64,000 nucleotides of DNA, taken from contig JBMNLX010000001.1 of the NCBI GenBank assembly GCA_050953085.1, positions 187,234-251,233 on the forward strand, written 5' to 3'. The position numbers and the translations under genes were made by a program. Below, one piece after another: positions 1 through 64,000 of this stretch. The notes below the pieces were generated by a model. That model made no database searches. It was not told where the DNA came from and saw only the letters and a list, made by a program, of their open reading frames with translations. Within the stretch, counting starts at the first letter, position 1. Every line of letters starts with the position of its first letter. Source of the DNA: Bacilli bacterium. Its GTDB lineage: Bacteria > Bacillota_I > Bacilli_A > ML615J-28 > CAG-698.

Positions 1-1305
1 GACAATCTCGTGGTTCGAGGAAATCATCATTTCGACGATCGTTCCCTCGAGCTCGTTATAGGAATAGTCGCGCTCATAGAGGCGCTTCTTTTTATAATGA
101 TAGACGACGACCTGGTCATAAGCGTCGGTTAATTCAGGGATAACGTCGAACTCGCCCGAGGCGAGCATCACGTATAAAGCCTCGTCGAAATCAATCACGG
201 TTTCAAGATTCTTTGAAAATTCAAGCAGGGAATCGTGAATGTTGTCGTTTAAAAGCGCAATATTGACGATATTGAGCGTCTTCTCTATTTTCGCAACCGT
301 CGCTTTCAGTTTATTGGCGATCTCAATGTTTTTATCGTCCTCGATCGACTCGCTTAAAATGTTCTCGTCGATTTTTTCAATCTCCGCTTCCAGCACGTCG
401 ATCGCCTGCAGCAGCTGTCTTAAATCCTCGCGGAAATTCTTGTTTTTCAGGACATAAATTTTCAAATAATTCTTATAAAAATCTTTCTTTACGTATAAAT
501 TCTCCGAGGATTCGATTTCCTTGATATACTTTTGGCTCACGCGAAAAGCCTCGTCGTAAAGATCCATTTCGATTAGCAAAGCGATATATTCGTTAGCGAT
601 GCCCAAATAATTTTCGCTGATGGCGTGAATGTTCTTAAAAATCCCCTGGAAAGACTGGCGGGCGAGCTTATAGTTTTTTTCCAGGATATGTAGTTTAGCG
701 TTTAAATACTCGCAATAAACAATCCCTTCCTCGTCTTCCAGCTTGTAAACGAGGGAAATACACTCGTTAAGAGTCTCCTTCGCCTCGTTGACCTGGGCTT
801 GGTCGATATAAAGCTTGGTAAGGTTGCTTAAGGCGAGACTGCGGGTGTTGTCGTCGGGATAATTATTCAAAACCGCCTTTAAATGCAGGAGCGCCTTGTC
901 TTTTTGATTAAGCTCGGCGTAAATGTAGGCCATCTCCAAGTACCAGCGATTTACTTCGTCGACGTTTTCCAAATCAAGAGCGTTGCGCTTCATAAACGCG
1001 TAGCGGTAGGCGCTTTTATAATTGCGTTTATGAATGAAAATATAAATAATCCGGTCCAAAAGCGAGATGTATATTTTTTGAAACACGACGTTGTCGATGT
1101 TGTTGAGCGCTTTTAGGGCCGTGTTTAATGCGTCGTCCCAAAGATTTTCGTTAATATAAATGTCGGTAATCAGAATATCGCAAAGATAAAGATATTCCTG
1201 ATTCATCTCCTGCCGGCATCTGCTCTTAAGCTCCATGATCTCGGAAAAATCGGCCAAGGCGAGAGAACGGGCGACTAATTCCTTGTACTTTTCTCTAATG
1301 CTCAT
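1..1305 (-). CDS. TPR-repeat protein, partial (runs off window start); possibly a signalling protein
   Basis: Not in ORF track. ATG at 1305 reads MSIREKYKELVARS... with helical TPR-like segments (YLEMAYIYAELNQKDKALLHLK; ALSNLTKLYIDQAQVNEAKETLNEC). C-terminus lies outside the window. Confidence 0.7.
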   Translation of the reverse strand, partial: MSIREKYKELVARSLALADFSEIMELKSRCRQEMNQEYLYLCDILITDIYINENLWDDALNTALKALNNIDNVVFQKIYISLLDRIIYIFIHKRNYKSAYRYAFMKRNALDLENVDEVNRWYLEMAYIYAELNQKDKALLHLKAVLNNYPDDNTRSLALSNLTKLYIDQAQVNEAKETLNECISLVYKLEDEEGIVYCEYLNAKLHILEKNYKLARQSFQGIFKNIHAISENYLGIANEYIALLIEMDLYDEAFRVSQKYIKEIESSENLYVKKDFYKNYLKIYVLKNKNFREDLRQLLQAIDVLEAEIEKIDENILSESIEDDKNIEIANKLKATVAKIEKTLNIVNIALLNDNIHDSLLEFSKNLETVIDFDEALYVMLASGEFDVIPELTDAYDQVVVYHYKKKRLYERDYSYNELEGTIVEMMISSNHEIV

Positions 1306-1435
1306 ATCCCAAAGATCCCTTTCGCTAGTCTTATATATTTTAATTATAACACAAAAAAAAGGTAAAGTTAATGTTTTTTTACTAAAAACGGCGGAAAAGA
1401 CGCTGAAACGACGGGATTAGCGAGGACGCTCCCGC

Positions 1436-1463
1436 AAATAAAAAAAGGAAACGTCGCCGTTTC
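1436..1463 (-). terminator. Intrinsic terminator after dtd
   Basis: GGAAACG-tcgc-CGTTTCC hairpin followed by a T-run on the minus strand. Confidence 0.7.
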
Positions 1464-1465
1464 CG

Positions 1466-1903
1466 TTAAAATTCCAAGATAATCGTCACCGGCCCGTCGT
1501 TTACGAGCTCGATATCCATATGCGCGCCAAAAACTCCCGTCTCGACCCTCAAGCCTTCGCCGGCGAGAACGGCGTTAAAGCGGTGGTAAAGCTTTTCCGC
1601 CGCGGCGGGGTTGAGGCTTTTTGTAAAAGAAGGCCGGTTTCCGGCGGTGGTGTCGGCGTATAAGGTAAACTGCGGGATCGAAAGAATCGCCCCGTTTTTG
1701 GCGCTAATATTCAAGTTCATCTTTCCGGCGTCATCGGGAAAAACGCGGAGGTTGGCGATTTTTTTCGCCATCTTCGCGAGCGCGTTATCATCGTCGCCCT
1801 CGGTAAAACCGACCAGAGCGAGAAAGCCTAAGCCTACTTCTCCCGTGACGCGACCCGCGACCTCGCATTTTGCTCTTGACACGCGCTGTAACACGACTCT
1901 CAT
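1466..1903 (-). CDS. dtd: D-aminoacyl-tRNA deacylase
   Basis: MRVVLQRV start, PQFTL and NDGPVT motifs; downstream of rel. Confidence 0.97.
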   Translation of the reverse strand: MRVVLQRVSRAKCEVAGRVTGEVGLGFLALVGFTEGDDDNALAKMAKKIANLRVFPDDAGKMNLNISAKNGAILSIPQFTLYADTTAGNRPSFTKSLNPAAAEKLYHRFNAVLAGEGLRVETGVFGAHMDIELVNDGPVTIILEF

Positions 1904-4098
1904 TTAATCACCCTTTCGATGGAATACACGTCGGATATTTTTTGCACGTTGACGATCGCGTTGTGTAAGACGTCGACGTTGGGCACGAGAAGCTTTACTT
2001 TCGTCAGCAGATCGCCGTCCCGGTTTTTAGCCGAGGAAATCGCCTTGATCGTCAAGTTAAAACTATTTAAAGTATTAATAAATTCCGCGACAATATTTTT
2101 CCTATCAAATGAAAGAATATAAACGAGCGACTCGAACGGTTTCTTCGAGAAATCCATATCCCAGATGACTTCGATAAAGCGTTCTTTTTTGGCGCTGCGG
2201 ACATTATGGCATTCCAAGCGGTGGACGACGATGCCGTGGCCTTTGCTTACGTAACCGACGATGTCGTCTCCCAATACCGGCGAGCAACAGGAAGCGAGTT
2301 TTATCTGGGCGCGGTCGACGCCGCTAACGATAACGCCCCATTCGTTGGCCGTTCTTTTCGCGGCCGCCGTTGACTCCTCCTCGCGGTAATGCCTGAGCAG
2401 GGCTTCCTCGTCAAGCTTTTCCGGCTTGCCGTATAAACGGTGAGCGGCCGCCTTGGCGGAGATCGTTCCTTTGCCGATCTCGACATACAAATCCTCGCCG
2501 CTGTTTATTCCGTACTTCGAGAAAAGCGCGGATACCGCCTTATCGTCAAGTTTCAGGATCGCGTAGTTTTCGGCTTTGCAGGTGCGCTCGAAATCTTCCT
2601 TTCCCTTGGCAATCAGCATCTCGCGGCGCTTCTTGTTAAGGACGGAAGTGATCTTGTGTTTCGCGTGATTGGTCTTGACGATTTTAAGCCATGACTCGCT
2701 CGGACCGTCAAAATTCTTCGACGTCTTAATCTCGACGACGTCCCCGGTTTTAAGTTTATATGTCAATGGCACGATCTTTCCGTTAACGATCGCCCCGACG
2801 GTATGATTCCCGATTTCGGTATGGATCCGGTAGGCGAAGTCAAGCGGGGTCGAGCCGTTGGGAAAATCAAGGACGTCGCCTTTCGGCGTGAAGACGTACA
2901 CGTTGGCGCTGAATATATCGTCGCGGATGTTGTCGAGCGGGTCAAAATCCTCCGACTCGCCGATCTCGGCGTAGGAAAGGAGTTCTTTGTACCAGCGCAG
3001 TTTCGCCACGATCTCGAGCTGTTCCTTCTCGGGCGAATAGGCTTTGTTCTCTTCTTTGTACGCCCAGTGGGCGGCGATACCGTATTCCGCGATCTCATCC
3101 ATCTCGTAAGTGCGGATTTGGATCTCGTAGATCTTGCCGTTAATGCCGACGACCGTCGTGTGCAACGATTGATAAAGATTTGGCTTCGGCGTCGCGATAT
3201 AGTCCTTAAACCTTAGCGGGAGCGGCGCCCATTCGCCGTGGATCAGGCCCAAAACATGATAGCAGTCCTCGATCGTATCGACTAAAATCCGCAAAGCCAT
3301 CAAATCATAAATCTGATCGAATTCCAAGTCTTTCTGGCGCATTTTTTTACTAACGCTAAAAATATTTTTAAGTCGGCCGGTAATCTCGTAGTTTTTGATC
3401 CCGTTATGGCTTAAGATATCCTCGATCCGGTGTTGCATCCGGCTGATGTCTTCCTCGCGAATCGCTTTTTGACTCGTGATTAAAGTCAGGACGCGCTCGT
3501 ATTCTTCCGGGTCCAGGTATTTAAAACTGATGTCCTCAAGCTCCGCCTTAATCTTATACATACCGAGACGATGCGCGAGCGGCGCGTAAAGATCCATCGT
3601 CTCTTTGGCGATTTTTATTTGCTTTTCCGGCGTTTGGAATTCCAACGTCCGCATATTATGCACGCGGTCGATGAGTTTAACCAAAACGACGCGGATGTCC
3701 TTGGCCATCGCCAAAAGTATTTTCTGGTGGGTTCGGGCGAGCGCTTTTTCCTTCGTCATGTACTTCAGCTGGCCGATTTTCGTAACCCCTTCGACGATGT
3801 TTACGACATCCGTCCCAAATCTTTCCGTTAATTCCTTGCGCGAAGTGTCGGTATCCTCGAGAACGTCGTGAAGGAGCCCGGCAACGATTGTCGTCGGCGA
3901 AACCCGCAGTTCCGCGAGCATATAAGCGACTTCCAGAGGATGCTGGATGTACGGGTCCCGGGATTTCCGGAATTGGCCTTCATGCCGGGCCTTCGCGTAT
4001 TCATAGGCGGCGCGAATGGCTTCGATGTTATTCGGGTTCTTCAAGTATTCCCCGGCTTTCGCGACCAGGTCTTCGATTGTTTTCTTCGCCATATGCAT
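1900..4098 (-). CDS. relA: Bifunctional (p)ppGpp synthetase/hydrolase Rel
   Basis: HD motif LLHDVLEDT, synthetase YQSLHT/EIQIRT, TGS and ACT domains. Confidence 0.97.
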   Translation of the reverse strand: MHMAKKTIEDLVAKAGEYLKNPNNIEAIRAAYEYAKARHEGQFRKSRDPYIQHPLEVAYMLAELRVSPTTIVAGLLHDVLEDTDTSRKELTERFGTDVVNIVEGVTKIGQLKYMTKEKALARTHQKILLAMAKDIRVVLVKLIDRVHNMRTLEFQTPEKQIKIAKETMDLYAPLAHRLGMYKIKAELEDISFKYLDPEEYERVLTLITSQKAIREEDISRMQHRIEDILSHNGIKNYEITGRLKNIFSVSKKMRQKDLEFDQIYDLMALRILVDTIEDCYHVLGLIHGEWAPLPLRFKDYIATPKPNLYQSLHTTVVGINGKIYEIQIRTYEMDEIAEYGIAAHWAYKEENKAYSPEKEQLEIVAKLRWYKELLSYAEIGESEDFDPLDNIRDDIFSANVYVFTPKGDVLDFPNGSTPLDFAYRIHTEIGNHTVGAIVNGKIVPLTYKLKTGDVVEIKTSKNFDGPSESWLKIVKTNHAKHKITSVLNKKRREMLIAKGKEDFERTCKAENYAILKLDDKAVSALFSKYGINSGEDLYVEIGKGTISAKAAAHRLYGKPEKLDEEALLRHYREEESTAAAKRTANEWGVIVSGVDRAQIKLASCCSPVLGDDIVGYVSKGHGIVVHRLECHNVRSAKKERFIEVIWDMDFSKKPFESLVYILSFDRKNIVAEFINTLNSFNLTIKAISSAKNRDGDLLTKVKLLVPNVDVLHNAIVNVQKISDVYSIERVIK

Positions 4099-4163
4099 CC
4101 TTTGGCTGATGCCGATCTCCTTTCCTGAAAAATTTTTATAAACATCGCGCTAACGATTAATAA

Positions 4164-4676
4164 TTAATAAGTTATCAAGGTCTTAATCCGGTAACCCTCG
4201 AGAAGGTCGCGGCCGCGCAGATCGCTAAGTTCGATTAAAAAGCCCAAACCGACGACGACGCCCCCGAGTTTCTCGACGAGATCGATCGTCGCTTTGACCG
4301 TGCCTCCGGTCGCGAGCAGATCGTCGATAACGAGAACTTTTTGCCCGGGCTTGATCGCGTCCTTATGAACGCACAGGGTGTTCTCGCCGTATTCGAGCTG
4401 GTAGGAAACGGCGATCGTCTCCCGAGGCAATTTATTGGGTTTCCGGACGGGAACAAAACCGATCCCCAAACGATAAGCGATCGGGCAGCCGAAAATAAAG
4501 CCGCGCGATTCCGGCCCGACGATTATTTCGGCGCCGATCTCGACCGCGAAATCTTTCAGTTCTTCACAGGCCGCCTGAAAAGCAACCCCGTTCCCCATCA
4601 GCGGCGTAATATCGCGAAAAAGGATGCCCTCGACCGGGAAGTCGGGTACCGATGCGATATACTTTTTGTAATCCAT
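4164..4676 (-). CDS. apt: Adenine phosphoribosyltransferase
   Basis: [14 protein letters not shown] and [11 protein letters not shown]; start moved to MDYKK after AAGGAG RBS. Confidence 0.96.
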
Positions 4677-4780
4677 ATCTTTCATCTCCTTATTGATATT
4701 TAATATTATATCAAAAAAATCGACAAATGTGTAGCAAAATTTGCTTTTTCGCGGCGGGAAGAAAAATAAATTGATAATAA

Positions 4781-4808
4781 TCATATTTTTCGCCCGCCTT
4801 CATAGATT
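4781..4808 (+). promoter_or_regulatory. SigmaE-like promoter of spoVB
   Basis: TCATATT-N13-CATAGATT, close to the B. subtilis sigmaE consensus. Confidence 0.55.
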
Positions 4809-4826
4809 TTAACGACGGGGGCAGTT

Positions 4827-6296
4827 ATGAAGGACGGGATTGTAAAAAACACGATAATACTAATCGCGACGAGCATGATCATCCGCGTCTTAAGTCTCGT
4901 TAACCGGATCGTTCTCACCCGCCTACTCGGGGAGGAGGGGATCGCGTTATACGTTATCACCCTCCCCTCGCTCGGTCTTTTCATGACTTTCGCGGGCTTT
5001 TCCCTAAACATCGCGGTAAGCAAGGTAATCGCGGAAAACGCCGTCACCGGCAGACACTCGGAGAAAAAGATCCTCTCGGTCGCGGTCGCGATTGGCCTCG
5101 CGGTCTCGGCGGCGACGATCCTGCTCGCGCTCGCGATTCTAAAGCCTCTCATCGTTTACGGTCTGAAACAGGAAAACGCCTTTTTTCCGCTTCTGGCGTC
5201 CGTCTTTTTTCTTCCTCTGATCGCTTTAAACAATGTCTTCCGCGGTTATTTTAACGGGAAAAACCGAATGGCGACGAGCGCTTACGCGACTCTCGTCGAG
5301 CAGGTAAGCCGGATCGCCTGCGCTTTCCTCCTTTTGTATCTTTTCTTATCCCGCGGCCTGATTATCGCCGTGACGCTCGCGGTGCTTGCGATGGGGGGAG
5401 GAGAGATTGTTTCGCTCGCGTTTATTCTTTGGAAAATGCGGAAGGAAAGACCGCGCCCGAACGCGTCGACCGCCCCGCCAACGAACGCGCTTCTGAAAGT
5501 CGCGATTCCGACCACCGCCTCGCGCCTGGTCGGAACCTTTACATACTTTTTAGAGCCGATTGTCTATACCGCCGCGTTGACTTTGGTCGGCCTCGGACCC
5601 GGGGAGATCCTCCGCCGCTACAGCGCGATCACCGCCTACGGCATCCCCCTCATTACCCTTTGCTCGTTCGTCTCGACCTCGATCGCGACCGTCGTTATCC
5701 CGAGCATCTCAAAAAGCCGCGCTCTCGGGAACGACCGGATGGTAAATTACTATATAAAAAAGTCCTGCCTTCTCTCCCTCGTCCCGGGAATCTTAATCAG
5801 CGTTCTCATAACCGCCTACGGGCGCGATTATATGCTTTTGATTTACGGGACGGAAACGGGAAGCGTTTATGCGGAAAAACTCGGGGGGCTTTTTATCCTC
5901 TTTTATCTTCACGCCCCGCTCGCCGCCGTGATGCAGGCCGTCGGCCGGTCGCGGGTCCTGTTCCGGGTTTCGCTCATAACAAGCGTCATTAAGCTCGGGC
6001 TTATTTTCGGGCTCGCTTTTATCCCCCGCGTCGCCCACGATTCCTTAATCGCCGCGCTTCTCGTCAATACTTACCTCTCAACCGCCTGGATCTACTTCTA
6101 TTTGAAAAACAACTTCAAATTCAGGTTTTCCTTCGCGGAGATTCTGAACGTTTTGATTTTGACCGCGCTCACGATTTCAACCCACATTATATTAAAAGCA
6201 GGCTTTTCCAATTACCTGCTTAATACCGTCTTGCTTGCGCTTATGTTTTTCATCTACTGTAAAGCGTTAAAAATTACACGTTTCGATTATAAATAG
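4827..6296 (+). CDS. spoVB: SpoVB-like MOP-family flippase
   Basis: Polytopic membrane protein, LTRLLGEEGIALY, FRGYFNG, EQVSRI; same neighbourhood as B. subtilis spoVB (yrbG, apt). Confidence 0.8.
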   Translation: MKDGIVKNTIILIATSMIIRVLSLVNRIVLTRLLGEEGIALYVITLPSLGLFMTFAGFSLNIAVSKVIAENAVTGRHSEKKILSVAVAIGLAVSAATILLALAILKPLIVYGLKQENAFFPLLASVFFLPLIALNNVFRGYFNGKNRMATSAYATLVEQVSRIACAFLLLYLFLSRGLIIAVTLAVLAMGGGEIVSLAFILWKMRKERPRPNASTAPPTNALLKVAIPTTASRLVGTFTYFLEPIVYTAALTLVGLGPGEILRRYSAITAYGIPLITLCSFVSTSIATVVIPSISKSRALGNDRMVNYYIKKSCLLSLVPGILISVLITAYGRDYMLLIYGTETGSVYAEKLGGLFILFYLHAPLAAVMQAVGRSRVLFRVSLITSVIKLGLIFGLAFIPRVAHDSLIAALLVNTYLSTAWIYFYLKNNFKFRFSFAEILNVLILTALTISTHIILKAGFSNYLLNTVLLALMFFIYCKALKITRFDYK

Positions 6297-6992
6297 CTTC
6301 TTGTTCTCGTAATTGGCGTAAAGGATTTCTTTTTCCGATTGATATCCTTTTTTCTTAATTTCCTTGCGCAGCCAATCCTCGCTCAAGTTAAGAAGCTTGA
6401 GATTGTCCTTATGGATCTTTCCGGAAACGATTAGCGGGAACGGGTAGATTTCTTCCGGCGCCGACGCCGCGTCGTACCCGCCGTCGGTTTTCCCGGTCGG
6501 GTTATGGGCCGTGGTCGTTTTTGTTTTCGGATCGCGCGAGGGAAAATCCTTGAATTTAAAAATGCTAATCTCGCCGTTCGCCTCGAGGACGGCGTATTTT
6601 ATTTCCGAAAGCGAGCGGATGTTTTTAATCCGCATCTGGACGATCAAATCGTCGACGTTGTACGACTGCTTCTTCATCTCCTTGACGTTAAGTTTCCCGT
6701 CGATCATAATAATTGATTCCTTGCCGTCGAAAAAGTCGCGAATCGGCTTCACCTTAAGCAGGATGACCGCCAATATTTTTTGGATCACGCCCAAAAGCAG
6801 AATCGAAAGCAAGGTCATATAAAAGGGTACGGAGCCGTCCTCGGCGCCGATTACGGCGATATCGGCGATGAGCAACACGACGACGAAGTCAAAAAGGCTC
6901 AATTGCCCGATCTCCCTTTTGCCCATGAATTTAAGCAAGAATAAAATGAAGAAATAAATCGCCAAAACCTTAAGCAACAACATCCAGTCCAT
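6267..6992 (-). CDS. DUF421 (YetF/YrbG) membrane protein
   Basis: MGKREIGQLSLFDFVV and AVLEANGEIS motifs. Confidence 0.9.
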   Translation of the reverse strand: MDWMLLLKVLAIYFFILFLLKFMGKREIGQLSLFDFVVVLLIADIAVIGAEDGSVPFYMTLLSILLLGVIQKILAVILLKVKPIRDFFDGKESIIMIDGKLNVKEMKKQSYNVDDLIVQMRIKNIRSLSEIKYAVLEANGEISIFKFKDFPSRDPKTKTTTAHNPTGKTDGGYDAASAPEEIYPFPLIVSGKIHKDNLKLLNLSEDWLRKEIKKKGYQSEKEILYANYENKKLFIIETCNF

Positions 6993-7056
6993 TGCCTTCC
7001 GCTCCTTTTGTTCTAAATAACGCGTTTTTTAAATATAATTTAGTGGTGAAATCAAC

Positions 7057-7443
7057 ATGAAAAGAATAAAAAGAAAACTTTTTGTCTATCTTTGCTTCCT
7101 GTTTATTATTTCCATATTCAGCGGCGTTTATGCGTTGTTAATCTTTCTTGGGAAAGCCGACAGCCAACTGGCCGCTTTTAACACCGTCACCTTTATTTTG
7201 GGCGTCGCCGCGTTTTTTATACTCGGCTTTCTCGCCGGCAACACCGCGCAAAAAAACGGTCTCCTGGAGGGCTTGATCGCCGCGCTCGTCGTTATTTTGA
7301 TAACGCTCGCGCTTAACTTTTTCATCCAGGTGCCGTTCGTGGCGAAATCGTTCGTCAAAACGGCGAGTTTTCTTACGAGCTCGGCCTTGGGCGGGATCAT
7401 CGGCGTCAATTTCCGTTCCGTTTTGCCGGTTAAGGAAGAATAG
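7057..7443 (+). CDS. YrzE/TIGR04086-type four-TM membrane protein
   Basis: GFLAG...KNGLLEG and LGGIIGVN motifs; synteny with yrbG-spoVB. Confidence 0.75.
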   Translation: MKRIKRKLFVYLCFLFIISIFSGVYALLIFLGKADSQLAAFNTVTFILGVAAFFILGFLAGNTAQKNGLLEGLIAALVVILITLALNFFIQVPFVAKSFVKTASFLTSSALGGIIGVNFRSVLPVKEE

Positions 7444-7491
7444 CATTTACAAGCGCCTGCGGTTGTGATAAAATAAGACCTAGGTGATACG

Positions 7492-8742
7492 ATGGAACCT
7501 TTGGCTCATAAAATGCGACCGCGGACGCTGGACGAAGTGATCGGCCAGGCGCACCTGGTCGGGAAGAACGGCGTTATCCGCCGGATGGTCGAAAACCGGC
7601 GGCTTTCTTCCCTGATACTCTACGGCGACCCCGGCACCGGCAAGACGACGATCGCGCTCGCGGCTTGCGCCGACCTCGGGTTTCCCCGCCACACGTTTAA
7701 CGCCAGCACCGACAACAAGGCGACCTTGAAAGAGATTATCGATTTCGCCCGCCTACAACCGGAAACGGTGATAATCGTCGACGAGATTCACCGGATGAAA
7801 AAAGACATCCAGGATTATCTTTTGCCGTTTGTCGAGCGGGGCGATTTGATTTTGATCGGGATCACGACCGTTAACCCGTATCATTCGGTGAACCCGGCGA
7901 TCCGCTCGCGAACTTTGATTTACAAACTGCGCGAGTTGACCGAAGAAGATTTGCGCGTCGCTTTCAACCGCGCGCTTGCGAATCTCGATAAAGAACTAAA
8001 GTTTTCGCCCGACGCCGAGAATTATCTTATCGGCATGGCGGGCGGCGAGATCCGTTCGCTAATCAACATGGTCGAGGCCGCGGCCTTTGCTTCGCGCGCG
8101 GGCGAGGAAATCACTCTCGATCTCGCAAAATCAATCGTCCTCCGTCCCGCCGTCCATATCGATAAAAGCGACGATAATTACTACGATACTCTAAGCGGCC
8201 TGCATAAATCAATCCGCGGCAGCGATCCCGACGCCGCGCTTCATTATCTGGCTAAGCTTCTTACCGCCGAGGATTTTCTGCCGCTTGTTCGCCGCTTGTA
8301 CTGCATTTGTTATGAGGATATATCGCTCGCGAACCCGGCGATGGGGCCGAAGGTCAGAGCCGCGTGCGAGGCGGCGCTTGAGCTCGGGATGCCGGAAGCA
8401 AGACTCCCGCTCGCGAGCATCGTCGTCGACATGGCCCTCTCGCCGAAATCAAACAGCACTTATAAGGCGATTGAGACGGCGATGAAGGATATCGCGGAAG
8501 GCAGAAGCGGCCCTTTGCCTTTGCATTTAAAAAATATCGGTTCCTTCGATCCGCGGCAGACGCCGTACAAATATCCCCACGATTATCCGGGCTCCTGGGT
8601 CGACCAGCAATACCTTCCCGACGCCATCCGCGACCGGAAATACTACTTCCCCAAGGACTCGAGCAAGTACGAGGAAGCGCTCGGCGAGCGATACCGCGCG
8701 ATCGAGAACGCGAAAAAGAAAAACAAACAAAACGACCGTTAA
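7492..8742 (+). CDS. rarA: Replication-associated recombination protein A
   Basis: PLAHKMRPRTLDE, Walker A GDPGTGKT, DEIHR, HKSIRGSDPDA, YKYPHDY. Confidence 0.95.
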   Translation: MEPLAHKMRPRTLDEVIGQAHLVGKNGVIRRMVENRRLSSLILYGDPGTGKTTIALAACADLGFPRHTFNASTDNKATLKEIIDFARLQPETVIIVDEIHRMKKDIQDYLLPFVERGDLILIGITTVNPYHSVNPAIRSRTLIYKLRELTEEDLRVAFNRALANLDKELKFSPDAENYLIGMAGGEIRSLINMVEAAAFASRAGEEITLDLAKSIVLRPAVHIDKSDDNYYDTLSGLHKSIRGSDPDAALHYLAKLLTAEDFLPLVRRLYCICYEDISLANPAMGPKVRAACEAALELGMPEARLPLASIVVDMALSPKSNSTYKAIETAMKDIAEGRSGPLPLHLKNIGSFDPRQTPYKYPHDYPGSWVDQQYLPDAIRDRKYYFPKDSSKYEEALGERYRAIENAKKKNKQNDR

Positions 8743-8756
8743 ACGGTCGCTTTTTA
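8731..8756. terminator. Bidirectional terminator between rarA and the spoIIIE-like gene
   Basis: CGACCGT-taa-ACGGTCG hairpin with A/T flanks. Confidence 0.6.
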
Positions 8757-10493
8757 TTTGAGATGACTTTTTACCGCGTCGATATCCTTTTTCGAAACGA
8801 GCGCCGTCTGGAGCCGGCGCGCCTTGATTTGGCTTAAGTAAAAACAATCGCCTTCGGCTTGAAGAAAAGTCGCGTTTTCGTTATTGATGATTTTTTGCGA
8901 GAAAAGGCCGCTTTCGAGTTTAAAAACAAGTTTATTGGGAAAAAGGCTCAATACGATGCTCGTCGCGTACATCGCGTCGCGAACGACGTATAACACCGTG
9001 ATTCCCGCTTTTTCCCCGAGTTGGATAATATACATCAACTTGTTTTCGAAATAAGAATATGTTTCCTTATCACAATCAAGCCGATTGATAATAATGAACT
9101 TTCGGCGCATGCGGAGTTCGGAACTATTCTCAATCTCGAGTTTCTTGTTATACTCGTCCATCGAGGAGACCCCGGCGCCGTTGATCGTTTTCAGTTTCGC
9201 GTCGATCTCCGCGATCACCGCCGTCAGGAACTCGTTCACGTCGCCGCCCGTTTCTGTCGGAATGAGATTGTGAAGAACAAAGAGCTCGCCTTTCCCGTCG
9301 TAAAGCTCGATTTCATAATTGAGCAGGTTTTCTTTTACAAAAAGAGCGAAAACATAGAAATTTACGAAATTCCTTATGCCGGTCTTCTCGCTGCCGATAA
9401 GAAGCAAATGTCCGTTTTGCGAGACGTCAAGCTCGCAGAGCTTGTTTTCGTAAGTTAAGCCGAGCGGCATGATAAAATTACTCCGCAGGCTGCTTTGTTT
9501 CATCAAAAGTTCCCGCATTGTGAGGATTTGCGGGTATTTGTTAACGATTTGAATCATGAGCGCGCTCCCGTCGCGGGCAAGCAAAAGATCTTCCTCGATA
9601 ACGTTGTTCAGCCGTTCGAGAAGCTTCGTCGTCTCAAACTCGGAGAAAACGGTGAATTTATAAGTCGTGACTTTATACGAGACGGTTAAATCAAGATCGC
9701 GGTACTCGATATGGAGATTATTGAAAACGGAATGAATCAGGCTCCGCGTTTCGTAGGCGGTTTTTTCCTGAAAATTATAATTCATGACGTTCTGATATTC
9801 TTCCAGAATCTTAAGCGGGACCTGTTGCGCCTTCGCGAAGATATTCTTTTTCTCCGCCGGCTGTCCGCGGCGGCCGAGGTCATATTTAAAGAAACGGTTA
9901 AACCGCTTACCGAGATGCCCGACGTCTTTGACCTTCCGTCCGAAAGTTTTGAATATATCGACGATCGGCATGTCGATAATGAGCGAGACACCCAGCATCA
10001 GGATAAACGCGCCGGCGAGGACGACCCCGACCGTGCCGATTAAGTAATAGACCACGTAAAACATTACCGCTCCGAGCATCCCGCCGCCAAGATACATTTC
10101 GCTGCCGGAGTTGATGTATTGACGGTACAGGGACCATGTTTCCGCGAAATAGTTCCTGTTCCTTTGCTTGATTAAATTATGGATCGGAAAATGAGCGAAG
10201 ATGAGCAAACTGAAACAAATAAACACGCAGCCGATAAAGCGCGGGTTTTTAAAGTCGAAACTCTTATGACGCAAAAGACTTAAAAAGCCGTAAAACATTA
10301 AAAAGACGATAAAAATCCAATACCAGTCGCCGAAAATAACTTTGAAAAAAACGGCTAAAAAATAGCCAATCTTCCCCAGACGGCCGAGAATCGTTATCGC
10401 GAGTATTATGCATATTACCCCGACGAGTTCGTAGTAAAACAGCGTTTCTTCCTTTTCTTTCTCGTCGGCGCTGCGCTTCTTCTCTTTACCCAT
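8754..10493 (-). CDS. SpoIIIE/FtsK homolog with degenerate ATPase motifs and no gamma domain
   Basis: SpoIIIE-type N-terminal TM domain (YELVG...FGDWYW...GGGMLG); motor-like region with HLLLIGSEKTG in place of Walker A and IIINRLD in place of Walker B. Confidence 0.8.
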   Translation of the reverse strand: MGKEKKRSADEKEKEETLFYYELVGVICIILAITILGRLGKIGYFLAVFFKVIFGDWYWIFIVFLMFYGFLSLLRHKSFDFKNPRFIGCVFICFSLLIFAHFPIHNLIKQRNRNYFAETWSLYRQYINSGSEMYLGGGMLGAVMFYVVYYLIGTVGVVLAGAFILMLGVSLIIDMPIVDIFKTFGRKVKDVGHLGKRFNRFFKYDLGRRGQPAEKKNIFAKAQQVPLKILEEYQNVMNYNFQEKTAYETRSLIHSVFNNLHIEYRDLDLTVSYKVTTYKFTVFSEFETTKLLERLNNVIEEDLLLARDGSALMIQIVNKYPQILTMRELLMKQSSLRSNFIMPLGLTYENKLCELDVSQNGHLLLIGSEKTGIRNFVNFYVFALFVKENLLNYEIELYDGKGELFVLHNLIPTETGGDVNEFLTAVIAEIDAKLKTINGAGVSSMDEYNKKLEIENSSELRMRRKFIIINRLDCDKETYSYFENKLMYIIQLGEKAGITVLYVVRDAMYATSIVLSLFPNKLVFKLESGLFSQKIINNENATFLQAEGDCFYLSQIKARRLQTALVSKKDIDAVKSHLK

Positions 10494-10754
10494 CGCCTTC
10501 TACCTCTCTTTTTACCATTTTATAATAATGAGATGTAGAAAAAAGTGTGATTTTGCGTGGATGAACGGATGTTTTAAGAAAAAGAAAACTTAAGGAAATA
10601 AACCCGCTCAAAAAAACTAGCGCGGCCTAATAAGCAGTTGGCTGCGCGAACGCGCAACTCGCTAAATATTCCGGATAATATTCACAATCGTATATTTTTG
10701 ATAATGAATGCGATTTTATTTTTTTAGTTATCTTATATAAACCACGGAAAAAAT

Positions 10755-10794
10755 AATAAAAGCCAAGGAGTTTTGTAATTCCTTGGCTTTTATT
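10755..10794. terminator. Intrinsic terminator after rpmG
   Basis: AATAAAAGCCAAGGA...TCCTTGGCTTTTATT inverted repeat. Confidence 0.8.
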
Positions 10795-10804
10795 TCAGTT
10801 AATT

Positions 10805-10960
10805 TTATCTCTTAGTTTTTTCGCGATGTAATGTTTGTTTTCGACACTTCGGGCAGAACTTCATTTGTTCTAACCGATCGGGAGTATTTTTTTTATTTTT
10901 TTCCGTTAAATAATTTTCCTCATTACATACCGTACAACGCATCAAGAATGTTACACGCAT
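10805..10960 (-). CDS. rpmG: 50S ribosomal protein L33, Zn-binding (C+) form
   Basis: Hand-translated 51 aa: [51 protein letters not shown]; AGGAGG RBS; below the ORF-track length cutoff. Confidence 0.95.
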
Positions 10961-10991
10961 GAAAATTCCTCCTAATTATTTATACCAATTA

Positions 10992-11020
10992 ATTATACTA
11001 CAAACGCGCGCTAATTGCAA
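10992..11020 (-). promoter_or_regulatory. SigmaA promoter of rpmG
   Basis: TTGCAA-N17-TATAAT. Confidence 0.7.
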
Positions 11021-11023
11021 GGA

Positions 11024-11049
11024 TTTTTCTTTTTTTATAACGCGATTAG
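11024..11049 (+). repeat. 26-bp direct repeat, left copy (probable target-site duplication)
   Basis: TTTTTCTTTTTTTATAACGCGATTAG, identical to 12255-12280. Confidence 0.9.
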
Positions 11050-12254
11050 TGTTATGTTACAATACATATGAGACTTATTGTTGAATAAAAAGCAAAAGTG
11101 ATTTATACTCGACCATGTGAAGAAGAAAACAGGCAAATTTTCTTCTAGGAGAGGAGTATAAATCACATGGCCATTATATCACAAAAATTTCACGATATCA
11201 AGACTAAACTACATGCAGTGTTACAGCTTACCGCACGGGAAAGTACTCGGTTTATCACGTGTGCCTGAAGTATCACATTTCCAAAGCCTCGCTTATGCGT
11301 TGGAACAGAGGCCTATGACGGGACTAACGAATCTTTGATGGAGAAGAGTAGGAGACCTCACACGCCGCATCCCAATAGGTCATACGGATTCTTGAAATAA
11401 ACAAAATCAAAGACTTGATTAAACGCAATCCCAATATCGGGCTTACGGAACTGTATACGAAACTAAGGTCGCCAAATCGCTTATTCAAGGCATTATTGCC
11501 AGCTTATATCGCGTTTTAATACGAATAGGGTATTACGTCAACAGCTCAAACGCCAAAGAAGCCCTACAAGCCTCAAAAAATACCACACACCGGAGCTTTT
11601 GGGTGAAAAGATGCAATTAGACGTGAAATATATCCCAAGAGAATGTAACGCGAACGAGAATGACGATAATCGGTATTACCAGTACACGATCATCGATGAA
11701 GCTAGCAGGGAGAGGTTTATCTATGCCTATAATGAGCTTTCATCGTATAGTTCCGTAGACTTTTTGTGACAGAGCCCTGTGTCACTTCGGATACGCGCCA
11801 AAGATTATTCAAACCGATAACGGTCAGGAATTCTCGTACTTTCAGGAAACCCAGAGAGTTCACCCGTTTGATCTAGCGTAGTGAGAAACTTGGAATCCTG
11901 CATAAAACTATCAAACCCAGGACCCCAAGGCATAACGGGAAAGTGGAACGAAGCCATAGAAGCGATAATGAACGATTCTATCGGACTTTAAAATTCTACA
12001 GTTTTGAAGATCTTCAAAAACAGATGCGAAGATATTTACGCCGGTCTAACCGTATCGGCATGACGCCTCTTAATTACAGGACTCCGGTTGAGATGCGGGA
12101 ATACTTGATTTCCAAACGGTATGGTGAACTTACTCAAAAGCCATTCTCTAAAAAATTCGCGTCCAGACAATAAGGGGGACACATTCCCCCTTAAACCCCT
12201 TTGTTATCTTCTTCTTTCTTATTCTTTTAGTCTCATATCATTTACAATCTTACA
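11050..12254 (+). mobile_element. IS481/IS1202-like insertion sequence (1205 bp)
   Basis: TGT...ACA ends; 26-bp imperfect terminal IRs (18/26 match, shared ATATGAGACT); flanking 26-bp direct repeat; internal DDE transposase. Confidence 0.88.
11167..12173 (+). pseudogene. DDE transposase, multiply frameshifted as sequenced
   Basis: Reconstructed segments HISKASLMRWN, SRRPHTPHPN, QLDVKY, QTDNGQEF, PRTPRHNG.KVERSH lie in changing frames. Confidence 0.85.
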
Positions 12255-12280
12255 TTTTTCTTTTTTTATAACGCGATTAG
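12255..12280 (+). repeat. 26-bp direct repeat, right copy
   Basis: Identical to 11024-11049. Confidence 0.9.
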
Positions 12281-12702
12281 ACCTTTATTTACGGTGTTTT
12301 TCAGTTTGCGCGGGAATAATTATTGCATTGATTAGTTATTATATAGTAAAATTGTTTTAGAGAGAACATAATAAAAGGGAGGAGATTTGTTAAACGCACT
12401 GAAGATTCCGATATTGACTTTTTGGAGATTAACGGGAATGCTATCCAAAAATCGGAATCTCCATATAGTTTTTTCGCGTTGGAAGAAGAAATCAAAATAA
12501 CAAAAATTGATGACTTTTCGCCGAATTGGTTTGGCATCCCGCTTACTTAGGCGAATCTAATTAAGTAAAGCAAAGGTAGTTTAATGAAGTTTTTCACTTT
12601 TGAAAGATTACTACTGTCGCGAATTATTTATTTGCGATAACGGTCAAATTATGATAAAATAAATAGGCAATAATTATTTAATAATATAAGGAGTAATGTC
12701 AT

Positions 12703-13185
12703 ATGTTCGAGGAAAAACTAGAAAAACAAGAAGAAACGCGAAAGCCGTTAAAAATGAACCGGAAGGAAAAACGCCGGCTGCGGATTATAAATCGCCTGAT
12801 TGAGGGCGAGATCAACGGACCCAAAGCCGCCAAAATGCTTAAAGTCACGACCCGGCAAATCCGCAATCTCAAACGCCAGGTTCTTGAAGAAGGCGAAATC
12901 GGCGTCGTTCATAAAAACCGTTTTTATAAACCCGTTAACCGATACGAAGAAGATATGCGCAAAGAAATCGCCCATATTTACCGCGTCGAATTCCGGAAAA
13001 ACAAGACTAACTTCACCGAATTCGCGCGGATAATGCAGGAACGCGGGTATAATCTCTCGCGCAGCACGATATATAATATCCTGCGGGAAAACCGGATTCG
13101 CTCGCCCCAGCGCAAGCGAAAGAAGCGAAGGAAAAAGCAAATCATCCAGGTGACAAATGTTCAGAACCAAGACCAAAAAAATTAA
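12703..13185 (+). CDS. HTH protein resembling the N-terminus of ISNCY/IS1202-type transposases, without DDE domain
   Basis: AAKMLKVTTRQIRNLK...EG..GVVHKNR and NFTEF...LSRSTIYNIL; AAGGAG RBS; overlaps ispG start. Confidence 0.7.
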   Translation: MFEEKLEKQEETRKPLKMNRKEKRRLRIINRLIEGEINGPKAAKMLKVTTRQIRNLKRQVLEEGEIGVVHKNRFYKPVNRYEEDMRKEIAHIYRVEFRKNKTNFTEFARIMQERGYNLSRSTIYNILRENRIRSPQRKRKKRRKKQIIQVTNVQNQDQKN

Positions 13186-14221
13186 TATCGGCAATACCGC
13201 GATCGGCGGCGGGGCTCCCGTCGCCATCCAAAGCATGACAACGACCAAAACCAAGGACACGGAAACGACCATCCGGGCGATCCGGGAACTTGAGAAAGTT
13301 GGTTGCGAGATCATCAGAGTCGCCGTGTTCGATCAAAAAGACGCCGCGGCGCTCGGGGAAATCAAAAAAAATATTTCCATCCCGCTTGTGGCTGATATCC
13401 ATTTCGATTACCGACTGGCTCTCGCCGCGATCGAGCAAGGAATCGATAAACTGCGGATTAACCCCGGCAATATCGGCGGGCTGGAGCGCGTGCGGAAAGT
13501 AACGGAGGCCTGCCGGAAAAAGAACATCCCGATCAGGATTGGGATTAATTCGGGGTCGCTCGAAAAAAACCTGCTTCCGCTATACCATAAAGACCCGGCG
13601 GCGGCGCTAATAGAAAGCGCTCGGAGGAATGTCGCGATCCTCGAGTCGCTTGACTTTACCGACATCGTCCTCTCGCTTAAAGCCACCGACCCGCTTGTTA
13701 CGATTGACGCTTACCGGCGGGCGGCGCGCGTTTTTCCTTATCCCCTGCATCTCGGTCTTACCGAGGCGGGATCCTTGTTCTCCGGGACGATCCGTTCTTC
13801 GGCCGCTTTGGGTATACTTCTTTCCGAAGGCATCGGCGACACGATCCGTGTCTCGCTTACCGCCGACGCCGTCGAGGAAATAAGGGTCGCGAAAGAACTC
13901 CTCGCCGCCTTCGGCTTATACAAAAAGCCAACGCTTATCAGCTGCCCCACCTGCGGGAGGATTCAGTACGACATGCGGCCGATCGTGGACGAGATTGAAC
14001 GCTTTCTCGACTGCTTGGGAAATATCGACATCAAGGTCGCGATTATGGGCTGCGCCGTGAACGGTCCCGGGGAAGCTCGCGAAGCTGATATCGGCGTCGC
14101 CGGCGGAAAGGACGGCGCCCTGCTCTTTAAAAAGGGCGAAATCATCGGCCGCCTGAAAACGGTGGAAATTGTCCCCGTCCTGAAAGAAGAAATCCTTAAA
14201 CTAAAAAAAGAAAAAGAGTAA
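13157..14221 (+). CDS. ispG: (E)-4-hydroxy-3-methylbut-2-enyl diphosphate synthase
   Basis: QSMT, VADIHFD, RINPGNIG, SCPTCGR, MGCAVNGPGEA. Confidence 0.97.
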   Translation: MFRTKTKKINIGNTAIGGGAPVAIQSMTTTKTKDTETTIRAIRELEKVGCEIIRVAVFDQKDAAALGEIKKNISIPLVADIHFDYRLALAAIEQGIDKLRINPGNIGGLERVRKVTEACRKKNIPIRIGINSGSLEKNLLPLYHKDPAAALIESARRNVAILESLDFTDIVLSLKATDPLVTIDAYRRAARVFPYPLHLGLTEAGSLFSGTIRSSAALGILLSEGIGDTIRVSLTADAVEEIRVAKELLAAFGLYKKPTLISCPTCGRIQYDMRPIVDEIERFLDCLGNIDIKVAIMGCAVNGPGEAREADIGVAGGKDGALLFKKGEIIGRLKTVEIVPVLKEEILKLKKEKE

Positions 14222-14262
14222 AAACTACTCTTTTTTTTATGTTCAAATCGCGTTTAAATTTT

Positions 14263-14475
14263 CTACGCTTTCTTAATGGATACGACGTCATAACCGGCGT
14301 TCTCGACCGCGTCAATAATCACCCGGTCTTCGACGGGTTTGCTTAAGGAGAGAACGACGTTTTTATCCTTGAGGCTTACATTCGCGACGACGCCGTCAAG
14401 GCTGTTTAAAGCCCGCTCGATGCGGCGAACGCAATGCTCGCAACTCATGCCTTTTATTTTCACGACTTTTTTCAT
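14263..14475 (-). CDS. copZ: Heavy-metal-associated (CopZ-like) chaperone
   Basis: GMSCEHC motif; start at MKKVVK after GGAGG RBS. Confidence 0.88.
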   Translation of the reverse strand: MKKVVKIKGMSCEHCVRRIERALNSLDGVVANVSLKDKNVVLSLSKPVEDRVIIDAVENAGYDVVSIKKA

Positions 14476-14491
14476 TTCATCACCTCCGGAG

Positions 14492-15781
14492 CTAATCTTC
14501 CTCACCCTTAACGTTATCCGCGGCCAGCATAACCTTGCTCTCGACATCTTCTATCGCCGTGACTTGTTCAAGCTGTCTTTGGATTTGTCTCGTCCTGACG
14601 CCGACTAATTTGTCGAGCTGCTCGTTGGCTTGGCTGATGCGTTTTTGCGTTTCCGCCAAAACGGAGCCAAACTTTTCGAATTCCGTTTTCACCCGGCCCA
14701 AGATCTTCCATACCTCGCCGCTGTGTTTTTGAATCGCCAGCGTCCTAAAGCCCATATGCAGGGAGTTTAGCAGCGCGGCCATTGTCGTCGGTCCGGCGAC
14801 GTTTATCCGGTGTTCCCTTTGCATCCGTTCCACGACCCCTAGCTTAACCGCCTCGGCGTATAGCCCCTCAATCGGCAAAAACATGATTGCGAATTCGGTC
14901 GTGCGGGGAACGTCGATATATTTCCGGCTAATGTTTTTCGCTTCCTGAAGCAATACTCTTTCCAGTTCTTTCTGCGTCTGTTTGACCGCGACCGCGTCGC
15001 CGCTTTCATAGGCGTCAAGCAGACGTCGGTAATCCTCCAAGGGGAATTTCGCGTCAATCGGCAAGTAAACCGGCTCGTTCTCGTTCGGACCCGGTAACTT
15101 GACCGCGAATTCGACCCGGTCGTTGCTTCCTCTCTTGGTCGCGAAATCGGTGACATATTGCTCGGGCGCGAGAATCTGTTCCAAAATATTACCGAGTTGA
15201 ATCTCTCCCCACGCGCCGCGCGTCTTGACGTTGCTTAAGACTCGCTTTAAGTCGCCGACGCCGTCCGCCAGGTTCCGCATCTCGCCCAATCCTTTATACA
15301 CTTCCTCCAGCCGCTCGCTTACGAGCCGGAAGGATTGGGTAATCCGGTCCTCGAGCGTTTTTTGGAGTTTCTCGTCGACCATATGGCGGATTTCGTCGAG
15401 CTTTTTCGCGTTCTCGTTTTGCAGGCGGGCGAGTGATTTCTCGACGGTGTCGCGAATGCCGTTAAGCGACGAGTCGAGGTTTTTGCGGATATTTTCGAGC
15501 TTTTGCTCGGTTTCCATCGCAAATTTAGTGTCCCTGTCCGAGCCCTGCTGGAAAAACGAGTTTATCGACTTCAACAAAAGATCGCTGTTGTCTTTTTGCG
15601 TCTGGGATATTACTTTTCCCAAGTTGTCAATCGAGTTGTTGAGCGATTCGTTAATATCAAGGCGCGTCTCTAATAAAAACTCGCGGACATTGGTTTTCGG
15701 CCGCCTAATTAACAAAACGACCAATAAAACGAGAGCGACGGCCGTTAGGCCTAAATTAATCCAAATAATGATCTCGGGCAT
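14492..15781 (-). CDS. rmuC: DNA recombination protein RmuC
   Basis: N-terminal TM, coiled coil, KTRGAWGEIQL and PIDAKFP motifs. Confidence 0.95.
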   Translation of the reverse strand: MPEIIIWINLGLTAVALVLLVVLLIRRPKTNVREFLLETRLDINESLNNSIDNLGKVISQTQKDNSDLLLKSINSFFQQGSDRDTKFAMETEQKLENIRKNLDSSLNGIRDTVEKSLARLQNENAKKLDEIRHMVDEKLQKTLEDRITQSFRLVSERLEEVYKGLGEMRNLADGVGDLKRVLSNVKTRGAWGEIQLGNILEQILAPEQYVTDFATKRGSNDRVEFAVKLPGPNENEPVYLPIDAKFPLEDYRRLLDAYESGDAVAVKQTQKELERVLLQEAKNISRKYIDVPRTTEFAIMFLPIEGLYAEAVKLGVVERMQREHRINVAGPTTMAALLNSLHMGFRTLAIQKHSGEVWKILGRVKTEFEKFGSVLAETQKRISQANEQLDKLVGVRTRQIQRQLEQVTAIEDVESKVMLAADNVKGEED

Positions 15782-15785
15782 AACC

Positions 15786-16676
15786 TCATCCTTTCTTTAA
15801 TTCCTCGATAAAATCATGAAAGCGACCGCGCCGCAGCATGGCGATCTCTTCCCGATACGGCGGGATCTCTCGGTTTTCGGTTTTCACGTACGGCGTTTCA
15901 AGGATCTTCGGCCGATCGGAAAACCGCGGGTCGGACGCGATCCGATAAAGAGCGTCGAAGCCGATCTTGCCGTAACCGATGTTCTCATGCCGATCCTTCC
16001 GCGCCCCGCGCTCGTTTTTCGAGTCGTTAACGTGAATCACCGCCAGGCGGTCAAGACCGATCTCGCGATCGAAGAGGGCGATCGTTTCCTCATATCCGGA
16101 GACGATATCATATCCGGCGTCATGCGCGTGGCAAGTATCAAAACAAATCTTTAGCCGCGGGCTGTCTACGGCTTTGATCAGGAGCGCGAGTTCCTTGAAA
16201 GACTTACCCGCCTCCGTTCCCTTGCCGGACATCGTCTCGACGGCGAGATCAACCCCCGACTCCTCCGTTCGCTCGATAATCTCCCTCAGGGCGCGGGCGA
16301 TATTATCGATTCCTTCTTCCACCGAAAGTTTTAAGCGATTCCCGGGATGAAAAACATAGTTTTTCGCGCCGATAATCCCGGCGTCGATTATCTCTGACAC
16401 CATATAATCAATGGCGAACCGCCGGTGGCTCCCGTCTTCCTGGGCGAGATTAAGAATATAAGGCGCGTGGATCACCACGTCAGCAAAATCAATATTTCCC
16501 TCCGCCGCGAGCCGGCGCGCTTCGTCCGCCCGCAACCGCGAAAGCGGCTTACGGTAAGAGTTTTGCGGGGGGCCCAAATAAATCATCAGGCAATTCGCTT
16601 CATACGACATCGCCTCGCGAACCGCGCCCAGAAGCATTTCGGCGCCTTTATTTGAAACGTGGGAGCCGATCTTCAT
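15786..16676 (-). CDS. nfo: Endonuclease IV
   Basis: HAPYILNL, ETMSGKG, CFDTCH, DRHENIG, ILETP. Confidence 0.95.
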   Translation of the reverse strand: MKIGSHVSNKGAEMLLGAVREAMSYEANCLMIYLGPPQNSYRKPLSRLRADEARRLAAEGNIDFADVVIHAPYILNLAQEDGSHRRFAIDYMVSEIIDAGIIGAKNYVFHPGNRLKLSVEEGIDNIARALREIIERTEESGVDLAVETMSGKGTEAGKSFKELALLIKAVDSPRLKICFDTCHAHDAGYDIVSGYEETIALFDREIGLDRLAVIHVNDSKNERGARKDRHENIGYGKIGFDALYRIASDPRFSDRPKILETPYVKTENREIPPYREEIAMLRRGRFHDFIEELKKG

Positions 16677-17983
16677 TTTCGCTTCGCCCTTTCCCGGTAA
16701 ATTGCGTCGATCCTTTGCCGGCGAAGACGGCGGATATGTTTCTCGATTTCCAATTTGCGTTTTTTCCGGTACCCGGGTTTTACTTTCTTGGGAAGAGGGA
16801 TTTTCCGGTGAAGTTCTTCCCCGGGTTTTGGCCGCGGCCGGAGCGACCGGGAGCTCACCTTTCTTAGCTCACCGCCTTTAAAATCCATTAACGCGCACTT
16901 AAGGCCCTTGGCCCTTAATTTTTGTAAGTAATCGATATCATCGTAATCGTATAAGGAATACGAGATCCCGGTAAAACCGGCTCTTCCCGCGCGCCCGACG
17001 CGGTGAACGAAATAATCGATCTCCGGCGGAAGCTCGTAATTTATCACGTGGCTCGCGCCGACGATATCGATTCCCCGCGCCGCGAGATCCGTCGCGACGA
17101 CATACTGGAACTGCCCCGCTTTGATCCGACGCAATATTTGCTTGCGCTCGCGGGAGGTAAGCTCGCCCGTGAGTTTCCCGACGTTATAACCGGCAGACGC
17201 CATCCGCCCCGCGAGTTCGTCGGCCCGGGATTTCGTGTTTACGAATATCAAAGCCAAATAGGGGTGAAAATTCGCTAAAAGATTGTCAAGCAATTGGTCT
17301 TTATCGCGGTTTTTGACCGGAATCAAGACATGCTCGACCGAGCTCGTCGCAAATTCGCGCCCCGACAAATCAATCATCGGGATTTTCTCCAGGTATTTGT
17401 TTAAAAAGACGCGCAGTTCCTGGTTGACGGTCGCCGAGAACACAAGAATCTGGACTGTCTCGTCAACGCGGGAAAGAATCCCGTCGACGTCCGCGAGCCT
17501 GTCGGACTCGAAAATCATGTCGGCCTCGTCAAATACGACCGACTTTATCGTGTGAATTTTTAAGACATTCTCCGTGACGGCGAGATCATTGATTTTGCCG
17601 ATCGTGCCGATGACGATTTTCGGCTGCGACTTTTCCAATCTCTCGATTTCGCGCTCCCGGTCGGCGCCGCCGACATAAAGCCTGACGTCGATCGGCTCCG
17701 GGGCGCGGCTCGTTATCTTTACCGTCTCCTCGTATAACTGAAACCCGAGTTCGCGGGTCGGCGTGAGTATCAGGACATCCGTTTCCGGGCCGGGTCCAAG
17801 ACCATTTATCAGGGGAAAAAGGAAGGCGTGGGTTTTCCCCGTTCCGGTCTGGCTTTTGCCGATAACGGACTCGCCGGCGAGAACCTTCGGAATAATTTTC
17901 TCTTGGATCTCCGTCGGCTTTTCAAAGCCGAGTTCCCGAATCGCCTCGTTAATGAAATTTTTAAAGTTGTATTTTCTAAACAA
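16673..17983 (-). CDS. cshB: DEAD-box RNA helicase, CshB-like
   Basis: QTGTGKT, DEAD, SAT, HRVGRAGR; C-terminal KKVKPGY; adjacent to nfo. Confidence 0.9.
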   Translation of the reverse strand: MFRKYNFKNFINEAIRELGFEKPTEIQEKIIPKVLAGESVIGKSQTGTGKTHAFLFPLINGLGPGPETDVLILTPTRELGFQLYEETVKITSRAPEPIDVRLYVGGADREREIERLEKSQPKIVIGTIGKINDLAVTENVLKIHTIKSVVFDEADMIFESDRLADVDGILSRVDETVQILVFSATVNQELRVFLNKYLEKIPMIDLSGREFATSSVEHVLIPVKNRDKDQLLDNLLANFHPYLALIFVNTKSRADELAGRMASAGYNVGKLTGELTSRERKQILRRIKAGQFQYVVATDLAARGIDIVGASHVINYELPPEIDYFVHRVGRAGRAGFTGISYSLYDYDDIDYLQKLRAKGLKCALMDFKGGELRKVSSRSLRPRPKPGEELHRKIPLPKKVKPGYRKKRKLEIEKHIRRLRRQRIDAIYRERAKRK

Positions 17984-19292
17984 TTACTTCACCTCGCGAT
18001 AGGGGATAGGCCGCGCTGACGATGCGAACGGGATAGATCGCGTTTATTTCGGCGCCAGAAAGCGAAAACGCGATTTCCAGGTAATTATCGGAATGACCGC
18101 GCGCCAAGCCGTTCTCGATCTTCTCGACGATTACGGGGAGAACGCGGCCTTCAAACCGCTTTCGGTACCGCATAGCCATTTCGCGGTTTAGTTCAAGCAG
18201 GGAATTAACCCGTTCTTTTTTCACGGACTGAGGAACTTGCGGGGAAAAAGCGGCCGCTTTCGTCCCCGGGCGCGGCGAATAAGGGAAGACATGCATCTCG
18301 CCAAAACGCATTTGTTCGATAAAAGAGCGCGCGGCGCGAAAATCGTCATCCGTCTCGCCGGGAAAACCGACCATGACGTCGGTCGTGATATTAATATCGG
18401 GAAAGAGATCCCGGATTTTATCGATTTTTGCCATATAATCGGCGGTCGCGTATTTGCGGTTCATCTTTTCCAAAATCTTATCGGTCCCGCCCTGCAAGGG
18501 GATATGAAGATGCCGGCAAAAACGGTCGCGATGCCGGGCGATGACCGAGAGATAATCGTCCGTTATCTCCGTGATCTCGATCGATGATATCCGCAGCCGG
18601 CGCAAGTCCGCGATCCCGCTAAAAATATCCTCAAGCAAATTAGCGAAACCGTATCCCTTAAGGTCGGCTCCGTAAGCCGCGGTGTTGATCCCCGTTAGGA
18701 CAACTTCCTTAATTCCCGTCGCGACCAATTTTTTGATCTCCGCGATAATGTCTCCGGCCGCGCGGCTGCGGACGCGCCCGCGGGCGAAAGGAATCGCGCA
18801 ATAACTGCAAAAATTATCGCACCCGTCCTGGATTTTTACAAACCCCCGGACGCGGCTTACGTAACTTCCGATCTTAAGTTCCTCGTAGGCGCGGAGATTA
18901 TTGACGGGCCCGACCCCGCAATAAGCCTCTTTCTCACGTAAAAATTTTTCGACTAATTCGAACAATAAATGGCGTTCGCCGGTGCCAATAACGATATCAA
19001 CGCCGGGTATCTTCGCGACCTCGCCGGGGTTGAGTTGAGAAAAACAACCCATAACGGCGATAACGGCGTCGGGATTGCGCCTGATCGCCTGGCGGATAAC
19101 TTTCCGGCTTTTGGCGTCGGAGTTGGCCGTGACCGTGCAGGTATTGATGATGCATACGTCGCTTTCGTCGCGAAAATCAACGAGTTTGTAGCCGCGCTCG
19201 AGAAACCGGTTGACGACGGCGGTCGCCTCGTATTCGTTCACCTTGCATCCCAAGGCGTAATAACTTACCCGCATCTTAAAGCTCCGTTTCAT
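17976..19292 (-). CDS. mtaB: tRNA t6A37 methylthiotransferase
   Basis: LGCKVN, INTCTVT, radical-SAM CDNFCSYC; downstream of rsmE. Confidence 0.95.
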   Translation of the reverse strand: MKRSFKMRVSYYALGCKVNEYEATAVVNRFLERGYKLVDFRDESDVCIINTCTVTANSDAKSRKVIRQAIRRNPDAVIAVMGCFSQLNPGEVAKIPGVDIVIGTGERHLLFELVEKFLREKEAYCGVGPVNNLRAYEELKIGSYVSRVRGFVKIQDGCDNFCSYCAIPFARGRVRSRAAGDIIAEIKKLVATGIKEVVLTGINTAAYGADLKGYGFANLLEDIFSGIADLRRLRISSIEITEITDDYLSVIARHRDRFCRHLHIPLQGGTDKILEKMNRKYATADYMAKIDKIRDLFPDINITTDVMVGFPGETDDDFRAARSFIEQMRFGEMHVFPYSPRPGTKAAAFSPQVPQSVKKERVNSLLELNREMAMRYRKRFEGRVLPVIVEKIENGLARGHSDNYLEIAFSLSGAEINAIYPVRIVSAAYPLSRGEVIV

Positions 19293-20001
19293 ACGCTAAA
19301 ACGCTCATGACATAAAGCGGCGCCGTTTCCGTTCTTAATATCCGCGGGCCGAGACCGACGGCGGTAAAACCGGCCTCGTCCAAAAGCCGCGCCTCGTTGG
19401 GGGCGATGCCGCCCTCGGGGCCGATCAAAACGAGAACGGGGGAATCCTTAAGACCGGAGGCGATTTTTCTTAAGCCGCCGGCGGCGCCGACTTCCTCGTA
19501 GGCGTATATTTTTACCGGGAAATCGCGGGAGAAATCGAGAAAATCAACGAAACTAAGCGGCGGGAGAATGTTTAGGAGACGGTTTCGGCCGGACTGCTCG
19601 CAGGCTTCTTTCGCAATCGCCTCAAGCCGCGCCCGTTTCGCGGCGCTCTCGCCTTTAGCGACGCTTCTTTCCATGCGCACGGGAAGATAGGCGGCGGCGC
19701 CAAGCTCGGCGAGGCGACGCGCCGCTTCTTCATGTTTCCGGGATCGCGTAAAGCCGTGGGCGACGGTCACCTTAACCCGCATTTCCGGGTCGCCGGGAAT
19801 TTCTTCGATTATCCGCGCCGCGACCGTCTTCTCCCCGAAGCCCGAGATTTCCGCAAAATACGCCTTCCCGTCGCCGGGGCAGACGATAATCCGGTCTTTA
19901 ACCCTCATCCGCATCACGTTTTTTATATGATGATAATCGCCGCCGGTAATCTCAATTTCCGCGCCCGCGCGCGACGCGGTGGCGATAAAATATCTTTGCA
20001 T
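19276..20001 (-). CDS. rsmE: 16S rRNA m3U1498 methyltransferase
   Basis: EACEQS, IGPEGG, LGPRILRTETA. Confidence 0.95.
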   Translation of the reverse strand: MQRYFIATASRAGAEIEITGGDYHHIKNVMRMRVKDRIIVCPGDGKAYFAEISGFGEKTVAARIIEEIPGDPEMRVKVTVAHGFTRSRKHEEAARRLAELGAAAYLPVRMERSVAKGESAAKRARLEAIAKEACEQSGRNRLLNILPPLSFVDFLDFSRDFPVKIYAYEEVGAAGGLRKIASGLKDSPVLVLIGPEGGIAPNEARLLDEAGFTAVGLGPRILRTETAPLYVMSVLAYETEL

Positions 20002-20109
20002 AAAAACACCTTCTTATCTTATATTATACACCAATAGCTCCCAAATTAAAAGAAAATTGCGTCCGACGGACGCGTTTTAAAAAAAGGTATCGCCAAGACG
20101 ACGCCTTTG

Positions 20110-20427
20110 TTAGTTTGCGCTTTTCGTTTCCCGGCGAAAGATAACCGTGGAGACGATGAGGATCATAATCGCCCAGAAGATGACCGCGACAAGCGCGAGC
20201 CAAGCCTTGATTTCCTGATTCTTAACGAAAATCAAAACGGCGAGCACGGCGATATCGAAGGGAAAGGTTGCGGCGGAGGTTGCCGCGTGAATTTTTCGCC
20301 AAATTCGTCGCGAGGCGACCGTCTGCGTCCAGATGCCGTAATGCCGCTTTCTTTTTATGAAAAAAACCGATAGCGAGTATTGAAGAAACAAGGCGAGGAC
20401 GAATCCGCATACATATGTTCCAAACAT
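20110..20427 (-). CDS. Hypothetical three-TM membrane protein
   Basis: MFGTYVC start after GAGG RBS; three hydrophobic stretches. Confidence 0.55.
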   Translation of the reverse strand: MFGTYVCGFVLALFLQYSLSVFFIKRKRHYGIWTQTVASRRIWRKIHAATSAATFPFDIAVLAVLIFVKNQEIKAWLALVAVIFWAIMILIVSTVIFRRETKSAN

Positions 20428-20498
20428 AGTAGGACCTCTTTTCCCCGAATAATCTATCGATATTATACCATTGTCGCGCGGGAAATACAATAACGAAA

Positions 20499-20521
20499 AA
20501 AACACCGGCGAGGCCGGTGTT
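20499..20521 (-). terminator. Terminator after dnaJ
   Basis: AACACCGGC-gag-GCCGGTGTT hairpin plus T-run on the minus strand. Confidence 0.75.
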
Positions 20522-20532
20522 ATTCGCGCCGA

Positions 20533-21654
20533 TTACGAAAAGAATTTTTTGATTTTCTCGAAAAACGACGCGGGTTTTTCGTTTGTTTTACTCAAGCGGT
20601 TAAAGAGTTCCTTCTGCTCGGCCGAAAGGTGCGTCGGCGTCACAACTTTTACAAGCACGTATTGATTCCCCGTCGTCCCCGCGCGGGAACTCGCGATCCC
20701 CTTGCGGCTCAATTTGAATTTTGTCCCCGTTTGCGTTCCCGCGGGAATCTTAAGTTTAACGGGACCGGTCAGGGTCGGGACGGATACCGTGGCGCCGAGG
20801 GCGGCCTGACTAAAGGTGATTGGCATTTCCATATAAATATCAAGCCCGTCGCGCTCGAATATCTCGTGCGGCTGAACGGAAATATTGATATACAAGTCGC
20901 CGGGAGTTCCGCCTTTCGCGCCCGCCTCTCCGTAACCGGAAAGTTTAAGACCCTGGCCGTCGTCAATGCCGGCCGGGATCTTAACCTTGACCCGCGCCGT
21001 TTTCCGGACGCGGCCCTCGCCGCCGCAGGTCTTGCATTTGTTTTTGATTATCTCGCCGCTTCCCCGGCAATTCGAGCAAGCGGTTTCCGTCTGTATTCGG
21101 CCGAAAAGAGAGTTTTGTTCGTGAATTACGCGGCCGCGGCCGTGACATTTCGGGCAGATTTCGACGTCGGAACGCGATTCCGCGCCCAAGCCGCTGCATT
21201 CGGTGCATGTCTCGTATTTATTGATTGCCAATTCTTTTTCCACCCCGAAAGCCGCTTCCTCGAAACTAATCGTAATCGAGGTGCGCAAATCGGCGCCCCT
21301 GGTTTTTCCCGAGGGCCGGGAACCGCGGCGCGAGCCGCCGAAAATCGACGATAAAATATCATCGAAACCCCCGAAACCGCCGAAGCCGCCGAAATTAAAG
21401 CCCTCGAAACCGCTCCCGAAGCCGGAACCGAACCCGGGACCCTCATGACCGAAGCGGTCGTATTGGTCGCGTTTTGCCGGATCGCTTAGGACTTCGTACG
21501 CTTCCTGGATTTCTTTAAATTTCGTCTCGGCGTCGGGTTCTTTACTGACGTCGGGATGATATTTTTTCGCAAGCGTCCGGTAGGCTTTCTTGATGTCGTC
21601 TTCCGACGCGTCGCGCGTTACCCCTAATACTTCATAATAATCTCTTTTGGCCAT
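20533..21654 (-). CDS. dnaJ: Chaperone DnaJ
   Basis: J domain HPD, G/F-rich linker, four CxxCxGxG repeats. Confidence 0.98.
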
Positions 21655-21681
21655 ATTTCACTCTTTCTCAGGAAGCGAGTA

Positions 21682-24109
<2,428 letters not shown>

Positions 24110-24110
24110 C

Positions 24111-25127
24111 TTACATAACCCTCTTTATATTTTTTGCTATATATTCCAACAGCGGGATAATCTTTTGATAATCCATGCGCGTCGGGCCGATCACGGCGAT
24201 CGCGCCGCGTTCGCCGTTGGCGATCTCATAGGGAACGGTAATGACCGTGCAATCCTTCATCGCCTTGATAAAGTTCTCGGCGCCGATGCGGACGGTAAGG
24301 CCGTCTTCCGCCACCGAGATCGCCTTGAGAATCTCCTGGTTTTCGATGGCGTTGACAAATTCCTTGACTTTATCAATGTTTTGGAACTCGGGAAGGTTCA
24401 TAATATTGCTTTGCCCGGAAAGAAAATACTTATCCTGAACCATCTCGGTGAAAATCCGCACGAAGGCGCTGATCAAGGTATTGTAATACTCGACAAACTG
24501 CCTTAAACCCGACTCGCGCAAGTGGGCGTTGATCGTCTCGTCGATTTTCGCAATCGGCGTGTCATGAAGGAGATCGTTCAAAACGGTGATGACCCGTTCG
24601 ATATCACGGGTGCTAATCTCCTCGGGAATCATGATTTTCTTGCTCTCGACGTAACCCTTGTCGGTCACGAGGAGGAGGACGGCATGATTCTCGGTCAACG
24701 ACACGAACTGCAGTTTTTTAATCTTCGCGTTATAGCTCGTCGAACCCAATACGACCGCGGCGTAATTGGTAAGATCGGTTACCAGCTGCATCGCTTCTTT
24801 AATCGCCTGCTCCCGGCTGATAAAATCGCGGGTAAAAATCTCGTCGATCATCGGGAAGTTTTCCTTGCTTTTGTCTCTTTCCGCCAGGATTTCCTTAACG
24901 TAGAACCGGTAGCCGGCTTCCGAAGGAATCCGCCCGCTCGAGAAATGGGTCTTTTCAATCAAGCCGTGTTGCTCGAGCTCGACCATTTCGTTGCGCACGG
25001 TGGCGGAAGATATATTCAGGGGAAAGTCGGGGTGATTGATGATCGTGTTCGAACCGACGGGTTCGTTGGTCCGCACGTACTCCTCAACAACCAACCGCAG
25101 GATTAATTTTTGCCGGGCAGTTATCAT
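24111..25127 (-). CDS. hrcA: Heat-inducible repressor HrcA
   Basis: SSATVRNEM, HFSSGRIPS, IGPTRMDY. Confidence 0.97.
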   Translation of the reverse strand: MITARQKLILRLVVEEYVRTNEPVGSNTIINHPDFPLNISSATVRNEMVELEQHGLIEKTHFSSGRIPSEAGYRFYVKEILAERDKSKENFPMIDEIFTRDFISREQAIKEAMQLVTDLTNYAAVVLGSTSYNAKIKKLQFVSLTENHAVLLLVTDKGYVESKKIMIPEEISTRDIERVITVLNDLLHDTPIAKIDETINAHLRESGLRQFVEYYNTLISAFVRIFTEMVQDKYFLSGQSNIMNLPEFQNIDKVKEFVNAIENQEILKAISVAEDGLTVRIGAENFIKAMKDCTVITVPYEIANGERGAIAVIGPTRMDYQKIIPLLEYIAKNIKRVM

Positions 25128-25139
25128 ATCATTCTCCTT

Positions 25140-25166
25140 TTAGCACTCGCTGTCGGTATATGCTAA
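25140..25166. promoter_or_regulatory. CIRCE element 1
   Basis: TTAGCACTC-N9-ATATGCTAA. Confidence 0.88.
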
Positions 25167-25170
25167 CATT

Positions 25171-25199
25171 ATTATACTCTTTTTCATTAGCACTGTCAA
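25171..25199 (-). promoter_or_regulatory. Consensus sigmaA promoter of the hrcA operon
   Basis: TTGACA-N17-TATAAT. Confidence 0.9.
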
Positions 25200-25213
25200 G
25201 TGCTTTTTGCTAA
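25187..25213. promoter_or_regulatory. CIRCE element 2, overlapping the -35 box
   Basis: TTAGCACTG-N9-TTTTGCTAA. Confidence 0.75.
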
Positions 25214-25290
25214 TATTATATGCGCTTTTGGCGGTTTATATACAAAAGGCGAAAAAACATCATAAAAAAACATTCCCCGAGGGAATGTTT

Positions 25291-25390
25291 AGGGTATGAA
25301 CCCGCATGACTTACGAGTAATGCCTATCTTTGATATTCCACCGGAGACAGGTATTTTCATTTTACCTGCTATTGTTCGTCATAAAAGCCT
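25291..25390 (-). pseudogene. Possible IS3-family transposase C-terminal remnant
   Basis: Minus strand reads FYDEQ*QVK*KYLSPVEYQR*, resembling the IS3 OrfB terminal LSPVEY motif. Confidence 0.4.
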
Positions 25391-25589
25391 ATATTGTTTG
25401 CTTTAGTTCTCCAAATCATAAAAAAATTAAAAAAACTAACAGTGAAAAACGAAAAAGCCTGCTGACGTATACTTAGTCAACAGGCTAGCATTTCACTTAA
25501 AAAATGAAATGCTTTTTTCTTACCAGTTATTTTGTAATGCCATGAATATAAAGAAGTTAATTTTTCCTCTACTTATAATTCCAATGCTT

Positions 25590-25826
25590 CTAAAAAATTT
25601 CGTAAAAACTGTATGCCTCATTTTTTTCTTTCTCTGTATATTTAATCGCATTGGCAGCCCGAAATATTTTCCTTAGTTTATTTTTTATATCGTTTACGTT
25701 GTCTTTATTTTCTAAATATTCTAGATTACTGACAGGCAATATCAATAAATGAAAATCATTATTCAATGATATCTGATTTTCCTTGCCGATTACCTCAATA
25801 ATTTTACTGCAATCGACTTTACTCAT
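25590..25826 (-). CDS. Hypothetical protein or fragment
   Basis: 78-aa AT-rich ORF, no recognised motif. Confidence 0.3.
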   Translation of the reverse strand: MSKVDCSKIIEVIGKENQISLNNDFHLLILPVSNLEYLENKDNVNDIKNKLRKIFRAANAIKYTEKEKNEAYSFYEIF

Positions 25827-25942
25827 AATTTCTTTCTTTATAACATTAAGCAGGAAAATATCCTAGATTTTATCTTTATACTCTCATTAATTTATACGAA
25901 GCGGCGATTCCATGATATTCAGGTGGCATATTACCCGTTCCT

Positions 25943-26224
25943 ATGCCAGACGAAAAAAACTTTGGTTCAAATCTGGAGTACATAGGAAAACATATTCCAT
26001 ATGCAAGTTCAGCAAAGCTTGATTTGAAAGCACGCCAACCATTTGGAGGTGACCTTCGGGTCTTCTTAACCTTTGACGACGGAAGAAAGGTTTTTGCGCT
26101 GGTCAAATGGTTTCAGAAAGAACTCGGTGTTGCTGACATTCCGGTCGGCTCAAAAGTAAATCTGATCTATACAAGAAACAAAGCAGGCAATGTTTTTATG
26201 ACCGGAATTGAGGTGATGGAATGA
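25943..26224 (+). CDS. Hypothetical protein
   Basis: 93-aa ORF, protein-like composition, co-oriented with the recombinase. Confidence 0.45.
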   Translation: MPDEKNFGSNLEYIGKHIPYASSAKLDLKARQPFGGDLRVFLTFDDGRKVFALVKWFQKELGVADIPVGSKVNLIYTRNKAGNVFMTGIEVME

Positions 26225-26332
26225 TACGTGTCATTGACTTAGCAAGCATCGCCTTTGGGAACCCAAAGTCAGTTGTTGTTGGGTAGGCCCAAACCCTTAA
26301 GCTCATCGACAAAAAAGAAATGGAGGAATGAA

Positions 26333-26512
26333 ATGACGGGAAAAGAAAAAGCAAACTACATATTGCAGGTGAAGGATATATTCTCACAAAAACGCACAGC
26401 CGCCGAAATTTTTGCAGAGCTCATTCTGACCGAGCGTAAAAATGTCACAAAAAGTTACTGGACGAAGCCGAAGTCAAAAGCTATAATGAAGCTGTCGACT
26501 GTCAAATCCTAA
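26333..26512 (+). CDS. Small protein preceding the recombinase
   Basis: GGAGG RBS, 59 aa MTGKEKANYILQVKDIFS...; contains a TGGACG-N17-TATAAT promoter match (26459-26487). Confidence 0.45.
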   Translation: MTGKEKANYILQVKDIFSQKRTAAEIFAELILTERKNVTKSYWTKPKSKAIMKLSTVKS

Positions 26513-26540
26513 TTTGGTTGTTCAGTTTCAGGAGGTAAAC

Positions 26541-28172
26541 ATGGAACAACAAAGGATTTATAGCGGTACAGGGTACCGTGCAGCCATTTACTGTCGTCTG
26601 TCAAAGGACGACGAACAAGCCGGAGAAAGCATTAGTATCGGCACACAAAAGTCTATGCTGGAGAGCTACTGCCGTGAACAGGGCTTTCTGGTATACGATT
26701 ATTATGTAGATGACGGATATTCCGGCCTTAACTTCAACCGCCCCGGCTTTGAACGGATGCTCAATGATATTGACAACGGTAAGGTAAACCTTGTCATTAC
26801 CAAAGATTTAAGCCGTTTAGGACGTGACTACATTCAGACCGGCTATTACACCGAAGTGTATTTCAGCCGTAAGCATGTGCGGTATATTGCCCTGAATGAC
26901 CGTTTTGATTCCATGCGAGACGACAATGACATTGCACCGTTCAAGAACATTCTGAACGATATGTACGCAAAGGATCTGTCCCGTAAGGTCAAAGCAGCGA
27001 AAAGGCAACGAGCCAAGAACGGTTTCTTCATCAGTGCGCAGGCACCATACGGGTACAAGCCGAACCCCCATAACCGCAATCAATTGATTGTAGATGAAGA
27101 AGCTGCCAACGTAGTAAAGAAAATCTTTGCACTGGCGCTGTCCGGTTACGGTGCAGTAAAAATCGCTAAAGCATTGAAAGCGGAACGAATCATCAATCCA
27201 TCCGCTTACAAGGCAAAAAACGGCGATACACGCTTTTCACGGTACAATGACAACCAAAACCCTAACAAGGTCTATGAATGGTGTTATGCCACCATACAGA
27301 TTATCTTGCAAGATCGGGTTTACACCGGGGATATGGTCAATCACAAGTGTGAGATTGTCAATTACAAGACCAAGGAAAGGCAAACCCTGCCGAAAGAGCA
27401 ATACATAATTGTACCGAATACCCATGAGCCCCTTGTCAGCCGTGAGGATTTTGAGCAGGTGCAAATGTTGATCAAGTCCCGTCCGTCACCAACGATTTAT
27501 GAAACAGAGAACTTGTTCCGTGGGGTTCTGGTTTGTTCTGAATGCGGTCACAGTCTGTCTATGGCTCATCGTCGGGATAAGCGAGCCTATTACCGCTGTA
27601 TGCACCATTACCGCCATCCTGACGAATGTCTGCATACACATGCCATCTTTTACGATGACCTGTACAAAGTGGTTTTAGAGCGTATCAGGGCAACAGCAAG
27701 GCTATTGCAGGATGATGAAGCCTTTTACCGGCTGGTGGAAGAAAAATCCGGAATCAATACGTCTGATAAGCAATTGGCTACCGAGCGTGACAAGCTGAAA
27801 CGCAGACAGCAGGAACTTTCCACACTGCTTTTCAAGCTGTTTGAGGATCACGCTGCCGGACTGATATCCGATGAGAACTATGTAGCTTTCACAAACAGAT
27901 ACCAGTCCGAGCAGACGGAAATCCAAGAGAAAATTGTTTTGCTTGATTCAAAGCTGGAGCAACAGAGAGATTATCAGGCTAATGCAGAGCAGCTTCGCGA
28001 AGCAATCTCTGCCTATCTGAATATTGACTCATTAACGCCGTTCATCTTGAATAAGCTCATCGAGAATATTCAGGTTGGACATGCAGAAACGATCAATGGA
28101 CAGACAGTGCAGGAAATTACAATCGTGTGGAGATTTGCTGGGGAGGTTAATTCTGTAAAATGTTCATGCTAG
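26541..28172 (+). CDS. Large serine recombinase (TnpX/TndX-like)
   Basis: YCRLSKDD catalytic Ser, DDGYSG, KDLSRLGR, APYGY, Zn ribbon CSECG...YYRC; GGAGG RBS before MEQQR. Confidence 0.95.
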   Translation: MEQQRIYSGTGYRAAIYCRLSKDDEQAGESISIGTQKSMLESYCREQGFLVYDYYVDDGYSGLNFNRPGFERMLNDIDNGKVNLVITKDLSRLGRDYIQTGYYTEVYFSRKHVRYIALNDRFDSMRDDNDIAPFKNILNDMYAKDLSRKVKAAKRQRAKNGFFISAQAPYGYKPNPHNRNQLIVDEEAANVVKKIFALALSGYGAVKIAKALKAERIINPSAYKAKNGDTRFSRYNDNQNPNKVYEWCYATIQIILQDRVYTGDMVNHKCEIVNYKTKERQTLPKEQYIIVPNTHEPLVSREDFEQVQMLIKSRPSPTIYETENLFRGVLVCSECGHSLSMAHRRDKRAYYRCMHHYRHPDECLHTHAIFYDDLYKVVLERIRATARLLQDDEAFYRLVEEKSGINTSDKQLATERDKLKRRQQELSTLLFKLFEDHAAGLISDENYVAFTNRYQSEQTEIQEKIVLLDSKLEQQRDYQANAEQLREAISAYLNIDSLTPFILNKLIENIQVGHAETINGQTVQEITIVWRFAGEVNSVKCSC

Positions 28173-28575
28173 AAATAATTTTGTCTACTTTTTTCAGCTC
28201 AGAGGTTTTCTTTTCACTTTGATAAGTTGCAAAAACAACTTTAGGATATCTTGCAATAATCCAAAGCTTGATAAACCATTGGTCAGGGGTAGTTCCCATT
28301 CCATATAATACGGTTTTTTCTCTTTGGGTACTATCAAGGATAAGTGCATGATTTAATTTTATATGATTAGCGTCAATAAATTTTTTTGCCATTATACTTA
28401 TATGCTCATCTAAAGTTTCTTGTAATTCCATAATGGTATAGTATGATAAAGTTAGTGCCCCTTCTCCATCAGGACAATAGACTGAGGTTGTATCAACATC
28501 ATCTTCAATTTCCCAACCCATTGGTATTTCATATTCTAAATAATCTTTGTGTTTGATTTTCATCATAATCACCAT
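28147..28575 (-). CDS. Putative immunity protein (DUF3805-like)
   Basis: Directly downstream of the toxin tip; P.GW...YCPDGEGALTLS pattern. Confidence 0.6.
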   Translation of the reverse strand: MVIMMKIKHKDYLEYEIPMGWEIEDDVDTTSVYCPDGEGALTLSYYTIMELQETLDEHISIMAKKFIDANHIKLNHALILDSTQREKTVLYGMGTTPDQWFIKLWIIARYPKVVFATYQSEKKTSELKKVDKIISSMNILQN

Positions 28576-29106
28576 CTAATCATAAAGTTTTAGAACGCCT
28601 GTCCATTCTCCACCATACTGTTGGCTTGCAGCTGTTGTATATCTTTCTAACTGGGCAAGTCCTCTTGATATAGCCTGAGAATTATTGGGTTTTAATTCAT
28701 AAATAATTTTATTATTAAAATCGATTCCATCAACTCTACAACCTGGAGCAATCTTTTGTTCTTTTAAAACACCGGGTCCATAGTCCATTTGTTTGTGCAT
28801 TGCTTGCCCTTTTTGGACAGCAGCCTTGACTTTTGGATTTTGTGTTCCTTTCCCAGATGAAGTAGATGAAGTAGATCCTCGTGTTGATAGATATGCACTT
28901 CCTCCTGCAACAACAGCAGACCCTACAGTTCCAGCAACCGTTCCCCAATTGCCTTGAGCACCAAAGTCACTCAAAGAGCTTGAATTTTCAGCTGCGGACA
29001 TCGCAGATACTCCAAGATATGTGGCCGATCCTATAAATGCTGCGGCGGAAACTGTTGCAGCTGCGCCTCCTATTGGTGCTATCTCTAACGGCTTTCCTAT
29101 ATTCAA
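28576..29106 (-). CDS. Orphan RHS toxin C-terminus, PD-(D/E)xK nuclease (Tox-REase-9-like)
   Basis: Gly/Ala-rich pre-toxin linker, then GQAMHK...RVDGIDFNNKIIYELKPNN...QLERY; no RHS core and no good ATG. Confidence 0.75.
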   Translation of the reverse strand: MNIGKPLEIAPIGGAAATVSAAAFIGSATYLGVSAMSAAENSSSLSDFGAQGNWGTVAGTVGSAVVAGGSAYLSTRGSTSSTSSGKGTQNPKVKAAVQKGQAMHKQMDYGPGVLKEQKIAPGCRVDGIDFNNKIIYELKPNNSQAISRGLAQLERYTTAASQQYGGEWTGVLKLYD

Positions 29107-29154
29107 TTTCTATTTTTAAGTCTTGATAATGCCTTACTTCCTTAGGCCCGGGTT

Positions 29155-29760
29155 TTACTTTTCCAACTTGCTGATAGCCTTCTTTGCTTCACGGCGAATC
29201 CAGGCTTTTTCATGATTCAAAAATGGTTCTATATAGGGTATTAAATCTTTGTTTTTGTAATATTTCATGGCTACTATAATATGACCATTAATGTCTTCAT
29301 CATCTAATAAATTAATGAATGAATCGATTGCCTTGGCGCTTTTTAGTCTGCCGAGGAGCCAAACAAACATTTGCCGGGATGTCCCATTCTTTTTGTCATT
29401 AATGATTTTTATGTATTCATCCTCATATCGTTTATCCTTGATGTTATCGATCGTCGCTCCAATAGCCCACTTGTATGAGTTATTATCGCTGGAGTGGAAT
29501 TCTTCAAGCAAAGTTTCGGTCGCGTCATAAAAACCCCTTACGCCTAACGATCTGACAACAATCTGCTTCCATTGCGGTGACTTAAGCAGTTTTAAGTGTT
29601 TCAGTAAAACAGGAATGAGAACTTTATCCTGTTTTGATATCGCTCCAATTTGAAGATAGTTCTTGTAATTATACCCGCAATCATTTACTTCCTTCAGTAA
29701 TTGACTATCAATTAATTTTCCATCGATTGGACGTAAATCCTGACCGTTTTTGTTTTCCAT
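29155..29760 (-). CDS. HEAT-repeat protein, putative immunity protein
   Basis: HEAT-like helices (IVVRSLG, WAIGATI, WIRREAKKAI); GGAGG RBS; follows the RHS remnant. Confidence 0.75.
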   Translation of the reverse strand: MENKNGQDLRPIDGKLIDSQLLKEVNDCGYNYKNYLQIGAISKQDKVLIPVLLKHLKLLKSPQWKQIVVRSLGVRGFYDATETLLEEFHSSDNNSYKWAIGATIDNIKDKRYEDEYIKIINDKKNGTSRQMFVWLLGRLKSAKAIDSFINLLDDEDINGHIIVAMKYYKNKDLIPYIEPFLNHEKAWIRREAKKAISKLEK

Positions 29761-29764
29761 TTAA

Positions 29765-30881
29765 CTAACCTCCTATTAATTTAAATATCATTTCTCTTGA
29801 ATCTTTTAAATCTTGTAAGGTGCGAGACAGAACAGTATCATTTCTTTTTTCATGCCTTTGAGTACTAACTGGCAAACTCGGGAACCCAAAGTTAATGTTA
29901 GCGCATTTAAAAAGGGCATCCACGGAAAAAGACCCGGAATCGAGATACAATAAATTTCGATAAACAAAATCCTTATATTCAGCAACCTTAAAAGCTTTAT
30001 CGGGCGCTTTATCAGGTACGAAATCAGGCATTATTGGTAGGTTTGCAGTTTGAACTTGACAATAACCGTGAATATCTCCCACTATGGCTCCGGTTATCGC
30101 CCCCGACCATAAATCCATCTGCAGCGCCGTTTAGCACAGCTTCACCTATTCCTGAAAAACTGCCGGTATTCACTAAATGCACTCCAGCGCTTACAGCAGC
30201 GCTCCTAGAGTACCGTAAACTGCACCAGATATCGCCCCCTTCAACGCGCTCGCTGCAACCACCGCAACAAGCCCTGTAGCTGCAGCTGCCACAGTTGCAA
30301 TAACAGCTGCGCTAATTAGGAGTTTTTTTGCCGACTTTGGCCAATACCTCGCATCATCAAGCATGTTTACCGGATTATTGGCGCAATAGCAATATAGATT
30401 TGTCTCACCCGATAATATCATGCTAATATCTAATAAATCTCCCTATAAAGGAATCATAATACTTTGAGTTAAGATAATAGAATTTAGTCTCGGCATCATA
30501 ATAGTAACTTTTAATCTGAACAGATTTTTCTCGCCCAGTCCGATTCCTCTATTATCGAAGATCCTAGCAGGTTTAGTTTCTTCGTATTAATATCATCCCC
30601 TAAATATATGAAAATGTTAACCAATTTATAATATTACGATACTTATCCCCATTTTTTATTTTGATGATTATATTTTATAACATAATATTCCAAAGGGCAA
30701 GTATAAAAATTATTAAGATATTGCCTATAATGCCTCTAACATAATAATATTCATTACAAGTGAGATTATCATTGAGTTTTACAAATCCATATAATCTTTC
30801 TGCTTCATCATACAAAAAATCATAAATGCCTTTGCTTATTAGTTTAGATTCTTCATAAATTAATGTATATTCGAACGACAA
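29765..30881 (-). pseudogene. Decayed RHS repeat-associated core gene
   Basis: Fragments in different frames: EYYYVRGIIGNI, YYYDAETKFYYLNSKYYDSFIGRFI (~30430-30510), NLYCYCANNPVNMLD, Ala/Gly-rich linker. Confidence 0.85.
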
Positions 30882-30909
30882 AATAATAAAAAACGCGTTT
30901 AATTAATCA

Positions 30910-30948
30910 AAAAAGCATCTCACCAGCATTCGGTTGAGATGCTTTTTT
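30910..30948. terminator. Bidirectional terminator after nfnB
   Basis: AAAAAGCATCTCA...TGAGATGCTTTTT inverted repeat. Confidence 0.75.
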
Positions 30949-30976
30949 CAAACTATTGTTATTTATTTTCTATCCA

Positions 30977-32368
30977 CTAATAGCTAACAGCGCCGGATTT
31001 TTTTATATAACAATCAATCTCATAAGCGGCTTTTTTCCCGGCTTCCATCGCCGCGATAACGGTCGACGCGCCGGTCGCGACGTCACCGCCCGCAAAGACT
31101 CCGGGGATGCTCGTCATCAAGCGCTCGTCGACGAAAAGGCAGCCATTTTTATTAACGGCGAGGCCCGGTGTTTCGTTCTTCAGAAGCGGGTTGGGGTGAT
31201 TGCCGATCGCGACGATGACGGTATCGGCGGGAAGGGAAAACCCCGATCCGGGGAGCGTCACGGGCCGTCGTCGCCCCGATTCGTCGGGCTCGCCGAGAGT
31301 CATCCGCGCGCACTTCACGCTCCGGACAAAATCGCGCTCGCCGATAATCGCCGTCGGATTGGAAAGAAAACGGATATCGACGCCTTCATCGAGGGCGTGT
31401 TCGACTTCTTCCGCTCGGGCCGGCATTTCCGCTCGGGTCCGACGGTAGACGACAACGACATCCGCGCCCAGGCGGCGCGCCGTTCGCGCGGCGTCCATCG
31501 CGACGTTTCCGCCGCCGATCACGACGGCCTTCTTTATCGGTTTTAACGGCGTTTCGTAACCTTCCCGGCCGGCTCGCATCAAATTGACGCGCGTTAAAAA
31601 CTCGTTCGCAGCGAAAACGCCGTTTAAGTTTTCGCCGGGGATGCCCATGAATTTGGGAAGACCGGCGCCGGCGCCGATAAAGACGGCGTCGTAGCGCTCC
31701 AAAAGTTCCGTAAGCGCGAAAGTTTTTCCGATAACGGTGTTAAGACAAAAGTCGACGCCCGCGTTTTTTAACTTCCCGATTTCCCTTTCGACAACATCGT
31801 TCGGCAACCTAAATTCCGGGATGCCGTAAGTCAACACCCCGCCCGCGGCGTGGAGCGCTTCGTAAACGCGGACTTCATAACCGAGACGCCGGAGCGTCCC
31901 GGCGCAGGTTAAGCCGGCGGGGCCCGACCCGACGACCGCGACGCGGCCCCGGAGCGTCCCGGCGATTTCATCTTCCGCTTCTTCCCGATAATTATCGGCG
32001 ACGTAACGCTCGAGACGGCCGATGGCGACGGGCTCGCCTTTTAGGCCGCGGACGCAAGCAGCCTCGCATTGGGTCTCCTGCGGGCATACCCTCCCGCAAA
32101 TCGCCGGCAATAGGTTCGCGGCGGTAATAACATCATGCGCCGCGCGAAGATCGCCCGCTTTAATTTTCCCGATAAAGGCCGGGATATCAATATTAACGGG
32201 ACAACCGGCGACGCAGGGCGCGTTTTTGCATTGTAGGCAACGTCTCGCCTCGGCGCGGGCCTCGGCGGCGTTATAGCCGAGAGCGACCTCGGAGAAATTC
32301 TTTATCCGTTCCGCGGGCGGAAGTTCGCGCATTTTTACCCGCTTTTTTAAATCTTCATGAGCCGGCAT
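30977..32368 (-). CDS. nfnB: NfnB/SudA-type NADPH oxidoreductase (GltD-like)
   Basis: RCLQCKNAPCVAGCP, GRVCPQETQCE, GSGPAG, GGGNVAMD; paired with NfnA. Confidence 0.88.
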   Translation of the reverse strand: MPAHEDLKKRVKMRELPPAERIKNFSEVALGYNAAEARAEARRCLQCKNAPCVAGCPVNIDIPAFIGKIKAGDLRAAHDVITAANLLPAICGRVCPQETQCEAACVRGLKGEPVAIGRLERYVADNYREEAEDEIAGTLRGRVAVVGSGPAGLTCAGTLRRLGYEVRVYEALHAAGGVLTYGIPEFRLPNDVVEREIGKLKNAGVDFCLNTVIGKTFALTELLERYDAVFIGAGAGLPKFMGIPGENLNGVFAANEFLTRVNLMRAGREGYETPLKPIKKAVVIGGGNVAMDAARTARRLGADVVVVYRRTRAEMPARAEEVEHALDEGVDIRFLSNPTAIIGERDFVRSVKCARMTLGEPDESGRRRPVTLPGSGFSLPADTVIVAIGNHPNPLLKNETPGLAVNKNGCLFVDERLMTSIPGVFAGGDVATGASTVIAAMEAGKKAAYEIDCYIKKSGAVSY

Positions 32369-33168
32369 AAAGCATCCCTCTCCTCTTTCGCATACATCGC
32401 GCAGCGGGCGATCGCCTCGTCGAAATCAACGGCGTGAGCGTCAAATTCCGGACCGTCGACGCAGGCGAACTTCACCTCGCCGCCGACCGTGAGCCGGCAA
32501 CCGCCGCACATCCCCGTGCCGTCAATCATGATCGGGTTCATGCTGACGACCGTTTTCTGCCCATGTTCCTTAGTCAACAGGGCGACGTTTTTCATCATCT
32601 GAAGCGGCCCGACGGCGTAAACTACGTCATACTTCCGCTCGCCGAGCAGCCGCGATAGCGGCGACGTTACGAACCCTTTTTCTCCCGCGCTCCCGTCGTC
32701 GGTCGCGAGAAAAAAGCGGCCGCTTAAGGATCGAAACTCATTCTCGAGAAAAACAAGCTCTTTTGTTCGGAATCCCAAAACAACGTCAAGCTCGGCGCCC
32801 GTTTCGTTAAGGGCGCGAGCCAAAGGATAACAAATCGCGGCTCCCAAGCCGCCGCCGACGACCGCGGCGCTCTTAATCCCCTCTAAATCACTCGCCTTTC
32901 CGAGCGGTCCGGCGAAATCAAGAATCGCTTCGCCCTCCTCAAGCCCCGCGAGACGGTGCGTCGTGCTCCCGACGGTTTGGAAAATAATCCGAACCGTTCC
33001 GGCGGCGCGGTCAAATCCCGCGATCGTGAGCGGAATCCGCTCGCCGCGCTCGTCGATTCGCAGGATTATGAACTGACCGGGCAGCGCTTTTTTCGCGACC
33101 GCCGGGGCGGCGACTACCATTGAGAAAACAACGGGGTTTAATTGTTCCTTTTTTATAATTCGATACAT
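32347..33168 (-). CDS. nfnA: NfnA/SudB FAD/2Fe-2S subunit
   Basis: GERIPLTIA, DGTGMCGGCR, FACVDGPEF. Confidence 0.9.
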   Translation of the reverse strand: MYRIIKKEQLNPVVFSMVVAAPAVAKKALPGQFIILRIDERGERIPLTIAGFDRAAGTVRIIFQTVGSTTHRLAGLEEGEAILDFAGPLGKASDLEGIKSAAVVGGGLGAAICYPLARALNETGAELDVVLGFRTKELVFLENEFRSLSGRFFLATDDGSAGEKGFVTSPLSRLLGERKYDVVYAVGPLQMMKNVALLTKEHGQKTVVSMNPIMIDGTGMCGGCRLTVGGEVKFACVDGPEFDAHAVDFDEAIARCAMYAKEERDALCRLMKI

Positions 33169-33171
33169 AAC

Positions 33172-33786
33172 CTACCTTGGAATATAAAGATTTCCCGCGA
33201 TTTCGCGGCCGAGGCTCGTCGCCTCGCCGTGACCGGGATAAACTGTCAGCGTCGGGTTTAAACTCCGGAGTTTTGAAAACGAATCAACAAGAGCGTTCGG
33301 GACCGAACCCGGAAGATCGGCGCGGCCGATCCCGTCTTTAAAAAGAGTGTCGCCGGTAAATAGCATGTCGGCGATCATAAAACAGACGGAACAATCGCTA
33401 TGCCCCGGGGTCTCGATTACCCGGACCGGCGTCGAAAGGAGATCGATCTCGCTTCCATCGCCGATAAAACGCGCCCGTTCCTCGGGAACGGCGACCTTGA
33501 TTTCAAACGGGAAAAGCGCCGAGCAGTTAAGCTCGGGGTTCCCCAGCTTCGGATAAGCGGCGCGGTGAAGATAGACGGCCGCGGCGCTCTTTTTAACGTA
33601 GGAATCGAGCGCGGCAATGTGGTCAAAATGTCCGTGCGTGATAAAAACGCCGAGCAAGGTTATCGCGCCGCCATCGGTCGCCTCGTCGTAATCGACAGAG
33701 GGGTCGATTACGATCCCCCGGCCGTTCTCGGCGACGAGATAACAGTTCGCCTTGATTAATTTAGCGCGGAATCTTTTAATTTGCAT
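33172..33786 (-). CDS. MBL-fold metallohydrolase (glyoxalase II-like)
   Basis: THGHFDH, TPGHS, FTGDTLF, YPGHG. Confidence 0.92.
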   Translation of the reverse strand: MQIKRFRAKLIKANCYLVAENGRGIVIDPSVDYDEATDGGAITLLGVFITHGHFDHIAALDSYVKKSAAAVYLHRAAYPKLGNPELNCSALFPFEIKVAVPEERARFIGDGSEIDLLSTPVRVIETPGHSDCSVCFMIADMLFTGDTLFKDGIGRADLPGSVPNALVDSFSKLRSLNPTLTVYPGHGEATSLGREIAGNLYIPR

Positions 33787-34697
33787 ATTTTCTTCCTCGC
33801 TTCATACGCGCAGCCGTACATCCCGGCCGCGTTCCCCATTTCCGCAAGCGCGAACTTGGTATTGCGCACGGAAAAAAAGGCGAGCTCGCGAAATCTTTTT
33901 TCGACTCGGTCAAGGAGAAACTTGCCCGCCTTGCTTACGCCGCCGCCCAAAACGATCACCTCGGGATTGACGGTGTTGGTGATCGCCGCGAGCGCCGAGG
34001 CGAGTTTCTCGACCATATGATTCACGACTTCCAGGCAAACCTCGTCGCCCAGTTTGGCGTGATCAAAGATGTTCTTCGAGGTCACCTCGATTTCATTCAA
34101 GATTGTTTCCCGGCCGACGCGGAGTCGGTTCGCCGTTATCACGACGCCGGTCGCGCTCGCGTACTGCTCGATGCAATCATATAGCCCGCAAGTGCAGAGC
34201 CGGTCGTTGTGATAACCGACGCGGATATGGCCGATTTCCCCCGTCGACCCCGAGGCGCCCTCGACGAGCTCGTTATCGACGATAAGGCCGCCGCCAATCC
34301 CGGTCCCAAGCGTCATGAGAATAAAACTGCTGAAACCGGCGCCGCCGCCGTAAGCCCACTCGCCAACCGCCGCGGCGTTGGCGTCGTTTAACACCCTGAT
34401 AACGACCCCGGGGAAAAACTTCCCCAGTTCTTCCTCGACATTAAACTCCTTCCAGCCGAGATTTTGCGCGCCGAGAACGACGCCGCCGACGACCGGACCG
34501 GGAACGCCGATGCCGATTCCGGCGATTTCGTCCCCGCCCCGCATCTCGCGGACGACGCGGGCGACGTCACCGAGAATGTTGGCTCCGACGTCGCTTTTAT
34601 CGGTTTTGATCCGCCGGCTTTCCGCCAGCTCGTCGCCGTAAAATTTGCCGATTTTGATATTGGTCCCGCCAATATCGATTCCAAATACGCACTCCAT
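33756..34697 (-). CDS. glcK: ROK-family glucokinase
   Basis: GIDIGGT, NDANAAA, LGTGIGGG, EIGH, CTCG..DCIE. Confidence 0.88.
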   Translation of the reverse strand: MECVFGIDIGGTNIKIGKFYGDELAESRRIKTDKSDVGANILGDVARVVREMRGGDEIAGIGIGVPGPVVGGVVLGAQNLGWKEFNVEEELGKFFPGVVIRVLNDANAAAVGEWAYGGGAGFSSFILMTLGTGIGGGLIVDNELVEGASGSTGEIGHIRVGYHNDRLCTCGLYDCIEQYASATGVVITANRLRVGRETILNEIEVTSKNIFDHAKLGDEVCLEVVNHMVEKLASALAAITNTVNPEVIVLGGGVSKAGKFLLDRVEKRFRELAFFSVRNTKFALAEMGNAAGMYGCAYEARKKICKLKDSALN

Positions 34698-34842
34698 ATG
34701 TTGTTCCTCCGGATATTTTCTTATCTTCGCGAATAATCTTTTCTACCGTTTCATTATACCATAGGCGCGAAAAAAAGTTAAGTGCGGAAAAAGAAAAAAA
34801 ACCCGGCAAACGGGTCGTATATTTCGAATAGAATTAAAAAAA

Positions 34843-35085
34843 TTATTTTAAAAAATTACTGTAATTGACGATGATTACTTCCCCGCCGATCTTGACGATT
34901 TGGTTCCACGGTATGACGATATTGTTTCCGCCGGTGAAAAAATTCACGAGCCGCGTGTTGCTTTGCACGATAATGGCGGCGATTTTGCCGGTGGTTATAT
35001 CGATTTCCATATTGGCGATGCGGCCCATTTTCGTCCCGTCAACAACGTTGATCACGTCTTTGGACTGGAGCTCCCCCAAAAGCAT
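34843..35085 (-). CDS. YlmC/YmxH PRC-barrel sporulation protein
   Basis: KDVINVVDG.KMG and IPWNQIVKIGGEVIIV motifs. Confidence 0.92.
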   Translation of the reverse strand: MLLGELQSKDVINVVDGTKMGRIANMEIDITTGKIAAIIVQSNTRLVNFFTGGNNIVIPWNQIVKIGGEVIIVNYSNFLK

Positions 35086-35133
35086 GAATCCTCACCTACA
35101 GCATTATATGACGATTGTCGGCGATTATATACT

Positions 35134-35298
35134 TTATTTTGCGTTTTTCAGCCGCTCGAGCAATAACTCGTAGGCGATTTCCAAGTCTTTTTTCTTTTTC
35201 GTCGGCCGCCGGCGAACGCGGGCGCGGAACGCTTGGGGAAAGATATAAAAACGGTATATATTATCTTTGTTTCGGATAAAGTAGTAATTTTTCATCAT
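35134..35298 (-). CDS. Small basic hypothetical protein (54 aa)
   Basis: Hand-translated MMKNYYFIRNKDNIYRFYIFPQAFRARVRRRPTKKKKDLEIAYELLLERLKNAK; fills the rsfS-ylmC gap; no clear RBS. Confidence 0.4.
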   Translation of the reverse strand: MMKNYYFIRNKDNIYRFYIFPQAFRARVRRRPTKKKKDLEIAYELLLERLKNAK

Positions 35299-35332
35299 GC
35301 CATCGGGATTATTTTACCCGGCATGAAAGTTT

Positions 35333-35674
35333 TTATAATAAATTATCGGCGTCGATTTGAGGCAAATCCTTCCACAACTTATCTAGATCGTATTTTTCCC
35401 GTTCTTCCTGAAGAAAAATATTTAATAGGACGGAATCGGCGTCGACCAGCGCCCAATAACCGCCGCTCAAACCCTCGACGCCGCGGATCTCGTATCGCTT
35501 CTCGTCGCCGTCCTTTTTGACCCGCTCGACCGTGGTCCTGAGTTGACGGCCGGAGCTGGCCGTGGCGACGATCACGTAATCGAAAAACGGGGTGAGCGAT
35601 TTCGTCTCGTAAATCTTGATGTTTTTTACCTTTGCCTCGTCAATGCAACGAACGATGTTTTTTAGTAGTTCCAT
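35333..35674 (-). CDS. rsfS: Ribosome silencing factor
   Basis: FDYVIVAT, WALVD, REKYDLDKLW. Confidence 0.93.
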   Translation of the reverse strand: MELLKNIVRCIDEAKVKNIKIYETKSLTPFFDYVIVATASSGRQLRTTVERVKKDGDEKRYEIRGVEGLSGGYWALVDADSVLLNIFLQEEREKYDLDKLWKDLPQIDADNLL

Positions 35675-36249
35675 TTTACCTCCGCGTATTTATTATACAA
35701 GTCAATCTGTTCCCGGGAATAGTCATTCAAATCCTTCATCTTTTTCTTGATTTTCAGGGCGATCGCCTTCCGAAAATCATGCCGGGCGGCTTCGCGCGCT
35801 TCTTTCGCGTAATCCTCAAGTCGGGTGTCGTCAATAAAATCAGCGAGAAAGACGATTTCCGCCGTAAGATCCATCTCCAGGCTCCCGGTCGTGTGCCAGC
35901 GGACGGCGCCCGCGATCACGGGATCGTCGACGCCCAGTTCTTCCGCCAAAACGAAAGGTCCGAGGAGGGCGTGCCATGTCTTCGGTGAGATTTTTATGAT
36001 TTCGTCATAGACCCCGTGTTTCCGGGCGAGCCCAAGGAAACGCTCTTCCTTTTCAAATTTCGCGTAATCATGAAGCGCGGCGGCGATGAGCGTCTTTTCC
36101 CTGTCGACGGGAAGGGAAAAACGGTCGATCAACTCCTCGCTCTTCTTTACGACCGCGAGCGAATGCAAATAACGGTGAAGAATTTCCCGATTCCCGCTTT
36201 GCAAGTATTTATGCCATAAAAGCGTTTTGTATTCTTCCAGCGTTTTCAT
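35662..36249 (-). CDS. yqeK: YqeK HD-domain Ap4A hydrolase
   Basis: HSLAV, LHDYAK, WHTTG, FLADFI; upstream of rsfS. Confidence 0.88.
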   Translation of the reverse strand: MKTLEEYKTLLWHKYLQSGNREILHRYLHSLAVVKKSEELIDRFSLPVDREKTLIAAALHDYAKFEKEERFLGLARKHGVYDEIIKISPKTWHALLGPFVLAEELGVDDPVIAGAVRWHTTGSLEMDLTAEIVFLADFIDDTRLEDYAKEAREAARHDFRKAIALKIKKKMKDLNDYSREQIDLYNKYAEVKWNY

Positions 36250-36257
36250 ATCCAACC

Positions 36258-37355
36258 TCAAATAATCGCTTTCCGGATTCCGACTTTGATTTTTTCAAAG
36301 CAATAAACCTCGACCCGGCCGGCGCCGGCCAGGGTCACGAACCCGATCCCGCTTATGGTAATGTCGACCTTTTCCGGTCCGAAAGTAAAATCATAGCGGG
36401 CGAATTTCCCCAGCCTTTCGCGCTCCGCGGGATTGGGGATTTTTAAAATATCGTCGCGATGGCGCTCGTAAAACTCCCCGGTGTTTTCAAGCCGCGTCCG
36501 GTGAACAGGCAAGGCGTTCGCGGCGTAAACAACAAAGGACGAGCGGCTCCCGGAGATGAATTTTAAAAATCCGAAACCGGCGATAAAGAGCGTCTGTCCC
36601 GGGTCGAGCTGATAAACGCGCGGGCGGATCGGCTTTTTCGAGACGAGTTTCTTTTGGTTCGCGTAATCGAGATAATTAGTCGCCTGCCGGGCGTTTATGA
36701 TCCCCGGCATGTCGATAAGCGAGAGATCCGGCGCGAGCGGCGCCTCAATAAAATCAAGGGTCGTGCCGATATAGCCGCTCACGGTAATTTCCCCCGGCGT
36801 TTTTTTAGCGCGTCCGACGAGCGCGTTTATTAGCGTCGATTTCCCGACGTTGGTCATCCCGAAAAAATACGCTTCCCGCCCCGTTTGTCGGGACTTAATC
36901 GCGGCCAAAAGCGCGTCGATATCCTCCCGGTCGCGGGCGGAGATAACGAGCGCGTCCGCCGCGTCAATGCCTTTTTCTTCGAAAAAAGCGCGGACGTATG
37001 CCAGGATTTTTCCCCGCTTTACCGACGGTAAGAACAAATCGAATTTATTGGCGACGAATAACTTCGGGTTGTCCGGAAAATAATCGTTTATCTCGGGGAC
37101 ATACGTTCCCTCGAGGTCGAAAACGTCGACGACGTTGACGACGAGAGCCTTGCTTTCCGCGACCGCGGCGATAAATTCCCGCATGTCCAAATCTTCCGCC
37201 CCGATTGGAAGCGGGCGGTTATAATGAATGATATTATAGCATCGCTCGCAATAAAAACTATCTTCCCGCCGTTTCAAAACGTCTGCGCGAACATACCCGC
37301 GGCTCCCGGGGTTCGTCGTCTGGACGGGAGCCCCGCAACCCCGACATTTACTCAT
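36258..37355 (-). CDS. yqeH: Ribosome biogenesis GTPase YqeH
   Basis: CRGCG/CERC Zn finger, NKFD, GMTNVGKS, DMPG. Confidence 0.94.
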   Translation of the reverse strand: MSKCRGCGAPVQTTNPGSRGYVRADVLKRREDSFYCERCYNIIHYNRPLPIGAEDLDMREFIAAVAESKALVVNVVDVFDLEGTYVPEINDYFPDNPKLFVANKFDLFLPSVKRGKILAYVRAFFEEKGIDAADALVISARDREDIDALLAAIKSRQTGREAYFFGMTNVGKSTLINALVGRAKKTPGEITVSGYIGTTLDFIEAPLAPDLSLIDMPGIINARQATNYLDYANQKKLVSKKPIRPRVYQLDPGQTLFIAGFGFLKFISGSRSSFVVYAANALPVHRTRLENTGEFYERHRDDILKIPNPAERERLGKFARYDFTFGPEKVDITISGIGFVTLAGAGRVEVYCFEKIKVGIRKAII

Positions 37356-37893
37356 CCCAAACCCCGAATTTCCGGTAAACCTCGGGATAATGCTTCTTTA
37401 TTTTCCGGAGAGCGTAGTTTTCGATTTTCCGGTTCAGCCGCGTGTACCACTTTTCCGTCCGGACGGCGATCGGTTTCACGAGATAGGCGTCGATTCCGAA
37501 CCGGTTCGATCCCAAAATATCGGTGACGAGTTGGTCGCCGATCGAGACGATCGCGTCTTTCCCGAAAGGTTTTACGAGTTTAAGCGCTTTGCGGTAACCG
37601 CGCTTAAAAGGCTTCAGCGCGTTTTCAATATAACGCGAGCCCGTGGCCCGCGCGAATGTTTCCACCCGTTTTTTATGGTTGTTGGAAATAAATATTATTT
37701 CAAACCCGATTTCCTTGATCCGTTTAAAAAGCGCCATAAGTTTTTCGCCCGGCTCGCTTTCGGCGTAAGAAACCAAGGTATTGTCGATATCCATTAGTAT
37801 TATTCGCTTGCCCGCCTCATATAATTTATTGTAATCGATGTCGAAAACTGTCTTATAAACTTCTTTGGGCAATAAATTCTTCAACTTAAACAA
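37348..37893 (-). CDS. yqeG: YqeG HAD-IIIA phosphatase
   Basis: DIDNTL, SNN, KP, IGDQLVTD. Confidence 0.93.
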   Translation of the reverse strand: MFKLKNLLPKEVYKTVFDIDYNKLYEAGKRIILMDIDNTLVSYAESEPGEKLMALFKRIKEIGFEIIFISNNHKKRVETFARATGSRYIENALKPFKRGYRKALKLVKPFGKDAIVSIGDQLVTDILGSNRFGIDAYLVKPIAVRTEKWYTRLNRKIENYALRKIKKHYPEVYRKFGVWDE

Positions 37894-37963
37894 ATCAGCC
37901 TAAACCTCCGTAAAACAATTATATCAAAAACGACGTGAAAAGTAAAAGCGAAAAGGTGAAAAA

Positions 37964-38635
37964 ATGATTGATTTATTAAGTTTGTTATTGTTACCGATAT
38001 TGGGCGCGATCGGCTCGCAAAGTTTCCCGGAAGTATTATCCCCGGAAGACGAAGAAAAATATCTCAAACTTTGGGAACAAGGCGACGAGGAAGCGCGCAA
38101 TATCTTAATCGAGCATAACCTGAGGCTTGTCGCGCATATCGTCAAGAAATTTGAAAACACCAGGGAAGACAAGGACGACTTGCTTTCCATCGGCGCTTTT
38201 GGCCTGATTAAGGCCGTCGATTCCTACAATTTTAATTCTTCCACGAAACTCGCGACTTATGCCGCGCGGTGTATCGAAAATGAAATTTTAATGTTTTTGC
38301 GCAGTTCCAAGCGGAAAAGACAGGACACCTGGCTTTACTCGACGATCGGCTCCGACAAGGAAGGAAACGAGATTAGGCTTTGCGATGTAATCGAGGACCC
38401 CGGGAAATCCGCTTTCGAAAAACTCGTTCTCGAGGAAAAGATCGCGACGATCAAGGAAGCGCTAAAGATCCTCACTCCCCGCGAGCTCGACATTATTTCC
38501 CGGCGTTTCGGCCTAAACGGCCGGGAAATCGAGACGCAGCGGGAAATCGCCCGGAGCTTGAAAATCTCGCGCAGTTACGTCTCGCGGATTGAAAAGCGGG
38601 CCCTGACGAAACTTTACCTGAAAATCAAAAAATAA
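37964..38635 (+). CDS. sigK: Sporulation sigma factor pro-SigK, uninterrupted
   Basis: LIEHNLRLVAHIVKKF, KLATYAARCIENEILM, TQREIA..L.ISRSYVSRIEKRAL; hydrophobic N-terminal pro-sequence. Confidence 0.93.
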   Translation: MIDLLSLLLLPILGAIGSQSFPEVLSPEDEEKYLKLWEQGDEEARNILIEHNLRLVAHIVKKFENTREDKDDLLSIGAFGLIKAVDSYNFNSSTKLATYAARCIENEILMFLRSSKRKRQDTWLYSTIGSDKEGNEIRLCDVIEDPGKSAFEKLVLEEKIATIKEALKILTPRELDIISRRFGLNGREIETQREIARSLKISRSYVSRIEKRALTKLYLKIKK

Positions 38636-38655
38636 GCGGCTTCGACCGCCTATTT

Positions 38656-39723
38656 TTATGACCCGGCGCATATCCCGTCGATAACGCGCGCCGCCCTAAC
38701 GAAAGCGTCGTCCGCCGGCAGGTCTTGATAATACCGGCAATATCCCGCGAGCTCGCCGAAAACGAAATAGAAAAGGTCCTCTTCCGCAAGTTTTTGATAT
38801 ATTGCCGGGACCCGCGGTAAAAGCGTCGATTCAAAGAATCGCCTTCCGCCCGCGCCCGAAAACTCGCGTTCCAAATAACCGCCGAATAACTCGGCGCTCT
38901 TTTCGGGACTTGAAACAAGAAAATAAACGTCGCGGTACATTCGCGAAAGTTCGATGCTTCTCGTCGCGTCGGGGAAAAGCCGAACGAAATTAATCGCCGG
39001 CGTTCGCCGGGAAAGTTCGTAAAGCGCCGGCAGTTTTTCATCGCTTTTTACGACGACTTTTTCAAGCCGGTCTAGCGCGCCGTGATTTATTTCGTCGCGC
39101 AGGACGAGCCGGCCCCTTTTTCGCTCGATTTTATTCCCGAGCAGGATAAACCCGGCTTCCTGCCGCTGATAGCGGATGTTTATCGCTTCCTGCGTCCCGA
39201 AAACCTTCTCGTAATCAAGGATAACGGGATCGGATATCGTCCAGTGCTGAATATATCCGGCGGGGATTTTGTCTCGCCGGGCAAAATATGCGCTTAAATC
39301 CGCTCCGGACTCGATAAATTCGACGCCGGTAAAAAGCAGGTGAATCTTCCGCTTAACGGAATAAGCCCACTCGCTTTGCACGGGTATAAACCCGGCGTCT
39401 TCTTTAATGACATGGATATAACCGTCCTCGTCGAAATGCGAAGCGCAAGCAAAATACCGGGCGACGCCCTTGTTTCGCGTGACGTCGATCAACCGCGTCC
39501 TAAAACCGTAGTGCTGCAGGGTCGCGAGCGCCTTGACGCAATCCCGTTCGTCCCCGCCGTAGTCGCGCGGGCGAGCGATATGAAGGATCTCTTCGAGATT
39601 CTCGACGCTATCCCGGTAATAACGGCTCTCCGCCGCAAGCGGAACGCGGCCGATCTCTTCGCGCGTCAAAGCCGGGCGGATATTTTTGTATTTGCGCGGC
39701 TCGCCGCGGTAATAAATTTCCAT
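38656..39723 (-). CDS. FRG-domain protein
   Basis: YYRGE, LQHYGFRTRLIDVT, YFAC, RYQRQEAGF. Confidence 0.85.
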   Translation of the reverse strand: MEIYYRGEPRKYKNIRPALTREEIGRVPLAAESRYYRDSVENLEEILHIARPRDYGGDERDCVKALATLQHYGFRTRLIDVTRNKGVARYFACASHFDEDGYIHVIKEDAGFIPVQSEWAYSVKRKIHLLFTGVEFIESGADLSAYFARRDKIPAGYIQHWTISDPVILDYEKVFGTQEAINIRYQRQEAGFILLGNKIERKRGRLVLRDEINHGALDRLEKVVVKSDEKLPALYELSRRTPAINFVRLFPDATRSIELSRMYRDVYFLVSSPEKSAELFGGYLEREFSGAGGRRFFESTLLPRVPAIYQKLAEEDLFYFVFGELAGYCRYYQDLPADDAFVRAARVIDGICAGS

Positions 39724-39745
39724 AACAAACCTCCGATCTTTTTCC

Positions 39746-40027
39746 CTACAACAAACTCAATACCATCAACATAGACAATATCAAGAGCAGGACTGTGTTG
39801 TAAAGAAAGAAGTTAGCCAGTTTTCGGTTATCTTTGCGGATAATCACGGAACAAAGCAAATTGATCGCCGTCATCACGAACATAAAGATCGTCGTCGCCA
39901 TCGCGGCCGACAAAATCTTGACCAACTGCAAGACGATAATGACGACGAGAGCCGCGGCGGCGGCGCCGAAGATAACGAGAATCAGTTTTTCCTCGCCGTT
40001 GGCTTTATTTTGTTTTTCTTTCGTCAT
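39746..40027 (-). CDS. Hypothetical three-TM membrane protein
   Basis: AAGGAG RBS, three hydrophobic helices. Confidence 0.65.
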   Translation of the reverse strand: MTKEKQNKANGEEKLILVIFGAAAAALVVIIVLQLVKILSAAMATTIFMFVMTAINLLCSVIIRKDNRKLANFFLYNTVLLLILSMLMVLSLL

Positions 40028-40059
40028 TCGCTCCTTTTTCTGTTCTAACGCGTGTTTCT

Positions 40060-41949
40060 TTAGCGGTCATACCAACGCGCCTGGGTCGAATACAGGCGGG
40101 CGTACTCGCCCCCTTTCGCAAGCAGTTCCTCGTGCCGACCGTCCTCGACGATTCGGCCGTCCTTGAAGACGACGACCCGGTCCGCGAGCGCGGCGACGCT
40201 TATCCGGTGCGTTACCATAATGACGGTCTTATCGCGCGACATCTCGATATATCTCCGGAAAATATCCGCCTCGGTGAAGGGATCGAGATTGCTCGTCGGC
40301 TCGTCAAGGATAATGAAATCGCGCTCGCGGTAATAGGCGCGGCCGATGGCGATTTTTTGCCATTCGCCGCCGGAAAGATCGATCCCGCCGATGTCCTTTC
40401 CCAAAAGCGCCTCTTTGTCGGCCGCCGCGAACCCGGAGAAGGTTAAAGCCTCGGCGATCTTGCCATCGTCGCGAGCCGCGCCAATATCGCCGAGAAAGAC
40501 GTTATCGCCGACGGTAAAGGATTTAAAACGGTTCGGTTCTTGGAAGACATATGAAAGCGCGCGATAGCGGCTGGCGAAAGATATATCTCCCGCCGACTCT
40601 CCGTTTATCAAAATCTCGCCCGCTGCGGGTTGAAGCATCCCGGTGAGGAGTTTTATAAACGTCGTCTTCCCGGCCCCGTTCTCGCCGACGAAAGCCACCT
40701 TCTCGCCGCGGCGGATCGTGAAATCGACGTTTTTTATCCGATAGATATCGGTAAAGGGGTAGCGGTATGAAACCTTCCGCGCTTCCAACTTCTCGATCGA
40801 AAGCGGGTCGGGGGCGTCCTCCGCGCCCGTCGGTTGCTCGTTTAAATCGATAAACTCGAAAAACTGCGCCGCCTCGTGCTTTTTGGAAAGAAAATTGGCG
40901 ATGGCGCTAAAAAGCCGGCCGGTGCTGTGCATCAGCGTCCCGTTTAAGGCCAGGACGGCGCCGAGCGCGCCGACCGAGAGTTCCCCCCGCGTCAACAAAA
41001 TAATCGCAAAGACATTCGCGGCGAGCGTGACGATATTGCTTATGAAACTGCTCGCCGTGTTAAGCAAAAAAACGTTGAACTGATTCTTCTTTTCCTTTCG
41101 GAGATATTCGTCGGCCAAGGTTTTCCACTTATGATAGAAAAAATCATGAAGATTGAGCGCCTTAACCTCGATGGCCGAAAGGTCGAGCATGACGTTTTGG
41201 TAATATCGCGCCTCGCGCAAAATTTTCGAATGATCGCGCGTGAACTTAAAAGTTAGCTTGTTTCCGACATACGTCGTGTAAAGAGTAGGCAGCGGCGCCG
41301 CCAAAACGATTAAACACAAAATCGGGTGATAAATATACAACGAGGCGGCGACGGCGAGTACGGAGACGATCTTCGCGATGATGACGTATCCTTCGATGAT
41401 GACTCCTCTTTGGAGCGAGCTCCACTCGCTGCCCATCGCGTCAAAACTGCGCTTAATAATATCGTTTATTTTCGGCGCTTCCATATAATCGGGATAAAGC
41501 CGGGCGATTTTTTGATATAGTTTGGCGCGGAACTTTTCCTGCAGGCGGTGATCCTGAACCTTGCTTAAGCGTTCGATATCCTCGCCGCCGTAAAGGTAGC
41601 GGTTGAGGAGACGCTCCGCGAAGCCGATCAGCCAGTACAACGTCGCAAGGCCGGCGAGCGAGAGCATTTGCGGGAGGGTGACGTCGATCGCGCCGGCGCG
41701 GGCGTTCGCGGCGTCGATATATTTCCCCCAAATAAAAGCCAGGGCCGGTTGCAGGAGACTTAAGAAAACGGCCAGGCCGAGAAAAACGCCGCACATCGCT
41801 TTCGCCGAGCCGAACACGTAGACGAAAAGCCTCGTCAGGAAGGGCAACCGCGCCGCGTTTTCCTTCAAAATATCGCGTTCGAAAACGGCGGTATTATCGT
41901 CGTGTTTGATTTCATATGCCGGCTGCGGCGCTTTATTATTCCCCGCCAT
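40060..41949 (-). CDS. ABC exporter, fused TMD-NBD subunit
   Basis: GENGAGKT, LSGGEWQ, ILDEPT. Confidence 0.93.
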   Translation of the reverse strand: MAGNNKAPQPAYEIKHDDNTAVFERDILKENAARLPFLTRLFVYVFGSAKAMCGVFLGLAVFLSLLQPALAFIWGKYIDAANARAGAIDVTLPQMLSLAGLATLYWLIGFAERLLNRYLYGGEDIERLSKVQDHRLQEKFRAKLYQKIARLYPDYMEAPKINDIIKRSFDAMGSEWSSLQRGVIIEGYVIIAKIVSVLAVAASLYIYHPILCLIVLAAPLPTLYTTYVGNKLTFKFTRDHSKILREARYYQNVMLDLSAIEVKALNLHDFFYHKWKTLADEYLRKEKKNQFNVFLLNTASSFISNIVTLAANVFAIILLTRGELSVGALGAVLALNGTLMHSTGRLFSAIANFLSKKHEAAQFFEFIDLNEQPTGAEDAPDPLSIEKLEARKVSYRYPFTDIYRIKNVDFTIRRGEKVAFVGENGAGKTTFIKLLTGMLQPAAGEILINGESAGDISFASRYRALSYVFQEPNRFKSFTVGDNVFLGDIGAARDDGKIAEALTFSGFAAADKEALLGKDIGGIDLSGGEWQKIAIGRAYYRERDFIILDEPTSNLDPFTEADIFRRYIEMSRDKTVIMVTHRISVAALADRVVVFKDGRIVEDGRHEELLAKGGEYARLYSTQARWYDR

Positions 41950-43744
41950 CGTTATCCCCCCCTTCCTTTATATACCACTTCTTCTGCGCGTTAAACATTT
42001 CCGCGTAGATCCCCGCTCGTCCCATCAATTCCTCGTGCGTTCCCGACTCCGCGATTTTCCCGTCGCTGATGACGAATATCCGGTCGGTAATCATCGTCGA
42101 GGCGAGCCGGTGAGTGATGAAAAGCGCCGTTTTCCCCTCCGCCATCATGGCGAACTCGCCGTATAGCCCGGCTTCCGCGACCGGGTCAAGCTGGGACGTC
42201 GGCTCGTCCAAAAGCAAGACCGGTTTGTTTCCCATGAAGGCGCGGGCGAGCGCGATCCTTTGCCATTCGCCGCCGGAGATATCGACGCCTCCCGAAAAGT
42301 CCCGGCCCAACAAGGTATCGTAGCCGTCCGGAAGATTCCGGATAAAGCCGTCCGCTTTCCCTTTGAGCGCGGCGGCCTTGATTTTCCCGTCGTCGGAAAG
42401 GTTGTCGATATCGCCGATGCCGATGTTTTCCCTGACGGTAATACTGTAACGGAAGAAATCCTGAAAAACAGGTCCGAAAATTTTTGTCCGCTGGCTTAAC
42501 GGGTACGAGTCGAGATTCTTACCGCCGACCAGTATCTCGCCTTGATTGGGCGTGAAAAGCCCGAGCAAAATCTTTATCAGGGTCGACTTCCCGGCGCCGT
42601 TCTCGCCGACAAGCGACGCTTTCTCTCCGGCGCTTATTTTAAAGGAAAGACCCTTTAAAATATCCCTGTCCGTCCCGGGGTAGCGGAACCAGATGTTTTT
42701 AAACTCGATATCGTATTTTTCCGGCAAAATCCCCGCCGGCGGCGACGGCTCGTCCGATAGATTGAAAAATTTATCGTAATAGTCGTAAGTGTTAATGTGA
42801 AAAGGAGCCCACTTGAAGATAAAGGCGCAACCGGAAAGATTGTCATAGATTTCGCCGAATAAAAGCGAAGAGACGGCGATGAACAACCCGACCGTTATTT
42901 GCCGGTCGACGAACAAAAATAGAAGGATAATAACGTTCGCGAGCGAAGCGAACCGCGTCAGATTCCCGCTCGTAAGGATCCGCCTTAAATTTTTAAAATA
43001 GTAACGCTCGTATTCGCGGTTGCGCTCGTTCAGCCGTTTTTTATAGACGTCGATTAGGTAATCGGCGTTCCCGAAAGCCTTTAGTTCCTTGGAGTACCTC
43101 CGCGACCGCAGGTATTCCCCGAGAATATCGTACTTTCTTTCCTTTTTCCAGTATTTCTCCATCTCCCGATAGATATTGTAGTTAATCCGGGACTGGACGT
43201 AAGTCTCGATAATAAAAGGAATTAAGACCGTTAGAATCAGCCACCATTTGATGCCGATAATATAAGCAAGCGAGCCGATGCTCGCGACGAGGGAAATAAG
43301 CCAATAGTTCACGTACATCGGCCAAAGATGCCGGGCCGCGTTCTCGGCGCGATTGTAGGCCTTATCGATAATTTCCGCGGTCGCCTCATTCTCAAAATGC
43401 TCGTACTTCATCGTTTTAAGTTTTTGAATCATCCTGGCCTTATAAGTCGTCCGTAAGATTAGCATCGAACGGGGATTAACGTAATTCCATATGATACCGC
43501 TCGCGATATACGGCATAATGGCAAGAATGACATAGAGAACTAAAAAAATCGCGTAATCAGCAAAAGTCATCGCCCCGGAAGCCACGGCTATCCCGCCGTC
43601 GATAATGTTTTTTCTCACGTATATCATCGCGGGCGTAATTAACCCGGAAGCAAGCGAAGCGATGAAAGCTATAATAACCATTATCGGCGCTTCCGAGAAC
43701 ATAATCCCCAACAAATCTTTATACGCCTTCCAAATCCGTTTCAT
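41936..43744 (-). CDS. ABC exporter, fused TMD-NBD subunit (probable heterodimer partner)
   Basis: GENGAGKS, ISGGEWQ, LLDEPT. Confidence 0.93.
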   Translation of the reverse strand: MKRIWKAYKDLLGIMFSEAPIMVIIAFIASLASGLITPAMIYVRKNIIDGGIAVASGAMTFADYAIFLVLYVILAIMPYIASGIIWNYVNPRSMLILRTTYKARMIQKLKTMKYEHFENEATAEIIDKAYNRAENAARHLWPMYVNYWLISLVASIGSLAYIIGIKWWLILTVLIPFIIETYVQSRINYNIYREMEKYWKKERKYDILGEYLRSRRYSKELKAFGNADYLIDVYKKRLNERNREYERYYFKNLRRILTSGNLTRFASLANVIILLFLFVDRQITVGLFIAVSSLLFGEIYDNLSGCAFIFKWAPFHINTYDYYDKFFNLSDEPSPPAGILPEKYDIEFKNIWFRYPGTDRDILKGLSFKISAGEKASLVGENGAGKSTLIKILLGLFTPNQGEILVGGKNLDSYPLSQRTKIFGPVFQDFFRYSITVRENIGIGDIDNLSDDGKIKAAALKGKADGFIRNLPDGYDTLLGRDFSGGVDISGGEWQRIALARAFMGNKPVLLLDEPTSQLDPVAEAGLYGEFAMMAEGKTALFITHRLASTMITDRIFVISDGKIAESGTHEELMGRAGIYAEMFNAQKKWYIKEGGDNDGGE

Positions 43745-43868
43745 GATCTTCTCCTTGATTTACTATGAATCATTATACAATATTTGCGGGAAAATGTAAA
43801 TACGCGAATGATTTTGCCGGGAAAGGCGGGATTTTGTTCGAAAAACCTTGTCTCTTAACGCGTTCTTT

Positions 43869-43897
43869 GCATAATGTAGCCAGTTTCAGGCAAAATA
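43869..43897 (+). promoter_or_regulatory. SigmaF/sigmaG-like forespore promoter
   Basis: GCATA-N15-GGCAAAATA, matches the sigmaF consensus GCATR-N15-GGHRARHTX. Confidence 0.65.
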
Positions 43898-43917
43898 TAT
43901 ATAAAGGAGGATACGCG

Positions 43918-44100
43918 ATGAACGAGAAAAACCAAAAACGGGAACTCACTTACAACGAGGCTAAGGCGCTTTTGGAACAAATGTACGCCAAGGGCGACGT
44001 CGAATTCGCGAAAGATATGTGGGGCGGCCAAAAACAAGAAAAAGAGCGACAACCCCAGCAGCAGTCCCAACAAAACGCGCAAGATAATCAACCGGAATAA
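43918..44100 (+). CDS. Small Q/N-rich protein (60 aa), candidate spore protein
   Basis: AAAGGAGG RBS, own promoter and terminator (44101-44125); DVEFAKD motif and Q-rich tail. Confidence 0.7.
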   Translation: MNEKNQKRELTYNEAKALLEQMYAKGDVEFAKDMWGGQKQEKERQPQQQSQQNAQDNQPE

Positions 44101-44235
44101 ACTGTTGAGCAATCGACAGTTTTTTCTTTATTGCGAAGCGAAAATAGATTTGCGTTTCCGGCGATAAATTCCCGCCCATTTGATATAATAATAACCAAAG
44201 GCAATTTGCCCTAAATTATACTCAAGGAGGATTAA

Positions 44236-45465
44236 ATGAGCGAACTTATTGATAATAATAAATTCCGGCAGGAAAAACTTAAAGAGTTAATCAAGTCCCT
44301 GCATGACGGCAGGCCCGTCGACGAGGTTAAGGCCGAGTTTAAAAAACACTTTTCCGACGTCACGACGGCGGAAATCTCGCAAATCGAGCAACTTTTGGTT
44401 AAGGAGGGAATGCAGGTCGAGGAAATCCAGCGCCTCTGCGACGTCCACGCTGCCGTCTTCGAAGGCTCGATCAGCGACATTCATTCCCTGAAAAATTACC
44501 GGAAGACCGCCGGTCACCCGGTAAACATCTTCCTGGAGGAAAACAAGGCGATCGAGAAATTGATCGACGAAGAAATCCGCCCGGCGATTGATAAGTATCT
44601 TGCTGGACGCAATCAAACTAATCTTCTCGCCCTGCTAAAGGCCGCGTTTAAACTAAGCGATATTAACATCCATTACGGCCGTAAAGAATACCTCTTCTTT
44701 CCCTACCTGGAAAAATACAAGATAACGGCTCCGCCCAAGGTAATGTGGGGCGTCGACGACGAGATCCGCGCCGAAATCAAAGAGTTTCTTAACTATCTTC
44801 AGGAAAAAGAAATCGACGCGGCGGAACTCAAAAGCAAGTCCGAGCGCGTCTTCCAAAAAATAAGCGACATGATTTTTAAGGAAAATAATATCCTCCTTCC
44901 GCTGATGGAAGAGACCTTCACCTTCTACGACTGGATAAAAATTGACGAGGCTTCCCCGGAATACGGGTATTGTTTGATCAAACCGACGCGAACCTGGAAA
45001 GCGGAAAAACCGTCTCCAGCCGAAGATAAAAAGCCGGAAAAACAAGCGAACGCGCCGATCGGCGCGATTATGTTTGACGCCGGCAGCCTGACCCCGGAGG
45101 AGATTAACGCCATCCTAAATACCGCGCCTTTCGACATGACGTTTGTGGACGCGGAGGACAAAGTGAAATACTTTACCCAAGGTAAGGAAAGAATATTCGA
45201 CCGCCCGCTGACCGTTATCGGGCGTTCCGTCGAACTTTGCCATCCGCCGAAAAGCGTCCACGTCGTTAACGAAATCGTCGAGAATTTCCGCGCCGGGCGC
45301 CGCGACGTCGAGGAATTCTGGATCAAGCGGGGCGAGCGTTACGTTCATATCCGTTACTTCGCCGTCCGCGACAAAAACAACAAGTATCTCGGCACCTTGG
45401 AAGTGACCCAAGACATCGCCCCAATTCAAAAAATCGAAGGCGAGAAAAGACTTTTGGACAAATAA
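44236..45465 (+). CDS. DUF438 / hemerythrin / PAS-domain protein
   Basis: RLCDVHA, GHPV, HYGRKE, PPKVMWGVDDEIR, CHPPKS. Confidence 0.92.
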   Translation: MSELIDNNKFRQEKLKELIKSLHDGRPVDEVKAEFKKHFSDVTTAEISQIEQLLVKEGMQVEEIQRLCDVHAAVFEGSISDIHSLKNYRKTAGHPVNIFLEENKAIEKLIDEEIRPAIDKYLAGRNQTNLLALLKAAFKLSDINIHYGRKEYLFFPYLEKYKITAPPKVMWGVDDEIRAEIKEFLNYLQEKEIDAAELKSKSERVFQKISDMIFKENNILLPLMEETFTFYDWIKIDEASPEYGYCLIKPTRTWKAEKPSPAEDKKPEKQANAPIGAIMFDAGSLTPEEINAILNTAPFDMTFVDAEDKVKYFTQGKERIFDRPLTVIGRSVELCHPPKSVHVVNEIVENFRAGRRDVEEFWIKRGERYVHIRYFAVRDKNNKYLGTLEVTQDIAPIQKIEGEKRLLDK

Positions 45466-45470
45466 ACGCC

Positions 45471-45506
45471 AAACCGCTTTTTCACAAATCGAAAAAGCGG
45501 TTTTTT
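45471..45506. terminator. Bidirectional terminator
   Basis: AAACCGCTTTTTC...GAAAAAGCGGTTT. Confidence 0.8.
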
Positions 45507-45547
45507 ATTGACACAAAAAAAGCGTTGACCAAACAACGCTTTCGGGT

Positions 45548-46552
45548 TTATAAGATATTTATCTTTTTTTCCCTTAAGATTTTCAAGTGCTCTTCCGGCC
45601 AAATCGAAGCCTGGACCTCGCCGATATGGATCTTCTCAAGCAACACGAGGCACGCGCGCGATTGCCCGATTCCACCCCCGACGGTAAGCGGCAGGCGGCC
45701 GGCTAAAACATCCTTATGATACGGTAAGTCCAGCCGCTTTTCCGCGCCGGCCAGGGAGCTTTGCCGGAGGAGGGTTTCTTTATCGACGCGGATTCCCATC
45801 GACGATAACTCGACGGCCTGGGAAAGCGGCGGGTACCAGATGAGAATATCGCCGTTTAACGTCCAGTCATCGTAGTCGGGCGCCCTCAGGTCATGAGGCC
45901 ATCCGTCCCCAAGCCGGTGACCGATTTCGGAAATGAAGACGACGCCGCGCTCGCGGCAGATGGCGTCTTCCCTTTCTTTCGGCGACAGGTCGGGATAACG
46001 GGCGCGAAGCTCCTCGGAAGAGATAAAATAAACGTCGTCATTGACCGGCGCGCTCAGGGCGGGGAACGCGGCGGAAAGGACGGCCTTGGTTTCCTTCAGG
46101 GTCAAGACGATTTTTCTTACCAACTTCTTCAGGTATTCCAAGTCGCGCTCTTCCCGGGTAATGACGATTTCCCAATCCCATTGGTCGACATAAATGGAAT
46201 GGAGATTGTCCAATTCCTCGTCGCGCCGGATGGCGTTCATGTCGGTATAAAGGCCTTCCCCGGGCTTAAACCCATAACGGGTCAGGGCGAGCCGCTTCCA
46301 CTTCGCGAGCGATTGGACGATTTCCGCCGTTTTGCCGGTGGCCTTGATCTCGAAGCTGACCGGGCGTTCCACGCCGCTCAAATTATCGTTAAGACCCGAT
46401 TCCGGGTAGACAAAGAGCGGAGCCGAGACCCGCGTGAGATTCAGGTTTTTGGCCAGTTTTCTTTCGAATGTATCTTTCGCTAACTTTATCGCGACCTGCG
46501 TCTCACGGATGCTTAAGCGGTCGCGATAATCTCGGGGAATAATTAGGCTCAT
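45548..46552 (-). CDS. asnA: Aspartate-ammonia ligase
   Basis: NDNLSGVERPV, VQSLAKWKR, VDQWDWE, RAPDYDDW, GGGIGQSR. Confidence 0.97.
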   Translation of the reverse strand: MSLIIPRDYRDRLSIRETQVAIKLAKDTFERKLAKNLNLTRVSAPLFVYPESGLNDNLSGVERPVSFEIKATGKTAEIVQSLAKWKRLALTRYGFKPGEGLYTDMNAIRRDEELDNLHSIYVDQWDWEIVITREERDLEYLKKLVRKIVLTLKETKAVLSAAFPALSAPVNDDVYFISSEELRARYPDLSPKEREDAICRERGVVFISEIGHRLGDGWPHDLRAPDYDDWTLNGDILIWYPPLSQAVELSSMGIRVDKETLLRQSSLAGAEKRLDLPYHKDVLAGRLPLTVGGGIGQSRACLVLLEKIHIGEVQASIWPEEHLKILREKKINIL

Positions 46553-46563
46553 AATGTAATCCG

Positions 46564-47940
46564 TTATCGTTTCAGACTGGGGAGGCTCGCGGCGGCAATC
46601 GCCTGGCCGACGCGCCGGTTCTTTTCTTCCGGCAAATGGAATTTAATATGACGGTGCTCGGGAAATTCATCGTAAAGCGTCTTTTCCGCCCATTCCCGGA
46701 TCAAGTTTCCGCCTTTTCCGCTCGTGACCCGGCCCAAAAGCAAGACATGCTTAAGGTTGTAGAACCGGGCGTAATACGCGATTGTGTAGCCGAGATAGAT
46801 GCCGATGTCGGCAAAAATCCTCTCCGCCAAAGCGTCGCCCGCGTCGTTTAATTTTTGGATTTCTTTTAATTTTTGCGCGGGGGAAAGGTCGGGCTTGAAG
46901 CGATAACCTCCGGCTTCCGCGAGTTTAATAACCCCGTCTTGGGAGAAATACTTGACGCCGCAGCCGACATCGCCGCTCCATTCGTCAATCATGCTGTCTT
47001 TATTGAAATCTACGGGCACAAAAGCAAGTTCGTTAAGCCAGCCGGTCAAATTACCGTTCTCGTTGGTATAGCCGGCCGCTTCCGAAGTCCCCATCGCGAT
47101 TCCGAGGATTTGCGTGTCGTTAAGTTCCATCGCCCCGGCCAAGGCGGCGACGTCGCCGTCGTTGGCGACCCTGAACGGGATATCCGCGCCGAAAGTTCTC
47201 ACGATATCGATATACATATTTTTAACCTTGGCGTCGTACAATTCGTTCGGCACCTTCAAGAAGAGCGACGCCATCATGACGCGGTTGTCGACGTAAATAC
47301 CGGCCGACGAGACGCCTATGGCATCGACCCGGGGCATATGGCTCGCGGCTGTCCGCATCGCCTCCATAATATGCTCGCGATGGTATTCCGGATCGCTGTT
47401 AATTTTCGGGTACCAAACCACTTCCTCGCTGTAAACGACTTCCCCGTCGATAACAGCGGCGACTTTCCGGTCGCTCCCGCCGGCGTCAAATCCGATCCGG
47501 CAGCCCGACAAGTCTTTTTCGAGGACGATTACTTCTTGGTTAAGCGGCGGAACTTCATGATAATCCGCTTTCAGCACGGTAAACTCGTTTTCATAAACAT
47601 GGCTCATGAACAGCGCGTCAAACGCGCGATTACCGCCTTTCGCGTAATCGGCCTTTAGCCGCTCGTACAAATAATCCGATCCGGCGATATATATTTTATA
47701 CCCGCCGGCAATCCACAACAATGATTTTACGATCCTTTCCACAATCTCGTAATTTTCCTCGTCAAAACCGGTATTATCGGCGAAAACATCGAGTTCGTAC
47801 CGGTAATTGTAACCCTTGTTTCGCTCGAGGCAAATCACGAGTTTTTGCTTTTGCGTCGCTTTGCTTACTTTCTCCTCATACTCCCGAAGTTTTAAAACAA
47901 TCGGGGAAAAATCCGGATCGAGCTTCGGAACGTACTTCAT
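46564..47940 (-). CDS. ROK-family protein with N-terminal extension
   Basis: GFDAGGSD, NDGDVAALAG, MGTSEAAG. Confidence 0.8.
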   Translation of the reverse strand: MKYVPKLDPDFSPIVLKLREYEEKVSKATQKQKLVICLERNKGYNYRYELDVFADNTGFDEENYEIVERIVKSLLWIAGGYKIYIAGSDYLYERLKADYAKGGNRAFDALFMSHVYENEFTVLKADYHEVPPLNQEVIVLEKDLSGCRIGFDAGGSDRKVAAVIDGEVVYSEEVVWYPKINSDPEYHREHIMEAMRTAASHMPRVDAIGVSSAGIYVDNRVMMASLFLKVPNELYDAKVKNMYIDIVRTFGADIPFRVANDGDVAALAGAMELNDTQILGIAMGTSEAAGYTNENGNLTGWLNELAFVPVDFNKDSMIDEWSGDVGCGVKYFSQDGVIKLAEAGGYRFKPDLSPAQKLKEIQKLNDAGDALAERIFADIGIYLGYTIAYYARFYNLKHVLLLGRVTSGKGGNLIREWAEKTLYDEFPEHRHIKFHLPEEKNRRVGQAIAAASLPSLKR

Positions 47941-47960
47941 CTATTGCACCTCTTCTCTAT

Positions 47961-48425
47961 TTAATTGATTTCTTTGATTACTACATAATATTCGTCGCCT
48001 TCATTGGTCTTCACCAAAACACGATCGCCGATCTTATGGTTTAAAATCGCGGCGCCAAGCGGCGACTCGTTTGAGATCTTACCGGCCAAGGGATCGGATT
48101 CCAAACTGCCGACGATGGTGAAAGTGTCGGTCGTTTTATCCTCGTATTCCAGAACCACGGTCTTACCGAGATTGGAAGGCGAGGATTTATCAAACGCGAT
48201 AATCTCGGCGTTTTTAATGATGTTTTCCAATTCCTTAATCCGGTTTTCGACCCTGGCTTGCTCGTCACGGGCATTGTCGTAATCGGCGTTTTCCGAAAGA
48301 TCGCCCTGAGAGCGCGCCTCCCTTAGAGATTCAATAATTCGAGGCCGTTCTTTTTTTATCAAGTTTTCTAATTCTTTTTTATATCTTTCCAATCCCACCG
48401 GAGTTAGCTGATGCTTTCCATTCAT
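47961..48425 (-). CDS. greA: Transcription elongation factor GreA
   Basis: GDLSENADY and ISNESPLG motifs. Confidence 0.97.
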   Translation of the reverse strand: MNGKHQLTPVGLERYKKELENLIKKERPRIIESLREARSQGDLSENADYDNARDEQARVENRIKELENIIKNAEIIAFDKSSPSNLGKTVVLEYEDKTTDTFTIVGSLESDPLAGKISNESPLGAAILNHKIGDRVLVKTNEGDEYYVVIKEIN

Positions 48426-48574
48426 AAAAAAAATCCTCCCACTAGTGAATTTTAAGATATTATAACAAAAATCGGACGAATAAGCAAGATAATATTTCTT
48501 TATCCGCCGGTATTTTTTGACAACATTTTACAATAATAATATTCCCCGTATTTAACTTTGGAACGGACGATAGC

Positions 48575-49744
48575 CTAATCGACCAAGCGGATCATGTCGG
48601 GATAACGAACGGGAAAGGGGACTTTCATACGGATTATCTGCCTCGGATGCCGAGCGGCGTCCAAAAGGCGCCCTTCCTCGTCCCATATATCGCCTACAGT
48701 TATTCTCGCGTTCGCAAGCCGCGGGCCGAAAAACTCGAGCGCGTCGCCCGGGGCGAAATAATTGCGCTGTTCGATAACGGCGACGCCTGTTTCGTTGTCG
48801 TAAGAGCGGACGATTCCGACGAAAGTTTTCTCGCTTTCCGACTTGCCGGCGTACAATTGCCCGGCGGCGCCCGGGTGACCGAAGAAAAAGCCGCTTCCCG
48901 TTTCCCGGTTTTCCGCCTTCGCAAGTTCGCTTTCGTAATAAGCGTAATCGGCGATTTCCCCGTTCTTTAGGTATTCGTCGATCAACCGCCGGTAGGCGCG
49001 GACAACGGTCGCGATGTAGTGAACCGATTTCATCCGTCCCTCGATTTTAAGCGACTTGACGCCGGAGTCGATTAAAGCGCCGACGGCGCGCAAACCCGAC
49101 AAATCCTTCGAGCCCATTAAAAACTCGCCGCCGCCCGGCTCGTCAAAGAAATAACGCCACCGGCAGGAATGGGCGCAGCCGCCGCGATTGGCGTCGCGGC
49201 CGGCAAGATAATTGCTTAAGACGCAACGGCCGGAATAAGCGACGCACATGCCGCCGTGGATGAAAACCTCCAATTCGATATCCGTGTTTTCTTTGATTCG
49301 CTTGATTTGTTCAAGCGTCAGCTCGCGGGCGAGAACAATCCGGGAAAAGCCGCGCGACTTGTAAAAGTTCGCGGCGCGCGAATTCGCTACGGAAGCCTGC
49401 GTGCTAAGATGAATCTCAAGTTCGGGAGCGACCCGCCGCGCCACGGCGGCGTATTCCAGACTGGTGACAATCGCGCCGTTAACCCCGATACCTGCGAGCT
49501 CGCGCGCGTAATCCGCGAAACCGCGCATATCCTCGTTATGAGGAACGATATTTACCGTCACGTATACTTTCGCCCCGCGTTCGCGGGCAAAGCGGCAGGC
49601 TTCCTTGATATCGTCCGAGGTGAAATTACTCGCCCGGGCGCGGAGGCTGTATTTTTTCCCGCCGATATAAACGGCGTCGGCGCCGTATAATATCGCGATT
49701 TTAAGTTTTTCCAAATCGCCTGCGGGCGCCAAGAGTTCGATCAT
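48575..49744 (-). CDS. Peptidase U32 family tRNA hydroxylase (TrhP2/YrrO-like)
   Basis: ELLAPAG, HGGMCVAYSGRC, NRGGCAHSCR, KIEGR. Confidence 0.92.
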   Translation of the reverse strand: MIELLAPAGDLEKLKIAILYGADAVYIGGKKYSLRARASNFTSDDIKEACRFARERGAKVYVTVNIVPHNEDMRGFADYARELAGIGVNGAIVTSLEYAAVARRVAPELEIHLSTQASVANSRAANFYKSRGFSRIVLARELTLEQIKRIKENTDIELEVFIHGGMCVAYSGRCVLSNYLAGRDANRGGCAHSCRWRYFFDEPGGGEFLMGSKDLSGLRAVGALIDSGVKSLKIEGRMKSVHYIATVVRAYRRLIDEYLKNGEIADYAYYESELAKAENRETGSGFFFGHPGAAGQLYAGKSESEKTFVGIVRSYDNETGVAVIEQRNYFAPGDALEFFGPRLANARITVGDIWDEEGRLLDAARHPRQIIRMKVPFPVRYPDMIRLVD

Positions 49745-50610
49745 AACGCCTCGCCCCCTGGCAAAATCTCATCCGACCGATACCCGGCCTTTAAATCGGG
49801 ATAAATCCTCGCGAGTTCCAAATATAATTCCCCCGCGCGATCGGGCTCGTTTAAGAGTCCGCGGTATAGCGCCGTAACGGCGGCGAGTTCTTCTTCCGGG
49901 ATAAAAGCGCCATTAATCCTGATAAAGCGCGGAAGCTGGGAAAATGCCAGAAGCTCGCGGAAAATGGCAATCCGGTAGCCGGTAAAAATCAGGGAGCAAT
50001 GCTTTGATTCATAGATAATATTTCCCCCGGACCGAGTTTCCTCCCTGATTTGATAGGGAACCCCCGTCCTAAAGTTTGCGCCGGAGTAATCGCCATACGC
50101 GGTAAGCAAAGGCCGGCGCGAATAAAAAATCCGGCGATGACCGTAGACTTCCAACACGGCGTTTCCGGGGGCGACGATTCGTTCCATGTCGCCGCGGGAA
50201 ACCTCGTTGCTTACGGCTACGAGGCCGTCCCATTCGCGGTGAATTTCCGCGTCGCGGTAATTGGTAACCAAAGTTTTCGGGTCATAAATCAGCCGGACCG
50301 GCGGCTTGTTTTCAAGATACCATGCTAAAACTGCGTAATCGCCGTAAAGAAAATAATCGACCCCGAGACCGGTATAAAAAGCGAGACTCTCGTCAAGGTC
50401 GTCAAGTTCGTTCTCGTCAACAATCTTATCCACATTTACAATCGCGAGTAATCCCTTGTCTTTGCATTCCCTGACCCGCGTGGCGATATCCCCGCGCGAG
50501 GCGGGAGCGACCGGATGGAGGGAGAAATCGGGATCGGCAAACACAAAGCCGTCGCAAGCAAGCCCGACCGGGCTTGAGGCGGCGTTAACGTCAACGATAA
50601 TCCTCGTCAT
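49741..50610 (-). CDS. Divergent peptidase U32 family protein (TrhP1/YrrN-like)
   Basis: EVYG...IFYSRRPLL motif; sits between trmR and the second U32 gene. Confidence 0.75.
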   Translation of the reverse strand: MTRIIVDVNAASSPVGLACDGFVFADPDFSLHPVAPASRGDIATRVRECKDKGLLAIVNVDKIVDENELDDLDESLAFYTGLGVDYFLYGDYAVLAWYLENKPPVRLIYDPKTLVTNYRDAEIHREWDGLVAVSNEVSRGDMERIVAPGNAVLEVYGHRRIFYSRRPLLTAYGDYSGANFRTGVPYQIREETRSGGNIIYESKHCSLIFTGYRIAIFRELLAFSQLPRFIRINGAFIPEEELAAVTALYRGLLNEPDRAGELYLELARIYPDLKAGYRSDEILPGGEAL

Positions 50611-51239
50611 TTCTCGATCCTCCGGCTTACCGCAAAACCGTCGCCAATAGCGAAAAAGCGCGTTTGAAACTCCTTGTTACGGGAGAGCCAACGATTGAAT
50701 TTATCGATTTTTTCCGTAAGGTGCTTAAGGTCACGGCTCGCGATAGTTTTGCTTTTCCCGACAAGACCGTGGAAGAGTAAATTATCGGTAAGTATCAGTC
50801 CTCCCGGGGCCAGTTTCTCCTTGTATTTTTCAAAGTAATTTATATACTGGGCCTTGGCGGCGTCTATAAAAATCATATCGTAGTCGGCGGCCAAAAGGTC
50901 CGGGTCAAGTTCAAGGGCGTCGGCGCAATGCACGTTGACGCGTTCGGAAAGATTCGCGGCGGCGATATAATCGACGGCTCGTTCGCACAAGGCGGGGTTT
51001 CGCTCGATCGTGTCGATTTTCACCACCGGGTCGCGAAGGGCGATATTGATTACGCAATAGCCGATCGCCGTCCCAATTTCTAAAAATCTTTTAGGCTTAA
51101 CTATATCAACCAGCAACAGTATCATAGTCAAGCCTTCGTCGTTTACAATCGGTATTTTATTGTTTTTCGCGTATTTTATCATCGACTTGATGACCCTGTT
51201 TGTAGGCAAGGTGTTCAAGCCAGCAATATACTCGTTCAT
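50607..51239 (-). CDS. trmR: O-methyltransferase (TrmR/YrrM-like)
   Basis: LEIGTAIGY, FIDAAKAQY, DNLLFHG; start at MNEYIAG. Confidence 0.85.
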   Translation of the reverse strand: MNEYIAGLNTLPTNRVIKSMIKYAKNNKIPIVNDEGLTMILLLVDIVKPKRFLEIGTAIGYCVINIALRDPVVKIDTIERNPALCERAVDYIAAANLSERVNVHCADALELDPDLLAADYDMIFIDAAKAQYINYFEKYKEKLAPGGLILTDNLLFHGLVGKSKTIASRDLKHLTEKIDKFNRWLSRNKEFQTRFFAIGDGFAVSRRIEK

Positions 51240-51288
51240 TATTTTCACCTGAATTATTATATAACAAAAACCGGGCAAATGCAAGAAA

Positions 51289-52515
51289 TTAGCGGCGGTA
51301 ATAGGCAAGCGCTTCTTTGTATTTCGATGTCTTGCACAGGTACTCGATATAATGCTGCTCGTAAATCTTGTCATATAGATGGTGGGTGTAATTTTTGTTG
51401 TAAGGAATAACTTTAAACCGGAGATGCTCGATTAAATTATATTTTCTCTCGGTTTTATATTTCAATAACATGAAATTAATAAAAACCTGGTGAATCGTCT
51501 CGTCTTTTTCAAAAATATATTTCTCGGCGATTTCCGTCGCTTTTTTGATATATTCCGGGCGATTCAGCCGGTCAGCCGCGTAAACCAAGAGGGCTATAAA
51601 ACGCGCCTCGCCAAACAATTCCTTTTTCAATACTTCCTCATACACCGCGAACCACGCTTTCCCCTTAAGCATGATCAACAACTTCCAATAGATGATATCA
51701 AAATAGTAGTCGTCGTCATACCTGTGATTGCCGATCTCGCGCAATTCCTCGACGATTTCCGGGTAGTATTCGCTCGCCTGAACGTCAAGCATCATCAGGC
51801 GGATAATGACTTGGCGTTGGTTTGGATAGCCAATATTATAATTTCCCATTAACAAATCATAATAACGGAAAAACTTTGGGTATATTTTCAAATTATAAGC
51901 GCAAATATAATGTTGCTCGAAAATCAGCCAGTTCATCTCCTGGTTTTCAAAATCGTTGTTTTCTAAGTATTTGAGATACTTGTAAGCTTGATGATACTGG
52001 TATGTTTGCAGGTAATACTCGATTACCAGAAACATAAAAACGCCGATGTCCTCCCTTAACATCGTTTCCTTGATTTTATCGATCGTCGCGATTGTTTCTT
52101 TAAAATTCTGGTAATCGCGTTTAACCAAATAATAAAAGCACTTAATCAAGTAGTTTTGCACGTTAAAAAGAGAATCGTCAATCATTTCAAACAAATTGGC
52201 GATTTCGCCGTAATTTTGGTAAAGGTAAGCCTTTATCGTCCGGTTAACGCCGTTCTCAATTATATTTATACCGACTTTATCAAAGTCGAGATTAACTTTC
52301 TCGAAGATTGCTTTGATATATGATTCGTCAGCGACGATCGCGTTGCGTTCCAACTTGCATAAGTAACTAATCGAGCAAATCCCGTGCGCCATTTCCTGCA
52401 AGGTGAGTTTCCGCTTATGGCGTTCATGTTTAATAATCTGCGAATAAAGATAATTGCGGTTAATTTCCTTTTTGTCGTTTTTCAGCACGGCGAGTTTTTC
52501 GATCTTTGTAATCAT
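51289..52515 (-). CDS. XRE-HTH plus helical/TPR transcriptional regulator (RRNPP-like)
   Basis: LTLQEMAHGICSISYLCKLERN N-terminal HTH followed by ~330 aa helical region. Confidence 0.8.
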   Translation of the reverse strand: MITKIEKLAVLKNDKKEINRNYLYSQIIKHERHKRKLTLQEMAHGICSISYLCKLERNAIVADESYIKAIFEKVNLDFDKVGINIIENGVNRTIKAYLYQNYGEIANLFEMIDDSLFNVQNYLIKCFYYLVKRDYQNFKETIATIDKIKETMLREDIGVFMFLVIEYYLQTYQYHQAYKYLKYLENNDFENQEMNWLIFEQHYICAYNLKIYPKFFRYYDLLMGNYNIGYPNQRQVIIRLMMLDVQASEYYPEIVEELREIGNHRYDDDYYFDIIYWKLLIMLKGKAWFAVYEEVLKKELFGEARFIALLVYAADRLNRPEYIKKATEIAEKYIFEKDETIHQVFINFMLLKYKTERKYNLIEHLRFKVIPYNKNYTHHLYDKIYEQHYIEYLCKTSKYKEALAYYRR

Positions 52516-52663
52516 ACTTAATTCCTCCCTATAGCTTTAAATTGCTAAACTTATTTGATTAGATTTTACTACAAATTTTACCATTTTTCAACATCTTTTT
52601 CTTGAAAAAATTCCGTATTTTTCCAGGGAACTTATAGTGAACAAAAAAAGACAGCGCGAGCTG

Positions 52664-53353
52664 TCAAATTCTTAAAACGAAGGCAAACTTCTTGAGTTCT
52701 TTAAGCGCGGTCTTATAAGCGGGATAAAACTTTTCCAACAGGCGATAAAAATCCTTTCCGTGATGGGGATGGAAGAAATGAACGAACTCGTGAACGATGA
52801 CATAACGGATCGAATTCCAGGGAACGTGCACGAGGAGCTCGTTTAGCGTGATTCTTCCCGTTTTCGCGTTACAGCTCCCCCAACGCGAGCACATCTTCCG
52901 GAAGGTAAGACGCACGTCGGTTTTATTGAAAATGTCGGCGAACCGGGAAAACTCGGTCGCGATTTGCCCGCGCAAGGTTTTCCGGACCCGGTCAAGCACG
53001 CGGTCAAGCGAGCCGGTAATATAAAGAGTATTCCCATCGATATAAAAGGGCTCGGGGCCTTTGGATGAGGCAATATTAAAGAGATTTCCGAATAGCCAAA
53101 CCTTCCGTCCCGCGGCGACGTCGCGAATATGCATGTTGCCGATATTGATTTCGTTTTTGCGGACGACTTTGTCGATCCAATCCTTTTGTTTGTATAATTG
53201 CGAGATCGCTTGTTTTCGGGAAAAGATCAGGGGGTAATGGAGCGCGATGTTGTTATTCACGTCGACTTTAATAATTACTCTTTTAATCTTTTTCGGAAAG
53301 AGCGACACCGCGTATATTTTGCCGTCAACTTCAATCGTGTATTTATCTTCCAT
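52664..53353 (-). CDS. YgjP/M48-like (DUF45) metallohydrolase
   Basis: RWGSC and YVIVHEFVH...HGKDFY motifs. Confidence 0.88.
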   Translation of the reverse strand: MEDKYTIEVDGKIYAVSLFPKKIKRVIIKVDVNNNIALHYPLIFSRKQAISQLYKQKDWIDKVVRKNEINIGNMHIRDVAAGRKVWLFGNLFNIASSKGPEPFYIDGNTLYITGSLDRVLDRVRKTLRGQIATEFSRFADIFNKTDVRLTFRKMCSRWGSCNAKTGRITLNELLVHVPWNSIRYVIVHEFVHFFHPHHGKDFYRLLEKFYPAYKTALKELKKFAFVLRI

Positions 53354-53370
53354 AATCTTTCCGCTTTCTC

Positions 53371-54006
53371 TCATGCAAATAACCCGATAACCCACACGGC
53401 AATATCACCAAAAACCTTGAAAAATCCATCGACGGTCTCTTGTAAAAACGTATTAAAAATTCCCGACGCAAGCAAGACCAATAATAAAATCATGCCGAAT
53501 ATTTCGTACTTGAGATATGTAAAGTAATATTTCTCGGGAATCAGGGCGCCGATAAGTTTCGAGCCGTCAAGCGGCGGAATCGGAAGCAAATTAAACACCC
53601 CGAGACCAATATTTATAATCGTAATATTATACAATAAATGATGCAGCCATGAAGTCCTCGGAGCAAAAAAAAGCGCCGCGACGAGTAGAATCCGGAAAAT
53701 CAGGGCGATAATAAAATTTGTAATCGGTCCGGCTAGCGCCACAAAAACCATCCCCAGCCGCGGGTTGCGGTAATACTCGGGGTTAACCCGGACCGGCTTG
53801 GCCCAGCCGAAACGGAAAACAATCAGGCAAAGCGTCCCGACCGGGTCAAGATGCCTGAACGGATTCAGCGAAAGCCTTCTTTCCGACTTTGGCGTCGGGT
53901 CCCCCAACCAATAGGATACGATACCGTGCGCCAACTCATGAAAGACAATGGCGATAATGACCGCCGGCACTATATAAATTAATTCATCAAAAGACATCAA
54001 ACTCAC
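53371..54006 (-). CDS. Site-2 protease (M50), YwhC-like
   Basis: HELAH, GWAKPV, AGP, NLLPIPPLDG. Confidence 0.93.
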   Translation of the reverse strand: MSLMSFDELIYIVPAVIIAIVFHELAHGIVSYWLGDPTPKSERRLSLNPFRHLDPVGTLCLIVFRFGWAKPVRVNPEYYRNPRLGMVFVALAGPITNFIIALIFRILLVAALFFAPRTSWLHHLLYNITIINIGLGVFNLLPIPPLDGSKLIGALIPEKYYFTYLKYEIFGMILLLVLLASGIFNTFLQETVDGFFKVFGDIAVWVIGLFA

Positions 54007-54134
54007 CAGCTTTTGCTATGCTATTATACCACAATTTCCGTTTTAGTTACAATTAATAAATAAGGAAAGCTGATGATAATTGGTTTAATTGAAATCAATA
54101 CCGCGGAGCCGAGATCGATGATAGAGCTAACCTC

Positions 54135-54773
54135 TTAACCAAAATTTCCTTTTTCCATCAATATGCGGTTTTTCTGATACCGGCAAACAAGTTTTTTTAA
54201 CGCTATCTGCCGGTTGCGCGCGTGATGGGTAATGTTGCGATAAAAAAGATAAATAAACAATACCAAAAACGCAAAACTTTTACTCTTAAGGAAAAAATAT
54301 ATCAAACCCGCCAAAGCTAGATTGGAAATGAAAAAGAGCGCTTTTTGTTCCGTAAACGGCTTGTTGATGATTTGCGCGAGAAGCACTTCCGTCGCCTTAT
54401 AACCGTCAAGCGGGAAAACAGGCAAGATGTTAAATATAATGATGAGAAAATTAAATTTGTAAAGCAGGGATTTCAGGTAATGGTCGCCCGCGTAACGGGA
54501 AAGGAATAATATCAAAACATTCGCCGCGACGCCGGAAAGATAAAGGATGAGCTCCTTCAACGCGCCGAGATTTTTAATATCGACTTCCATCAGTCCGCCG
54601 ACGGCCGTTACGTTGAGTTTTTTCACTTTTTGCTTAAACAAAAAGCAGGCAAGCAAATGACCGGCTTCGTGAAGGCCAAGGACCGCCAGAAACAAAAACA
54701 ATTCCCGGAATAATCCGGAAAACAAAAACACGATGACAAGAAGCCAAAAAGAGTAATGAATTGATATTTTCAT
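54135..54773 (-). CDS. spoIVFB: SpoIVFB-like M50 protease (short, no CBS domain)
   Basis: KISIH start, HEAGH, NILPVFPLDG; follows spoIVFA-like gene. Confidence 0.75.
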   Translation of the reverse strand: MKISIHYSFWLLVIVFLFSGLFRELFLFLAVLGLHEAGHLLACFLFKQKVKKLNVTAVGGLMEVDIKNLGALKELILYLSGVAANVLILFLSRYAGDHYLKSLLYKFNFLIIIFNILPVFPLDGYKATEVLLAQIINKPFTEQKALFFISNLALAGLIYFFLKSKSFAFLVLFIYLFYRNITHHARNRQIALKKLVCRYQKNRILMEKGNFG

Positions 54774-54791
54774 TATATCATTGTCTTCTGT

Positions 54792-55340
54792 TTATTTGAG
54801 GAAAAGATTGACGGGTTCGCTGCCGTCATAGACGTAGAATTTAAAAAAGCAGGCGTCTTCTTCGACCGATGGCGAGCCGATCACCTCGCCGCTGGTGACG
54901 ATTTTATAGATATTGCAATTGACGTTTTCCAAACCGTCGTAAACGTAGGTATAATCGTCGATTCCCTTGATCTTCAGGCGATATGTCCCGTCCTTGTTCT
55001 TCTTGATTTCCACGACCACTCCCGTCTTATACACCTCGACACCTTGAAACTCGTTCACTTCGACGCGAAGGCCGCCGGGGATTTCTTTTCCCGACATATA
55101 AAGTTGCGAGACCTCGACGGAAACCGTGTCAGTAATCTCCATCGGCAAGAGAAAGTTATTTTTGCCGTTTATCGCTTTGATAATTTTTAAGATATTGTAA
55201 TGCTCGCTTAGAGCGTCCCGGACCTTGTCGGCATTTATCATCTTCATTTTTCCGAGAAAAACGAACGCCAATAATAAAAACGTCCCGATCAAAAGTTTAT
55301 ACAGGAAACGGTCGATAATGTTAAGTTCCTTATCCTTCAC
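54792..55340 (-). CDS. spoIVFA: SpoIVFA-like membrane protein (degenerate M23 domain)
   Basis: One TM plus GVVV..., YVYDGL, V.SGEVIG, EPVN pattern; position upstream of spoIVFB. Confidence 0.6.
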   Translation of the reverse strand: MKDKELNIIDRFLYKLLIGTFLLLAFVFLGKMKMINADKVRDALSEHYNILKIIKAINGKNNFLLPMEITDTVSVEVSQLYMSGKEIPGGLRVEVNEFQGVEVYKTGVVVEIKKNKDGTYRLKIKGIDDYTYVYDGLENVNCNIYKIVTSGEVIGSPSVEEDACFFKFYVYDGSEPVNLFLK

Positions 55341-55355
55341 GTTATCACCCGCTAA

Positions 55356-55384
55356 ATTATATGAAAAACAAACCGAAACTATTA
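55356..55384 (-). promoter_or_regulatory. SigmaE-like promoter of spoIVFAB
   Basis: TAATAGT-N14-CATATAAT. Confidence 0.6.
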
Positions 55385-56059
55385 TATCTTTTTATGTTCC
55401 ATAAAACTGTAATAACGGTTCTTGCCGATAATAATATGATCGACAATCAATATCTCGACGATCGCCGCCGCCTTAACCAGGCGAACCGTTATTTCATAAT
55501 CCTCGCCGCTCGGCTCCGGATTCCCGGAAGGGTGATTGTGGGCGATAATAATGCCTTTCGCGGAAAGTTTCAATCCCCATTTCAGGATATCCCGACAATT
55601 AAACAGCGTGTGCGTCAAGGTGCCGATAGAAATCGTCCGCTCGGCGATGATTTCGCTTTGCGAGTTGAGATATACCGCGACGAGATGCTCCTGGTTTAAA
55701 TGTTGGAGAGAATCTCTCAAATATAGGTAGGATTGATAAGGCGTCTGGACCTTGACTTTCGCGACGCACGGGATATTGATTCGCTTGCCGAGTTCGATCG
55801 CCGCGAGCAGCGCCACGGCCTTCGCTCTTCCGACGCCTTTGATTTCCTGCAATTCCTCGACCGTAGCCTCGTTAAGCCGGTCGATTGCGGGATATCGAGC
55901 CAAAAGTTCCTTCGCCAAGTCGATCGCGGATACGCTTCTGCTCCCCGTCCGCAGGATTATCGCCAAAAGTTCGTAATTGGATAGCGACTTCACGCCGTTT
56001 TTTAGGAGTCTCTCCCTTGGCCGCTCGCTTTCCGGCATCTCCCGTAATAAAAAACTCAT
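55382..56059 (-). CDS. radC: RadC/JAB-domain protein
   Basis: RPRERL, ELLAIILRTG, AHNHPSG.PEPS..D, DHIIIG. Confidence 0.95.
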   Translation of the reverse strand: MSFLLREMPESERPRERLLKNGVKSLSNYELLAIILRTGSRSVSAIDLAKELLARYPAIDRLNEATVEELQEIKGVGRAKAVALLAAIELGKRINIPCVAKVKVQTPYQSYLYLRDSLQHLNQEHLVAVYLNSQSEIIAERTISIGTLTHTLFNCRDILKWGLKLSAKGIIIAHNHPSGNPEPSGEDYEITVRLVKAAAIVEILIVDHIIIGKNRYYSFMEHKKI

Positions 56060-56105
56060 AATAACCACCCGTCTTATATATTATCGGTTATTATGAGAAT
56101 TTCGT

Positions 56106-56711
56106 TTAGCCAAGATTTTTAACGATTTCCTGGTAAATATTGAGCCTGATTTCGGCGCGCAGGGTCTCGTTTTTCACCCCCGACAAGGCGACGGTCAAAG
56201 TATAGGCCTCGAGGCTCGCGGGATTGGAATGAAACTTCTCGGAAACGGCGAATTGTTTTCCCTTCAAGTCTTCAAGCAGGTTCGTCACGCATTCTAGCCA
56301 AAATTCGTATTCCGGGGTGTTGTCAAGCACGGCGTTCGGCATGTCCAGGATATATTCCTTTTTTACTATCGGCGAGAACCCCTTATACTCAAAATCGCTT
56401 TTTTTGGCGGCGAGATCATCCTCGCTCTCGCCGATGGCGCCGTAAACGTAATAAAACCCTCCGGTATAAACATACACGGAATACAAATCCCTGGCTTTGA
56501 CGTTCTCGATAATCGCGTTCGCGTCCTCCGCGGTGTCCGCCTTCCCGATTTGCAATAAATAAACGTTGCCGTAGATGGCGCCGGTCTTTTCGTCGTCTTC
56601 ATTGCTGGGAGGATTGATCTTAATCCGCGTCGATAAAAAAAAGCCGATGATGCAGCCGATAACCATTCCCAATAATACTCCGAAAATATCGATCTCTCTT
56701 TTTTTGAACAT
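56106..56711 (-). CDS. Membrane-anchored protein with SPOR-like segment (position of spoIIB)
   Basis: N-terminal TM, VYLLQIG...YYVYGAI; lies between folC and radC. Confidence 0.55.
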   Translation of the reverse strand: MFKKREIDIFGVLLGMVIGCIIGFFLSTRIKINPPSNEDDEKTGAIYGNVYLLQIGKADTAEDANAIIENVKARDLYSVYVYTGGFYYVYGAIGESEDDLAAKKSDFEYKGFSPIVKKEYILDMPNAVLDNTPEYEFWLECVTNLLEDLKGKQFAVSEKFHSNPASLEAYTLTVALSGVKNETLRAEIRLNIYQEIVKNLG

Positions 56712-56828
56712 TTTTCCACCTCGCGCCTATTATAATAATTTGCGAAAGGAAAAAATGTCAAAAAAAGAGAACGGGAATAAAATATATCTTGCGCGCGTAT
56801 TATTAGGTTTGGCTTAAATTCCCGCATC

Positions 56829-58106
56829 TTAAGTCCGGCTTTTTAGATAATTATAAATCTCGCTCACGAAAAACAGGCTCCCGCAAAACACGGTCATCGT
56901 CCCGCTTTCCGATAGGGCGGAATCGAAAATTTCGCGCCAGTCGATCGCGATGCTTTTTTGGGGGTGCCGGGAAAGCAGGAAAAGGTTTTCCGCTGCGTCG
57001 CTGCGAACATATCCGAAACTGGTAAAAACGATCTCGTCCGCGATTGCGTCAAGCGCAGCGATCATCTCCGGCTTGTTCTTGTTGGCCGACGCCGCGAACA
57101 CCACGCGCAAAAATCTCTCTCCCTTCACGGCGCGCAGAAACTCAACCAGCCGGGCGATCCCGCCCGGGTTATGGGCGCCGTCGAGCAAAACCGGCGGCTC
57201 TTTCGAGACAAGCTGCAGCCGGCCCGGCCACTTCGCCTTAAGAAGTCCTTCCCTGATATTATCATCGGTCAGCCTCACGTCGCAATAATCCCGCAGCACT
57301 TCCGCCGCCCGCAAAGCCAGGGCGGCGTTTTCCGCCTGGTGAAAACCCAATAAGCTTACTTTAAGGCGGCAGTGATCGCGGAAATCAAATTCCGTCGCCG
57401 CGAGCGTCGCCTTGACGTTTTTTATCTCCGCGGGCGCAACAAGATGCAAAGGGCTCTCCTTCGCCCGGGTCACGGATTCGAATAAATCGAGCACCTCGTC
57501 GTTTCGCGTCGCGACAAGCGGCGCCCCCGGTTTTACGATTCCGAGTTTATTGCCCGCGATTTCCCTGAGCGTCGAGCCGAGAATTTTCTCATGATCGAAC
57601 GAGATGCTCGTTATCACGGAAACGAGCGGCGTGATGATGTTTGTGGCGTCAAGAAGGCCGCCGAGGCCGACTTCGAGGATAACGAAATCAAGCTCGGGCA
57701 ACCGGGAAAAATAAATAAAAGCCAAGAGCGTCACAAATTCGAAAAACGACGGTCGCGGGATGCCGGCCTCGTCCATCATCGGGTATTTCGCGATAATATA
57801 ATTCGCGAGCTCAAGCAATTCCTCGTCGCTGATATAACGGTCATTATAAGCGATTCTCTCGTTAAAAACATCGACATAGGGCGAGATAAACGTCGCGACA
57901 TTATATCCCGCCGCCATCAATATCGACTTAAGAAAACTCACGGTCGAACCCTTCCCGTTCGTCCCGCCGACATGGATATATCTTAGGCCTTCCTGGGGAT
58001 TCCCGTAGATCTCGCAAAGCCGCCGCATCCGCTCAAGCGATATTTTCGGTACGAAGCGCTTTTGCGATTCAATCCATTCGATTAAATTTTTTGCGTTTGT
58101 AAACAT
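56829..58106 (-). CDS. folC: Folylpolyglutamate/dihydrofolate synthase
   Basis: HVGGTNGKGS, EVGLGGLLDATN, WPGR, LDGAHN. Confidence 0.96.
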   Translation of the reverse strand: MFTNAKNLIEWIESQKRFVPKISLERMRRLCEIYGNPQEGLRYIHVGGTNGKGSTVSFLKSILMAAGYNVATFISPYVDVFNERIAYNDRYISDEELLELANYIIAKYPMMDEAGIPRPSFFEFVTLLAFIYFSRLPELDFVILEVGLGGLLDATNIITPLVSVITSISFDHEKILGSTLREIAGNKLGIVKPGAPLVATRNDEVLDLFESVTRAKESPLHLVAPAEIKNVKATLAATEFDFRDHCRLKVSLLGFHQAENAALALRAAEVLRDYCDVRLTDDNIREGLLKAKWPGRLQLVSKEPPVLLDGAHNPGGIARLVEFLRAVKGERFLRVVFAASANKNKPEMIAALDAIADEIVFTSFGYVRSDAAENLFLLSRHPQKSIAIDWREIFDSALSESGTMTVFCGSLFFVSEIYNYLKSRT

Positions 58107-58681
58107 TTTTCTCCCTGTTCTTTGCAATGTTCAATGATTCTTCGATGAAAACGGATAAATATATCGAAGTCTTCCGCGTTCGGTTTCTTGGCGATTCTTT
58201 CTTCCAGGAACCCGCAGAACCGATATAATTTTCTCGAGCCGATATTGAGCGAGACGCCCTTGATTTTATGAATCACGGCGCCGATCGCCGGAAATTCTTC
58301 CCCGGCAAGGTAACCGAGCAGCGTTTCTTCCAGGTTGCCGTAAGCTTTAAGATAACGCTTAAGGATATTGCCGTACACGCGGTAATTACCGTTAAGATAA
58401 GTAAGGGCAAGTTCCGGGGAAAATTCCTCCGTAACCGGCAACCTTAAAATTGCCCCGGCAATCGCCTTTTCCGGCGGCGGCGAAAGCGGCAGGGCGGCTC
58501 CTCCCGGCAATATCGCGACCGCTTTTTCCGCATCGACGATAAGATCAAGAAACTCGCGACCGGAAAACCGGGCGAGAGCGTCCCGATTTTCAAATCGGTA
58601 AACGCAATACCCTACCGCTTTGAGACGCCGGGGAAGATCTTCCCCGGCGCCAATAACGGCGATACTATAATCGGTCCCCAT
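58082..58681 (-). CDS. HPt-domain protein
   Basis: IHKIKGVSLNIGS histidine phosphotransfer motif in a C-terminal helical bundle. Confidence 0.75.
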   Translation of the reverse strand: MGTDYSIAVIGAGEDLPRRLKAVGYCVYRFENRDALARFSGREFLDLIVDAEKAVAILPGGAALPLSPPPEKAIAGAILRLPVTEEFSPELALTYLNGNYRVYGNILKRYLKAYGNLEETLLGYLAGEEFPAIGAVIHKIKGVSLNIGSRKLYRFCGFLEERIAKKPNAEDFDIFIRFHRRIIEHCKEQGEKCLQTQKI

Positions 58682-58692
58682 ATTCCACCTTC

Positions 58693-61311
58693 CTATTTTT
58701 CGTATTCGCTAAGCAACCTTTCGATTTCTTCTTTTTGTTTCAAGTAATCGGCGAGTTTTTCCCTTTCAATCGCGATCTTATCCGCCGGCGCTTTTTGAAT
58801 AAACTTCTCGTTCGAAAGCAAACTCCGGCAACGCGCGATTTCCGCTTCCGTCTTTTCAAGGCTCGCCCTTAGTTTCGCCTTTTCTTCCTCAATGTTTACA
58901 AGCTGGGCCATGGGAACGGCGACGGTCAAGGCCGGGTAAACGACGAGCGCCTTGCCGGTCGTCTCAATCGCTTTCCCGCCAAAAGTAATCTCGCGGTAGT
59001 TCGCGAACCGCTTTATAAAAGGAAGATGCGCTTCGATTAAGGCGACTGTCTCTCGATCCCGCGCCTCGATTTCCAAATCGACGGGCTTGTGGTAAGAGAC
59101 GTTCTTTTCGGCGCGGATGCCGCGGACGGCGGTAATGATATCATAAATAATCTCGGCGCGGCTCGCGTCGGGAAAATCAAATTCCGGACGCGCTTCCGGC
59201 CAGGGGGCGACCGTGATGCTTCCCGGGTTAAAACGTTGGTATATTTCCTCGGTCACAAACGGCATGATCGGGTGAAGCAATTTCAAAACCGCGGTCAAGA
59301 CATAAGCCAGGACGGCGCAGGTAGATTGCATTTGCTTTTTATCATCGCCCGAAAAGACGACTTTCGTTAGCTCGAGATACCAGGAAGCAAAATCATCCCA
59401 AACAAATTTATATATCGGCCGCGTCGCTTCGCCGAACTCGTATTTATCAAAGTTTTCGTCGGCCGACCTAATCGTCTCGTTTAGCCGCGAAAGAATCCAG
59501 CGGTCAAAAAGCGTGAGTTTTTCCTTCGCTATCGGCCGGCCGTCGTAGCCCGCGGTCGCGAAATTAAGACCGATATAACGCGAGATATTCCAGATTTTAT
59601 TGATATAGTTCCACGCGGCCTCGACTTTCTCCTCGGAGAAACGCAAATCAAGGCCCGGGGTCGCCGCGGTGCTTAAGAAATAGCGGAGACTGTCCATTCC
59701 GTAACGGGCGTGGATATCATGAATCTCGATATAATTACCGAGCGATTTGCTTACCTTCCTTCCCTTTTCGTCGCGGATTAACCCATGAATCAAAACGTCG
59801 CGGAAAGGGCGGACGCCAAGAAAATGCTTCGACTGGAAAGCCATCCGCGCGACCCAGAAGAAAATGATGTCATAAGCGGTAACCAAAACGTCGGTGGGGA
59901 AATATCTTTCTAAATCGGGCGCCTTCTCGGGCCAACCAAGCGTCGAGAACGGCCAAAGGGCGCTAGAAAACCAGGTGTCAAGAACGTCCTCGTCCTGGAC
60001 CCACCCTTCGCCTTTCGGGGCCTCGTGACCGACGCGAATCTCGTCGCCGCGATACCATGCCGGGATCCGGTGCCCCCACCATAACTGCCGGGAAATGCAC
60101 CAGTCCTGAATATTCTCAAGCCATTCCGTGAAAGTCCTCTCAAAACGCTCGGGGAAGAAATGGATCTTTCCTTCCGTCCTCTGCATTTTCAAGACTTCTT
60201 CCGCCAGGCGCTCCATGGCGACGAACCACTGCTTCGAAAGGCGCGGCTCGACGACTACCCCGGTCCTTTCGCTGTGCCCGACGGAGTGGATGATCTTCTC
60301 GATCTTTTGAAGCAACCCGTTTTCCTTTAATGCGGAAACAACGGCTTCACGGCAGGCGAAGCGCTCCATGCCCTCGTATTTCCCGGCGAGCGCGTTCATC
60401 GTGCCGTCCTCGTTCATGCAGTGCGGCATCGGCAGGTTATGCCGGAGCCCGACCTCAAAGTCATTGGGGTCGTGGGCCGGCGTGACCTTAACGATACCGG
60501 TCCCGTATTCGATATCGACATAATCGTCGGCGATAACGGGGATTTTCCGGTCGGTTTCGGGAATGATAACCTCCCGCCCGATTAAATCGCGGAAACGCTC
60601 GTCCTCGGGGTTTACCATTAAAGCGACGTCGCCGAACATCGTTTCCGGACGGGTAGTGGCGACGGTCAAGCCGCCCTGAGTCCCGTCGGCGAAAGGATAA
60701 GTAATATAGTAAAGCGCCCCCTCGATTTCGTGATAGATTACCTCGATGTTGGATAGGGCCGTTTTGCTTTGAACGTCCCAATTGATAATCCGCTCGCCCC
60801 GGTAAATTAATCCTTCGTTATAAAGCTGGATGAAGACCTCGTTAACGGCGCGATTAAGTCCCTCGTCGAGCGTGAACCGCTCGCGCGTGTAATCAAGGCT
60901 AAGGCCGATTATTTCCCATTGCTCACGGATAAAGGAAGCGTATTTTTCTTTCCACTCCCAACAGACCTCCAGAAAACGCTCGCGACCCATATCATACCGG
61001 TTTTGCCCTTTTTTTCTTAGATCGGATTCAACCCGGGCTTGCGTCGCAATACTGGCGTGATCCATCCCCGGAAGATATAAGACGTCGTATCCTTGCATTC
61101 TTTTACGGCGGACGAGGATATCCTGAAGCGTCGTGTTAAGGACGTGACCGATATGAAGTTTTCCCGTGATGTTCGGGGGCGGAATCACAATCGTATACGG
61201 TTTTTTGTTTTCGTCGCCGGCGGTAAAATAACCTTCTTTAATCCACCGCCGGTATTTGCCTTTCTCGACGGAATTAAAATCATACTTTGTCGGCAAATCT
61301 TTTAATTTCAT
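58693..61311 (-). CDS. valS: Valine--tRNA ligase
   Basis: PPPNITGKLHIGH, DWCISRQLWWGH, KVSKS; start at MKLKDLP after GGAGG RBS. Confidence 0.98.
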   Translation of the reverse strand: MKLKDLPTKYDFNSVEKGKYRRWIKEGYFTAGDENKKPYTIVIPPPNITGKLHIGHVLNTTLQDILVRRKRMQGYDVLYLPGMDHASIATQARVESDLRKKGQNRYDMGRERFLEVCWEWKEKYASFIREQWEIIGLSLDYTRERFTLDEGLNRAVNEVFIQLYNEGLIYRGERIINWDVQSKTALSNIEVIYHEIEGALYYITYPFADGTQGGLTVATTRPETMFGDVALMVNPEDERFRDLIGREVIIPETDRKIPVIADDYVDIEYGTGIVKVTPAHDPNDFEVGLRHNLPMPHCMNEDGTMNALAGKYEGMERFACREAVVSALKENGLLQKIEKIIHSVGHSERTGVVVEPRLSKQWFVAMERLAEEVLKMQRTEGKIHFFPERFERTFTEWLENIQDWCISRQLWWGHRIPAWYRGDEIRVGHEAPKGEGWVQDEDVLDTWFSSALWPFSTLGWPEKAPDLERYFPTDVLVTAYDIIFFWVARMAFQSKHFLGVRPFRDVLIHGLIRDEKGRKVSKSLGNYIEIHDIHARYGMDSLRYFLSTAATPGLDLRFSEEKVEAAWNYINKIWNISRYIGLNFATAGYDGRPIAKEKLTLFDRWILSRLNETIRSADENFDKYEFGEATRPIYKFVWDDFASWYLELTKVVFSGDDKKQMQSTCAVLAYVLTAVLKLLHPIMPFVTEEIYQRFNPGSITVAPWPEARPEFDFPDASRAEIIYDIITAVRGIRAEKNVSYHKPVDLEIEARDRETVALIEAHLPFIKRFANYREITFGGKAIETTGKALVVYPALTVAVPMAQLVNIEEEKAKLRASLEKTEAEIARCRSLLSNEKFIQKAPADKIAIEREKLADYLKQKEEIERLLSEYEK

Positions 61312-61323
61312 AACGCACCTCCA

Positions 61324-61565
61324 TAAAAAAAAGTCCTTATCATTAGATAAGGACGAAATATTCCGCGGTACCACCTTACTTCGCAGGGAATACAAAAAAA
61401 TCCCGGCGCGCTCAAATGCCTTTAACGCAAGGCGATACGGGTATTGCTACTAAAATTCGCGATACCGGCTCCAAGGCGACCTTCGCGACCCCGCGGGAGA
61501 CTTTTCACCAACCAGCCTCTCTCTGCGACCTACCGCAAGCCGCTACTCCTCCTTTTCATAGCCTT
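61324..61565 (-). promoter_or_regulatory. T-box riboswitch (Val)
   Basis: T-box AAGGTGGTACCGCG (~61364-61377), AGTA/AGAGA/GGTGAA stem I motifs, candidate GUC specifier, terminator GTCCTTATC...GATAAGGAC plus T-run. Confidence 0.92.
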
Positions 61566-61665
61566 TGTTTCTTAATTATAAACTATTATATGATAACCAC
61601 GCGCAAAAGTCAATATTTTTAATAATTATTTAGCGTTTCTTTATTAAGCGCAGTAAAAACTAATT

Positions 61666-63534
61666 TCATTCACGATAAACATCGCCCGCGATACGCACTT
61701 CGGTGCGGGGAGAAAGCGATATTTCAAGGATCTTCACCGCTTCGGGGGCGGTCAATCGCTTATACTGCTGCGAATAGAAACGTTTATTAAACCGTTTTAC
61801 ATACTTCAAAGCTTCATGCGACGATAACCCGAAAAATTTCTTCAAAAGATAGACAATGCGCTCTTCATCATCGCCGTTAACCCAAAACCGATAAAGAATG
61901 AAATCATTAATCTCAAACTTGCCGAGAGCGTCTTCGGTTTTTTGATCCGCGCCGGTAAGTTCCGGAGAAACCGGCGCGGAAAGAATCCGGTCCATAACAA
62001 CCGCCGCTTCCGGAAAGACGGATTTATAGTATTTTACCGTCTCAATTACGACCGTCTTGGTAAGCCCGGCGTTGATGCCGTACATCGCCATATGATCGCC
62101 GCCGAAGGTCGACCATCCCAAAGCCATTTCGCTCATATCGGTCGTGCCGATAACCAAAGCGTCATGCATATTAGCAAGATTCATCAGCATATGGGAACGG
62201 ATCCGGGCTTGGACGTTTTCATAGGTTATATCCTTGATCTTGCCGTCGTGGCCGATGGCGTTTAAAGATCTCTCGACGTCTTGCCCGATCGGAATCTCTT
62301 TGAAAGTGACCCCGAGAGCGGCCGCCAAATCGCGGGCATTATTTAAAGAAGCGGGGCCCGTCTCCCGCGACGGCATCGTCACCGCGATAACATTTTTCTT
62401 ATTATAACCGTAACGGTCAAACGCGTAGCATAACGATAACAAAGCCAAGGTTGAGTCCAAACCGCCGCTTACGCCAATCACGCAGCGCTCGATGCCGATG
62501 TATTGGAGTCTTTTAATAACCCCGGCGGCCTGGATATTGATGATATCGCGATAATCGCGTTCCGACTTCGGCGCGAACGGTCTTAATTCCAACGGGTTCT
62601 CAAAATCATAATCGTCGCCCCGTTCAAGCTGAAACGGCACGATTCTGATATCGGCGTCACGGGTGAACTCCTGGACTTTTTTGTAATAGCTGTTGTTCCG
62701 GCGGAGATGGTGAAGTTTCAAAACGTCGATATCTCCGTAGATAATGCTTGATTCGAGGGTTATCTCGCCCTCTTCTGCTATAATCCGCCCATTTTCCGTA
62801 ATCAGCTTATGGCTGCTGAAAACGACCTCGCTCGTCGACTCGCTCGCGTTATTGGAAACATAAACGTAAGCGCCGTTAAATTTCAGACTGATACTCCGGG
62901 TTAGAATCTCCCGGCGTTCTCTTTTGCCGATGTAGGCGGGCGAAGCGCTCGAGTTGAATACGATTAACGCCCCGTTGGCGTAAAGCGTCTCGTTAGGGGA
63001 AATCGGCGCCCACATGTCGGCGCAGACCTCGGCCGCGAACTTCACTTCGCTAGTCTCATCGGAAAAAATTAGCTTCCCGAAAGGGATGTCCTCGCCAAAA
63101 AGCCGAATCGACCGCACTTCCTCCGCTAGGTCGCTCCCGCTTTGGAACCAGCGGGCTTCGTAGAATTCGTTCGTGTGCGGCAGGTAACTTTTCGGGACAA
63201 TCCCCAATATTTTATTTCTCTGCATAACAAAACTGCAATTAAATATCGTGTCGTTCTCAAAGATATAAGACCCGAAAATGACTACCCCGGAAAACGGGTT
63301 ATTCTCAAGCAGGTATTCGATCGCCTCCAAAGACTGATCGTATAGGTATTTCTGGAAAATCAAATCGCCGACCGAATAGCCGGTAACGCACATTTCCGGA
63401 AAACAAACGATCGCCGTCCGCTTCGCTTCGGCTTTTTTCAATAATTCAATCATCGCCCGGACATTGTAGGTGGTATCGCCTAAACGGCTGCTCGGGCAGG
63501 CCGCGGCGACTTTTAAGAATCCTTGAGCGTACAT
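61666..63534 (-). CDS. nadE: Glutamine-dependent NAD+ synthetase
   Basis: Nitrilase domain (FPE, PK, EVCADMW), SGGLDST, ENVQAR. Confidence 0.95.
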   Translation of the reverse strand: MYAQGFLKVAAACPSSRLGDTTYNVRAMIELLKKAEAKRTAIVCFPEMCVTGYSVGDLIFQKYLYDQSLEAIEYLLENNPFSGVVIFGSYIFENDTIFNCSFVMQRNKILGIVPKSYLPHTNEFYEARWFQSGSDLAEEVRSIRLFGEDIPFGKLIFSDETSEVKFAAEVCADMWAPISPNETLYANGALIVFNSSASPAYIGKRERREILTRSISLKFNGAYVYVSNNASESTSEVVFSSHKLITENGRIIAEEGEITLESSIIYGDIDVLKLHHLRRNNSYYKKVQEFTRDADIRIVPFQLERGDDYDFENPLELRPFAPKSERDYRDIINIQAAGVIKRLQYIGIERCVIGVSGGLDSTLALLSLCYAFDRYGYNKKNVIAVTMPSRETGPASLNNARDLAAALGVTFKEIPIGQDVERSLNAIGHDGKIKDITYENVQARIRSHMLMNLANMHDALVIGTTDMSEMALGWSTFGGDHMAMYGINAGLTKTVVIETVKYYKSVFPEAAVVMDRILSAPVSPELTGADQKTEDALGKFEINDFILYRFWVNGDDEERIVYLLKKFFGLSSHEALKYVKRFNKRFYSQQYKRLTAPEAVKILEISLSPRTEVRIAGDVYRE

Positions 63535-63537
63535 ATA

Positions 63538-64000
63538 TTACTCCTTATATAGATTGTTTTCTTTTATATATTGTGCCACTTCGGGCAATAAATATTTATC
63601 GTCTTTTGTGTTTCGGTAAGCGCTCGCCGAAGCGCTGATTTCTTCGACATCAAGAATAAAAAAGTTATCCCGGTATTTTTTTAAAGAATCGCGCGCGAGA
63701 ATCGCCTCGATATCGACGCCGGCGCGGGGGATAACGACAAATCTGTTTTCCGCCGCCACCGCGGGAAAATTAATCCATGTTTCGATGCCGGCGAGATTAT
63801 CGGCGCCGAGCACGAAAACGGGATTATTGAACTTGCGGAGCGAATAATAAGTTCCGGCGTATTTTTTGTCTTTTATTTCGATGTCGCTAACCGCCGCCCG
63901 CGGTCCTAGCCGCCGGCATAAAAGTTCCAGCATCGAAAGACGGTGCCGGTCTTCTATGAGCCCCTCTTTCCAGTAAGCCTGTCCCGTCGGCAAAAAATAA
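63538..64000 (-). CDS. nadD: Nicotinate-nucleotide adenylyltransferase, 5'-partial
   Basis: HRLSML, LGADNL..I.TW, SASAYR, L.PEV.QYIKENNLY; adjacent to nadE. Confidence 0.88.
   Translation of the reverse strand, partial: YFLPTGQAYWKEGLIEDRHRLSMLELLCRRLGPRAAVSDIEIKDKKYAGTYYSLRKFNNPVFVLGADNLAGIETWINFPAVAAENRFVVIPRAGVDIEAILARDSLKKYRDNFFILDVEEISASASAYRNTKDDKYLLPEVAQYIKENNLYKE

Follow-up and report, generated by a model that had tools for sequence, protein, structure and literature searches.

A membrane-anchored relative of the sporulation protein SpoIIIE, here called pseudo-FtsK, is encoded in the window (the whole stretch of DNA analysed, 64,000 nucleotides from a Bacilli bacterium), and it appears from its sequence to be a pseudo-ATPase. 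The gene is found only in genomes retaining sporulation genes, where purifying selection maintains it, and the one ATP-competent FtsK of the genome is a soluble protein. We consider it fairly probable that the protein is this lineage's SpoIIIE, fixed as a pseudo-ATPase for an ATP-independent role at the septal membrane or pore, and that the soluble FtsK moves the DNA.

Domain organization

The open reading frame list and the translation confirm an intact frame of 579 amino acids on the minus strand with no interruption, as the preliminary description had read it. The protein is a 100% match to cluster P0002, and its orthologs are 578 to 593 amino acids long. Its sole Pfam match is PF13491 (FtsK_4TM) with 21.8 bits against a gathering score of 23.1; the score was 26.1 bits in the genome search, which included neighbours in frame, and many orthologs exceed the cut-off. 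Residues G40, G43, G55, H101, GGG136-138, G141, and G156 of the membrane domain are common to canonical 4TM FtsKs, and the linker segment holds a family motif (F198/F201/F202/Y204/G207) that is invariant in alignment A1. The features are listed in Table 1.

Table 1. Features of the pseudo-FtsK gene and its 3' flank, in window coordinates
Feature	Position	Strand	Basis
FtsK/SpoIIIE-like putative pseudo-ATPase, whole CDS	8754..10493	-	ORF list and translation; stop codon 8754-8756
Membrane domain, FtsK_4TM type, residues ~21-175	9969..10433	-	PF13491 score; AlphaFold2 helices; conserved residues
Juxtamembrane segment and short linker, residues 176-235	9789..9968	-	pLDDT; invariant A1 columns
FtsK alpha-like domain, residues ~236-325	9519..9788	-	AlphaFold2 secondary structure; Foldseek to FtsK alpha+beta chains
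FtsK beta-like (RecA-type) domain with degenerate motifs, residues ~326-579	8757..9518	-	Foldseek; PDB alignments
Walker A-equivalent HLLLIGSEKTGIR, residues 362-374	9372..9410	-	Alignments
Walker B-equivalent FIIINRLD, residues 466-473	9075..9098	-	Alignments
Terminator-like bidirectional hairpin with T-runs on both strands, between convergent rarA and the pseudo-FtsK gene	8729..8753		Consensus scan, pattern match only

The AlphaFold2 model of the protein has a mean pLDDT of 82.4, with values below 50 at residues 185-214. The top Foldseek matches of the model were the FtsK motors 6t8b, 2iut, 2ius, and 6t8g, with E of about 1e-20 and target-normalised TM scores of 0.71 to 0.77 over about 390 columns at 15% to 17% identity, and the model has the FtsK alpha plus beta (RecA-type) fold. 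The SpoIIIE-type membrane domain of the preliminary description fits the borderline FtsK_4TM score, and its motor scaffold is supported by the modelled fold. In phmmer searches against the PDB the degenerate stretches align with the FtsK P-loop region, and the family profile matches the FtsK motor 2ius with E=7.4e-10. The 579-aa protein itself gave no Pfam match to FtsK_SpoIIIE (PF01580), FtsK_alpha, or FtsK_gamma at E<=10; PF01580 is carried by relatives P0033-P0035 and by Haloplasmataceae-type (f6) members, and the alpha domain PF17854 is present in f6 relatives. The C-terminal end of the protein is the beta domain, and the Pfam search for the gamma domain (PF09397) found no match in it, in keeping with the earlier observation that the frame stops before this domain.

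Loss of catalytic motifs

Residues 362-374 read HLLLIGSEKTGIR, whereas the same position in the canonical FtsK of the genome reads HALIAGTTGSGKS. The two glycines of GxxxxG are kept (G367 and G372), the lysine position is Ile373 and the Ser/Thr position is Arg374, so that GSEKTGIR (residues 367-374) does not match the Walker A pattern GxxxxGK[ST]. A scan of the whole 579-aa protein for an intact P-loop of this pattern elsewhere, a finding which would have spoken against the initial reading, detected none. Walker B residues 466-473 are FIIINRLD in comparison to IIIIIDELAD in the canonical FtsK of the genome, with Asn470-Arg471 standing where Walker B has Asp-Glu. The Walker A and Walker B loss that had been claimed from the letters alone is therefore confirmed at the aligned positions.

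The loss extends through the family. Among all proteins fetched, GxxxxGK[ST] was found in 0 of 117 relatives of 500 to 640 amino acids versus 69 of 69 relatives longer than 640, and the Walker A lysine was absent from 100 of 100 aligned short relatives but retained in 8 of 8 canonical controls. Nearly all short members have other residues in place of the Walker B Asp-Glu, the exceptions being P0038 (IAIIDEI), P0049 (INE), P0092 (HEIADL), and P0112 (TEIND). Because close and distant relatives share the motif loss, this copy did not decay alone, and, judging from the alignments, the loss is a family trait rather than chance.

Other catalytic positions appear to be changed as well. According to bioRxiv 2022.01.03.474797, Glu596 is catalytic in P. 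aeruginosa FtsK, R620 is the arginine finger, and T630-Q631 forms the sensor. Arg471 aligns with Glu596, and in alignments at 15% to 17% identity the sensor Gln631 corresponds to Val504 and the arginine finger Arg620 to Glu494; R632 corresponds to R505 (about 16% identity), which is invariant in A1. Because the Walker A and Walker B residues and the gamma domain are lost, and by these alignments probably the sensor and arginine finger too, the protein would not be expected to burn ATP, read DNA, or pump it.

Selection and conservation

Comparison with an ortholog of 88% identity (L002) gave pN/pS of 0.076/0.75 for the whole gene, and 0.055/0.654 for the membrane domain, 0.071/0.745 for the linker and alpha-like domain, and 0.098/0.832 for the beta-like domain. 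The gene is under purifying selection, with a ratio of about 0.1 in every domain, and its length is kept at 518 to 639 amino acids across all relatives and frames seen. Since the motor-like domain is also under purifying selection, a role of the membrane domain only is not enough. The distribution of conservation along the protein is the opposite of that in canonical FtsK: mean pairwise identity in the short family is 0.32 for the TM domain, 0.20 for alpha, and 0.22 for beta, in comparison to 0.25, 0.43, and 0.64 in canonical FtsK, the membrane domain thus being the best-conserved part of the short family.

Genomic position and co-distribution with sporulation genes

In relatives, pseudo-FtsK occupies the slot that an active 4TM FtsK/SpoIIIE occupies in sister lineages. 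G073 (f15) has an active 4TM FtsK between RNase J and Bmp, and in G065 (f7) a 4TM FtsK follows RNase J; in G143 (f6) and G091 (f4) it is pseudo-FtsK that lies between RNase J and Bmp, and G002 (f2) has RNase J, pseudo-FtsK, and rarA in the same region. In the window the gene has rpmG upstream and a convergent rarA, which are housekeeping genes and not a sporulation operon, and the convergent rarA is shared with 5 of the 6 other f1-type loci inspected (L002, L005, L009, L010, and L011, not L008). A FastTree tree of 123 motor domains (56 canonical with TM segments, 15 canonical soluble, and 52 short) placed the short family on long branches apart from all canonical sequences, P0091 and P0092 lying close to the split, and gave no resolution of its sister group (SpoIIIE-type versus SftA-type origin); the case for orthology of the short family therefore comes from synteny and from the 4TM domain. 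Upstream of the gene, a promoter scan with models that lack the sporulation sigma factors gave weak sigma-70-like matches only. Metatranscriptome contigs from four runs in four studies match parts of the gene (depth 2 to 9); such contigs cannot show level, strand, or timing and may include DNA carry-over.

The link to sporulation, which the preliminary description had merely assumed, is now backed by the phyletic pattern. In a sample of 61 genomes of the order, strong full-length pseudo-FtsK matches were found in 44 of 44 SpoIVA-positive genomes (42 of which exceed the SpoIVA cut-off) and in 0 of 17 SpoIVA-negative genomes, Spo0A was found in 43 of 44 carriers and 0 of 17 non-carriers, and carriers and non-carriers contrast even inside single genera (g8 and g13). 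In the class sample, with 200 genomes scored, 31 of 31 carriers were SpoIVA-positive and 0 of 133 SpoIVA-negative genomes carried pseudo-FtsK. The co-occurrence is perfect, but since related genomes are not independent, fewer independent events lie behind it than the counts suggest. The family thus has both the orthologous position and the distribution tied to endospore formation that define the SpoIIIE class, the sporulation phenotype of the carriers, MAGs among them, being taken from their genes. In the window's own genome, which is 94% complete, SpoIIIAE had no match at E<=0.001 and SpoIIE scored 190 bits, under its cut-off.

The soluble FtsK of the genome

A second motor elsewhere in the genome had been implied as one of two possibilities, and one was found. 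The single PF01580 match in the genome is an FtsK of 662 amino acids (L001:586-2571) with alpha, beta, and gamma domains, intact Walker motifs, and an N-terminus that is not hydrophobic, and the only gamma domain of the genome, on contig C9, is in this protein. Pfam FtsK_4TM is too insensitive for TM-bearing FtsKs (0 of 5 f4/f6 genomes matched, short proteins included), and TM segments in canonical FtsKs were therefore called by hydrophobicity windows instead. By this measure 14 of 14 canonical FtsKs checked in f1, f2, f4, and f6 were soluble, whereas the control FtsKs of G065 and G073 bear N-terminal TM segments. The single-contig genomes G091 and G129 show no further FtsK beyond the two paralogs. 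The soluble FtsK is present with or without sporulation genes, and no sporulation-specific feature was found in its N-terminus, the same short motifs occurring whether sporulation genes are present (10 genomes) or absent (4 genomes).

Proposed role and alternative explanations

As described in PMC13627676, about three quarters of the chromosome reaches the forespore of B. subtilis through pumping by SpoIIIE, a membrane-bound ATPase whose TM domain places it at the septal midpoint. The same source reports that the septal pore and compartmentalisation become unstable when SpoIIIE is lost, and that the translocation-dead spoIIIE36 and D584A alleles have a limited effect on compartmentalisation. 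We propose that pseudo-FtsK would assemble at the asymmetric septum via its membrane domain, probably as a ring formed through its motor-like domain, and that in this state it would give the pore in the septal membrane its organisation, its seal, or its stability. The chromosome would be moved by the only ATP-competent FtsK of the genome, the soluble, SftA-like, alpha-beta-gamma protein. A role in membrane fission or scaffolding would fit both the inverted conservation pattern and the B. subtilis literature.

A different possibility, which we regard as rather unlikely, is a DNA pump split over two proteins, with pseudo-FtsK as a subunit of the translocase or as its docking ring. The motor-like domain would then form mixed or stacked rings with the soluble FtsK and hold it at the septal membrane, the two together rebuilding SpoIIIE. 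The halves are indeed complementary, an anchor without ATPase and gamma domain and an ATPase with gamma domain but no anchor, and they are so in each of the 10 spore-gene-bearing genomes for which the canonical FtsK was examined; purifying selection on the motor-like domain and the want of any other FtsK in the two single-contig carriers point the same way. However, one would expect stronger conservation of an interface shared within a ring, and the motor-like domain evolves fast (identity 0.20 to 0.22) whereas the soluble FtsK motor is highly conserved; nor does the soluble FtsK have a sporulation-specific docking feature, its N-terminal motifs being the same in the 4 genomes without sporulation genes. 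That the protein is still an enzyme, binding or slowly hydrolysing ATP at a non-canonical nucleotide site made of GxxxxG and nearby basic residues such as Arg374 or Lys495, seems improbable to us. G367, G372, and K495 are invariant in the 22-sequence alignment A1 and the close clade has mostly K or R two positions past the second glycine, but P0035-P0037 have T there and the diverse set shows no conservation of this residue, the acidic residues of Walker B are missing in nearly all members, and only 9 motor-domain positions reach at least 70% conservation in 65 diverse members.

Two further readings, that pseudo-FtsK serves division or the membrane in general with no tie to sporulation and that it is a remnant in decay, are highly improbable. 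The former would agree with housekeeping neighbours in place of a sporulation operon, and with low-depth RNA-library contigs that are silent on developmental timing; the co-distribution with SpoIVA and Spo0A in both the order and the class samples argues against it. The decaying pseudogene was rejected, as the frames are intact and conserved in length and pN/pS is about 0.1. A broader reading, less probable than not, may be offered tentatively, namely that a branch of spore-gene-bearing Bacilli comprising the window's order, f4, and the Haloplasmataceae-type lineage has a split SpoIIIE, with an ATP-dead, gamma-less pore ring onto which a soluble FtsK pump docks, or alternatively carries out no post-septational pumping.

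Comparison with known systems

Pseudo-FtsK resembles B. subtilis SpoIIIE and the 4TM FtsK/SpoIIIE proteins of sister lineages (G073, 755 aa; G065, 744 aa) in the probable N-terminal 4TM domain and the alpha/beta motor fold; in relatives it occupies the slot between RNase J and Bmp, and it is likewise tied to sporulation. Unlike SpoIIIE, it is without the Walker A lysine, the Walker B Asp-Glu, and the gamma domain, its linker is short (about 40 to 60 amino acids), and its membrane domain is more conserved than its motor. The spoIIIE36 and D584A alleles likewise give a SpoIIIE which is unable to move DNA and is still in the septal pore; in contrast to these laboratory mutants, the apparently dead state of pseudo-FtsK is natural, fixed, and ancient and occurs in more than 100 sequence clusters, and the soluble FtsK is the only active paralog in pseudo-FtsK genomes. 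This SftA-type paralog belongs to the same superfamily and has the same alpha/beta fold, but differs in having no TM domain, intact Walker A and B motifs, a gamma domain, and a presence independent of sporulation genes. The D2 and D3 ATPase domains of EssC/EccC in type VII secretion have degenerate catalytic motifs. They offer another case of an FtsK-like fold in non-motor use, with structural matches to 4nh0, 4lya, 6tv1, and 9jv8, and they differ from pseudo-FtsK in being fused in cis to the active domain of a secretion ATPase and in having neither the FtsK 4TM domain nor a link to sporulation.

Significance

Pseudo-FtsK may be regarded as a natural separation-of-function mutant, in which the anchored protein is kept as long as the sporulation genes are and the engine is gone. 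It bears on the debated septal roles of SpoIIIE besides DNA movement, namely pore stability, compartmentalisation, and membrane fission, which a natural protein and chimeras now make it possible to test, and it raises the question of how the chromosome is delivered to the forespore when the sole active FtsK is soluble. SpoIIIE/FtsK is counted among the widely conserved sporulation genes in bioRxiv 2022.02.25.481979, and if the split-SpoIIIE or the no-pumping reading were true, the textbook view of a universal membrane-bound SpoIIIE ATPase as a core sporulation function would need revising. We found no description of a pseudo-ATPase FtsK/SpoIIIE of sporulating lineages in the literature outside subscription journals, and in a paper on sporulation loss in these orders (PMC10868615) SpoIIIE and FtsK occur 0 times in the main text. 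Family members are publicly annotated as 'DNA translocase FtsK' or 'hypothetical protein', and because of these names surveys of sporulation gene content will take either paralog for SpoIIIE and overlook the change.

Domain architecture and catalytic motifs

The 579-aa product of the uninterrupted reverse-strand ORF, here called pseudo-FtsK, has the FtsK 4TM domain as its sole Pfam match (21.8 bits against a gathering score of 23.1), with no match to FtsK_SpoIIIE, FtsK_alpha or FtsK_gamma at E<=10 and nothing meaningful in an NCBIfam scan. A phmmer search of PDB sequences gave weak matches to FtsK motor domains (2ius, E=0.024), in which HLLLIGSEKTG of pseudo-FtsK pairs with the P-loop stretch HLLVAGTTGSG, and the motor match improved to E=7.4e-10 when a 22-member family profile replaced the single sequence. 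The AlphaFold2 model, with the 22-member alignment as input, had a mean pLDDT of 82.4 (mostly >85 in the cytoplasmic part) and matched the FtsK motor structures 6t8b, 2iut, 2ius and 6t8g at E of about 1e-20; the alignments span about 390 columns (15-17% identity), with target-normalised TM-scores of 0.71-0.77. The Pfam, profile and model matches thus bear out the SpoIIIE-type membrane domain and motor scaffold of the preliminary description, and pseudo-FtsK also ends, as described there, where gamma would start; its anatomy is a 4TM membrane domain, a short linker and the FtsK alpha and beta fold, without gamma.

Residues 362-374 read HLLLIGSEKTGIR, where the canonical FtsK (with intact Walker motifs) of the same genome has HALIAGTTGSGKS, and residues 466-473 read FIIINRLD at the place of IIIIIDELAD. 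The loss of both Walker motifs therefore stands, as the residues are altered at the aligned positions and a scan of the whole protein found no GxxxxGK[ST] elsewhere. Other catalytic residues were mapped from the phmmer-PDB alignment and the residue roles in P. aeruginosa FtsK, where bioRxiv 2022.01.03.474797 gives Glu596 as catalytic, Gln631 as sensor, Arg620 as arginine finger and Arg632 as DNA-gripping. In this alignment, of about 16% identity, Glu596 falls on Arg471; because identity is so low, the remaining assignments are tentative, with Gln631 possibly corresponding to Val504 and Arg620 to Glu494, and among these roles only that of Arg632 may have a counterpart, Arg505, which is invariant among 22 close relatives. 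Compared with the FtsK/SpoIIIE family, Walker A, Walker B and gamma are missing and the Pfam motor profile is unmatched by the window copy; because these defining catalytic features are missing, we file the protein, on its sequence, as a putative pseudoenzyme variant of FtsK/SpoIIIE and not as a DNA translocase. No published description of such a protein was found in the main text of open-access papers and bioRxiv preprints.

Family-wide motif loss and selection

A word-indexed search returned 37 relatives (518-593 aa, 35-100% identity), named 'hypothetical protein' or 'FtsK 4TM domain-containing protein' in their sources and derived from Bacilli or Acholeplasmataceae MAGs, and an exhaustive phmmer search returned 2751 proteins at E<=1e-3, with 65 cluster representatives at E<=1e-30 and many full-length matches of 540-630 aa at identities down to 23%. 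Motif loss is shared across this short family (500-640 aa): in one alignment the Walker A lysine was gone in 100/100 short members and kept in 8/8 canonical FtsKs, and the Walker B Asp-Glu was missing in nearly all of the 100, with four partial exceptions. Among all sequences fetched, GxxxxGK[ST] occurred in 0/117 proteins of 500-640 aa versus 69/69 proteins >640 aa.

Against the 88%-identical ortholog L002, synonymous sites being saturated in every more distant pair, pN/pS was 0.076/0.75 overall, indicating purifying selection, and by region 0.055/0.654 for the membrane domain, 0.071/0.745 for linker and alpha, and 0.098/0.832 for the beta-like region; the low values in the latter two mean that the dead motor is also under purifying selection. 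Mean pairwise identity among 65 diverse short members was 0.32 for the membrane domain, 0.20 for alpha and 0.22 for beta, compared with 0.25, 0.43 and 0.64 among 8 canonical 4TM FtsKs, so that the constraint pattern is inverted relative to real FtsKs, with the membrane domain and not the motor best conserved. It is mainly the membrane domain that holds the positions at least 70% conserved among the diverse short members, and these positions recur in canonical 4TM domains.

The ATP-competent FtsK and gene neighbourhood

A second motor, one of the two options named in the preliminary description, was located in the same genome (1.8 Mb, 9 contigs, 94% complete), whose one PF01580 match, on contig C9, is a protein of 662 aa that carries FtsK_alpha, FtsK_SpoIIIE and FtsK_gamma and has intact Walker A/B. 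Its N-terminal 190 aa are charged and contain no hydrophobic segment, and the pseudo-FtsK ORF alone matches FtsK_4TM in this genome. Of the canonical FtsKs inspected from families f1, f2, f4 and f6, 0/14 had a hydrophobic window N-terminal to the motor; the FtsK of a control genome, G065 (f7), has five hydrophobic windows, and G073 (f15) has one 4TM and one soluble FtsK. No further FtsK was found in the single-contig genomes G091 and G129. All FtsK_4TM matches in the order sample lay within short pseudo-FtsK frames, except for FtsK_4TM-like matches at G053:C91:6686-7087 (322-aa frame) and G050:C35:12532-12843 (136-aa frame); these two small frames, outside pseudo- and canonical FtsK, may represent either fragments or 4TM proteins in their own right.

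In G073 the active 4TM FtsK (755 aa, alpha-beta-gamma) is flanked by RNase J and a gene for a Bmp/PnrA lipoprotein, and the 4TM FtsK of G065 likewise follows RNase J. The same slot between RNase J and Bmp is filled by pseudo-FtsK, on the same strand, in G143 (f6) and G091 (f4); in G002 (f2) the order is RNase J, pseudo-FtsK and convergent rarA, and convergent rarA adjoins pseudo-FtsK in the window and in five of six other f1-type loci (L002, L005, L009, L010, L011; not L008). Upstream of the f1-type genes lie ispG and a small HTH gene, with rpmG and an IS remnant in between in the window. Because of this synteny chain and the 4TM domain, pseudo-FtsK is, as judged from gene order and domain content, the positional ortholog of membrane-bound FtsK/SpoIIIE; in a tree of motor domains, long branches kept the sister group of the short family from being recovered.

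Co-distribution with sporulation genes

The genome encodes Spo0A (315 bits) and SpoIVA (584 bits); a SpoIIE-like match reached 190 bits, far under its cut-off, and a search for SpoIIIAE (TIGR02829) gave no match at E<=0.001; the set of sporulation genes may thus be reduced or divergent. In the order sample of 61 genomes, 54 had a pseudo-FtsK match at E<=1e-5. In 10 of them the match was weak (E 1e-21 to 1e-10) and paired the C-terminal third with a canonical FtsK frame (677-816 aa); in the other 44 it was strong (E<=4.5e-38) and lay in a frame of about 540-640 aa, which in three genomes (G019, G021, G060) is split or truncated by contig ends. The genomes with a strong match were exactly the 44 with SpoIVA at E<=1e-10 (42 above cut-off), the short family being found in 0/17 SpoIVA-less genomes, and Spo0A was above cut-off in 43/44 carriers (not G046, 92% complete) versus 0/17 non-carriers. 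Carriers and non-carriers occurred within the same genus in g8 (G037 with, G013 without) and g13 (G049 with, G031 without).

In the class sample (200 genomes scored, one unscored; 67 SpoIVA-positive, 133 SpoIVA-negative) the short family was present in 31 genomes (f1 4, f2 12, f4 4, f6 11), of which 31/31 were SpoIVA-positive, and in 0/133 SpoIVA-negative genomes, counts that, like those of the order sample, overstate the number of events because related genomes are not independent. The 36 SpoIVA-positive non-carriers belong mostly to other families, one (G188, f6) being fragmented, and those of their best matches that were listed or inspected fell on canonical FtsKs (670-791 aa). For these same orders PMC10868615 infers several independent losses of sporulation, with which the contrasts within genera and within families are consistent. 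The f6 short-family proteins carry the name 'DNA translocase FtsK' in records of Mycoplasmatota or Haloplasmataceae. Six class-sample genomes of 0.9-1.0 Mb from f7/f8 (G065, G094, G155, G182, G219, G225) had SpoIVA at 490-740 bits, and in G065, G155 and G182 the only FtsK is a 4TM one; all six are candidates for very small genomes with sporulation genes.

Proposed role

In B. subtilis, according to PMC13627676, the TM domain takes SpoIIIE to the mid polar septum, cells without SpoIIIE show an unstable septal pore and miscompartmentalisation, and translocation-dead alleles have a limited effect on compartmentalisation. To these facts our analysis adds that the protein combines a 4TM domain and an alpha/beta fold in the SpoIIIE position, that its whole family has lost the catalytic motifs and gamma, that purifying selection acts most strongly on the membrane domain, that the gene occurs strictly together with sporulation genes, and that the one ATP-competent paralog is a soluble FtsK. 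From all this we infer that pseudo-FtsK would supply an ATP-independent SpoIIIE function at the asymmetric septum, in pore or membrane organisation. It would probably be oligomeric, joined through the motor-like domain, and DNA movement would fall to the soluble FtsK, pseudo-FtsK being likened, in a sequence-based proposal, to the structural half of SpoIIIE. We regard this whole reading as reasonably probable, and are highly confident of the narrower claim that pseudo-FtsK is an ortholog of SpoIIIE, linked to sporulation, and a pseudo-ATPase.

The leading alternative refines this reading: the pseudo-motor would dock the soluble FtsK motor directly, making a split pump, which we consider rather unlikely. 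That the two halves complement each other favours it; the fast evolution of the pseudo-motor next to a highly conserved soluble motor counts against it, and so does the finding of no sporulation-specific feature in the soluble FtsK. Residual enzymatic activity of pseudo-FtsK is poorly supported and very improbable, and a role outside sporulation, or decay, equally poorly supported, is slightly less probable still.

Transcripts and other features of the window

Pseudo-FtsK is partly covered by contigs of four metatranscriptome runs (four studies), with 0-4 differences and a depth of 2-9, such contigs carrying no level, strand or timing information. The IS-like element is covered by contigs of four runs at a depth of about 100-450, which show 16-18 substitutions and 12 single-base gaps relative to the window copy; that copy is therefore a relic, with frameshifts, of an IS that is abundant and expressed, or else its sequence contains assembly indels.

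Features of the window
Feature	Position	Strand	Remarks
SpoVB-like MurJ-family protein	4827-6296	+	245 bits, under 372-bit cut-off; just beyond rarA
241-aa membrane protein	6267-6992	-	no NCBIfam match; just beyond rarA
TIGR04086 family membrane protein	7057-7443	+	just beyond rarA
Terminator-like hairpin, T-runs on both strands	between pseudo-FtsK and convergent rarA		consensus scan
Pseudo-FtsK ORF, 579 aa	8754..10493	-	ORF list and translation
rpmG, ribosomal protein L33, small CxxC...CxxC ORF	10805-10960	-	68 bits; 311 nt upstream of pseudo-FtsK, same strand
IS-like element, short frames	11050-12200	+	rve-type transposase pieces (ORFs 11415, 11599, 11943) in several frames
Large serine recombinase, CcrB/XisF-like	26514-28172		within low-GC stretch
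T-box leader	61346-61568	-	130 bits; upstream of 900-aa ORF 58693-61395; sole Rfam match in window

A probable integrated mobile element lies beside hrcA-grpE-dnaK-dnaJ, at 25900-30200: this low-GC stretch (0.37-0.45) holds the serine recombinase and several small ORFs that matched no family.
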